The notes under the pieces are model-generated. The model saw nothing but the letters and a program-made list of their open reading frames with translations. It did no database searches and was not told where the DNA came from. The translations under genes were made by a program, and so were the position numbers. Shown piece after piece: positions 1 to 39,790 of a stretch of DNA of 39,790 nt (positions are counted from its first letter, which is position 1; each line of letters starts with the position of its first letter). The DNA comes from a virus. Its lineage: Duplodnaviria > Caudoviricetes. The DNA is taken from IMG/VR virus record IMGVR_UViG_3300038809_000039, positions 1 to 39,790 of that record. The stretch is one strand, 5' to 3'.

Positions 1-1812
1 ATGGCTACTACTTCTGCACAAATTCAACAGCTGTACGTTGCTTACCTGGGCCGCGCTGCCGACAAAGCGGGCCTGGATTACTGGTTGAACGCGACGAATG
101 GCACCAGCACAACTCCAGCGACCCTGACCCTGGACGATCTGCGTACCAACTTCACCACTCAGCAAACTGAGTACACCTCTGTTTACGGCGGTCTGACCCG
201 CGAAGAAACAGTAGTTAAGATCTACAACAACCTGTTCGGTCGTGCTCCGGATGCTGATGGCCTGACCTACTGGACAACCGGTGGCGGTGCTTCGGTTTCC
301 ACCGATCTACTGCTGACCTCGTTCATCAACGGTGCAAGCGCAGACGACTCCAAAGTCGTGACTAACAAGGTTCTGGTTGCTGAGGTTTACACCTCAGCTG
401 CGGGTACTAACTTCGCAAGCGCCGATGCTAAGTCGGTCATCACTGGCGTAACCAGCGACTACAGCACTGTAGGCACCGCCTTGGAAAAACTGACTGACGG
501 CTCTCTGGGTGGCATCGCTATCCCTGCTGCAGTAGCAAATCTGAAAGCTGCTGCTGCTGCTGACGGTGCGTTCACCAGCTACGAGTCGACCAATACCACG
601 ACGCTGAAAGATCTGAGCACCAAGCTGGCCGCTCTGACTAAAGCTGATGCGAACCTGACCGATACCACTGCTACCACCGCTAACACCTACGGCGATGCCA
701 ACACTTCGGTTGACAATCAGTTGGACGCAGCTCGCGCAGAGCTGGGTGGCGATACCAAGGCACTGACCACCACCGCTACTACCGCTGATGCCACGTTGGC
801 AGCTGCTCGCACCAGCCTGCTGACCGACAGCACCTACGGTGTTGGCGCTACCGACAAGATCAAGGCGTACACCGACGCACAAGCTGCAGTTAAAGCTGCT
901 CCAGTTGCGCCGACTCTGGCCGAGAAGACTGTTGCCATCGATACCTTGACCTCGATCGCTACTGCCAATGCTACCGAGTTCGCTAAAGCACTGACTGCTG
1001 CCGGTTTGACCGCTTCGTCTCCTGCAGACGCAGCGGCCGATGCTAACGCTCTGTACAACAAGCTGGCTGACGGTGCTACTACCGATACCGTTTCCGCTAA
1101 CGTTGCCACTGAGTTCGGTTCCGTATCGGCCTACGCTTCTGTCAAAACCACTGTCGACAAAGCCCACGCTATCGACAAGGCTGCAGATGCTCTGACCGTA
1201 GCTGAAGACGCACTGGACTTCGGTACAGGTAATGCCTGGATCAGCGCTTACAACGCCGACGTGACTGCTAACTCCAAGCTGGCCTCGTCCAAAGCTCTGG
1301 ATGCTCTCGAAGCTTCCTACAAGACTGTTGTCGACGGCCACACTGCTGTAGAAACTTCTGTTTCTACTGCTAACGGCAAGCTGGACGCTACCGACGCTCT
1401 GGACACCGCAGGTGCCAACCTGACCGTCCAGGCCGCTGCTGATGATACCAAGGCTGAAGTGTTCTACTTCGCTAACAACAAGGTTACCGGTGCTGATGGC
1501 GCTCTGACCCTGGCTGCTGGTGGCGACTCTCTGTACATCGGTGAAGGCTACACTCAGAACAAGGCTGCTACTCTGGGCGATACCGGCATCGTTGGCGGTG
1601 ACAACAACTCCAAAGAAGTATTCTTCTTCAAAGGCACTGACGGTGTTGTTAAAGCCGTAATCGAAACTGGCGTTGCAAGCAGCCTGGCTGTTACCAACAC
1701 TGCTTCGTTGAACACTGCTGCAGCTGACGGCGTGTCGGTCATTACCCTGACTGGCGTTACCGATCTGGCTAAGGTTGGCTTCGACGCTGGTGTTATCAGC
1801 GTTCACGCTTAA
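1..1812 (+). CDS. Host S-layer-like / DUF4214-domain surface protein, probably type I secreted
   Basis: RsaA-like N-terminus QIQQLYVAYLGRAADKAGLDYW and a second copy IYNNLFGRAPDADGLTYW. Ala/Thr-rich body with no Cys and no signal peptide. C-terminus VITLTGV...ISVHA resembles a T1SS substrate. Codon usage is strongly biased (gct/acc/ctg), unlike the phage genes. Confidence 0.8.
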   Translation: MATTSAQIQQLYVAYLGRAADKAGLDYWLNATNGTSTTPATLTLDDLRTNFTTQQTEYTSVYGGLTREETVVKIYNNLFGRAPDADGLTYWTTGGGASVSTDLLLTSFINGASADDSKVVTNKVLVAEVYTSAAGTNFASADAKSVITGVTSDYSTVGTALEKLTDGSLGGIAIPAAVANLKAAAAADGAFTSYESTNTTTLKDLSTKLAALTKADANLTDTTATTANTYGDANTSVDNQLDAARAELGGDTKALTTTATTADATLAAARTSLLTDSTYGVGATDKIKAYTDAQAAVKAAPVAPTLAEKTVAIDTLTSIATANATEFAKALTAAGLTASSPADAAADANALYNKLADGATTDTVSANVATEFGSVSAYASVKTTVDKAHAIDKAADALTVAEDALDFGTGNAWISAYNADVTANSKLASSKALDALEASYKTVVDGHTAVETSVSTANGKLDATDALDTAGANLTVQAAADDTKAEVFYFANNKVTGADGALTLAAGGDSLYIGEGYTQNKAATLGDTGIVGGDNNSKEVFFFKGTDGVVKAVIETGVASSLAVTNTASLNTAAADGVSVITLTGVTDLAKVGFDAGVISVHA

Positions 1813-1856
1813 TACTTTGATCTACCAGAGCGGGCTGGTCTCGCTCTGAACTGATC

Positions 1857-1889
1857 AAAAAAACCCGCCCCTCAAAAGGCGGGTTTTTT
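1857..1889. terminator. Bidirectional intrinsic terminator after the host gene
   Basis: AAAAAAACCCGCC-cctcaaaa-GGCGGGTTTTTT. Confidence 0.85.
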
Positions 1890-1944
1890 ATTGGCTAGAC
1901 TCTGCAAAAGCATCGACACCAAGCTGCGTCATTACGCTCTAGAC

Positions 1945-2014
1945 AAAAAAAGCCCCGCACCTTCGTCAAGGTGCAGGGCTTTCCAGTATCGACAACGACT
2001 ATTGGAGACAGTCG
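1945..2014 (-). ncRNA. Candidate ~70-nt sRNA with anti-SD loop and intrinsic terminator
   Basis: Minus strand: 7-bp hairpin CGACTGT-ctcca-ATAGTCG, then terminator AGCCCTGCACCTT-gacg-AAGGTGCGGGGCT followed by a T run. A sigma70-like promoter lies immediately upstream and no credible ORF is present. Confidence 0.55.
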
Positions 2015-2019
2015 AGAAC

Positions 2020-2048
2020 ACTCTACCTGCGAAGGCTATAAATGGCAA
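2020..2048 (-). promoter_or_regulatory. Sigma70-like promoter for the candidate sRNA
   Basis: TTGCCA (2048-2043), 17-bp spacer, TAGAGT (2025-2020). Predicted +1 at ~2014 coincides with the first base of the hairpin. Confidence 0.55.
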
Positions 2049-2166
2049 GTCGACAGCATGTAAGCATTATGAGACAACGTTGTACGAACGCATGGCACTT
2101 CGATGCTATCGCAAAATCGGAGAGGTACAGCTTGGAACGAGTCCGTAGCTAGAAGGAAGGCAAATC

Positions 2167-2484
2167 ATGAAGCTCCTCGGGAGATTGCAGGGACTACTCA
2201 AAAGGCTAGTGAATGATAAGCCTCATAAGCGCGATGGGGACATCCTCCGATTCGTGAAGTCAGTGTCATTGAACTGCGTCCGTTGTCGGGGCATGGCGCC
2301 CCCCGTGAAAGGTACAACTGAGCAATACCGTTGCACAAAATGTGAGAAGCAATTTTCGGGTCCGCCTCATCAAATCGATCAAGCGATCTGGCGCGCATCC
2401 AGGCTTACAGCGAAACAGAAAGTCGATTTGAAGAATAATTATGAAGTTTATGCCGGCCAATCGCTAAGCCCTGACGACATCTGA
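2167..2484 (+). CDS. Small zinc-ribbon-like hypothetical protein at the prophage end
   Basis: CxxC...CxxC (CVRC, CTKC). RBS AGGAAGG upstream. Convergent with the endolysin. Confidence 0.6.
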   Translation: MKLLGRLQGLLKRLVNDKPHKRDGDILRFVKSVSLNCVRCRGMAPPVKGTTEQYRCTKCEKQFSGPPHQIDQAIWRASRLTAKQKVDLKNNYEVYAGQSLSPDDI

Positions 2485-2512
2485 GCGGACCCTGGACCGG
2501 CTTGGCAGCCGG

Positions 2513-2938
2513 CTAAGGTACATCCCTGAAGAAAATGTGGCCCCCGATCTTCAGCGTCTGCGTTGCTTTGCCAGCCCAGGCGGGAGGCTTGGGCATCGTG
2601 GTTGCGTAGTAGTGAGTCGCGCCGCCGGTGGGGTCTGGCTTCAGGCCGCTAATTACCTGCTCAGCCGCAAGGCGGCACACCACGAACTCAGCGGTAGGGA
2701 TCGGCTTTGCGCCACTCAGGAACGGATAGTTCGGGTCGTTCTTGTTCCAACAGCTGAACTGGTATGGCTTCTGGCAGACACCGGCGTAACCCTCGCCCCA
2801 CCACGACCTGTCCTTGCCGTCCTCTACTCGGTTGCGGATCGACCAGGCTACGGCAACCATACCGGCCAGACCTTCCCCGCGCGCTTCGCCAAATAGCGTT
2901 CTGGCCAGCACATCTCGATCTTTCTCGGTCACGTCCAT
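2513..2938 (-). CDS. Endolysin, SleB/Hydrolase_2 cell-wall hydrolase family
   Basis: LARTLFGEARGE catalytic-Glu motif, QFSCWN, DPTGGATHYY and IGGHIFF. Start moved to MDVTEKD, which has a GGAG RBS. Confidence 0.88.
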   Translation of the reverse strand: MDVTEKDRDVLARTLFGEARGEGLAGMVAVAWSIRNRVEDGKDRSWWGEGYAGVCQKPYQFSCWNKNDPNYPFLSGAKPIPTAEFVVCRLAAEQVISGLKPDPTGGATHYYATTMPKPPAWAGKATQTLKIGGHIFFRDVP

Positions 2939-2954
2939 CACTTCACTCCAGACG

Positions 2955-2978
2955 AAAAAAAGCCCGCACTTGGCGGGC
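2955..2978 (-). terminator. Intrinsic terminator between the small peptide gene and the endolysin
   Basis: Minus strand GCCCGCCAAGTGCGGGC-TTTTTTT. Confidence 0.7.
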
Positions 2979-2995
2979 AATAAAAAGAATAGGGC

Positions 2996-3109
2996 TTAGC
3001 TGCTCAGCCATCCGGGCACCGGCAGTGAGCCGAATGGCGCTGAAAGGCACAAAAAGAAGAAGATGGCTATCAGAGCTGCGGCCAGTAATAGAGCGGCTGG
3101 TTTAATCAC
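2996..3109 (-). CDS. 37-aa single-TM hydrophobic peptide (not in ORF track)
   Basis: GTG start: MIKPAALLLAAALIAIFFFLCLSAPFGSLPVPGWLSS*. Preceded by GGATG and an extended -10 (TGcTAAAGT, 3149-3141), followed by its own terminator. Confidence 0.6.
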   Translation of the reverse strand: MIKPAALLLAAALIAIFFFLCLSAPFGSLPVPGWLSS

Positions 3110-3220
3110 AAGGCATCCATGCACAGCGGGGGAAGATGCCACTTTAGCACCCGCCCCTAAAGTCTCGTAGCACTATGGCAGACTATTTGATCATGCATTA
3201 CCATTCGCTAACGTTCTGCC

Positions 3221-3283
3221 GTATTAAGGGTGCAGCAGAAACTAGAAACCCCGGCGCTCGCGAACCGTCGGGGTTTTGCTTTT
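3221..3283 (+). ncRNA. Candidate sRNA 1 (antisense to the late transcript)
   Basis: TTGATC (3187-3192), 16-bp spacer, TAACGT (3209-3214). Ends in terminator CCCCGGCG...CGTCGGGG-TTTTGCTTTT. No ORF. Confidence 0.4.
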
Positions 3284-3308
3284 GCGGGGGCCGCTGTTAA
3301 CATGCGCC

Positions 3309-3380
3309 CGCTTTCTACTGGAATAAGTCCCCATCGGAAAGCGCCAAGCCCCGGCGATCACAGTTCGCCGGGGCTTTTTT
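3309..3380 (+). ncRNA. Candidate sRNA 2 with 5' hairpin and strong plus-strand terminator
   Basis: Extended -10 TGtTAACAT (3295-3303) with TTGCTT at 3276-3281. 5' stem CGCTTTC/GAAAGCG encloses a C-rich GTCCCC segment. Terminator GCCCCGGCGA-tcacagt-TCGCCGGGGC-TTTTTT. Confidence 0.5.
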
Positions 3381-3383
3381 GTT

Positions 3384-3878
3384 TCACGAAGAAAACTCCG
3401 TATTAGCCGCGGTCTTTATGTATGAGGTTGAGCCGCCGAGCCTTACGCCCAACCAGAAGATTACAGCCCGCCATCGAGCAGTGCCGTCGCCAGTCCAGAG
3501 CGCACGGTAGAACACCGCGTCACACTCGGCGCGGGACAGGACGCCCACCGTGTACAGCCAGTCATGTAGGATCGCCGCGCGCATGCCGTAACCGGCGAGC
3601 AGGCCATAAATAGCCAGGGTGACGATGGCCAGCACCAGCAACGCGGTCGCCAACCAGCCCCAAACAAAGATCCAGCTCACCAGCGCGCCGATTGCCGCCC
3701 AACGGCATACCTCGCGCAAAATTCGGATTGAGGCCAAATCGCTGTTGAAATCGGCCGGCACCGTGAGCAGGCCATGAATCGCGTCGTTGAATGTCAATGC
3801 TTCCTGTGTGGACGCATCCCAACGACTAGTGAAGCGCACTGACGGGTGAACATCGAACTTGCCCAAAGGTAGACTCAT
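3384..3878 (-). CDS. DUF1353-family protein with an internal hydrophobic (1-2 TM) insertion
   Basis: VPADFNSDLASI, AAILHDWLY, CDAVFYRAL and WRAVIFWLGVRLGG motifs. Typical position after tail-fibre genes. Confidence 0.75.
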   Translation of the reverse strand: MSLPLGKFDVHPSVRFTSRWDASTQEALTFNDAIHGLLTVPADFNSDLASIRILREVCRWAAIGALVSWIFVWGWLATALLVLAIVTLAIYGLLAGYGMRAAILHDWLYTVGVLSRAECDAVFYRALWTGDGTARWRAVIFWLGVRLGGSTSYIKTAANTEFSS

Positions 3879-3890
3879 CTCTCACCTCAT

Positions 3891-3917
3891 AAAAAAAGCC
3901 TGCGCGAGGCAGGCTTT
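3891..3917 (-). terminator. Intrinsic terminator downstream of moron 3935-4285
   Basis: AAAAAAAGCCTGC-gcgag-GCAGGCTTT. Confidence 0.7.
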
Positions 3918-3934
3918 GGAATCAGACTTGTCCA

Positions 3935-4285
3935 TCAGGTCCAGTCGGCGCGCTGGTACACCTCTGATGAATGGAAGACACGCTCAGGGACAGGTGGAAC
4001 CGCCCTTTGTATTCCCGTTTTGGCGTAACCATTCGCCTCCATCACTGCGCAAACCAGCGCTCCGATCGACCTTTTAAGTGATGAGCGCTTTACGTTTGGT
4101 GTCGTAGCTAGAATTGCCTCAGCGCAGAATTTAGCAATGCCTGCAACAGCCGGAAGCTCAAGCGCATCGGTTACGACTCTCATGCTCGTGAACGACTCCT
4201 CCGAATTTACAAAGTCTATGAAATTGAACGCGTGGGCGTTAAGTTCATTGAACTGAGATGTATGGGTCTTAGCGAAGGACTCCAT
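3935..4285 (-). CDS. Hypothetical moron protein (start uncertain, 4285 or 4309)
   Basis: Lower-GC ORF inserted between the tail-fibre accessory gene and DUF1353, with its own terminator. Confidence 0.6.
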   Translation of the reverse strand: MESFAKTHTSQFNELNAHAFNFIDFVNSEESFTSMRVVTDALELPAVAGIAKFCAEAILATTPNVKRSSLKRSIGALVCAVMEANGYAKTGIQRAVPPVPERVFHSSEVYQRADWT

Positions 4286-4372
4286 GTCCGCAGGGCGAAA
4301 AGGTGGCATGCGTGGTACCGGATGTTGTCTGGGCGACCACGATATTATCCGCAGGGCTATTTTGCAATTTGC

Positions 4373-4885
4373 CTAGGGCCACCCTTCCTCAAGCATCTCA
4401 GCCGTGATCGTGCCATCAGCCACGGCATCCAGCAAAGCTGACTCACGGTCGAAGCACGCCTGCACAAAGGCACGCACCGACGACGCTACACCGATTACCT
4501 GCTGACCCGTCAGATCGACGAAGCCCTCTGTCGTCTTCCAGCGTACTGAATAGTTCGGATCGATTATCGCCTGCAGTGCTGCACCCGTGATCAATGCCTG
4601 GCTGTCGCGACCGGTGTCGATCGGCATGTTGTTGATGGTAGTTCCGCTGGTCTCGGCAATGTAGCGGCGCGCTGCGATCATGGCTGGCCAGTCTGGATCG
4701 GGTTGAGGATCAGGATCTGGAGCCTTTGCCAGCTTTTCCCAGCTCTGCCCGGTCCAGCGTGCAACCTGAGTGCCGGTCAGTTTTGGTGGCTTCGTCGGCG
4801 TGCTACGCGGTGGCAGATCACCAGCCTCATCAACATCCTGTTGGCCGGCGTACAGCCTTCCAGTATCCCATTGATAGAAGATCAT
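4373..4885 (-). CDS. Tail fibre assembly-associated protein, DUF4376-like
   Basis: IAARRYIAETSG...IDTGRDSQALITGA...VRWKTTEGFVDL...VQACFDRE pattern. ATGA overlap with the fibre gene. Confidence 0.75.
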   Translation of the reverse strand: MIFYQWDTGRLYAGQQDVDEAGDLPPRSTPTKPPKLTGTQVARWTGQSWEKLAKAPDPDPQPDPDWPAMIAARRYIAETSGTTINNMPIDTGRDSQALITGAALQAIIDPNYSVRWKTTEGFVDLTGQQVIGVASSVRAFVQACFDRESALLDAVADGTITAEMLEEGWP

Positions 4886-6567
4886 GCGAGCTCCTTGGCT
4901 TTGATGTAGGCAGCAGTGCCTGCCGGTGCCGGTACGGCTGGCAACGCGAATTGGGTAGCTGTGTCATAGGGGAATTGCGGTGTTGCTCTGGCAATGTTGT
5001 TCGCCGTACTAGAACTAGAAACCAAGACACCGTTTCCGGCATCGGAAATCTTGCTCGCCGCGGCAGTAGAAACAATCGAACCTGATCCAATACTAGTTAA
5101 TATTTGAGTGGCAATGTCATAAATACTCATACCTGCGGGCGTGCCGGTCGTTAAAAGCATAAGCTTACCGTTGAAGAAGAAAACTTTATAAACGTTTGAG
5201 GTGTTCGGCGCTGAAAACACCGGATACGCTGTAAAGTTTACCCCGTCGTCTACACTTCTGAACACATTGCCACTGCCACTGGCGCCCGCCCCCATATACC
5301 AATTTCCGAGCTTATCAGTTGCAAGAGAAAGAGCGCTGCCACCTGTCCACGTGCTACCAACAGTAAAAAATGCGCCAAAATCTGTGCTTCTGGAGACTCT
5401 GTTAGTTCCGCTCGTTGCGCCAACAACCACTATCACGCCTGTTCCGTTGGAATCAAAATCAAGCGAGGAACCTAGGCCCGTAGCGATAGCTGTCCAGTTT
5501 CTACCCCCATTTGTCGATCTTGCCCCATTTGGGGTTGGAGCATTACTCAAAGCAAACCAAGAGCTGCCGCCCACGTAGCGAACTCTATTATATGAATAAC
5601 CTCCGGCTGCCAAACCGGGCATTGACGCCTGAGCCCAAGTTAGACCGTCGTCATTACTGAATACGCAGATTTGAGTGGCGCTGGAATTTGCGCTAGATAA
5701 ACCAATCCAGTTCCCGTTATTGTCAGTATCTAGCGAAGACAAACTTGCCGTTATCGGCAAAGTTATAGGTGACCCAAACGTTAGACCTGAATCAAGGCTT
5801 CGATAAACCACGCCTGTGCCGGAGTAGATAACGGTGCCGGACGTTGATGCCGCTACCGTGGCCACGGTGGAGGCGACAGCGACGTTAGCCCAAGTAGTTC
5901 CGATCACACCGTTAATCGCACCTACCAGCGCGGCGAGCTGAGGGAATGCAGACTTCAGCCTGATTCCACCATTGGCAGGAAGGTATAAAGCGCCTGGGTT
6001 TCGCGCCGAGATCAGAACATCGCCGATCTGCTGGCCAGGGAAGTCCCATTTCGGTGCTTTGCCGGTGCCGAGCATCAACGCCTGACCTGGCACTGCGGCC
6101 GTCTTGTCGATAAGGCCATCGCCCCACGACACGTTCCCAGCAGCGTTGATTTGTAGAACGGTGTACGGCACGCGCCCACCCGGAAGTCCCGCGGCAGCGC
6201 CCGCAGCCTGAGCTGCAGATTGCGCCGCCGTAGCCGCCTGCTGGGCTAACGTCACCTGAGCTGCCGCCAACGCAACCTGAGCCGCGCCGTTGTTGGTGGC
6301 ATCGATGGCTGACTGAGCGGCGGCGTTCTTTGACAAGTTCGCAGCAGTTGCGCTGTTAGCAGAATTCGTCGCGCTGGTGGCCGCTGCCTGGCGGTAACCA
6401 TCGATCACGCCAACCTGCTCCCAGATCCATGTCAGGCGGGTGTTGATGTTCACCACCATTGGTGGAAGAGCCGCAATGAACGGATCCGCCTTGGCAGTGA
6501 ACTCGGCCTGCCCATCACTTCGAGAAGGTGCATCGGGGAGCAGTGGTATAGGGGTTGTTGCAGCCAT
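4882..6567 (-). CDS. Tail fibre / receptor-binding protein with BNR (Asp-box) beta-propeller-like C-terminal domain
   Basis: Anchor N-terminus (PDAPSRSDGQAEF), Ala-rich coiled region, and five Asp-box motifs (RSLDSGLTF, FSNDDGLTW, RSTNGGRNW, RSTDFGAFF, RSVDDGVNF). Start at 6567 from the TGATG overlap. Confidence 0.8.
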   Translation of the reverse strand: MAATTPIPLLPDAPSRSDGQAEFTAKADPFIAALPPMVVNINTRLTWIWEQVGVIDGYRQAAATSATNSANSATAANLSKNAAAQSAIDATNNGAAQVALAAAQVTLAQQAATAAQSAAQAAGAAAGLPGGRVPYTVLQINAAGNVSWGDGLIDKTAAVPGQALMLGTGKAPKWDFPGQQIGDVLISARNPGALYLPANGGIRLKSAFPQLAALVGAINGVIGTTWANVAVASTVATVAASTSGTVIYSGTGVVYRSLDSGLTFGSPITLPITASLSSLDTDNNGNWIGLSSANSSATQICVFSNDDGLTWAQASMPGLAAGGYSYNRVRYVGGSSWFALSNAPTPNGARSTNGGRNWTAIATGLGSSLDFDSNGTGVIVVVGATSGTNRVSRSTDFGAFFTVGSTWTGGSALSLATDKLGNWYMGAGASGSGNVFRSVDDGVNFTAYPVFSAPNTSNVYKVFFFNGKLMLLTTGTPAGMSIYDIATQILTSIGSGSIVSTAAASKISDAGNGVLVSSSSTANNIARATPQFPYDTATQFALPAVPAPAGTAAYIKAKELA

Positions 6568-7466
6568 CAGATCAAGCCCTCTATGGAAAGCTGACAATCG
6601 GAAACTTCCGGCCCGGAATAGACTAGGTCGAAGGATTTGAAAAAGCCGTAAATAATCGTCGCCTCGTAGGTCTCTTCGCCGATCCAGACAACTGGCTTGG
6701 CGCGGATGTCGGTGAGCATTTTTTTGACTTTCGCGACACGGTCAGTGTCGACCACGATCTGGAAATCACCGCTGTCGGAGTAAGCGCGCGCGGTCACCAC
6801 GATGTTGCCGAAGGTGTCACGCTCTTTTCGGCTGTAATCGTCGATGCCAACACGCGCCCCGTACACCGTATCGCCGATCACCGTTGCTTTACCGATGACC
6901 AGCGCCCCGATAGCGGCCGTGCCGCTACTGGCTACCGTAACGGTGATGTTCGCGGTTCCGTATGCAGGCATATCCAGCGCGACGACGCTGTTAATCGTTT
7001 CGATGTCAGCGAAGAACCAGTCGTACCAGTTGTCGACCGCGGCATCGATCATGCTGAAGGTGCGCGAGTAGACGACACCTTCAACAGGATCAGTCATGGT
7101 CACCGTGACCGACTCGCCCTGGACGTTGAACAGCGCCAGAGAGTTCACCACCTCGCCCGGCTTAATGGTCACTGAGACGGAGCCCGGATTGGTGGTGAGC
7201 GTGCCCACCACTTCGTCGAACATCTTCCAGCGGTTGGTCGCTCCAACGTCCTGCCATTTGGCCGGGGTTTCTTCTGTCACCACCTCCGCACCAGGCGTCA
7301 CCCCGGCCGGGACAGCCGCCAAGGCTTGGTAGATACGATGATTCCAGATCACCTTGTCACCGAGCTTGTAGGTGGCCGTTGAAACCCACGTGGCGAAATC
7401 CGTTTCGGCCACGTTGCTGCTGATCAACTTGTCGGGAGTGACCTCAATCGGTCGAATAAACCTCAT
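6567..7466 (-). CDS. Tail tip protein (distal-tail-like) with N-terminal CBM5/12-like module
   Basis: Directly follows the tape measure. WVSTATYKLGDKVIWNHRIYQAL resembles a chitin-binding-type module. Confidence 0.65.
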   Translation of the reverse strand: MRFIRPIEVTPDKLISSNVAETDFATWVSTATYKLGDKVIWNHRIYQALAAVPAGVTPGAEVVTEETPAKWQDVGATNRWKMFDEVVGTLTTNPGSVSVTIKPGEVVNSLALFNVQGESVTVTMTDPVEGVVYSRTFSMIDAAVDNWYDWFFADIETINSVVALDMPAYGTANITVTVASSGTAAIGALVIGKATVIGDTVYGARVGIDDYSRKERDTFGNIVVTARAYSDSGDFQIVVDTDRVAKVKKMLTDIRAKPVVWIGEETYEATIIYGFFKSFDLVYSGPEVSDCQLSIEGLI

Positions 7467-10400
7467 GCGGTTGCACTCGCTGTAGTGGTTTTTGGCAACC
7501 CATCACCGTCCCAATGCTCAAGGAGCTTGCGGACTTTGCTGGAGTCAACTTTCATCGGGCCGACAATTTGCTTGATCACGTCGATGAGGATGTCCACCTT
7601 CTGCTCCAGCCGCCCTTCAGCACCTGCTGCGCCACCCATGGGCGCGGCCGGTCGAGTGAACACCTGGCTCGGCGAGCTGATATCCAAAACCGGTCCGCCA
7701 GCAGCAAACGCAGGAATTCGCCCGGCGTTCATCTGGTCGAGCAGTCCGGTACCGAACATTTTGGTGGCGGCGGCAGTCATGATGTATTCGCCGTTCGAAA
7801 GGCGAGCCACGATGCTGTCGCTTTCCCCGTTACCTGGCCCGGAAATCAGCCCGCCAGTGGCGTACCCTGGAAGCGTGTGGTTTGCCTTGGCCGCGTTGCG
7901 CACTGCTTCGATCAGTTGCTCAACCGAAATTGCGCCGGACGCCAACTGCTGTTGCCAGTAGGCCTTGCCTGCCGCATCAGCGGTGTAGCCCGATCCGTAA
8001 ACGGACTGGTACGCGGTATCAATCAGAGAGCTGGACTGCGGTGCTGTCAGGTTTTTACCGCCGATCCCTCCCAGTGCCGCCACCACCGCAGCGTTCATTG
8101 CGTTGACAGCGTCCTTCACGCTCAACACTGAATTATCTACACCGTTCAGCGCGTCGAGCTGTTGTTGGGCGAACGCCAGCTGATCATCCAGCCGGTCCAA
8201 CTGATCCTGCAGCGTCTTGACCGTCTGCTGAGCGCTGGTGAGCTGTTTGCCATTCAGCTTGTTGAGCTCGGCCACGACATTGGCTGTGCGGCCTTGATCG
8301 CGGTTGAAGTCCTCGAGCGAGGAGTACAAATCGGTATTGTTGCTACCGACTGTATCCAGCGCATCGGTGAGCCCTTCGAAACCTGCCAGCGAACCGCCTG
8401 CACGGGCGATGGCAAGAGCGCTTTGCAGAGTGGCCTGCGCTTGGGAACGCAGCATTTTTACCGCGTCATCGGAGTCGCCCCTTAACGCCTTGAGGGCGGT
8501 GCTCAGCCCGCTGCTAACGCTGGTCAGATCACTGACCCGGGTGTTCGCCGTGGTCAGCATGTCGTTGATCGACGCCTTTTGAGCGTTAAGCGATCGAACC
8601 AAAGTGCTATTGGCTGCGGTCGCCGCATCAACCAGTTTCTGAGAGGCATCCGCCGCCGCTTGCAACGCATCCTTGGCAGTCTGGTCCAGCGCGGTGTAAT
8701 ACGAGTTTGCCGACGACGCCAACCCCATGAGCGTGGCGAACATTGCCTGCCCCGCAGCGGTAGTGACATCGATGCCTTCGACCAGGGCTCGAAATGCCGG
8801 CTTGCTGTCCGGCAAGTTCAGGCCAAAGCCAGCAAACGCCCCTGTAAGGGATTTTTTCAGATCGTCGAATTGCTCCTGCTCACTGAAGAACGAGCTGTAG
8901 TAGTCGTTCACCACCTTGTTTAGAGCGTCCACTTTGTCCTGAGCAGTGGCGGTCGCCTCGTCCAGTTTGGACATGCTCGCAACGATATTCAGGATGTTGT
9001 CCGAAGCGATCAGTCCGTTCTCGCCCATCTTCAGCGAGTTGACGTTGATACGCTCCAGCGCAGCATTGACGCCGTTGAACCGGGTGAACACGCCTTCGAT
9101 GGCCTTAATCACCTCATCGGCCGTGGTGTCCCAACTGGCGGCGAACTCGGTGAACTGAGCCTTGAAATAGTCTGGCAACGACTTCGAGCTGACGATCGCC
9201 TTCGCGAGGAAGGTGCCCATCACGTCGTCATAGTTGGCAGTCAGGGCCGCCGCGGCATCCGCCGCTTCGAACTGCTGGTGAATGTTCAGATCATCCGCGC
9301 CGCCGCCATCGATGGTGGCGCCGAAGGTGGTCGAATACTTACCGGAAGTCTTGCGGACCTGCATCATGTCGTAGGCGTAGACCTGCGCACCGTCACCCAG
9401 CACCTTGTAAAGCATGCCCAGCGTGCTGGTGAACTGCGCGACCGTGGAATCCATCTGCGAGTCAGCTGCGGAGCCGTATTTCGGCGCCTTGGTCTGCCAG
9501 CCTTGAACAATGCCACCGGTGTTGTACTGCCCGCCCGCATAAGTGCCTTGGGCCGAGGTGCTGTAATCGTCATATTTCTCGCCAGAGCTGAACAACTTGT
9601 CAGCCCCGAACGCGCCTGCGACCGCTCCTACAGCGAACCCGATAGCCGTCCCGATGCCAGGCATGATGTAGGAGCCAATAGCCGCGCCAGCCGCAGCCAT
9701 ACCGCCGGTGACCGCCGCGCCCTTCAAGCCGTACTGCTGGAAGGACGTGAAGATGGTGTACACACCCTGGATGTAGCTCAGCACGACGCTCAATGTGGCC
9801 AGACTGTTCGAGGCGGCAGTGCTGGTGGCTGCGCTGCCGAAGCTTGCCTCAGCACCGACCTGCGCTGCCGCACCAGCCGAGGACGTCAGCCCTCCGCCCG
9901 AGCCGGCCAGGTACAAGCCTGTGTTGGTGCCAACGACGTTGCCCGCCTGAACCGACAAGGAACTGAGTCCCTGCGCAGTCAGATTGGTTGCCAGTTGAGA
10001 TGCTGTGGTTGCGGCAGCAGCGGTACCGGTAGCGAAAGCGCTTTCCACGGCGCCTTTGAAATAATCAGCCCCGTTGTTGAAGGCGCCTTCTAAACCACCG
10101 CTTAGGCCTTCACCCCCATTCCAGCCGGACATGACAGCTTGGCCAAATTTGCTGCCCGCAACAGAGATAGTATTACTGACGTTCCCAAGCAGCGATGTGA
10201 TGCCGTTACCACCGCCGCCGGTCAGCCCCCCGAACAGTCCTGACGACTGAGCGGCACCGGCCCCAATTCCGAGCGAACTGGCAAACTGGACGATGATTGG
10301 CTTGGTGATCGCCATGTGCAGCAACTCGGCGAGGAACTGCCGAAAGCTATCCTTGAGCGTGTCCATGAAGTTGCCGGACTTGCTCAGAACGGATTTCCAC

Positions 10401-13400
10401 ATGTCGGCGAAAGCGCTATCCACCCGATCTACGGCGCCTTCGGTGAACTTGCCCCAGGCGGTGGTCGCCTGCTGATTCTGCTGATACTCAACACCCAGAC
10501 GCGACAACGCATCGCGATACGCATCGGCTTTCTCAGGGTACAGCTCCATCGCCTTGTTGAGCGCAGCCTGCTCTTCCGTGTAGTCGCGCAGCAGTTTGGT
10601 CTGAGGATATAGGCGGTCAACGATTCCATTCGCTTTGTTGGCCTGCTCTACGGCTTTGTTGTTGTCCAGTTGGGCCTGAGTCGCGGCTACAAGCTGGTCG
10701 TACTCTTTCGATCCTACGGCGATCTTCTTGCCAATCAGTTCGGCCTGCACAGACTTCGCGACGTTGAATGCGTCGATGGCGGCCTGGCCCTGCAGCGTTG
10801 CGACAGCTTCCTTTTCAAGGTTGCCAATCTCCACCCGCATATCAGCGATGTGCTTGGAGACATCTGCCCGATCCTGGGCGTCCTGCATGTCATTGATCGA
10901 TTTGGTGACTTTATCGCGCGCGCCGGCGCCGGTTTTCAGCAGCTCCTCTTCAATCTTCTGCTGGATCGTCAGCGCTCGGACGTTGTCGGCCCCGCCAAGA
11001 TAGGCGTCGGCCATGTCATTCGAAGCTTTTGCTGCGATACCTGATTTTGAGAGCAGATCCCCAAGGGCTTTCTGCTGAGCCTTCAACGCGCGCGCCGCTT
11101 CGTTCGCAGCCTTGTCGACCCGCTTGTTCGCGTCAGTTGTCGCGTCCAGCTGTGCAACCGCAGCGTCTGCGCGCTGATCGGGCGTGGCTTTTGGCACGAC
11201 CGGAGCCGCCGGAGGTGTACCACCATTGGTGAGCAAGCCGTAACCGGTCTGATTCTTGGTGTCTGGCTTTGCGTCAGGCAGCAGAAGCAGGTTCCTGCCT
11301 TTAGTCAGGTTCACAGCCTGGTCGATCACGCGCTGCATGGCGTTGACCTGCCGACTGGCGCTGTCCTCGGCCGCCTTGGCCGTGTCGTCCAGCGCTTTCT
11401 TCTGCGCGGCAGCGGTCTCGTTCGCTGCATCCTCGGCGGCGTAAAGCGCCACGAGCTGAGCCCTCAGACGGGCCTTGTCGGCTTCCGCACTTTGCTTGAT
11501 CGCCTCTTGGTACCTTTTGAGGACGTCAGTCTGATCGGCGATGATCTTGGCCTGGGCCGCCTGAGCCGGAGTCGCGCCCATTTTTGCTGCGGTGTATACA
11601 GCTTCAGCGGCAGCGTTCGCGCCAAGCAAGTCGCGAGTTTTCGTCAGCTGCTCAATGTATTTATCCCAAGCGACTTGGTTTGCGCTGGTCTGGCCGCCTC
11701 CCTGCTGCGCCGCGGTAAGTTTCTCGGTGCTCGTCGCCGCACTGTTGGTGGCCACGCTGACGGCGTTGAGCTTATCCCCAAAACCTGACGCGTTCTTACT
11801 GTTCTGGGCATAGGCCGCCGAAAGCTCAGTCAAGCGATCCACCTGAATCGGTAGGAGCTTGACGTTGTCCTTCGCCCACGCGGTAACGCTGTCCAAGGAG
11901 CGGGTGCCGGCTTTGACCTCGCCGATCATCCGCACGAACTGATCCTGGTAGTCCGTGCTTCCCTTGTTGATCTGGTTCAGGCTTTCCATAACCTTGAACG
12001 AATAGGCATCAAGGTCAGACGCCGCCTCGTTAAGTGCAGCCTTTTGCTCTTTCTGCCAGGTAGCGACTTGAAAACGCTGCTGCTCGGCGCTCAGATCCTT
12101 ATACTTTTGCGTCGTTTGATCAACGGTCAGGCCGTGATCGATAAGCGCCTTGCTGGCTCGGTCCGTACTACTTCCGAAGTCGATGAATGAAGCCGCTACC
12201 AGCGCTACGGTCGCAATCATGCCGACGGGCCCTGTCAGCAACCCAAGCAAGCCCCCCGCCGCTGTGGCTGTACTCGCAAACGCGCGCGTGCCAATGCCAG
12301 CGGCTTCTTCGAGCCTTTTAGATTCAGCCACGGCTTTATTCAAGGCCATCTTTGATTCGGCCCATGCAGCCGTAGCTGCCACGTCCTTTTCCATCGCGGC
12401 CTGCACTGCGGCCGACGTGGCGATAGTGGTCTCTGCCAAAACCTGCTCAGAGGTCCGCAATTGTCCAGTAATTGCGATCTCCGCCTGACGGAGTTCGAGC
12501 ATCCGGGCAACTGTTTGCTGGCGACCTACCTCAGTGATCTGAGACTTCAGGCGCTGCGCCTCAAGTTCTCGGTCAGCTATCAGTTGTGCCTGTACCATCT
12601 CAAGACTGGCAATGTCTGATTGCTGCCGTATGCGATCAGCAGCAACCGTTTGCTCAGCGGCTGCAACTTCAGCCTTCGCTCGCTCCATGGCCGCAGTGCT
12701 ATCTAAAGCCTTGGCCTGAGCCGACTGGGTTGCAGCCCAGGCTGCACGACCATCTGCCGCAATCTGAGCATTGGTAGCAGAGATGCTGGACATGGTGGCT
12801 GCGAATCGTTTGATGGATTCGACAGTGTTTGCCGCAAATGCCACCGTTGCCTGGCCTACCGACAGAGCAAGCCGTGCGCCGATGACAACTGCCAGTCGTT
12901 CCACGGCCGTCGTTACATTTGCGGCCGTATCCGATAACGACGCCCCGTCTTTCGAAACGGCGTCCAGGCTCTGAGAAACCGAAGTCAGAACCCCGGCCAG
13001 CTTCTGGCTCACGCCCGACGTCTGATCGAGCTTGCCGATGAGGTTGGTCGCGGAGTTGTCGAGCCGTGTGGTGGCAGCGCCTACGGTGTTCTGCATCTTG
13101 CCGAACAGGTCGTTCACGGCGCCAGCTTGGGCTTGGAGCGCTTTCACCACAGAGTCAGCGGTGAGCTTGCCAGATGCTCCCAGTGTCCGGAGAGCGCCCA
13201 CAGACACGCCCATACCCTTCGCGATAGCCTGGGCAAGCGCCGGGGCCTGTTCGAGCACAGAGTTCAGCTCTTCGCCACGCAGGGTGCCAGACGCGAATGC
13301 CTGTCCCAGCTGGATCAGCGCAGCATTTGCCGATTCGGCCGACGCGCCGCTGATGACCATGGTTTTGCTGATCGTCTCGACGATGCCCGCCACGCCTTGA

Positions 13401-13825
13401 CCGGTAAGCTTCAACTCTTTCTGGTTGGTTGCGATCCGCTGATAAAGCTCGGCGGTAGCCGTCAGAGGCTGGCCGGAGCGTTGAGCGATATCGAAAACGG
13501 CATTCTGAGCCGCTGTGAATTCTGCCGCGCTCGACGTCACCAGTTTCAGTCGGTTGGCAATGGTGGTGTAGGCCTCGGCGTGCTTCAGCAGTTCGCTGAT
13601 GCCTGCAACGCTGACCATGCCAGCGAGCGCACCTTTCAACACACCGGCCGCCGCCTGCGCACTTGCACCTGCCCGGTCAAAAGCGCTGTCTACCCGGCTC
13701 AGCTGGGCATCAATACGTCCGGAGACCTGCGCGACGGTCGAATCCGCTTTCGCCATTTCCTGGCGCAGCTGTGCTGTCGTTGCCTCCAGCCGGATCAGCA
13801 TCCCGCGAACTTCTTGACCTGCCAT
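7463..13825 (-). CDS. Tail tape measure protein (2120 aa)
   Basis: Tape-measure N-domain (ALIQLGQAFASGTLRGEELNSVLEQAP), long Ala/Gln-rich helical body, Gly-rich hydrophobic stretches and C-terminal GYATGGLISGPG...SNGEY motif. Confidence 0.95.
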   Translation of the reverse strand: MAGQEVRGMLIRLEATTAQLRQEMAKADSTVAQVSGRIDAQLSRVDSAFDRAGASAQAAAGVLKGALAGMVSVAGISELLKHAEAYTTIANRLKLVTSSAAEFTAAQNAVFDIAQRSGQPLTATAELYQRIATNQKELKLTGQGVAGIVETISKTMVISGASAESANAALIQLGQAFASGTLRGEELNSVLEQAPALAQAIAKGMGVSVGALRTLGASGKLTADSVVKALQAQAGAVNDLFGKMQNTVGAATTRLDNSATNLIGKLDQTSGVSQKLAGVLTSVSQSLDAVSKDGASLSDTAANVTTAVERLAVVIGARLALSVGQATVAFAANTVESIKRFAATMSSISATNAQIAADGRAAWAATQSAQAKALDSTAAMERAKAEVAAAEQTVAADRIRQQSDIASLEMVQAQLIADRELEAQRLKSQITEVGRQQTVARMLELRQAEIAITGQLRTSEQVLAETTIATSAAVQAAMEKDVAATAAWAESKMALNKAVAESKRLEEAAGIGTRAFASTATAAGGLLGLLTGPVGMIATVALVAASFIDFGSSTDRASKALIDHGLTVDQTTQKYKDLSAEQQRFQVATWQKEQKAALNEAASDLDAYSFKVMESLNQINKGSTDYQDQFVRMIGEVKAGTRSLDSVTAWAKDNVKLLPIQVDRLTELSAAYAQNSKNASGFGDKLNAVSVATNSAATSTEKLTAAQQGGGQTSANQVAWDKYIEQLTKTRDLLGANAAAEAVYTAAKMGATPAQAAQAKIIADQTDVLKRYQEAIKQSAEADKARLRAQLVALYAAEDAANETAAAQKKALDDTAKAAEDSASRQVNAMQRVIDQAVNLTKGRNLLLLPDAKPDTKNQTGYGLLTNGGTPPAAPVVPKATPDQRADAAVAQLDATTDANKRVDKAANEAARALKAQQKALGDLLSKSGIAAKASNDMADAYLGGADNVRALTIQQKIEEELLKTGAGARDKVTKSINDMQDAQDRADVSKHIADMRVEIGNLEKEAVATLQGQAAIDAFNVAKSVQAELIGKKIAVGSKEYDQLVAATQAQLDNNKAVEQANKANGIVDRLYPQTKLLRDYTEEQAALNKAMELYPEKADAYRDALSRLGVEYQQNQQATTAWGKFTEGAVDRVDSAFADMWKSVLSKSGNFMDTLKDSFRQFLAELLHMAITKPIIVQFASSLGIGAGAAQSSGLFGGLTGGGGNGITSLLGNVSNTISVAGSKFGQAVMSGWNGGEGLSGGLEGAFNNGADYFKGAVESAFATGTAAAATTASQLATNLTAQGLSSLSVQAGNVVGTNTGLYLAGSGGGLTSSAGAAAQVGAEASFGSAATSTAASNSLATLSVVLSYIQGVYTIFTSFQQYGLKGAAVTGGMAAAGAAIGSYIMPGIGTAIGFAVGAVAGAFGADKLFSSGEKYDDYSTSAQGTYAGGQYNTGGIVQGWQTKAPKYGSAADSQMDSTVAQFTSTLGMLYKVLGDGAQVYAYDMMQVRKTSGKYSTTFGATIDGGGADDLNIHQQFEAADAAAALTANYDDVMGTFLAKAIVSSKSLPDYFKAQFTEFAASWDTTADEVIKAIEGVFTRFNGVNAALERINVNSLKMGENGLIASDNILNIVASMSKLDEATATAQDKVDALNKVVNDYYSSFFSEQEQFDDLKKSLTGAFAGFGLNLPDSKPAFRALVEGIDVTTAAGQAMFATLMGLASSANSYYTALDQTAKDALQAAADASQKLVDAATAANSTLVRSLNAQKASINDMLTTANTRVSDLTSVSSGLSTALKALRGDSDDAVKMLRSQAQATLQSALAIARAGGSLAGFEGLTDALDTVGSNNTDLYSSLEDFNRDQGRTANVVAELNKLNGKQLTSAQQTVKTLQDQLDRLDDQLAFAQQQLDALNGVDNSVLSVKDAVNAMNAAVVAALGGIGGKNLTAPQSSSLIDTAYQSVYGSGYTADAAGKAYWQQQLASGAISVEQLIEAVRNAAKANHTLPGYATGGLISGPGNGESDSIVARLSNGEYIMTAAATKMFGTGLLDQMNAGRIPAFAAGGPVLDISSPSQVFTRPAAPMGGAAGAEGRLEQKVDILIDVIKQIVGPMKVDSSKVRKLLEHWDGDGLPKTTTASATA

Positions 13826-13843
13826 TCACTTTTCTCCGGGCAC

Positions 13844-13865
13844 AAAAAACCCGCACGTGGCGGGT
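13844..13865 (-). terminator. Intrinsic terminator-like hairpin upstream of the tape measure
   Basis: AAAAAACCCGC-acgtg-GCGGGT. Confidence 0.55.
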
Positions 13866-13906
13866 CAGGGTATTGCTTGAATTCAGCGCAGACGCTGCGG
13901 GTAGAC

Positions 13907-14161
13907 TTATCCGCGCGTTCCGCGAATCTTGGCCTTGATGCGCTGCCGTTTTTCTTCGGGCGTTTCGTTTGGAGGCGGCCCGCTGGACTCGCCAGAGCCA
14001 TCAGACTGACCGTATGGGTTCGTCGCTCGCAGAAACTCGACCTTCGCTTCCCACGCCATCAAGATTTCAGGCACTGCGGCAGTCCAAGCTTCGCTGGGCG
14101 GCCAGCCAAGGTAACCGGTGGCTATGCCGAACAACTCGTCGACATAGCTACCGTCACCCAC
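13907..14161 (-). CDS. Tail assembly chaperone, C-terminal (gpT-like) part reached by -1 frameshift
   Basis: LGWPPSEAW...EI motif. In the -1 frame relative to the upstream chaperone and open from the slippery site. Confidence 0.75.
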   Translation of the reverse strand: MGDGSYVDELFGIATGYLGWPPSEAWTAAVPEILMAWEAKVEFLRATNPYGQSDGSGESSGPPPNETPEEKRQRIKAKIRGTRG

Positions 14162-14166
14162 CCGTC

Positions 14167-14529
14167 TTACTTTTTTGCGCTACCGGTGGCAGCAGCCGCT
14201 TCGGCTTCGGCCATCTGGTCGGCGGTTTTTGCGGCAGGGTTCAGCAATGCGCTCAGGTACTCGATCAGTGTCGGGGTCACGCTGATCATACCGGCCTGAT
14301 AAACCGCTTCTTCCAGCGCTTCCTGCTCCGACGGTTTAAGCGCCAGGCCAGCGCCAGCGGTAATCACCTGGATGATCGCGGACAGGTTGAAGCGCTGCAC
14401 TTCCTGCATGGCGATAAAGACGCTGCCGAGCATACGCTCGATTTTCTTCACCGCTTTGAGGTTGAAAGTCAGGGTGTACGAGTCGTCGCCAACGTTCAGT
14501 TCAACGGTGCCGTGGTCAGTCTTGGACAT
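14167..14529 (-). CDS. Tail assembly chaperone (gpG-like)
   Basis: Lies between tail tube and tape measure and ends in a slippery heptamer. Confidence 0.8.
   Translation of the reverse strand: MSKTDHGTVELNVGDDSYTLTFNLKAVKKIERMLGSVFIAMQEVQRFNLSAIIQVITAGAGLALKPSEQEALEEAVYQAGMISVTPTLIEYLSALLNPAAKTADQMAEAEAAAATGSAKK
14170..14176 (-). promoter_or_regulatory. Programmed -1 ribosomal frameshift site A AAA AAG
   Basis: ...GCA AAA AAG TAA. The -1 frame continues KKVRRVGDGSYVDE into ORF 13907-14161, the lambda G/GT arrangement. Confidence 0.85.
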
Positions 14530-14610
14530 GGATCGGTGTTCCTTATGGAGAGAGATTTAGAACAGGCGCTGCGAGCGCGGCGCCTGGGTCTTTGCAGCGA
14601 ACCATCAGCC

Positions 14611-15093
14611 TTACGGGGTTACCGGGGCTTCCTGCTCGTAAACTGCGGAGTTGATCGCGACCGAAACGGTAGCCTTGCGGATCGCTTCGGCGGTGCCGAT
14701 CTGCTTGCGGAAGCTCAACACCTGGCCGGTGTAGAAATCCGCCTCGCCGTCGCCGTAATCGATCTGAATGGCGTAGTTGTCATCGCTTCGCTGCGCCGCT
14801 TTCAGCGCTTTCTGACCAGCGTCTTTTGGATCAGAGCCCAAAGTGAACTGCTGGGTGCCGGCGTCGTAGGTGCCCTTAACTTTGCGCTTACGGCGGTTGG
14901 CCAACGCGGTGAAATCAGATGTGCTGGCCTCGTCGCCGATTTCGCCAGCGTCTTCCACCTCGCCGATTTCGACGTAGGTCAGAGCTTTCAGTGCTGTCAG
15001 CGCGGCAGCTCGACCGGCATCGTCTTCGCCGTAGGTGACGTTGTGTGCCGGACCGATCAAAACTCGGATGCCAGCGGAAGTATCAATAGCCAT
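14611..15093 (-). CDS. Major tail tube protein
   Basis: EIGEVEDAGEIG...RKRKVKGTYDAG...DPKDAGQKALKAA...FYTGQV pattern and gene position. Confidence 0.85.
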   Translation of the reverse strand: MAIDTSAGIRVLIGPAHNVTYGEDDAGRAAALTALKALTYVEIGEVEDAGEIGDEASTSDFTALANRRKRKVKGTYDAGTQQFTLGSDPKDAGQKALKAAQRSDDNYAIQIDYGDGEADFYTGQVLSFRKQIGTAEAIRKATVSVAINSAVYEQEAPVTP

Positions 15094-15129
15094 GGTTGCC
15101 CTCCAGAGAGCGAGTGGTTTTTAAGCAAT

Positions 15130-15152
15130 AAAAAACCCGCTCAGTGGCGGGT
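15130..15152 (-). terminator. Intrinsic terminator-like hairpin
   Basis: AAAAAACCCGC-tcagtg-GCGGGT. Confidence 0.5.
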
Positions 15153-15172
15153 GCGGGTGTTGCTCGGCGGTT

Positions 15173-15559
15173 TCAGTGCTGGGTGATGATCCTGAGAGTC
15201 ACCGATCCCATGTAAGTTTTTCCGTCAGGCTCGCGGTTGGTCTCCGTGCGAATCACACGAACCGAAACAGCGGTGCCGGTGGCCAACGGCAGGGCGACCT
15301 CGTCCAGCGCGTCGACGATCTCGCCATTGATGCGCTTGACCTCGGCCTGCCCTTGATAATCCGACCAGATCGAGAGGTAAAACAGCCGGTTTTCACGCCT
15401 CTTACCGCTGATCGGCGTGGTGTTGTCGACGGCCTCGTAGTCCAAGGTCACGTAAGGAAACGGCGTGTCATCGGGGACGTCATCAAAGACGGGTGCCGAC
15501 AGACTCGCTGACAACTTTTCGTAAATCGCTTTTTGAAGCGCGAGGCCTAGGTCGCTCAT
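15173..15559 (-). CDS. Tail completion/terminator protein (DUF3168-like)
   Basis: LQKAIYEKL...VFDDVP...PFPYVT...IWSDYQG pattern. Confidence 0.8.
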   Translation of the reverse strand: MSDLGLALQKAIYEKLSASLSAPVFDDVPDDTPFPYVTLDYEAVDNTTPISGKRRENRLFYLSIWSDYQGQAEVKRINGEIVDALDEVALPLATGTAVSVRVIRTETNREPDGKTYMGSVTLRIITQH

Positions 15560-15990
15560 TTGCCCTCCGCCGCTTTCCGCAGTGTCGAATCAATCGCACG
15601 ACTGATCAAAGTCGCTATCTGATCTCGGTTCATGTCGTACGAGGGTCTGAGCCACGGATGCGCTGGCTTGGCCCCTACGACATGTTCACCTCGGGTGTAC
15701 TGCTTGGTGCCGTACTCGAGAAAGATGCCGTAGAAGAAATGCCGGTTAGCTTTTTTGCCACGAATCCCGATCTGCGCATCAAGCCCGCTTTTCGAGACGA
15801 ATGCCTCAAGTGAATCCTCGATGTGATCGGAGGAATTCGGATCACGAGGGATCAAGTGTTGCTGCGTGGCCAGGACCAGATCAGCAGCCTCGACCATCGC
15901 TGGCCGCAAGTCGCTTTCGATCTCGTTGCCGATACGGCGCAACAGGCCGCGAAGCTTGAAGTCGCCCTGAATGCTTGATCGGCGGGCCAT
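15556..15990 (-). CDS. HK97 gp10-like tail component
   Basis: FYGIFLEYGT...AHPWLRPSYD. Confidence 0.85.
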   Translation of the reverse strand: MARRSSIQGDFKLRGLLRRIGNEIESDLRPAMVEAADLVLATQQHLIPRDPNSSDHIEDSLEAFVSKSGLDAQIGIRGKKANRHFFYGIFLEYGTKQYTRGEHVVGAKPAHPWLRPSYDMNRDQIATLISRAIDSTLRKAAEGK

Positions 15991-15992
15991 GG

Positions 15993-16181
15993 TTAGCTCT
16001 TCGCTTTAGATTTCGACGGTTTTGCAGGCGCGGTTTCCGGCTCAGGCTCACTCTCAGCGGTGCGCTCCACCAAACCACGTGCGACCAAGGCATCCGCCTC
16101 AGTTGCGTTCACAACGAACTCTTCGCCCGGAAGTTTCCAGCCGTTCACGGTGGATAGACGGGCCAATGCTTTTACTTTCAT
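15993..16181 (-). CDS. Small head-tail region hypothetical protein
   Basis: GEEFVV...ADALVARGLVE with a Lys-rich tail. GAGG RBS. Confidence 0.7.
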   Translation of the reverse strand: MKVKALARLSTVNGWKLPGEEFVVNATEADALVARGLVERTAESEPEPETAPAKPSKSKAKS

Positions 16182-16189
16182 GGTTCACC

Positions 16190-16513
16190 TCATGGGTTTG
16201 TGACGTTTGAACACAGCAGGCGCAGCATCGTACGGTCGTTGTCCGGCAGCACCGCTTCGATGAGGTAAGTCTCACTAGTGAAATACAGCCTCTGACCGGC
16301 CTTGAAGCCGCTGGACATCCGTACGCGAATTTCGGCTGTGACAATCGCCTTGATTTGCTGAGCGGTTGGAGAAGTTCGCCCGGTCGGGATGGTGATCTCG
16401 GCGCGCACCTTGCGCACCTCGACCCACGGCATAGGCTTTCCGCCACCCATACCGTCAGAACTGCGCCCCTGTTCTTTCAGCGAGCCGCGATGACGTAAGG
16501 GACCGGCTCTCAT
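16190..16513 (-). CDS. Head closure (head-tail adaptor) protein
   Basis: MRAGPLRHR...DGMGG...YLIEAVLPD...LRLLC. Confidence 0.85.
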   Translation of the reverse strand: MRAGPLRHRGSLKEQGRSSDGMGGGKPMPWVEVRKVRAEITIPTGRTSPTAQQIKAIVTAEIRVRMSSGFKAGQRLYFTSETYLIEAVLPDNDRTMLRLLCSNVTNP

Positions 16514-16809
16514 CAGAAACGCTTCCTTGTCCAGAGAAGGGCCTCGACGCCCATCGGTACCCGGTTTGCAGTGGCGTTGACGACCACGTCTTCGCGGTTC
16601 GCGTACCAGTGCCCCACCAGCAGCAGGATGGCCTGTTGCACGTCGTCAGTAAGCGCCATTTGGTCATCGCTCAGTGGCGCTTCCACAATCCGGCGATCAC
16701 AATGCTGCTGCACATACGAGACCGCCGCGTTGAGATAGGCCCCGATGATCACGTCGTCCAGGTCGTCATCGACCCGCAAGTGCTCTTTGACGAGGGCAAG
16801 GTCGATCAT
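16513..16809 (-). CDS. Head-tail connector (HK97 gp6-like)
   Basis: VKEHLRVD...AILLLVGHWYANRE. Confidence 0.92.
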   Translation of the reverse strand: MIDLALVKEHLRVDDDLDDVIIGAYLNAAVSYVQQHCDRRIVEAPLSDDQMALTDDVQQAILLLVGHWYANREDVVVNATANRVPMGVEALLWTRKRF

Positions 16810-17001
16810 TTACTTGTTCTCGTTGGGCTTGGCCGATTTTTTATCGGACGCTTTGGCCTTTTCGACCAGACCCTCGCCGATCAGGATGCCGGCGAGCTCC
16901 TCGTCTTCGACATCAAGAATTTGGCCGGCCTGAATACGGCCGCTCGCGGTCCCGAGCTTTTCAGGATCGCCTTCAAAGCCCCACAGCGCTTTCAGTTCCA
17001 T
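16810..17001 (-). CDS. Small capsid-associated hypothetical protein
   Basis: Short ORF after the capsid gene with GGAG RBS. Similar in type to 15993-16181. Confidence 0.7.
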   Translation of the reverse strand: MELKALWGFEGDPEKLGTASGRIQAGQILDVEDEELAGILIGEGLVEKAKASDKKSAKPNENK

Positions 17002-17015
17002 GGTGTTTCTCCAAC

Positions 17016-17039
17016 AAAAAAAAGGGGCCGTGAGGCCCC
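17016..17039 (-). terminator. Terminator after the major capsid gene
   Basis: Minus strand GGGGCC-tcac-GGCCCC-TTTTTTTT. Confidence 0.75.
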
Positions 17040-17061
17040 AGAGGTGACGAGCACCGAAGGT

Positions 17062-18270
17062 TTAGTCAGCCAGCGCGAAACGGCCCTTCACGAATGCGTA
17101 TTTCTTGCGAACCGCCAGGCCCAAACGTTCTTCAACGAGGATCGCACGCTGGTTTTTGATGAAGTCGTCGTTGATCATGCCGACCTTGATGGTGTAGCCC
17201 ATGCGGTCGTAGATCCGCGCACCCTGTTGGAACGAGCCGGTCAAAAACTCGCCGCCAGTGGTCGAGCCGTCGCCCTCGTCCATGCTGTCGGACGCAACCA
17301 CCGGACGACCCCAGAGAATCGGGGTAACCAAGCCCTGCAGGTTGGCGAAAAGGTAACGGTTGTCCGCATCCTTCTGCAGCTCGATGTTCATCCAGTCAAG
17401 ATCAGACATGACCACGGCGTCCGCTGGCAGCTTCGACTGCTTGCGCGCTTGGTAGATGGCCCGGCGCACGGTGTCGATCGCGGTGTCGCTCGCTTTGCTC
17501 AGCGCCGCATTGAAGACCGTCGCCTGGGTCATGATCCCATTCAGGTTATTGCCCGTGCCATCGCCCTTCAGGATCTGACCTTCACGCTTCAGCTCCAGGT
17601 CGTAACGCAGCAGTTCTTGGATGTAACTGTAGAGCTGCGGAACGTCGTCCAAGGCCTCGTCAGTGACCGGCATCCAGACGGCGATCTTCTTGATCGTGTC
17701 GGTCACCTGTTCAAAGGTCACGTTGCTGGTTGGCTTCGCGCCGCCTTCTGGGACCATACCAGCACCCAGCGTGTGGAGCAGTTCACGAAAGTAGGTGAAC
17801 GCCTGGCCGGTCACTGGGGTGGTGGGAATGAGGTCACGGATCAGCAGGTTCTGACGCGGCGCGCCTTGGATCACCGGGTCGTACTGCGGAGCCACCAGAC
17901 CGGCGCTCGTTACCTTGGTCTCGGCCATAGCGGCCATGTCGGACTTGGTGATCTCGATTTCGGCAGATGGCTGATTCTTCTGAGTCAACGCCTGGTACTT
18001 ATCGTTGCCCTTGACGAAGTCGATGAAACTTTTCTTCTCACCGGCGCCGTTGCGCAACTTCACGCCCTTTTCCTCTAGCTTCTGCACCTGCTCGATGACG
18101 CGCTCGATCTCGCCTTTCTGCTGCTCGATCTGCGATTTCATCTCAGTCGTGACGGTGTTGCCCTTTTGGAGCTCATCGGCGACGGCGTCGTATTTCTTTT
18201 GCAGCCCGCTGAAGCCATCCTTCAACTGGGCTTCGAGCGACTCTTTTACTTCTTTCACTGGATCGGTCAT
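17062..18270 (-). CDS. Major capsid protein, HK97 fold
   Basis: Coiled-coil delta domain followed by IRDLIP, VPEGGAKP, QILKGDGTG and AILVEERLGLAV. Confidence 0.95.
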   Translation of the reverse strand: MTDPVKEVKESLEAQLKDGFSGLQKKYDAVADELQKGNTVTTEMKSQIEQQKGEIERVIEQVQKLEEKGVKLRNGAGEKKSFIDFVKGNDKYQALTQKNQPSAEIEITKSDMAAMAETKVTSAGLVAPQYDPVIQGAPRQNLLIRDLIPTTPVTGQAFTYFRELLHTLGAGMVPEGGAKPTSNVTFEQVTDTIKKIAVWMPVTDEALDDVPQLYSYIQELLRYDLELKREGQILKGDGTGNNLNGIMTQATVFNAALSKASDTAIDTVRRAIYQARKQSKLPADAVVMSDLDWMNIELQKDADNRYLFANLQGLVTPILWGRPVVASDSMDEGDGSTTGGEFLTGSFQQGARIYDRMGYTIKVGMINDDFIKNQRAILVEERLGLAVRKKYAFVKGRFALAD

Positions 18271-18911
18271 GGCGACACCTTAAAAAATTGATCAAACGTT
18301 ACGGAGAGTTTTTTCAGCTCTTCCACGGTCGCCGTGGCCTCAGCGTCACCATCACGGTGCACTGCGGGATAGCCGAGCGAGGCGACTGCTGCCGCCTCCT
18401 TCTGGGAAAGCCCCATGCGATCGCGTAGGGCCTTCTCAAAAATTCTGATGTCCGACTTTACGTCGGTGACTGTTGCCTCTGGGTTCATGCCGAAGGGTAC
18501 TAACGAGGCCTCCCAGAGTTCTGCCTGCTTGATGATCCGGACGCTGCGGCCGTCGCGCTCCTCGTAAGCTGCGAGGATGGTGTTGAAGCCGATCGACATG
18601 CTGTCGAGCGTGCCTTCCTTCATGAGCTCGTAGGCGTCACGGGCGTAGCTGACCGCCAGATTGACCTTGCCCTTGATGTACAGGCCGTGGTCGTCTTGGG
18701 AGAAATCAGCCGATCCAACGAGTCGGGTCAGATCGTGGAACAACGCCAACTTCAAGCGCCCGGCGCGGGTGGTTTTCACCTTGGTGAATGCCCCCGGAAG
18801 AATTACGTCGTCGCCCAGGTCAATGTTGTTGAACACGGCGGCGTACCCCTCGAAGTTGCCGAGCTCATCGCTGGCTTTAACTTCAAAGGGGACTTCAATC
18901 TTGCTTAGCAT
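18267..18911 (-). CDS. HK97-family prohead protease
   Basis: FEGYAAVFNNIDLGDDVILPGAF, LFHD, MSIGF and LWEASLV. Start set at MLSKIE. Confidence 0.93.
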   Translation of the reverse strand: MLSKIEVPFEVKASDELGNFEGYAAVFNNIDLGDDVILPGAFTKVKTTRAGRLKLALFHDLTRLVGSADFSQDDHGLYIKGKVNLAVSYARDAYELMKEGTLDSMSIGFNTILAAYEERDGRSVRIIKQAELWEASLVPFGMNPEATVTDVKSDIRIFEKALRDRMGLSQKEAAAVASLGYPAVHRDGDAEATATVEELKKLSVTFDQFFKVSP

Positions 18912-20109
18912 TGGTCTGCATCTCCCACCGGGTGACCCGGTTATATTCATCACCAACCAGCGGAGGAAGGTTCTCTTTGTCGCGAACTTCAGCGATCGTC
19001 ATCCAGCCAGATCCGTTGGATCCACCGAGAGCGGCCTGGTAGTAGGCAGCACGGGCGGCGCTATCACCTCGCAAAATCCCCTCAACAACAAACTCGACGA
19101 ATTGATTCGTTCCACTGAACAGCTTGTCGTTTAGTTCGTCTTCGATTGTTCGGATGTAGGGGCTCAGACCGAACCTGACGAAGCCGCTGGTTTGCTGCTC
19201 CAGGTTCGAACCCATGATCGACGTCTTGCCGGCGCGGTTGGCCAGATAGAGCGGCACGCCCCAGATACCGGCCAAGGCCTCTTCCTGAAATTGCTGGGAT
19301 TCGATGAACTGGCTGTCTTTCTGCGTCATCCCGGCAGGAACGATTTTCGGGCCGCCCTGGAGGAGGCCCATTTTCCCGATGTCCTCGACGTCGCCATCCC
19401 GGATTTTCGGGAATTTGGCGAGGACCTGGCTTTGCTGCTCTTCGGTCAGGAAGTTGTCGTAGATGACGTAGCCACCGGTAAATCCGCCTTTGCGCATAAA
19501 CCGGGAGGACCAGCTCTGAGCCGCCTTGGCCAAGCCCATCGCTTCCTTCTGGAATTCAACCGGTGATAAGCCGTTGATACCGTCAGCGCTGAAGATTTTG
19601 AAATGCAGCATGAACTCGGGCGAAACCGGGAACTGCGAACCGTTTGGCGGCGTCACCCAGTAGATAAGGTCGTCATCGGTGTTGACCTCCACCGAGTCAG
19701 CGTTGAGCGGTATCAGACCAATGAACTCGCCCTCGTCATTCCGCTCGATGAGAGCAAAGGCGTTACCGCGAAGAGCCATGTTGACGATGATTGCTTTGAT
19801 GAAGTTGAGCATCGTCATGTACGGGTTGGGCTTGCCCAAAAGCCGCGCGGCCCGCGCGTTTCCCTTCGCCAGAACTCGCCCCGTCGGCAGGTCTTCGTAC
19901 AGTTTGAGCGGTAGCCCTGAGACTGTTTCACTCAGAATCTTGATGCAGGACCAGACGATCGGGATGGCCATCGCTTTTTTTGGCGTGATCACCTCACCAG
20001 ATCGCGTCTCGCCGCCCAGGTCGGTATTTACCTCAACGTATTGCCCTGTCTTCGGATCATTGAAGCCGAAGAAGCTCCAGCTCATCGGGTTGTACCAGCG
20101 AGAAGCCAT
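18895..20109 (-). CDS. Portal protein, HK97 family
   Basis: VWSCIKILSETVSGLPL, PNPYMT, GNAFA, GLSP and EVRDKENLPP. Start set at MASRWY. Confidence 0.93.
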   Translation of the reverse strand: MASRWYNPMSWSFFGFNDPKTGQYVEVNTDLGGETRSGEVITPKKAMAIPIVWSCIKILSETVSGLPLKLYEDLPTGRVLAKGNARAARLLGKPNPYMTMLNFIKAIIVNMALRGNAFALIERNDEGEFIGLIPLNADSVEVNTDDDLIYWVTPPNGSQFPVSPEFMLHFKIFSADGINGLSPVEFQKEAMGLAKAAQSWSSRFMRKGGFTGGYVIYDNFLTEEQQSQVLAKFPKIRDGDVEDIGKMGLLQGGPKIVPAGMTQKDSQFIESQQFQEEALAGIWGVPLYLANRAGKTSIMGSNLEQQTSGFVRFGLSPYIRTIEDELNDKLFSGTNQFVEFVVEGILRGDSAARAAYYQAALGGSNGSGWMTIAEVRDKENLPPLVGDEYNRVTRWEMQTNAKQD

Positions 20110-20116
20110 ATTTTGC

Positions 20117-21655
20117 CTATAGAAGTCCGGAGAATCCGTGTTTGAGGTAATCGTTGATGTCGCCCCGGTCGTCTTCGGGCGGCGCGCCGCTGTTGGCAGC
20201 TGATACAGCCATCGCCAACGCAACCATGCCGTCGATACGTCCGGTGGTTTTGGCTTTGGTGAATTTGCGACCGCCGGCTGCATCAGTGACTGCCACAGCG
20301 TTGAATGAGCACATCGTCAGCACCGGATGCATGCCGTGCCGCAGCTTTTTGCCGAGCAGTTGCGACTCAAGCTCGCGCAGGGCCGGCGACATACTTTGAA
20401 AGCCCTGGCCGAACTCCTGAAACCTGGTCAATTCCTCTTCAGAGAAGCCCGATCTGATCAGGCATGGCCTCAGAAAACGCATGTTGTATCGGTCGAAATT
20501 GATCAGTTGAACGTCATAACGGTCGAAGACACCTCGGAGATGCTCAGCAACAAAGTCGTACTCAATCGAACGCCCGGGGCAGGTTTCGAGATGGCCATCT
20601 CGTGCCCATTGGTCGTATGGCACCCGATCGTTGCGCGACTTCTCAGCCAGGCCCTCTTCGGGAAGCCAGAAAGTGGACTCGACGTCGCCGGCATCGCCAA
20701 CCAGCACCAGCGCGGTCAAGTCGCTGACGGCCGAGAGGTCAAGGCCGCCGTACACAGCGCGGCCTTTCAGCGAATCCGGCTTGCCTCCGTTCTCTTGCCA
20801 GATCGACCTGTTCACAAACGGGCTCCGCGCCTCAACTCGCTGGTTGAGAATCAGGTTTCGGTAAGCAGGTTCGCGACTGGGCAGCCGCTTGGCATCAGAC
20901 GCCTGGCGGAAGACCTCAGCCTTGTTCATGAAGTCATCAAAATGCGGGTTCGCGGCCCGGATGGCCTCTTCGCTGAAGGGGTCCAGATCCAGCGGAGCGG
21001 TGCAGATTTCCACTTTGTTGCGCGGGTCGGCGCCCGAAAGCGCGTCATCGATCAGTAAGCTGAGAAGATCTGCGTCGGTCGGTGCCTGAGTGCTGATGAT
21101 GATCGAGAGCGGATCTTCCTGCGCCGCACTGGCGGTCTCCAGCGCTTCGAACAGCTGCGAGCGTGGCCCAATCACCTGGCCCAGTTCGTCGTGGATCACC
21201 AAGGCCGGACTGAGGCCGAATTTCGTGGCGGCGTCGGCGCTGAGCGCCTTGTAAAAGGTGCCCAACTCACCGCAAAGCAGCTCTTTTGCCGTGTCGCGGA
21301 TGTTCACGTAGGCCGAAAGGCTCGCGCTCATGCGCACGACCTTCGCCGCCAGCTCAAAGAGAATGGCCGCCTGGTCCCTCGATTGCGCGGCGCTGTACAG
21401 CTGGGAGTTCGCCCGGGCCTCTGGACCACACAGGTGCAGCAGCAGAATGAACGCCGACAGCGCCGTTTTAGCGTTCTTGCGTGCCATCGACAGGATGAAC
21501 GTCCGCGTCGGCGTGTCGTAGATCCGCTTCAGCCAGCCTTTCTGGTGCTTTGTCAGCCTGACCGGTTTGCCGACCATCTTCCCTTCAGGGATGCAGCAGA
21601 ACGCCTCGATCCATTGAATATTCCGCTCGCCACGGGTCAGTTTTCGACCTGCCAT
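20117..21655 (-). CDS. terL: Terminase large subunit
   Basis: Walker A variant MARKNAKT, Walker B LVIHDELG, IISTQ coupling motif, GLDLS nuclease motif and RIDGMVA. Confidence 0.95.
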   Translation of the reverse strand: MAGRKLTRGERNIQWIEAFCCIPEGKMVGKPVRLTKHQKGWLKRIYDTPTRTFILSMARKNAKTALSAFILLLHLCGPEARANSQLYSAAQSRDQAAILFELAAKVVRMSASLSAYVNIRDTAKELLCGELGTFYKALSADAATKFGLSPALVIHDELGQVIGPRSQLFEALETASAAQEDPLSIIISTQAPTDADLLSLLIDDALSGADPRNKVEICTAPLDLDPFSEEAIRAANPHFDDFMNKAEVFRQASDAKRLPSREPAYRNLILNQRVEARSPFVNRSIWQENGGKPDSLKGRAVYGGLDLSAVSDLTALVLVGDAGDVESTFWLPEEGLAEKSRNDRVPYDQWARDGHLETCPGRSIEYDFVAEHLRGVFDRYDVQLINFDRYNMRFLRPCLIRSGFSEEELTRFQEFGQGFQSMSPALRELESQLLGKKLRHGMHPVLTMCSFNAVAVTDAAGGRKFTKAKTTGRIDGMVALAMAVSAANSGAPPEDDRGDINDYLKHGFSGLL

Positions 21656-22056
21656 GGCTTACGTTCCTTCTGTGAATCAACTGCCTTATCCGCGCGGACC
21701 AAGCTCTGCTGAGTGAGGCGCATCGAGCGCAGCAATGCGTTCAAGGTTCGCGTCTCTCGCTCAACCATGCCGCTCAATTTGTCATAACGCTTCAGACCTT
21801 CGTCATCGGCGAGCCAGGCTGGGTCGAACTGCTCGAGTTGGTCGGCGAGAATGTCTGCCTGGACTTTGTGTCGGCAGTACTGAACCAGGAGCGCTGCGTT
21901 TTCTGGACCAAACCAGTCTGCCGGACGCGCATTGATGACGGTCACCCACGCTGCTTTCTGCGCCGCAGTCATGCCGGCGGGCGGTGCCAACCTTGAGTCG
22001 ACCCCGACGTGAGCAACCTGCATCGAGGCAACCGATTTTCTGCCTCGGGCTGCCAT
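21637..22056 (-). CDS. terS: Terminase small subunit
   Basis: MAARGRKS N-terminus, PP...W, LVQYC and MRLT motifs. Directly precedes terL. Confidence 0.8.
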   Translation of the reverse strand: MAARGRKSVASMQVAHVGVDSRLAPPAGMTAAQKAAWVTVINARPADWFGPENAALLVQYCRHKVQADILADQLEQFDPAWLADDEGLKRYDKLSGMVERETRTLNALLRSMRLTQQSLVRADKAVDSQKERKPWQVEN

Positions 22057-22079
22057 GATTTTTTTCCTAAAAAACTACG

Positions 22080-22150
22080 GATTAATGAAAGGAAAGGGCG
22101 AGGGCCGATTTCCGGCTCGACGAGTTCTCATATTTTCGCCCCCCCCTACC
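22080..22150 (-). other. Probable cos region
   Basis: Non-coding gap between HNH and terS with a G-run (GGGGGGGCGAAAA) and a GC-rich core (CGGCCCTCGCCC). This is the usual position of cos in HK97-like phages; the exact overhang is not determinable. Confidence 0.45.
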
Positions 22151-22198
22151 CTCAAGCCCGAAACGCCCTGAAATGGTGCGCGAAAACAGGATCGTTTT

Positions 22199-22522
22199 TC
22201 ATTCGGTGGGGTAACCGTCTGGCCCGATCGTCGGGCGGTGTACGTAGCCGAGGTCGGTGGCCGTCTTTTTCTCGTGGCAGCCGTTGACGCCATTGCAGAG
22301 CACCTGGCAGTTCGCTTCAGTATCTTCCCCACCCTTGAACAGAGGCACGGTGTGGTCAAGCTCAAAGCCAGAGGGGTATGCAGTCAGCCTTCGGCACATC
22401 GCGCAGCAGGGGTCTTTTGTCCACACGCTCAAGCGGCGCTTCTGCAGCGCCCTTCCCGACATACGTTTGCTGGTGTCGTAACGCTTGGCCTTGACCGTGA
22501 ACGATCGATTGTCAGTACCCAT
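22199..22522 (-). CDS. Packaging-associated HNH endonuclease (HK97 gp74-like)
   Basis: CAMC...ELDHTVPLFKGG...NCQVLC...CHEKKT, adjacent to terS. Confidence 0.9.
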   Translation of the reverse strand: MGTDNRSFTVKAKRYDTSKRMSGRALQKRRLSVWTKDPCCAMCRRLTAYPSGFELDHTVPLFKGGEDTEANCQVLCNGVNGCHEKKTATDLGYVHRPTIGPDGYPTE

Positions 22523-22533
22523 GGCGCTCAGTC

Positions 22534-23028
22534 TCAGACGCTCGCCGGTTCAACGCTCTTCAACTGCGCGGACAACAGCGCCTCAAGGTGTGCGCTCATG
22601 CGCTTGTACACCGGGCTTAATGGGACATCCCCACTCAGCATCATGCTGATTTGCGCCAAGTGTTCACGCTCATCGCGCAACACGCGGGCCGTCGACTCAA
22701 TGGCCTGCTCAAGTGGATCAAGCATGAAGCGCATCGCCGCGCCCTGAATAGCGGGAGACTCTTCAATGTGGTCAACCCTCGGGAGTGTGCGCCGCGCTCC
22801 GACCTCAAGAGAACCGCAGCCGCCCTCCTCACGCAGATTGAAGATGGTTTCGGCGATACGAGGCTTGGTGGGCTGGTGGCCCAGGTTCTTTTCCAACGAC
22901 AGCTCATGCGACGTGATCTGAGCGTGCATGCCGTATTCGTTTTGTAGCGCCTTCGACAACACTTTCAGGACATGGGACTTGCCAGAGCCTGTCGCGCCCA
23001 TCACAACAATCTCGATTACTTGGGTCAT
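22534..23028 (-). CDS. Hypothetical protein with N-terminal P-loop
   Basis: IVVMGATGSGKS Walker A motif. Start could be 23028 or 23037. Confidence 0.65.
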   Translation of the reverse strand: MTQVIEIVVMGATGSGKSHVLKVLSKALQNEYGMHAQITSHELSLEKNLGHQPTKPRIAETIFNLREEGGCGSLEVGARRTLPRVDHIEESPAIQGAAMRFMLDPLEQAIESTARVLRDEREHLAQISMMLSGDVPLSPVYKRMSAHLEALLSAQLKSVEPASV

Positions 23029-23233
23029 GGGATTCACTCAACTGTGCAGGTCGGCCAGATGCACCGAGCCACGGCCAGCGCGCCTGCGCGGTCGTGGTCT
23101 TCCTGCATGGTTATGGGGAATGGTGGATCGCCGGGAACAGCGACATAGAAAGCGAGTTATCTTCCAGTGCTCGCCGCATTCTGGGATGTGTTACAAGTGG
23201 CGATGCGCTATCGCATGACCGTTTCATTACCGA

Positions 23234-23485
23234 GTGGCTGGAATGCTCGATCTAACCAACGAAAACCGCGCCTCCCTACTGCGTCGGTTCGCTATTACGC
23301 AAGATGCGCAAGGCCTAGATATCTTCGTCGGACTTACGCATGAAGAATCAAAGCGGTATCAGCTGCTCAGCGATCCGTGGCGAGAGAACAACCTTCGGGA
23401 CGCTGCGGAGTTTCTTTTGCTGGACAAGAAACATGACCTTGCGATGAGCGAGGCAGCCGCTTGGCGGCGCGACCACGGCCTGTGA
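23234..23485 (+). CDS. Antisense moron, hypothetical protein
   Basis: 83-aa ORF opposite to the late operon and convergent with the o-spanin. Confidence 0.55.
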   Translation: MAGMLDLTNENRASLLRRFAITQDAQGLDIFVGLTHEESKRYQLLSDPWRENNLRDAAEFLLLDKKHDLAMSEAAAWRRDHGL

Positions 23486-23492
23486 GAGCGTT

Positions 23493-23765
23493 TTACTTGC
23501 TCTTACTGCGCAGGATCTGCGCGTCGACCTGATCGGCGCATGTGTCGAGCAGGTTGATGGCCCGATCTTTCAACGCCCAAAGGTCGCCGTTCAGTGCCAG
23601 ATCATCATCAGTGGTGGTGATGCGCTCGCAGGGGACCAGCTCAGGGGGTTCGAGCCTTACCGTTTTTGTCTTTACCGGTGCTGGCGGGTTTCCCCCGCAG
23701 GCCGTCAGGCAAAGGCTGATCAGCCCACTTACGAACAGCCGGGCTCTTGCGCTTGAGGTCTTCAA
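23493..23765 (-). CDS. Outer-membrane spanin (Rz1/LysC-like lipoprotein)
   Basis: Lipobox LTAC, Pro-rich segment and extra Cys residues. Overlaps the 3' end of the i-spanin. Confidence 0.8.
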   Translation of the reverse strand: MKTSSARARLFVSGLISLCLTACGGNPPAPVKTKTVRLEPPELVPCERITTTDDDLALNGDLWALKDRAINLLDTCADQVDAQILRSKSK

Positions 23766-24036
23766 AGTCTTTCCTCGCCTTTTGTGCTTTCTGCTCGCTG
23801 ACCTTGAGCCGCTTATCCAGATCGATTTGGTAAGCCTTATTGCGCTCTATCTCGGCGCGAAGCGTGGTGATTGTTGCCTGGCTTTCGACGTTGGCAGCGA
23901 GCGCATCGGCCTTCGCCTTTGTCTCGATGGCTACCTCACCGCGCAGCGCGATCACTCGGTCCTGCTGGATGCCAACCAGAAGCGCGCCGATCAAGAAGAT
24001 GATGATGGCAAGTGCGATTGCTTTAAGTGTGGTCAT
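23641..24036 (-). CDS. Inner-membrane spanin (Rz/LysB-like)
   Basis: N-terminal TM, coiled coil and C-terminal VRKWADQPLPD. Confidence 0.82.
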   Translation of the reverse strand: MTTLKAIALAIIIFLIGALLVGIQQDRVIALRGEVAIETKAKADALAANVESQATITTLRAEIERNKAYQIDLDKRLKVSEQKAQKARKDFEDLKRKSPAVRKWADQPLPDGLRGKPASTGKDKNGKARTP

Positions 24037-24359
24037 GCTGAGTCCGCCTTGCGACCGAGGAACTTGATGATCAGCTCACGAATGGCAGTCACACCGATGA
24101 ATCCGATGGTGCCGCCGGCCGCTACAGAAAGGCTGGACGGCCAGGCCATCCACTCGATAACGCTGCTTGCAGACAGGCTGAGGGCGCCGCAGATCAGCGC
24201 TTCAAGCACGACTCGCCACTTGTTCGCTTCCTTGCCTTCGTACAGCACGCGAAGCAGAGATATGGTTGCGGCCATGATCGCTCCTTGCCAGAGCGGGTTC
24301 GAAAGGACAAGCCAGACCTGCGCCCAGAAGTCAGGTGATTTTTCAGGCATCGTCGACAT
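24033..24359 (-). CDS. Lambda-family holin with two possible starts (24359, 24350)
   Basis: MPEKSPDFW, LEALICGAL, GGTIGFIGV and a basic C-terminus; three TM segments. Confidence 0.9.
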   Translation of the reverse strand: MSTMPEKSPDFWAQVWLVLSNPLWQGAIMAATISLLRVLYEGKEANKWRVVLEALICGALSLSASSVIEWMAWPSSLSVAAGGTIGFIGVTAIRELIIKFLGRKADSA

Positions 24360-24441
24360 CCGACAGTCCACCCTTTCGGGATCGGAAATGAATCAGCCCC
24401 GCAGCACTCCCAGCTCGGAGCGATGGGTGTGGCGGGGCTGA
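24359..24441 (-). promoter_or_regulatory. Structured holin translation-initiation region
   Basis: Hairpin TCAGCCCCGC/GCGGGGCTGA (24441-24393), then TCCGAT-CCC-GAAA-GGG...GTCGGA, which encloses the RBS and the A of the first ATG. Confidence 0.5.
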
Positions 24442-24552
24442 AAACGAGAACGCCCCGGCAAATGCCGAGGCTCCTATAAATATGGTTCTTTGATACCGCC
24501 GCTAACCGTAGGATGGCCTAGAACGGTCCCGCGATCGAAAGGAAGCATCACA

Positions 24553-24786
24553 ATGCACATGACCAACCGCAGCGCAGTTGCTCGCGCGCGCTCGATGATC
24601 GAAGTGATACGTCGCAGCCTGGTGCCAGGACTGGCAGAACGAAACAAAGTGATGGCTGACGGTTATATAGAATCCCTCTTCGACTGCGGCCTCATTGAGC
24701 GCACACAGTACGAAGACCTGAAAGCCGAAGCTGAGCTCGCATTAACCGCTTGGAGCCTTGATCCACCTCATGAAAAGCATCTTTAA
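24553..24786 (+). CDS. Antisense moron, hypothetical protein
   Basis: AAGGAAG RBS; ADGYIESLFDCGLI...YEDL helical pattern. Confidence 0.6.
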   Translation: MHMTNRSAVARARSMIEVIRRSLVPGLAERNKVMADGYIESLFDCGLIERTQYEDLKAEAELALTAWSLDPPHEKHL

Positions 24787-24881
24787 ATACAACACAGATG
24801 TAGAACCACTGGAGGACTCGCTCGGAATTTTTTGCCGTCGCGCCAATCAGTTATGGTGACCAATGCCAAGGAGACGGGATC

Positions 24882-25106
24882 ATGGCGCAGGATAAGCACT
24901 ATCGAATCGACTACCTAGTGGATGGCTCTTACAAGACCTTCTACATCCGATCCGCGAAGATGGATAACGCAGAGGCTTGGCATTGGGCGACCGTAGATGC
25001 GGGGTTTGGCGAAATACCAAAGTACCGGAGCGACCCGATCAACAGGCTAAGCCGGCCAAAGGCTGAACGCCTCGGCATAACAAATGTTGAGTGGGCCGAG
25101 GCTTGA
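24882..25106 (+). CDS. Antisense moron, small Pseudomonas-type protein (DUF6555-like)
   Basis: AAGGAG RBS; YRIDY...FYIRS..MDNAEAWHWA..DAG...AERLGITNVEW. Confidence 0.7.
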   Translation: MAQDKHYRIDYLVDGSYKTFYIRSAKMDNAEAWHWATVDAGFGEIPKYRSDPINRLSRPKAERLGITNVEWAEA

Positions 25107-25107
25107 A

Positions 25108-25255
25108 GTTGATGTCTCTCCATCAGTCCGCCGATGCCGCCCGTATTGCACACTTGGAGTCGGGCCCATCAGCTGCCGGTGTTCTTTCGAAACGCGTGAC
25201 TGACCGGCTATACCGCGTCCAGGCCCTCCCCGTAGGGCCACCCCGGCTATGGTCT
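25108..25255 (-). ncRNA. Candidate structured ncRNA with H-type pseudoknot
   Basis: Consecutive helices: GGCCCT/AGGGCC; pseudoknot GACGCG/CGCGTT crossing GCCGGT/ACCGGC; GCTGATG/CATCGGC enclosing GCCCG/CGGGC; TGATG-GAGAGA-CATCA. Confidence 0.6.
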
Positions 25256-25268
25256 CACCCAACAAAAC

Positions 25269-25297
25269 AAAAAACCCCGGCACTAGGCCGGGGCTTT
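25269..25297 (-). terminator. Terminator after membrane moron 25314-25682
   Basis: AAAAAACCCCGGC-actag-GCCGGGG. Confidence 0.7.
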
Positions 25298-25313
25298 AAA
25301 CATCTCGATAGCT

Positions 25314-25682
25314 TCAGTCTGCGGTAGCTCGGCTATTACGCCAGAAGAGATACGCCAGACCCACTGGAGCCACGAAAATTGCCATGGTCCAGCAGAGCGT
25401 CATGGTGATCGCCTTCACGAAAAGCATCACCACTGCGTTAACGAAAAACACGTTGTTGCCCATCACGTAGCCGACGACGCTTTCGTAGACGAAGCGCGAG
25501 TACGGATAAAGCAGCGTGTTTACTACTGCGTAAAAAACCAGTCCTGGCTTGATGGATTGTCCGCCGTGAGCGCTACCCACCACCCAAAAAATAAGCGCGG
25601 AGAACGCAGCTCCGAACAAGAACTGCCGAATGTAGTAGCTGCGACTAAGTCCACCGAAAGACTTGGCGAAAAATGACTGCAT
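25314..25682 (-). CDS. Membrane protein moron (about 3 TM)
   Basis: Hydrophobic segments, YYIRQFLFG and NTLLYPYSRFVYES motifs, GAGGG RBS and own terminator. Confidence 0.75.
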   Translation of the reverse strand: MQSFFAKSFGGLSRSYYIRQFLFGAAFSALIFWVVGSAHGGQSIKPGLVFYAVVNTLLYPYSRFVYESVVGYVMGNNVFFVNAVVMLFVKAITMTLCWTMAIFVAPVGLAYLFWRNSRATAD

Positions 25683-25786
25683 AAGATCCCTCTTAAAGGC
25701 TTGATTTAGAGGGGCGCAAACATATCAGCAAGCTCGGTTACGATCCATATCTAAGCCAGAAACCGCGCCTAAGGTCGAAGTCACGT

Positions 25787-25872
25787 TGGCGGAAGGTGAA
25801 AGAGTCGAACCCTTACCGATACCGATAGCTCCGGGTTCAAACCGGATTGCCCGCCACTGGGCGCCACCATCC
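25787..25872 (-). tRNA. Non-canonical tRNA-Ser(UGA)-like gene with 8/4 acceptor/T fold (allo-tRNA-like)
   Basis: GGATGGTG GC GCCC-AGTGGC-GGGC AA TCCGG-TT TGA AC-CCGGA GC TATCG-GTAT-CGGTA AGGG-TTCGACT-CTTT CACCTTCC G CCA. Encoded CCA, G73 discriminator and long variable arm. Confidence 0.8.
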
Positions 25873-25880
25873 AGAAACAC

Positions 25881-25906
25881 AAAGCCCCGCATTTGGCGGG
25901 GCTTTT
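25881..25906. terminator. Bidirectional terminator hairpin just upstream of the tRNA-like gene
   Basis: AAAGCCCCGC-atttg-GCGGGGCTTTT. Confidence 0.7.
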
Positions 25907-25919
25907 CGTCGATAACTTC

Positions 25920-26222
25920 TCAACCGTGTTGCAAAAAAGGGTTGTTCTTCAAAATCTCACGATTGCGGACTCGATCAAAATATTCATAACCATCCCACGT
26001 AACTCGCACCACAACTGCTTCATCGGAATCCTTCATCTCTATGTATCCAGCATCGGCCAGCAATCGAATATGCCCATCGATCAGGTAGGCCGGCCACACG
26101 TCAAGACGTTCTGGCGGTAGGTTGTTGAATAACTCATTGGCCGACATATTCAATTCCCACGCCGCAGTTGAAATCACGCAGTGGTGAAGGATTGATGCAA
26201 GCAGGTCAGGGCTTCGTTCCAT
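25920..26222 (-). CDS. DUF2513-like winged-helix moron protein
   Basis: MERSPDLLASIL...GHIRLLADAGYIE...RVTWDGYEYFD. GAGG RBS at the reassigned start 26222. Confidence 0.7.
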   Translation of the reverse strand: MERSPDLLASILHHCVISTAAWELNMSANELFNNLPPERLDVWPAYLIDGHIRLLADAGYIEMKDSDEAVVVRVTWDGYEYFDRVRNREILKNNPFLQHG

Positions 26223-26280
26223 ATTTTCCTCATCAGCGCCGTATGCGCTTAAGGATGGTATATGAACGAGGCAAGAAGCC

Positions 26281-26304
26281 AAAACCCCAGCGCTTGGCTG
26301 GGGT
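26281..26304 (-). terminator. Probable tR'-like terminator downstream of Q
   Basis: Minus strand ACCCCAGC-caagc-GCTGGGGT-TTT, about 80 bp after the Q stop. Confidence 0.55.
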
Positions 26305-26383
26305 CTGATTGTGTGGGTGTCGCGCTGAATGCGTTGAACACCGTGCCATGAAAACAGGTGTTTATCCGCCCGCATAGAACTTT

Positions 26384-26770
26384 TTAAGCAGCTTCGCGAA
26401 AAGACTCCAAAGCGGAATCTACCCAGGCCACGCCCTGCTTGATGATCTCCCTCGCCTTGCGCTCGGCCATCCCATACTTCTCGCCTATCCGCGCCGATGT
26501 CCATTTTGACCCGTAGTACAGCCAGACAAAATCCCCCATCTGCTGGTTGCGCTTGATCAGGCGAGCAATGATCGAGTCGACGACCATTGCAGCGTCATCG
26601 GTGATGACATAGCTCAGTTGATCGTCGCAGGGGTTGGCCTGGGCGATCACCGACGCGAGCTGTGACACATAGCGCGGCACGCCCATCCCTGACATCCGCC
26701 AACTGCCCCACTGCTCCAACAGATATTCGGTATCGCCCAGCGGCTTGTCGGTGTAGGTACGTTTTTTCAT
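26384..26770 (-). CDS. Q: Late antiterminator Q
   Basis: LLEQWGSWR, ITDDAAMVVD, C-terminal HTH and GVAWVD. Sits before the late operon. Confidence 0.88.
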   Translation of the reverse strand: MKKRTYTDKPLGDTEYLLEQWGSWRMSGMGVPRYVSQLASVIAQANPCDDQLSYVITDDAAMVVDSIIARLIKRNQQMGDFVWLYYGSKWTSARIGEKYGMAERKAREIIKQGVAWVDSALESFREAA

Positions 26771-27054
26771 GCCGCTTTCCTCGGATCTGGTTCGTTGTTC
26801 AGGCCAAGCAGATCGCGAAGCATCTTGTCGGCGTGTTTGTTTTTGGCGTTGCCCTCAAGTACCCACGCTTTCGCGTAGGCCTCGAACCCGATATGGCCGA
26901 GTGTGCCATGCCAGTCCGCAACGATATCCATCAGAGCCGCCGAGGCGATTCGCCCGTTGGTTTGCTCCAGCAGCATCCGGTTACCCATCTTGAGAAACTT
27001 GCACTCGACCTGGGTCAAGCTTTTGCGCGGCAGTGCCGCAGTCACGTTATTCAT
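26767..27054 (-). CDS. Hypothetical phage protein
   Basis: MNNVTAALPRK start with AGGAG RBS; stop overlaps the Q start. Confidence 0.7.
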   Translation of the reverse strand: MNNVTAALPRKSLTQVECKFLKMGNRMLLEQTNGRIASAALMDIVADWHGTLGHIGFEAYAKAWVLEGNAKNKHADKMLRDLLGLNNEPDPRKAA

Positions 27055-28393
27055 TGCTGTCTCCTGGCTGAGCGGAGGAGCCTTTTGCAATTTGGCTCCT
27101 CCCTTGGGATGGAAGTTGATTCGCTCTGTAAGCCACGGATTCACTGACCTGCGCTGTCTTAGTCGTGGTTTCCTGTCCCGCATATGTCCCACCGTGAAGC
27201 AGGGCAAAACCTTGGCTGTCGAGGTGCTGATGCCATGCCTCCAGCGCCTTGCGCTTCATGCCTTCGGCGGTGGTGTGGATGTAGGTCGCATCTAGGTCTT
27301 TCATGGCATGGTTGAGCAGCATCTCGCCGACCATGTAATCGACGCCCAGATCAGCCCACGCGGTGCGGGCGACCTTGCGCAGGTCATGGCTCGACCACTC
27401 GCCCTTGCTCACGCTGGTGAACACCGTGCACGCCTTGCTGGGGCTCAATGCCGACCCGTTGCTGCCGGGAAACAGGAACGGGCCGCTGTAGCCGTTTGCG
27501 AGCTGTCGAGCCCGGTAACGCTGTAGGAGCGCGCAGGCCTGTTCGGTCAGCGGCAGGGTGTGCTCGGCCTTGGTCTTCGTGTCGCTGGCGGGGATGAACC
27601 ACTGGCGGGTCACGAGGTTGAGGTTCTTCCAGCGGGCCAGCCGGGTTTCCCCCAACCGTGTGCCGTGACAGAGCATCATCAGCGGCAGCATGGCCTGCAC
27701 CGGCACGGCGTCGAGGTGCTCAGCGAACTTCTGTAGGAGTGGGGGCAGGTCATCACCGCGCAACCGCGCCGCCTTGGGCCTGATCCGTGTCCGGACGAAG
27801 TCGGTGAACTTGAGATCCGCCATCGGGCTGACATCGATCAGCTTCAGCCGAGCGGCTTGCCGAAACGAGGCCGCCAGCACGCCGTAAACCGAGCGCACGA
27901 ACGACAGCGCGTATTTCTCCTGCAGGGGCCACATCAGCAAGCGATCAAGCGAGGACCGATTGAGGCTGGCCAACTCCAGATCGTCAAGGCGTGGCACCAG
28001 GTGACAGCGCAGCGCCGACTGCGCGCTGGCCTTGCGTTTGGCCGACAAGCCACGATCGCGCGTCATCCGGTCGGTGTACCAGGTCAGCACGTCGCCGACG
28101 GTGCGCCAGCTGGTGGTGGTCGACGCCGCGGTCGAGTCCACGGCTCGGCGCGCGAGGATGTCCGGCAGCGTGGCCTGCATCAGCTTGGCGTTGATCCCAG
28201 GATAACTTCCGGCCTTGCCCCACTTGCCGGCCACCACGACATGCCAAACGCCCTTGGCGCGGTCGACGGTCGAATAGCGGAAGCGCAGCTGCGGATAGCG
28301 AGGATCGCGCAGCTGACGGGCGTTGCCGCTCGCCTGCTTGCGGATCTCGGCGTCGGTGATGGTGACGTGAACGGTCAAGCCTTGGTTATTCAT
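27047..28393 (-). CDS. Second tyrosine recombinase, in the replication/nin region
   Basis: Complete catalytic set: GTRLGE (R), TKTK (K), HDLRK (HxxR), LLNH (H), ATY (Y). Start MNNQGL overlaps the dnaB stop. Confidence 0.88.
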   Translation of the reverse strand: MNNQGLTVHVTITDAEIRKQASGNARQLRDPRYPQLRFRYSTVDRAKGVWHVVVAGKWGKAGSYPGINAKLMQATLPDILARRAVDSTAASTTTSWRTVGDVLTWYTDRMTRDRGLSAKRKASAQSALRCHLVPRLDDLELASLNRSSLDRLLMWPLQEKYALSFVRSVYGVLAASFRQAARLKLIDVSPMADLKFTDFVRTRIRPKAARLRGDDLPPLLQKFAEHLDAVPVQAMLPLMMLCHGTRLGETRLARWKNLNLVTRQWFIPASDTKTKAEHTLPLTEQACALLQRYRARQLANGYSGPFLFPGSNGSALSPSKACTVFTSVSKGEWSSHDLRKVARTAWADLGVDYMVGEMLLNHAMKDLDATYIHTTAEGMKRKALEAWHQHLDSQGFALLHGGTYAGQETTTKTAQVSESVAYRANQLPSQGRSQIAKGSSAQPGDSNE

Positions 28394-29762
28394 CGCCAGA
28401 CCTCCCTCGATAACCGCGCGCCGCAAACTGACGACCGATCTCGACGTCCTCATCAGTGGCGTAGGCATTACCGGCGAAATCGACGAACCGGCCGTACTCC
28501 CCCTGCTGCTGAACCACGCAGCTGCCAACTTTCGCATGACGGCATTTGGGCATGATTATTTCAGTGACGCCGTTCTGCCCCTCCTCGCTGTCCGGATCGC
28601 GATGAACCAGCAGGATGCAGCTGGCGTCTGCTTCGATCTCTCCTGAATCGCGCAGGTCGCTGGCTTGCGGCCTTTTCCCGACGCGCTTGGTCGAGTCGCG
28701 GTTGAGCTGCGCGAGTTCGAGCACTGGAATATCCATTTCCTTGGCCAGCCTCAGCAGCGCCTTGCTTATCGCTCCGACCTCCTCGCTCCGGCTGCGTCCT
28801 TTGCGCTCTGACTGAATCAGCCCCAAGTAATCCACCACAATCCCCGCCAGACCGTGTTCCCTTTGGCATTGCCGGGCGGTGGCCCGAATTGTCGCGGGAG
28901 TTTGAACGGGGTCATCGCAGACATACAGCGGCGCCTCATGTGCCAGCGCCACGGCGTTGACCATGTTCCCCCAGTCGGTGTTGGTCAGCTTATCGGGGTT
29001 GTCCAGTCGACGCAGATCCACACCACCGATGGATGCGATGGCGCGCAGCCCCAACTCCTCGCCCGGCATTTCGATGGAAAACACCAGCCAAGGCTTTCTG
29101 GCAACCCTGGCGTTGTGTTGGGCGATCTGCAAAGCCAATGTGGTTTTACCGCTGCCGGGCAGACCAGCGATGACCGTTATTTTTTTCGGGCGTAAGCCTT
29201 GAATCAGCTCGTCAAGCTTTACAAGGCTGGTAGTTGGCCAGGACGGCGCGCGCCCTTTGTGCTTGTCATCGACGGTTTCAGCGGCCTGCCCCATCAAGTG
29301 ATCAAGCCTCTGGTACTTCGGCGCATCGCTTTCGAGATCACGCAGGTCAGCCGTTGCCTGCTGCGCCATGGCTATCACCTGCGCAACGGGCAGATCGTCA
29401 TTGACTGTATCGCGGATGATGTCAGCGGCATCCAGCACACGGCGCAGGGCGGCACGCTCCAGCACGACCCGAGCATAGGCTCGCCAGTTCGCTACGCTGG
29501 CCACGTTCTTGGCGATCTCGGCGGCATAACCCAGCAAGCTGTCACCGCTCGGAAGAGCTGGCCGATGGATGCCGACCGTCACCACGTCAATGGGTTGCCC
29601 AGAGTTATGCGTATCGATGATCGCTTCATACAGCGCGGCGTTTGCTTCTGCGTAGAAATCTCCAGTGTTCAGCTTGCTGGTGATTTCGTCCAACAGATCC
29701 GGGGCGTGCAGCAATGCGCCCAGTACGCCGTGCTCTGCCTCGATGCTGTAGAGCTCCCTCAT
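28386..29762 (-). CDS. dnaB: Replicative DNA helicase, DnaB family
   Basis: SIEAEHGVLG, AGLPGSGKT, FSIEM, VVDYLGL, LAQLNR and SDLRDSGEIEADA. Start at 29762 (ATGA overlap). Confidence 0.93.
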   Translation of the reverse strand: MRELYSIEAEHGVLGALLHAPDLLDEITSKLNTGDFYAEANAALYEAIIDTHNSGQPIDVVTVGIHRPALPSGDSLLGYAAEIAKNVASVANWRAYARVVLERAALRRVLDAADIIRDTVNDDLPVAQVIAMAQQATADLRDLESDAPKYQRLDHLMGQAAETVDDKHKGRAPSWPTTSLVKLDELIQGLRPKKITVIAGLPGSGKTTLALQIAQHNARVARKPWLVFSIEMPGEELGLRAIASIGGVDLRRLDNPDKLTNTDWGNMVNAVALAHEAPLYVCDDPVQTPATIRATARQCQREHGLAGIVVDYLGLIQSERKGRSRSEEVGAISKALLRLAKEMDIPVLELAQLNRDSTKRVGKRPQASDLRDSGEIEADASCILLVHRDPDSEEGQNGVTEIIMPKCRHAKVGSCVVQQQGEYGRFVDFAGNAYATDEDVEIGRQFAARGYRGRSGDE

Positions 29763-30541
29763 ACAGCACCTCGCGCAGATTCCCAGCGGAACAGCACGGC
29801 GATACCGCCCTTGTCGCGAAGCCGGTCTACGGCGCGATCGCCCAGACACTGGCGCAGATCGGCCATGCCGAGGTTGCTAACCACGATCGTGGGTTTCAGC
29901 TGCTCATACCGCCCATTGATCACCTCGAAAAGCACAGTGCGCTCGAAGTCGGTGCCGTGTTGAACACCTACCTCGTCGATAACCAGCAGGTGAGGCTCGA
30001 CCAGATCGGCGTAGACCTGTGACTCGGTTTTGTTGTGGGAGCCAAACGTTTCTTTCACGGACCGAATGATGCCGCCAGCTGTGGTGTACTGGCCGATCAG
30101 CCCCTGAGAGCCGAAATTGCGGATGATCTGCTGCAGCATCCCGGTGGCGAGGTGAGTCTTGCCGGTACCGACCTTGCCCAGCAGCATCATCGAGCGGCCG
30201 AGTCGGAAGTTTTCGCTGAACGCGTCGACGAAACCGGTCGCTGTGTGCCAAGCACGCAACTTTTCCTCGCTGTTTCCGGCAGCCCAGGTATCAAGCGAGC
30301 AGGTCTGAAAGCGCGGCGGGATCCCGGCCCCGAGCAGGCGTTCGTTCATGATCCTGTCACGGTGAATCGTCACGCCGGCCGTGCGGGTTTCGTATTCCAG
30401 CGCGTGGCGTTTGTCGAACTGGCAGCGCGGGCAGCCGTACCATATCGGGTTCGCACCGAACTGCTCGACCAGAGAGTCGGTGAACTGGCCATGGTCAGCG
30501 CACTCACGCGGCGCGGTGTCGATGGTGTACTTAATTATCAT
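29759..30541 (-). CDS. DnaC/IstB-like helicase loader ATPase
   Basis: N-terminal CxxH...CxxC, GKVGTGKTHLA, LLVIDEVG and DRAVDRL. Confidence 0.92.
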   Translation of the reverse strand: MIIKYTIDTAPRECADHGQFTDSLVEQFGANPIWYGCPRCQFDKRHALEYETRTAGVTIHRDRIMNERLLGAGIPPRFQTCSLDTWAAGNSEEKLRAWHTATGFVDAFSENFRLGRSMMLLGKVGTGKTHLATGMLQQIIRNFGSQGLIGQYTTAGGIIRSVKETFGSHNKTESQVYADLVEPHLLVIDEVGVQHGTDFERTVLFEVINGRYEQLKPTIVVSNLGMADLRQCLGDRAVDRLRDKGGIAVLFRWESARGAV

Positions 30542-31275
30542 TGGCCGCTCCCAGAGATTCGGAAATTGCCGTGCGCGTCCCGCTCCAGGCCTTCCTCGTA
30601 GTCGATGTGGTCAAGGTTGATATGGGTAGACGGCTTGCCAGAGACTGCTCCGCCTGCGGGTTGCAGAACGTCTTCCCAGCGCTGGCCGTTGATCCAGGTT
30701 GTTGGATGAGGGATGTACTGACCGCCACTCTTGAGCCAGTCGACGCTTTGCCGTTGACGAGCAAGTGCACCGACGATCACCGAAAACAGTTCGTCAGTGA
30801 TGTCGAGCTTGTGCCATGCCTTCTCTGCTTTCGCTTTATCTACCTTGCGTGGGTACAGTTTCCAGAACTGGGCAAACTGCTCATTTGAGACAGATTTGCT
30901 CATAGGTTTAGGTTCCTTGACTGGTTCAGAAGAGTGACTGGTTCTGGGGGCAGATTCCGCCCCACCCCCTCGGGCAGATTCCGCCCCAGGTAGGGCAGCT
31001 CCCGCCCCACCCTCTAGCGCCAGGTGGAACAAGTTCGACTGGTTAAGTTCGCCTTTGCGACGAAACTCGCGGCGGAGTAATCCGGCCTGCTCAAGCTCGC
31101 GAATGTGCACCTTGACCGTGGATCGGCTGATCTCGCATTGATCTGCGATGTGCTGATAGGACGGCCAGCATTCCCCCTGATCACTCGCGTTATCGGCCAG
31201 CTTGATGAGAACCAGCTTGCGCAGTGGATGGCCGACCTTAGTCTTCATGGCCTTTACCATCAGTTCCATGCTCAT
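30538..31275 (-). CDS. Replication initiator (HTH_36-type, lambda O analogue)
   Basis: KLVLIKLADNA...CWPSYQHIADQCE; C-terminal FWKLYPRK...PHPTTWING. Confidence 0.9.
   Translation of the reverse strand: MSMELMVKAMKTKVGHPLRKLVLIKLADNASDQGECWPSYQHIADQCEISRSTVKVHIRELEQAGLLRREFRRKGELNQSNLFHLALEGGAGAALPGAESARGGGAESAPRTSHSSEPVKEPKPMSKSVSNEQFAQFWKLYPRKVDKAKAEKAWHKLDITDELFSVIVGALARQRQSVDWLKSGGQYIPHPTTWINGQRWEDVLQPAGGAVSGKPSTHINLDHIDYEEGLERDAHGNFRISGSGQ
30948..31009. repeat. Three 17-bp iteron-like repeats (probable phage origin)
   Basis: GGGCAGATTCCGCCCCA at 30948 and 30972 and GGGCAGCTCCCGCCCCA at 30993, all inside the initiator gene. Confidence 0.8.
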
Positions 31276-31865
31276 TGCAGGGTCTCCCCGTTACGGCGAG
31301 CGACATAGGCAGCCATCGATTCGATACCGCCAGACATGCGCAGCACAAGCTGCCTCAGCGCCGTCGTCGCGTTGATCGCTTCAACGGCCATGGTTGCGGC
31401 GATCCGAGCGTTGTTCGCTGCGAGCGTGGCGTTCGTGCCCAAGCGGATCTGGTCGCTGTGATTGAACGCTGCGCATGCGAGGGCGAGATTGGTGTGTGAC
31501 TCGAAATACTCAGGCGGCAGGGGTTGCGTGATCGATCCGACAATGGGAATGCTCATGTCTACAGGCGGCCCCCCTTCCAGAAGATGCTTCGTCATCGCGG
31601 TCGAATGATCATCTGAGACCTTTCTGGCGTCATGTCCTGTCTTCCGCTTGAACAGCACCTTCAAAGCCCACAGCGCCTCAATTAGGCCGATGTGAGTGTC
31701 GTCCTCCATTTCGATCGAGTACTCGGGGTCACATATGACTTCCAGGGCGGCGCTCACCATTTCGAAACACTTCAACAGCAACGCCGCATCGGCGTACTTC
31801 TCGAAGTAGGCTTCGTCGATTACCTCTGGCTCTTCGGTATTCGGAAATTTCAAAATGTTGGTCAC
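31272..31865 (-). CDS. Hypothetical phage protein
   Basis: Translationally coupled on both sides by 4-bp overlaps. Confidence 0.7.
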   Translation of the reverse strand: MTNILKFPNTEEPEVIDEAYFEKYADAALLLKCFEMVSAALEVICDPEYSIEMEDDTHIGLIEALWALKVLFKRKTGHDARKVSDDHSTAMTKHLLEGGPPVDMSIPIVGSITQPLPPEYFESHTNLALACAAFNHSDQIRLGTNATLAANNARIAATMAVEAINATTALRQLVLRMSGGIESMAAYVARRNGETLQ

Positions 31866-32623
31866 GATTGCACCTTCTGGACCAGGCGGAACCGGCCCTC
31901 AAAATATGGGTTAGTTGCCTGCATGGCAGAGACCATCTGCGATTCGGAAACAAAGCGGTTGAATGCCGCGAGCACGTCGGTTTTGTGCCAAACGACATAC
32001 TGGCTGCCCTTGGCGTCTTCATGGCCGTTACGGACCATGCCGGCCTGCTTGGGCAGGTGCGGCCACTGCTGCAGAACGAACGCCACTACGGCGCCAGATA
32101 AGCCAAACCGCTTGTTCATTGATTGCTTGATGCGCCCCAGAGGCACGCAGTTCTGCGGGCAGTGATCCCAGACTCGCTGTTCAGCGATAACTTCAACCCG
32201 GCGTTCGATGCGCTCCAGCGCCGCCTGCTGTTCCGCCTGCTGTCGTTCGATGGTGATCACCGCCTGGGCGTTAGCCAGGAGTTGCTCACCCGGCGTCATC
32301 GGTCGCTGATAACTCCCAGTCTTGCGGATTGACGGCAACACCTCACCCACGACCCACTCTTCGAATGCCTCGGCGGCAGGGAGACGGGACCGCATGACAA
32401 GGCGATAGATGTCACGCTCCGGCATCACCTTCGTCAGCTGCTCGCCCCCGGCAGAAGGGGTGAGCATTTCCCTCACCCCTTTGCAGTGGGTGCGGATCGC
32501 TTCGTGAGGATTGGCGTACTCAAGCAGGTCGGCGACATCCTTGGCGATGAACCAGGGCTCGCCATGCTCATCGGTGATCACGCGAATGTCGGCGCCGTTG
32601 AAGTTGAACGGGATCAGGTCCAT
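31862..32623 (-). CDS. BRO-N domain antirepressor-like protein
   Basis: FNFNGADIRVI...PWFIAKDVADLLEY...YRLVMRSRLPAAEAFEEWVVGEVLPSIRKTGSY. Confidence 0.9.
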   Translation of the reverse strand: MDLIPFNFNGADIRVITDEHGEPWFIAKDVADLLEYANPHEAIRTHCKGVREMLTPSAGGEQLTKVMPERDIYRLVMRSRLPAAEAFEEWVVGEVLPSIRKTGSYQRPMTPGEQLLANAQAVITIERQQAEQQAALERIERRVEVIAEQRVWDHCPQNCVPLGRIKQSMNKRFGLSGAVVAFVLQQWPHLPKQAGMVRNGHEDAKGSQYVVWHKTDVLAAFNRFVSESQMVSAMQATNPYFEGRFRLVQKVQS

Positions 32624-33021
32624 TGGCTGTGCTCCTCTTTCACGAACGGCAGCGCTCCAGCGGCGATGGCTCGCATACCCAGGATTGCCAAGGCAGCAAT
32701 GCCATGGGAGAACCCGTGCTCAGCGCCACCGCCAGGACGCCATCCGGTACAACCGAGCGCGCACCAGATCGCATCGAAGGCTTCGACTTCACTTGCTTGC
32801 CGGAGCTGGTGCAGTTCGGCCACCATCGCCTCACCCTGGCGAGCCTCGATGTTCCATTGATTGATCTGCGACGGCACACGCTCGGGGAGCCAGTTAACGA
32901 TGCTGGGATGCTCTGGGTGTGAGGGGTTTGGCACGCGCCGGGTGAAGCTCAGATCGTCGCGCGTCATCGAAGGGATAGCGGTCTTCCGTGAACGCCTGGA
33001 CTTAGGGATGCTGGCTTTCAT
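32614..33021 (-). CDS. Hypothetical phage protein
   Basis: Coupled ORF in the early-right operon. Confidence 0.65.
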   Translation of the reverse strand: MKASIPKSRRSRKTAIPSMTRDDLSFTRRVPNPSHPEHPSIVNWLPERVPSQINQWNIEARQGEAMVAELHQLRQASEVEAFDAIWCALGCTGWRPGGGAEHGFSHGIAALAILGMRAIAAGALPFVKEEHSQWT

Positions 33022-33311
33022 GCCTCGCCCTCCACGTCCGCGCCACGCTTTGCAACCTCGGCGTCTTGTGGCGCGGATTCGCTCAGCTCTTTGAAATCGG
33101 AGATAGCGCTGTGCACTCCACTGAAGCCGGTGTCGCTCAAAAAAGCCGCAAGCTGTGCCGGGTGTGCAGCGTACTTACCGCGACCGTGGGAATGGTCGAG
33201 CTGGATGGCACTTGCGAGCGCCGTCAGCCAGTTGAGTTGATCAGCGGCAACGATAAGCTGAAACTCTGCGTCAGCCGCCAGTTCCTGAATGGTTGGGAGC
33301 GAGTTGTTCAC
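33018..33311 (-). CDS. Hypothetical phage protein
   Basis: Coupled ORF with GGAGG RBS. Confidence 0.65.
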   Translation of the reverse strand: MNNSLPTIQELAADAEFQLIVAADQLNWLTALASAIQLDHSHGRGKYAAHPAQLAAFLSDTGFSGVHSAISDFKELSESAPQDAEVAKRGADVEGEA

Positions 33312-33620
33312 TTAGATGCCCTCCTTCGCCGCACGCGTCATAGCCAGATCAGCCGCGCAGGTAAGCGCATGAATCGTATCGCTGAGGAACGCCAATACCT
33401 TGAGCTCGCTGGTAAAAACCAACTCGCCAGCGTCGGTCGACACGTTCATGTGCCGTATGAGGCCGCTCATGCCCTCGGCAAAGTCGGCAGCTCTGGCAAC
33501 AGCGTCTTCCGCCCTGCCGCCGGCCATTACAGCGAACAATTTTTGGACGCCGAGCGCCAACGGATCACCGAATTCAAGTTGGTTGACTGTCAGAGGCGCT
33601 GCAGGAAGAGGACGGGTCAC
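33312..33620 (-). CDS. DUF3077-like small helical protein
   Basis: LFAVMAGGRAEDAVARA...LAFLSDTIHAL pattern. Confidence 0.55.
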   Translation of the reverse strand: MTRPLPAAPLTVNQLEFGDPLALGVQKLFAVMAGGRAEDAVARAADFAEGMSGLIRHMNVSTDAGELVFTSELKVLAFLSDTIHALTCAADLAMTRAAKEGI

Positions 33621-33916
33621 AGGCCACCTCCTACGCGCTCAGCCTGCATCAACCCGCTGATGCAGGAATCAAGCATGGCCTTCGCGCCGATCAGATGCTC
33701 CTGAGCCAAGTAGACGGCGCTCACCTTGAGCCCGTCGTCCTCGTCAACATGATCGCGAATGAAGCTAAGCAGCTCCGACATCCGGCAAGAACTTAGCTCC
33801 AAAGCGTCAAGCACGGGCACACCGGAGCGCACAGACATCAGCTCATCAACTTGATGCTCTGTTGTAAGCGGTTGTTGCGTTACTTCTGGGGTTTTGCTAT
33901 TTTTTGGGTGCGACAT
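33617..33916 (-). CDS. DUF3077-like small helical protein
   Basis: LMSVRSGVPVLDALELSS...AKAMLDS; AGGGGA RBS. Confidence 0.6.
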   Translation of the reverse strand: MSHPKNSKTPEVTQQPLTTEHQVDELMSVRSGVPVLDALELSSCRMSELLSFIRDHVDEDDGLKVSAVYLAQEHLIGAKAMLDSCISGLMQAERVGGGL

Positions 33917-33968
33917 ATCGTTCCCCTAGAACGAAGATTCAAGAAAGTCCATTGGCGTGGACTGGATT

Positions 33969-33995
33969 AAAAGGCTCCCAGACGGGGGCCTTTTT
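33969..33995. terminator. Bidirectional terminator (tR1-like)
   Basis: AAAAGGCTCCC-agac-GGGGGCCTTTTT. Confidence 0.7.
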
Positions 33996-34093
33996 GCTGC
34001 GCGGGTGTTTTACCCAGGCCGCAAAAGGGTACCTGGCCAGCCTGTGCTATCGTTTTGATTCCACTCGAAACGACGGCCTAGGAGGCCTGGCAT

Positions 34094-34579
34094 ATGAAAA
34101 CTAAGCGGGAGCTGCAGCGAGAAATCCTTGATCAACTGCAGGATATCTATCCAGAGCAGACAGACGACTACGAAGTGCTGGGGCCAGAGGGAACTGTGAT
34201 AGGCAATCTCCACTACCTCGGCGAACATGGTCTGGTTAGATTCAGGATGACGAATCGGCTCAGCGATCCGAATGAGCCCTACCAGATCGGGATCACTGCA
34301 AAGGGCATAGACTTCCTTGAAGACGACGGTGGCCTGGGCGCCATTCTCGCAACCGTGACCGTCAAGCTTCATGAGGACACCCTCCGCCAACTGATTGAAG
34401 CGAAAGTACAGGCGTCTGATCTGCCTCAGGAGCAGAAAAGCAGCATCCTGAAAGCGCTTCGCGAAGCTCCCGGCGAGACCATAAAACACCTGACAACGAA
34501 ACTAGTGGACCTGGGGCTGGAGAACGCGCCGAAAGCACTTCCGCTATTTCAAACGTGGCTACAGTCCGGCCATTCCTGA
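34094..34579 (+). CDS. Antisense accessory gene with winged-helix-like N-domain
   Basis: AGGAGG RBS; GNLHYLGEHGLV...ITAKGIDFLEDDGGL. Opposite orientation inside the early-right operon. Confidence 0.8.
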   Translation: MKTKRELQREILDQLQDIYPEQTDDYEVLGPEGTVIGNLHYLGEHGLVRFRMTNRLSDPNEPYQIGITAKGIDFLEDDGGLGAILATVTVKLHEDTLRQLIEAKVQASDLPQEQKSSILKALREAPGETIKHLTTKLVDLGLENAPKALPLFQTWLQSGHS

Positions 34580-34744
34580 ACTCGTCGGCACCGCTCACGC
34601 GGGCAAGGCGCAGATACCCAATCAAGGCGCCCTGCCCCCACAGCTCCACAAAAACCTGAGCGACATCCAGCTCAAGCTGGACGAACATCTCAGTGCTAAA
34701 TGCAGATCGACGCTGCGCGAGGGAAATCAGGGAAAGGGCTTGCA

Positions 34745-35005
34745 TCACGCGCCCCCGGCACTGGACAAAATTCCAGCACTTTCGGTGGACTGATGAGCGG
34801 CTGGGTTTGGGCGTAGATTTGCGTTCAAGGTTGACGAGGCCTTGCTCAGGTAAAGAGCCTCGATAGCCTTGCCTACCTCGTAGCGCACTGTTGCACCCTT
34901 CGCCACCCGCGAGATGGTCGGCTGGGTTGAGCCACAGGTGAGCGCAATCTCTGTCTGTGACATACCAAACTCGAACAGATAGAGCAGCATTGCTTGAATG
35001 GTCAT
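34745..35005 (-). CDS. cro: Cro-like repressor
   Basis: GMSQTEIALTCGSTQPTISRV HTH; divergent from cI. Start set at MTIQAM. Confidence 0.8.
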   Translation of the reverse strand: MTIQAMLLYLFEFGMSQTEIALTCGSTQPTISRVAKGATVRYEVGKAIEALYLSKASSTLNANLRPNPAAHQSTESAGILSSAGGA

Positions 35006-35017
35006 GTTCGCACCGCT

Positions 35018-35092
35018 ATGAATATTCGCATAATAAATCATACGTAATCGAGTGGGTCGGTGCAATACAATGTTTTCCATACGCAGACGCAT
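35018..35092. promoter_or_regulatory. OR operators (3) and PR promoter
   Basis: ATRCG-N4-CGYAT-like palindromes at 35018-35031, 35040-35053 and 35079-35092. Minus-strand TTGCAC (35065-35060), 17-bp spacer, TATGAT (35042-35037). Confidence 0.75.
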
Positions 35093-35100
35093 GGTGCTTT

Positions 35101-35760
35101 ATGAAAATCTCAGAACGCTTGAGAGAAAAAATGCTTCAGATGAATCTCTCGGAAAGCGAACTGAGCCGACGCTCAGGCGTGCCACAGCCGACTATTCACC
35201 GGATTGTCTCCGGTGAAAGCCAAAGCCCAAGACGAGAAAACTTGCAGCGCTTGGCAAGAGCGCTCAAGGTGTCTGCTACCTGGCTCACCTTCGGGTCAGG
35301 AGATGACGCTTCTATTGATGCCAACGTAGAGTTAGCCTTACAGCCGTCTAGGTCTTTTAGTTACCCTGAAATCAGTTGGGTACAGGCAGGGAACGCATCG
35401 GAAGCGGTGGAGATGTCGAATATTGCAGCGGCCCCTAGACATACGTCGGACGTCTGGGCGGGCGAATCAGGGTTCTGGCTTAAAGTTGTTGGCTCGTCAA
35501 TGACCAGTCCGCTTGGAGACACCTTTCCAGAAGGTTTCTTAATACTCGTGGCCCCTGATATCGAACCTCGGCCTGGGCAATATGTTGTCGCTCGCATGGA
35601 GGCAACGAACGAGGCCACCTTCAAGCAGCTTGTTTACGACGCTGGTGACTTGTACCTGAAGCCGTTGAATCCTGCGTTTTCGATGCGATTGATAGATGAT
35701 ACGTGGGTTATCGTCGGCACCGTCGTAGACGGAAAAATGCCAAAATCAGTCTTCTTTTAG
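35101..35760 (+). CDS. cI: CI repressor (HTH_XRE + S24 autopeptidase)
   Basis: HTH LSESELSRRSGVPQPTIHRI, VQAG cleavage site, GSSM catalytic Ser and TFKQL catalytic Lys. Confidence 0.93.
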   Translation: MKISERLREKMLQMNLSESELSRRSGVPQPTIHRIVSGESQSPRRENLQRLARALKVSATWLTFGSGDDASIDANVELALQPSRSFSYPEISWVQAGNASEAVEMSNIAAAPRHTSDVWAGESGFWLKVVGSSMTSPLGDTFPEGFLILVAPDIEPRPGQYVVARMEATNEATFKQLVYDAGDLYLKPLNPAFSMRLIDDTWVIVGTVVDGKMPKSVFF

Positions 35761-35793
35761 CAGTAGCCCTCGATACTCCGACAAAGGCTCTAC

Positions 35794-35819
35794 AAACCCG
35801 GCTCATCCGGGTTTTTTTT
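35794..35819 (+). terminator. cI terminator
   Basis: AAACCCGG-ctcat-CCGGGTTTTTTTT. Confidence 0.8.
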
Positions 35820-35836
35820 CGCCTATACGAAAATCT

Positions 35837-35878
35837 ACTCGATTGCGTATTGACTCAATTCATGCGTATTCGTATAGT
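35837..35878 (+). promoter_or_regulatory. OL operators (2) and PL promoter
   Basis: ACTCGATTGCGTAT (35837-35850) and ATGCGTATTCGTAT (35862-35875). TTGACT (35850-35855), 17-bp spacer, TATAGT (35873-35878). Confidence 0.8.
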
Positions 35879-35911
35879 TAGTCCACATCAGTTAGCACGG
35901 AGCTTTCCAGC

Positions 35912-36226
35912 ATGACCACCTCGACCATCACCTCTCACGGCTTCATCGGCTTCCTAGGCCTAGGCGCAGCGCCTCGCGAACTGGAGTGTCTGCTGGCTGT
36001 AGCCGCAGGTCAGACCACGAAACAGATCGCCAAAGATTTGGGCCTGGCGCCGGACAGCGTGAGCAAGCGCCTGCTGTCACTGACGACGAAACTCGGCGTC
36101 GTCAAGCGCACACAGCTAGTGGCTCGCGCGTTCGCAATGGGCCTGATCAGTTTTGCCAGCGCGGCCAGCCCTACCCCCGAAAACCACCACCCCGAAAACG
36201 AACACGACGGCGTCTTTCTCGCGTAA
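35912..36226 (+). CDS. LuxR-type HTH protein, first gene of the early-left operon
   Basis: APRELECLLAVAAGQTTKQIAKDLGL...KLGVVKRTQLVARAFAMGLI. Confidence 0.85.
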   Translation: MTTSTITSHGFIGFLGLGAAPRELECLLAVAAGQTTKQIAKDLGLAPDSVSKRLLSLTTKLGVVKRTQLVARAFAMGLISFASAASPTPENHHPENEHDGVFLA

Positions 36227-36366
36227 CGCCGAAGCAGCGGCGTGCGCCTTCGACGAGAGGACGCAGTCCGGTGCTCAGGCTGATCTGACCCGTTAACCAA
36301 ACCTGATTTTTGCGAAGCCATAAAACGCGGCGGGCACTCGTTCGCCCTTAATTTGAGGATTTACCC

Positions 36367-36804
36367 ATGTTCGGAAAATTGTTTGGCAAGAAGGGCCGTG
36401 AAGCCCGCGCGGCGATGTCCGTGGTGCAGAACCGCGATCTGATGCAGGCGATCGTCTACGGCGCCTTCTATGTGGCCGCTGCGGATGGCGACATCAGCGA
36501 GGACGAGCTGAAGAAGGCGGAGAAGCTAATAGCGAACACGCCTCAGCTCAAAGGCTTCGGCCCGGAACTCTCCAATACCATGGATCGCGCCGAGAAGGAC
36601 TTCCACGACGGCGGCCACCGCATCCTGCGCATGAATGCCGAGAAGGAGCTGAAAGACCTGGCTCATTCACCGGAGGAAGCGCAGATCGTCATCAACGTGA
36701 TGCTGACCATCGCAGAGGCCTCGGGCGACATCGACGACAAGGAAATCGCCGTGCTCGAAAAGGCCGCGAAGCTCATGGGCCTTTCGCTGAAAGACTACCT
36801 GTAA
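36367..36804 (+). CDS. TerB-family protein
   Basis: Duplicated motif VAAADGDISEDE / IAEASGDIDDKE, ending AAKLMGL. GAGGA RBS. Confidence 0.85.
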   Translation: MFGKLFGKKGREARAAMSVVQNRDLMQAIVYGAFYVAAADGDISEDELKKAEKLIANTPQLKGFGPELSNTMDRAEKDFHDGGHRILRMNAEKELKDLAHSPEEAQIVINVMLTIAEASGDIDDKEIAVLEKAAKLMGLSLKDYL

Positions 36805-36975
36805 ATGTTCCGCCGTTTCAGCCACCGCGCCCGCCGCTGGGCAGCCTTTGGGCTGGCTGGTGGTGTGGTGTTCGTTGATTCGGCCAGTCGGATCTTCTCA
36901 ATGTTGGGCGACTTGATTCTGGTCGGCCTGCTGCTGATGGTCCTGCTGGCCGGTAAGAAGCCGAAGGGCGAATAA
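36805..36975 (+). CDS. 56-aa membrane protein abutting the TerB gene (not in ORF track)
   Basis: TAA-ATG junction; MFRRFSHRARRWAAFGLAGGVVFVDSASRIFSMLGDLILVGLLLMVLLAGKKPKGE*. Confidence 0.75.
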   Translation: MFRRFSHRARRWAAFGLAGGVVFVDSASRIFSMLGDLILVGLLLMVLLAGKKPKGE

Positions 36976-37014
36976 CGGCACCGGGCGCAGTTCACGCGCC
37001 CGCTACCAAGGGAA

Positions 37015-37239
37015 ATGAAAATGTCCGAATCAAGAAATGCTCCGAAGTTTGTGGTCCGCCTACCTGATGATCTGCGTGATCGTGTCGACGATGCTGCCTG
37101 CACTGCCGACTGCTCGATGAACACGATTTTCGTCCGCGCTGTACGCCAGTATCTGGATGGCCAGCAACACCAAGAGCTTCTGCTCGATGCGCTGGCCAAG
37201 GCCGTCGGAGCCAATGAGGTGATTCATGCAACCAATTAA
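37015..37239 (+). CDS. Arc-family ribbon-helix-helix DNA-binding protein
   Basis: SRNAPKFVVRLPDDLRDRV...SMNT. Confidence 0.88.
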   Translation: MKMSESRNAPKFVVRLPDDLRDRVDDAACTADCSMNTIFVRAVRQYLDGQQHQELLLDALAKAVGANEVIHATN

Positions 37240-37615
37240 CCGAATCACTCTGGTGCTGCGCGCCAAAGAGGGTGAAACGCTCGCACCCCTATTGCAGCAT
37301 GTTTCGCTGGGCGCGCCGGTAGCCATTGGCACCGGTATCGCGCTCATTACCAGTGCCAGCGACCGTGACGCGTTTGAAACAGCACTTGGCGATGGAGAGT
37401 TCTGCATAGATGCGCACGCGCGCCTCGCGCTGGACGCAGCTCGTTATCGGTGGCTGCGCAACCGTGAGCGTGTGGAAGACGCTGATGCAGACCTGGTAGC
37501 GTCGCGCGACCGTGACTGCTTCTACGGTACTGCGCTTGATCGAGAGATTGACGAAGGCATGCGCCTGGATCGGTTGCTGGAAAAGCATGGGGAGGAAGAA
37601 GCATGCGAGTCCTGA
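37226..37615 (+). CDS. Hypothetical phage early protein
   Basis: LDAARYRWLR...LDREID motif, common in phage early genes. Confidence 0.7.
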   Translation: MQPINRITLVLRAKEGETLAPLLQHVSLGAPVAIGTGIALITSASDRDAFETALGDGEFCIDAHARLALDAARYRWLRNRERVEDADADLVASRDRDCFYGTALDREIDEGMRLDRLLEKHGEEEACES

Positions 37616-37860
37616 TCCTCACCGTATTGCTCGTGCTCATGGTTTCGGCTGTCTACGCCGGCGAGCCTGAAAGGGTCATCAGCGTCCAGCACGACAGCAT
37701 TCGCGGCGCGACTTGCTGGGTGCTCAACGACCAGGCGATCAGTTGCGTCCCCGACTCGCAGCTTCGTCAACCCGCCGAGCCGCCGAAACGATCCGTCGGC
37801 AGCGCCAAACCGACGAGCACATTTACCCCGCGCCGGGATGAGGAGGTATTTCAGCTATGA
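37603..37860 (+). CDS. Small exported protein
   Basis: Signal peptide ending VYA; HDSIRGATCW...AISCVP with two Cys. Confidence 0.7.
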   Translation: MRVLILTVLLVLMVSAVYAGEPERVISVQHDSIRGATCWVLNDQAISCVPDSQLRQPAEPPKRSVGSAKPTSTFTPRRDEEVFQL

Positions 37861-38051
37861 CCGTCAACGCATCAGCCGGAACTCGCATCAGCCTACGCAC
37901 CGATCTTGAAAAGCTGGGAGACCGCCTAATTCAGTTCGGTCAGGCATTGCAAAGTCCTGAGACCACAGTGGGCGAATTGAACGCCCTGGCCAAGCGGTGC
38001 GGGATCGCGCTGAAGCTGCGCACCGTGGCGGAATCTGGAGAGCAGCCATGA
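37857..38051 (+). CDS. Hypothetical phage protein
   Basis: GGAGG RBS and ATGA overlaps on both sides. Confidence 0.65.
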   Translation: MTVNASAGTRISLRTDLEKLGDRLIQFGQALQSPETTVGELNALAKRCGIALKLRTVAESGEQP

Positions 38052-38127
38052 TCAAGCATCGCGCTATCTCCAACGACGTCGAGCACGCCATGATCGATTC
38101 CGAACAGACCTGCGCCGAAGACCCAGG

Positions 38128-38337
38128 TCAGCTAACGATCAACGTGCAAGCAATCAAGGATAAGCCCAAGCCCGTGAAGACTGGGACGCTGTAGATCAGC
38201 CCGATCGCCAAGATGGGCGCGCCAATCAGGAGCGTCGGATCGCGAAGAAATGCGAATGCTTTCAAAGGCTGTGCTCCGGACGATGACTGGGGAGGATAGC
38301 ACCGAGATTTCTCAACCAGCGACCGATTATTACCCAT
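38128..38337 (-). CDS. Possible antisense small membrane protein
   Basis: Hydrophobic C-terminal half (LLIGAPILAIGLIYSVPVFTGLGLSLIACTLIV). Overlaps a competing short plus-strand ORF at 38048-38194. Confidence 0.35.
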   Translation of the reverse strand: MGNNRSLVEKSRCYPPQSSSGAQPLKAFAFLRDPTLLIGAPILAIGLIYSVPVFTGLGLSLIACTLIVS

Positions 38338-38453
38338 CTATTCACATGCCTGCCGGTGGGCGGCGGGCGAAGGGCACCCCGTAAGTAGCGGCCAAGCCGG
38401 CGCGGCGTCAGTTCTGAAGCAAGCAGAAACCTGACAAGTCAGGAGTAAATCGA

Positions 38454-38729
38454 ATGCGCTACATGACCATCAGGAAATTCGCCAGCGAGTCTGGCTACAG
38501 CGAAGACGCTATCCGGTCAAAAATCCGCGATGGAATTTGGCGGCTTGGCGAAATCTGGTATAGGGCTCCGGATGGCCGGACCCTAATTGATCTCGAGGGA
38601 TACGAAAAATGGGTAGAGACGGGCGGGGAGTTCGGGCGATCTCCGATTCGAGTATCGAAATCACGTTCATGTATCGGGGCGTCCGTTGCCGCGAGCGGAT
38701 CACGCTCAAGCCCACCCCCACTAATCTGA
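38454..38729 (+). CDS. xis: Excisionase
   Basis: MRYMTIRKFASESGYSEDAIRSKI...APDGRTLIDLEGYEKWV; AGGAG RBS; overlaps int. Confidence 0.85.
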   Translation: MRYMTIRKFASESGYSEDAIRSKIRDGIWRLGEIWYRAPDGRTLIDLEGYEKWVETGGEFGRSPIRVSKSRSCIGASVAASGSRSSPPPLI

Positions 38730-39790
38730 AGAAGGCCGAGCAGCACAAGGCGGCGATTGAGCACGCGATCTCCATCGGAGCGTTCGATTACTCGGTCACC
38801 TTCCCGGGCTCGGCCAGGGCTGCGAAGTTTGCGCCGGAGGCTTCACATGAAACGGTCGCCGGCTTCCTGAGCAGGTGGCTCGCCTCGAAGAAGAAGCACC
38901 TTTCCAGCAGCACCTATGAGGGCTATCGCAAGCTAGTCGAGCACCGGCTTGTGCCCGCCCTTGGCACACACCTGATGGTCGATCTGAAACGGAAGATGAT
39001 CAAGGACTGGCTTGACACGCTGGAGATCGGGAACAAGACACTGAGCAATATCCAGAGCTGCCTACGTTCCGCCATGACCGAAGCGGTGGACGAGGAGCTG
39101 ATCGAGAACAATCCCTTGGCTGGTTGGACCTACAAGCGGAAGGCCGCTCCCGTTGAGGAAGATGAAGTCGATCCGTTCAGTCCCGAAGAGCAGCGCGCGA
39201 TCATCGCCGCGCTCACTGGGCAAGCAGCCAACCTGGTGCAGTTCGCGTTGTGGACAGGCTTGCGCACGAGTGAACTGGTCGCTTTGGACTGGGGAGACGT
39301 GGACTTTATACGAGGCGAGGTGATGATCACCAAGGCGATGACTCAGGCCTCGAAGGGAGCAGCGGAGATACCAAAGACAGCTGCAGGTCGACGCGCGGTG
39401 AAGCTGCTCGGCCCTGCTATGGCGGCATTGAAAGCACAGAAAGAGCACACCTTCCTGGCTGGTGAGGAGGTGTTTCAGAATCCGCGCACGCTCGAGCGCT
39501 GGACCGGGGACGGGCCGATTCGGAAAACGATGTGGGCTCATGCAGTAAAGAAGGCAGGCGTTCGGTATCGGCGGCCATATCAAACTCGGCACACTTACGC
39601 TTCAATGATGCTTTCTGCGGGCGAGCATCCGATGTGGGTAGCTCAGCAGATGGGGCATAGCGACTGGACGATGATTGCGCGAGTCTATGGCCGATGGATG
39701 CCTTCAGCTGACGCGAGCGCAGGGGCAAAAGCCGAAAAAATATGGTCTACAAAAGACCAGGCTGAGCTGAAGTCGCCGAACATCACTTGA
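38609..39790 (+). CDS. int: Prophage integrase (tyrosine recombinase with DUF3596-type arm-binding domain)
   Basis: ITFMYRGVRCRERI arm domain; TGLRTSEL, PKT, YQTRHTYAS, QMGH and VYGRW. Confidence 0.95.
   Translation: MGRDGRGVRAISDSSIEITFMYRGVRCRERITLKPTPTNLKKAEQHKAAIEHAISIGAFDYSVTFPGSARAAKFAPEASHETVAGFLSRWLASKKKHLSSSTYEGYRKLVEHRLVPALGTHLMVDLKRKMIKDWLDTLEIGNKTLSNIQSCLRSAMTEAVDEELIENNPLAGWTYKRKAAPVEEDEVDPFSPEEQRAIIAALTGQAANLVQFALWTGLRTSELVALDWGDVDFIRGEVMITKAMTQASKGAAEIPKTAAGRRAVKLLGPAMAALKAQKEHTFLAGEEVFQNPRTLERWTGDGPIRKTMWAHAVKKAGVRYRRPYQTRHTYASMMLSAGEHPMWVAQQMGHSDWTMIARVYGRWMPSADASAGAKAEKIWSTKDQAELKSPNIT

What the first reader, a model, noticed from the sequence alone, without database searches (positions are those of the whole stretch)
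25108..25255. ~150-nt multi-helix RNA with an H-type pseudoknot in the late leader
Seen (minus strand): P1 GGCCCT/AGGGCC. Pseudoknot stems GACGCG (25219-25214)/CGCGTT (25196-25191) and GCCGGT (25208-25203)/ACCGGC (25180-25175), with a TTC-GAAA-GAA tetraloop in the linker. Long hairpin GCTGATG..GCCCG/CGGGC..CATCGGC and terminal TGATG-GAGAGA-CATCA. ATAGCCGG occurs twice, allowing alternative pairing. Most of the interval is paired and no credible ORF covers it. Inference: a functional phage ncRNA (ribozyme, nuclease-resistant element, protein sponge or antitoxin). I cannot assign it to a known family, so it is the best candidate for a novel element here.
Basis: partly seen in the sequence, partly recalled or inferred. 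Interest (0 to 1): 0.78.

Follow-up and report, generated by a model that had tools for sequence, protein, structure and literature searches.

The report
Orphan phage pseudoknot RNA, Proteo-phage-1
This gene-free stretch of a Pseudomonas-type prophage encodes a conserved, knotted RNA fold of about 140 bases that belongs to a catalogued but unexplained family (Proteo-phage-1), is longer than its database entry and has a relative in the laboratory phage P22; it is likely made late in infection and likely acts as a small regulatory RNA.

Summary
Real, but not a new family. Bases 25252-25171 (minus) match Rfam RF03044 Proteo-phage-1 at 75.1 bits (cut-off 42). Homologues confirm both pseudoknot stems. 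Where the two middle pairs of stem S2 were left free in a search, they were complementary in 15 of 15 cores that also had S1, against 1 of 12 without. Homologues also show that the RNA runs on past the Rfam model through a long stem and a terminal hairpin to 25110 (18 of 36 pairs change on both sides). In Pseudomonas the RNA lies between Q and the holin, just after a terminator or tRNA; distant relatives have unrelated neighbours; P22 carries one after rha. The long stem's loop shows an anti-Shine-Dalgarno-like word in 32 of 45 representatives (background 8%), with no partner found in cis. Best guess (0.4): a late, trans-acting small RNA. No expression or function data. This scan reported the family, and its extension, before on other DNA.

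The parts
25110..25252 (-). Whole RNA element (short form of the extended Proteo-phage-1 RNA, about 140 nt)
   Evidence: Rfam hit plus covarying 3' helices; ends inferred from conservation, not mapped
25171..25252 (-). Part covered by Rfam RF03044 Proteo-phage-1
   Evidence: 75.1 bits, cut-off 42, E 5.2e-12, model positions 1-82
25219..25246 (-). P1: CCGGG/CCUGG (25246-25242/25223-25219) with inner CCC-UACG-GGG hairpin (25237-25228)
   Evidence: 96% and 87% of cells paired in 61 homologues; MFE of the segment
25192..25218 (-). Pseudoknot stem S1, ACGCG/CGCGU (25218-25214/25196-25192)
   Evidence: 3 of 5 pairs change on both sides in 61 homologues
25175..25208 (-). Pseudoknot stem S2, GCCGG/CCGGC (25208-25204/25179-25175); invariant GU at 25200-25199 can pair with AC 25182-25181 (or with RC 25127-25126; unresolved)
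   Evidence: Seven S2 sequence types seen across relatives; free-position test 15/15 vs 1/12; GU pairing counts
25130..25173 (-). P4 long stem (25173-25167/25136-25130 and 25165-25161/25143-25139) with a 1x2 internal loop; outside the Rfam model
   Evidence: 8 of 12 pairs change on both sides in 15 short-form homologues; MFE
25156..25160 (-). ACUCC, anti-Shine-Dalgarno-like patch at the 5' side of the P4 loop
   Evidence: Such a 4-mer in 32 of 45 representatives, background 140 of 1702 windows
25110..25125 (-). P5 terminal hairpin UGAUG-GAGAGA-CAUCA
   Evidence: Four aligned pairs all with two-sided changes; a loop of this type in 48 of 61 homologues
25271..25297 (-). Intrinsic-terminator-like site ending about 20 nt before the RNA
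26348..26376 (-). Inferred late promoter pR'-like site (-35 26376-26371, -10 26353-26348)
   Evidence: Position and 17-nt spacing by comparison with homologous loci; missed by the consensus scan; inference
26281..26304 (-). Inferred first late terminator (tR'-like)
   Evidence: Hairpin plus T run at the same place in related loci; inference
26384..26770 (-). Antiterminator Q gene
   Evidence: PHROG 79, E 7e-31; Pfam PF06530, E 3e-10
25787..25872 (-). tRNA-Ser(UGA) in the same late leader
   Evidence: ARAGORN
24882..25106 (+). DUF6555 gene, convergent, stop codon 4 nt from the end of P5
   Evidence: Pfam PF20192, E 3e-37
24033..24371 (-). Holin gene, next same-strand gene with a family match, about 740 nt downstream
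   Evidence: PHROG 126, E 6e-34

Best explanation
The stretch is a member of the Proteo-phage-1 RNA family with a conserved pseudoknot, long stem and terminal hairpin, and it likely works as a free-standing small RNA that is predicted to be made only when the Q protein lets late transcription read through the terminators ahead of it. Shown: family membership, the fold (P1, S1/S2 pseudoknot, P4, P5), the strand, the position between Q and the holin directly after a terminator, and a conserved CU-rich patch in the P4 loop. Inferred: transcription from pR' by Q read-through (three terminator-like sites lie between pR' and the RNA here); release from the long late transcript by host nucleases, like the tRNA-Ser beside it; the compact knot as a stable scaffold; and the loop patch pairing with Shine-Dalgarno-type sequences of host or phage mRNAs to damp their translation late in infection. 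The last step is the weakest.
For: Rfam hit. Covariation and G-U/A-C asymmetry 42:7 show an RNA on this strand. Cassette layout: terminator-like site 18-35 nt upstream in 38 of 61 Pseudomonas-type loci against 13 of 458 control windows, a tRNA end in 6 more, and a terminator downstream in 26 of 59; Q-position gene upstream in 43 of 57 and lysis-cassette gene downstream in 45 of 58. In minimal loci the order is Q, promoter, terminator, RNA. Neighbours of distant relatives are unrelated (terminase, DNA polymerase, primase/helicase, recombinase, tail), three copies sit by a Mn-catalase gene, and here and in P22/BTP1 the next gene is on the other strand: this argues against control of one gene class. 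Loop patch in 32 of 45 representatives against 8% background, peaking 13-22 nt after S2. Loop-displayed anti-SD motifs are described for cuckoo sRNAs (PMC4615179, passages read), and the region after pR' is a described site of phage sRNA genes (PMC4104026, passages read).
Against: No transcript, end, target or phenotype is shown. The patch is only 4-5 nt, was noticed in the data before it was counted, and 13 of 45 representatives lack such a word; six degenerate representatives were dropped before that count. It pairs no better with its own downstream ribosome-binding site than with others (p = 0.32, n = 15; p = 0.31, n = 32), and a weak preference for its own L3 linker (p about 0.04, uncorrected, one of five tests) leaves an internal tertiary contact open. 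So many conserved core bases are more than an antisense RNA needs. No BTP1 ncRNA is annotated at the homologous place in a lysogen transcriptome (PMC7067206 Table S5, part 12 of 13 read), which fits late-only synthesis but equally fits no stable RNA.
Confidence: 0.4

Rival explanations
1. A general cis element of phage operons: the folded RNA acts on the transcript that carries it (a processing or decay boundary, or an elongation/termination modifier in the manner of HK022 put, recalled).
For: It lies inside operons on the transcribed strand, at gene junctions, in late, replication and recombination regions alike, often just before a terminator (26 of 59).
Against: In minimal loci it follows, not precedes, the first late terminator, where Q has already acted; the next gene is antisense here and in P22/BTP1; no cognate pairing to the downstream start region.
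Confidence: 0.25
2. A protein decoy: the pseudoknot binds a host defence or RNA-handling protein (for example as a mimic of a type III antitoxin) during the lytic cycle.
For: Compact H-type pseudoknot with invariant unpaired bases; phage-wide spread with no fixed neighbour; one genome has two tandem copies about 125 nt apart.
Against: Single copy in nearly all loci seen; no toxin family among the recurring neighbours sent to PHROGs apart from a HicAB-like pair upstream in 6 loci; no Rfam antitoxin match above cut-off.
Confidence: 0.15
3. An undescribed self-cleaving ribozyme that cuts the late transcript to free tRNAs or operon segments.
For: Conserved core bases around a pseudoknot; a tRNA ends 5-21 nt upstream in five loci where ARAGORN called one, and 64 nt upstream in a sixth.
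Against: No Rfam ribozyme match at E <= 10; the topology is a simple H-type knot followed by P4, not the nested double pseudoknot of HDV-like ribozymes; theta ribozymes lie within 5 nt of the tRNA end (PMC10879173, passages read), whereas most copies here follow terminators, not tRNAs.
Confidence: 0.12
4. A riboswitch-like sensor for the gene downstream.
For: Pocket-like internal loop in S2 and a terminator downstream in 26 of 59 loci.
Against: Downstream genes share no function; no riboswitch match at E <= 10; antisense next gene here.
Confidence: 0.05
5. A DNA-level site (late promoter, Q-binding element or ssDNA fold) rather than an RNA.
For: Position in the Q-to-holin interval; ATAGCCGG occurs twice in this copy.
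Against: G-U outnumbers A-C 42 to 7 in the helices; the repeat is not conserved (3 of 61); the pR'-like promoter lies elsewhere, next to Q.
Confidence: 0.03

Closest known systems
Proteo-phage-1 RNA (Rfam RF03044; typed 'Gene; sRNA'; that it comes from the Weinberg et al. 2017 set is recalled and from earlier scan notes: the main text of PMC5737381 does not name it and its supplement could not be read)
   Same: Full-length match to the 82-position model, same P1 and S1, same conserved GCCGG, AGU and AACACCGGCAGC segments.
   Different: The model stops at the first bases of P4; the RNA goes on for about 60 nt here and about 110 nt in the long form. The model's structure line has no S2 pair (a covariance model cannot hold a pseudoknot; I could not see the seed alignment). 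Relatives with other S2 sequences, P22's among them, fall below the cut-off.
Cuckoo (RSs0680-type) sRNAs of Alphaproteobacteria
   Same: A C/U-rich, anti-Shine-Dalgarno-like motif displayed in a hairpin loop on stems that vary freely (PMC4615179, passages).
   Different: Cuckoo RNAs are 2-4 simple hairpins with a 9-nt motif each; this RNA has one 4-5 nt patch, a pseudoknot and a phage setting; no Rfam match.
Prophage sRNAs at the pR' moron site of lambdoid phages (AsxR, AgvB; StxS)
   Same: Same genomic address, downstream of the Q-antiterminated late promoter (PMC4104026, passages; PMC7547250, search listing only).
   Different: The anti-sRNAs are 51-60 nt, Hfq-bound and have their own start sites; this RNA is about 140 nt, pseudoknotted and has no room for a promoter of its own between terminator and 5' end.
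Theta (HDV-like) ribozymes of phages
   Same: Pseudoknotted phage RNAs found just after tRNA genes (PMC10879173, passages).
   Different: Different topology; spacing to the tRNA end is variable and most copies follow terminators.

Membership tests
Proteo-phage-1 (RF03044) | Score at or above the gathering threshold over the full model | tested here: met
   75.1 bits vs 42, positions 1-82
Proteo-phage-1 (RF03044) | Consensus helices P1 (with inner hairpin) and S1 | tested here: met
Proteo-phage-1 (RF03044) | Occurrence in proteobacterial phage or prophage DNA (from the family name) | tested here: met
   Window is a provirus record with lambdoid gene order; 34 of 151 Pseudomonas genomes have a match
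Proteo-phage-1 (RF03044) | Expression as a discrete small RNA (Rfam type 'Gene; sRNA') | not testable with these tools
   No RNA holder listed for this stretch
HDV-like / theta ribozymes | Nested double pseudoknot (P1-P4, P1.1) | tested here: not met
   Covarying helices give S1/S2 knot then P4, P5 in series, with no P3 inside S1; no Rfam match at E <= 10
HDV-like / theta ribozymes | Cleavage site within 5 nt of a tRNA 3' end | tested here: not met
   Here the tRNA ends about 535 nt upstream; in homologues 5-64 nt where present
Self-cleaving ribozymes (any class) | Self-cleavage in vitro | not testable with these tools
   Needs a bench assay; whether the 2017 survey tested this motif is in a supplement I could not read
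Type III antitoxin RNAs (ToxI/TenpI/CptI; features recalled) | Tandem array of short pseudoknot repeats | tested here: not met
   One match in the window; a tandem pair in one distant genome only
Type III antitoxin RNAs (ToxI/TenpI/CptI; features recalled) | Toxin RNase gene directly downstream on the same strand | tested here: not met
   Downstream are an antisense DUF6555 gene and the holin
Cuckoo sRNAs | 2-4 adjacent hairpins each with loop CCUCCUCCC | tested here: not met
   One loop with ACUCC; no Rfam match
Exoribonuclease-resistant RNAs | Block of a 5'-3' exonuclease at a fixed position | not testable with these tools
   Needs a bench assay; no Rfam match

The most novel reading that the evidence does not exclude
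Proteo-phage-1 is the visible corner of a large class of phage RNAs, from P22 to uncultivated phages, with a shared pseudoknot-plus-stem core that does a biochemical job not yet described for phage RNA: either a rigid mimic of the 16S rRNA 3' end that captures ribosome-binding sites in bulk, or a new class of self-cleaving ribozyme.
Probability: 0.2. Interest if true: 0.8.

Novelty: new member of a known kind. Interest (0 to 1): 0.35.

Why it matters
The element itself is catalogued, so this copy is not a discovery. What is useful: the database model covers only about 60% of the RNA and misses relatives with other stem sequences, and one of those relatives lies in the model phage P22 (between rha and pid), in 154 phage records and in 1117 of 5426 complete E. 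coli genomes. That makes an orphan RNA family directly testable with standard phage genetics. Two exact-name searches of the paper library ('Proteo-phage-1'; 'RF03044') found no paper, and two topic searches found none on this RNA; subscription papers and the unreadable supplement of PMC5737381 may say more.

Tried and rejected
Single-sequence folding: no signal (z 0.11 minus, -0.10 plus). BLASTN of the element against phage records: only a 75% partial match in phiAH14a and terminator-length hits. Pattern scan of genome contigs: too loose, mostly chance matches; about 11 of the 32 viral hits were also chance and were dropped by eye, leaving 21. One search is void: my structure string was in the wrong columns (redone). 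In alignment A1 MAFFT shifts S2 by one column in a subgroup, so the 77% for S2 understates it. The 'up' row is void (an empty segment; redone). Two weak genome hits (L196 first hit, L197) were left out of the 61; L230 and L233-L235 were judged chance. Search for a cis partner of the P4 loop: upstream region p 0.25, core p 0.99, downstream p 0.84, own start region p 0.32 and 0.31, L3 p 0.04. Sequencing runs: no RNA holder listed; the one contig laid covers 25487-25700 only, not the element. P22 has no RF03044 match at the cut-off. No match in lambda 43500-48502, in E. coli Sakai with model R2 (no positive control in that call), or in Sakai and MG1655 by exact pattern. The tandem-copy variant was not found in 60 other genomes of its family. 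BTP1 STnc6030 is unrelated (antisense to the tailspike gene); the P22 pid paper (PMC8835761, passages) and the Minerva preprint (10.64898/2026.09.22.753630, passages) do not describe this RNA in the passages seen.

Full report
Setting. The window is a provirus record with lambdoid gene order: repressor, replication genes, an antiterminator Q (26384-26770; PHROG 79, Pfam PF06530), then a 2-kb interval, then holin, spanins, terminase, head and tail, all on the minus strand. The interval holds a DUF2513-like gene, a tRNA-Ser(UGA), a 122-aa gene without a family match, the element, and two opposite-strand genes. That the host is a Pseudomonas is inferred from the homologues.

The observation. The single sequence is not more stable than its shuffles (z 0.11), so the case rests on homologues. 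Rfam gives a full-length hit to Proteo-phage-1 (RF03044) at 25252-25171, 75.1 bits against a cut-off of 42; nothing else in 24300-26450 reaches its family cut-off, and no ribozyme or riboswitch model appears at E <= 10.

Homologues and fold. I gathered 60 Pseudomonas-type homologues: 21 of 32 viral pattern hits (the rest judged chance) and 39 of 41 RF03044 hits from 34 of 151 Pseudomonas genomes. With the window they make alignment A1 (61 rows); 15 short forms make A2. On A2 the structure P1, inner hairpin, S1, S2, P4, P5 pairs 93% of cells, 18 of 36 pairs change on both sides, 0 of 500 shuffles reach that, and sliding the partners drops pairing to 31-42%. P4 (8 of 12 pairs) and P5 lie outside the Rfam model. 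RNAalifold finds P1, S2, P4 and P5 unprompted. G-U cells outnumber A-C cells 42 to 7, which fixes the strand and favours RNA. A terminal hairpin loop of the P5 type is found in 48 of 61, either about 125-133 or about 172-186 nt from the start; the long form has extra helices inserted in P4 (by eye).

The pseudoknot. Within Pseudomonas S2 is conserved in sequence and says little. A phylum-wide search gave divergent members with GCGGG/CCCGC, and a pattern built on them returned 120 viral loci (68 distinct). For a fair test I left the two middle pairs of S2 free on the 3' side and forced them away from GG on the 5' side. Of 27 distinct cores, the 15 that also had an S1 of 4 bp or more were all complementary at both positions (AG/CU, CA/UG, UG/CA, AA/UU, GU/AC; about ten lineages by eye); of the 12 with a shorter S1 only one was. 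Those 12 include three true relatives with one broken S2 pair and one deletion variant (L366, L369, L374, L375), so the stem tolerates damage in some copies. An invariant GU after S2 can pair with AC in L3 (15 of 15) or with RC after P4 (14 of 15); unresolved.

Spread. Following an earlier scan note, I looked in P22: no Rfam hit at the cut-off, but models built only from Pseudomonas-type rows find it at 40178-40307, between rha and the opposite-strand pid region (E 0.009 with R1, about 1e-5 with R2; rough E-values). It has S2 GCCAG/CUGGC, a P4 loop with ACCUCC and nearly the same P5 as this window. That stretch is covered to 80% or more in 154 of 50,697 phage records and 1117 of 5426 E. coli genomes. 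It was not found in the lambda late control region, Sakai or MG1655.

Context. In the 61 loci a Q-position gene (PF06530, or PHROG 3373/3412, which are of unknown function but follow ninG) lies upstream in 43 of 57 with enough flank, and a lysis-cassette gene (two of the marker families are of unknown function) downstream in 45 of 58. A terminator-like hairpin ends 18-35 nt upstream in 38 of 61 (control 13 of 458), a tRNA in 6 more, and a terminator follows in 26 of 59. In minimal loci the order is Q stop, a sigma-70-like promoter, a short leader, terminator, RNA; in this window later insertions have moved the RNA 1.1 kb from Q, behind three terminator-like sites. So synthesis likely needs Q read-through (inference from lambdoid late control, established knowledge), or leakage from the moron upstream. 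Three copies lie by a Mn-catalase gene without the phage markers tested. For 29 divergent representatives I sent 61 of 97 flanking ORFs to PHROGs: neighbours include terminase, DNA polymerase, primase/helicase, recombination and tail genes. No single gene class is tied to the RNA.

The loop patch. Clustering 199 members gave 51 representatives; 6 degenerate ones were dropped. A 4-mer from the anti-Shine-Dalgarno sequence (ACCU, CCUC, CUCC, UCCU; motif recalled) lies 12-24 nt after S2 in 32 of 45, against 140 of 1702 background windows. The patch was seen before it was counted, and an earlier scan note had used the same description. It has no demonstrated partner in cis: own start region p 0.32 and 0.31, upstream 0.25, downstream 0.84, L3 0.04 uncorrected.

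Mechanism. Best reading (0.4): a late-made small RNA, cut from the Q-antiterminated transcript like the tRNA beside it, whose knot and long stem display a CU-rich loop that pairs with ribosome-binding sites in trans. Shown are the fold, strand, layout and loop conservation; synthesis, release and target are inferred. Rivals: a general cis processing or elongation element (0.25), a protein decoy (0.15), an undescribed ribozyme (0.12), a riboswitch (0.05), a DNA site (0.03). No expression data could be had. In a BTP1 lysogen transcriptome eight STnc60xx ncRNAs are listed and none lies between rha and pid (PMC7067206: section 16, passages and part 12 of 13 of Table S5's file).

Literature seen. 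PMC5737381: passages of the main text only, which does not name the motif; supplement unreadable, and it may hold the original structure, context and any tests. PMC8835761, PMC4104026, PMC4615179, PMC10879173 and the Minerva preprint: passages. PMC7547250: search listing only. Exact-name searches found nothing.

Verdict. A real RNA and a new member of a known orphan family; the scan has met the family 32 times and the extension at least once before. The added value is the corrected fold, a fair covariation test of the pseudoknot and a homologue in P22 that makes the function testable. Interest 0.35.

Noticed in passing
window 25787-25872 (-): tRNA-Ser(UGA) whose acceptor stem reads as 8 pairs (one U-U) and T stem as 4: the 8/4 type (read by eye). 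The same tRNA sits 13 nt before the RNA in L189.
   Followed up: partly
window 24348-24440 (-): The holin has two close starts (ATG 24359 and 24350, Met-Ser-Thr-Met), a small hairpin over the ribosome-binding region, and a strong hairpin at about 24439-24396 (segment z -3.3 with the terminator): looks like dual-start holin control (lambda S, recalled).
   Followed up: no
window 24452-25102: AGCCTCGGC occurs right after the RNA (25103-25095) and again at the terminator 24472-24464; in homologues that terminator follows the RNA directly, so the two opposite-strand genes look like an insertion at that terminator.
   Followed up: partly
window 24882-25106 (+): DUF6555 gene ends 4 nt from P5 and recurs convergent on the RNA in L022, L189 and L225; P22/BTP1 have pid in the same convergent arrangement. 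Its transcript could run antisense into the RNA.
   Followed up: no
window 27047-28537 (-): A second integrase-family (tyrosine recombinase) gene lies between the DnaB helicase and Q, in the nin position, and recurs there in related prophages.
   Followed up: no
L008:3205-3786 (-), L204:5139-5846 (-): PHROG 3373 and 3412 proteins (unknown function, no Pfam hit) occupy the Q position between ninG and a promoter-terminator in many Pseudomonas prophages: candidate unannotated late antiterminators.
   Followed up: partly
L193, L194, L195: Three copies of the RNA lie beside DUF892 and Mn-catalase genes with none of the phage markers tested within 5 kb: possibly domesticated copies in a stress-gene cluster.
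   Followed up: partly
L229/L231 (G256:C12:285359-285566, -): Two tandem, near-identical copies of a divergent form about 125 nt apart; not found in 60 related genomes.
   Followed up: partly
window 3935-4309 (-) and 1-1812 (+): A 124-aa gene without PHROG match inside the tail-fibre region, and a 603-aa plus-strand gene at the left end without PHROG match, probably host DNA beside the prophage.
   Followed up: no
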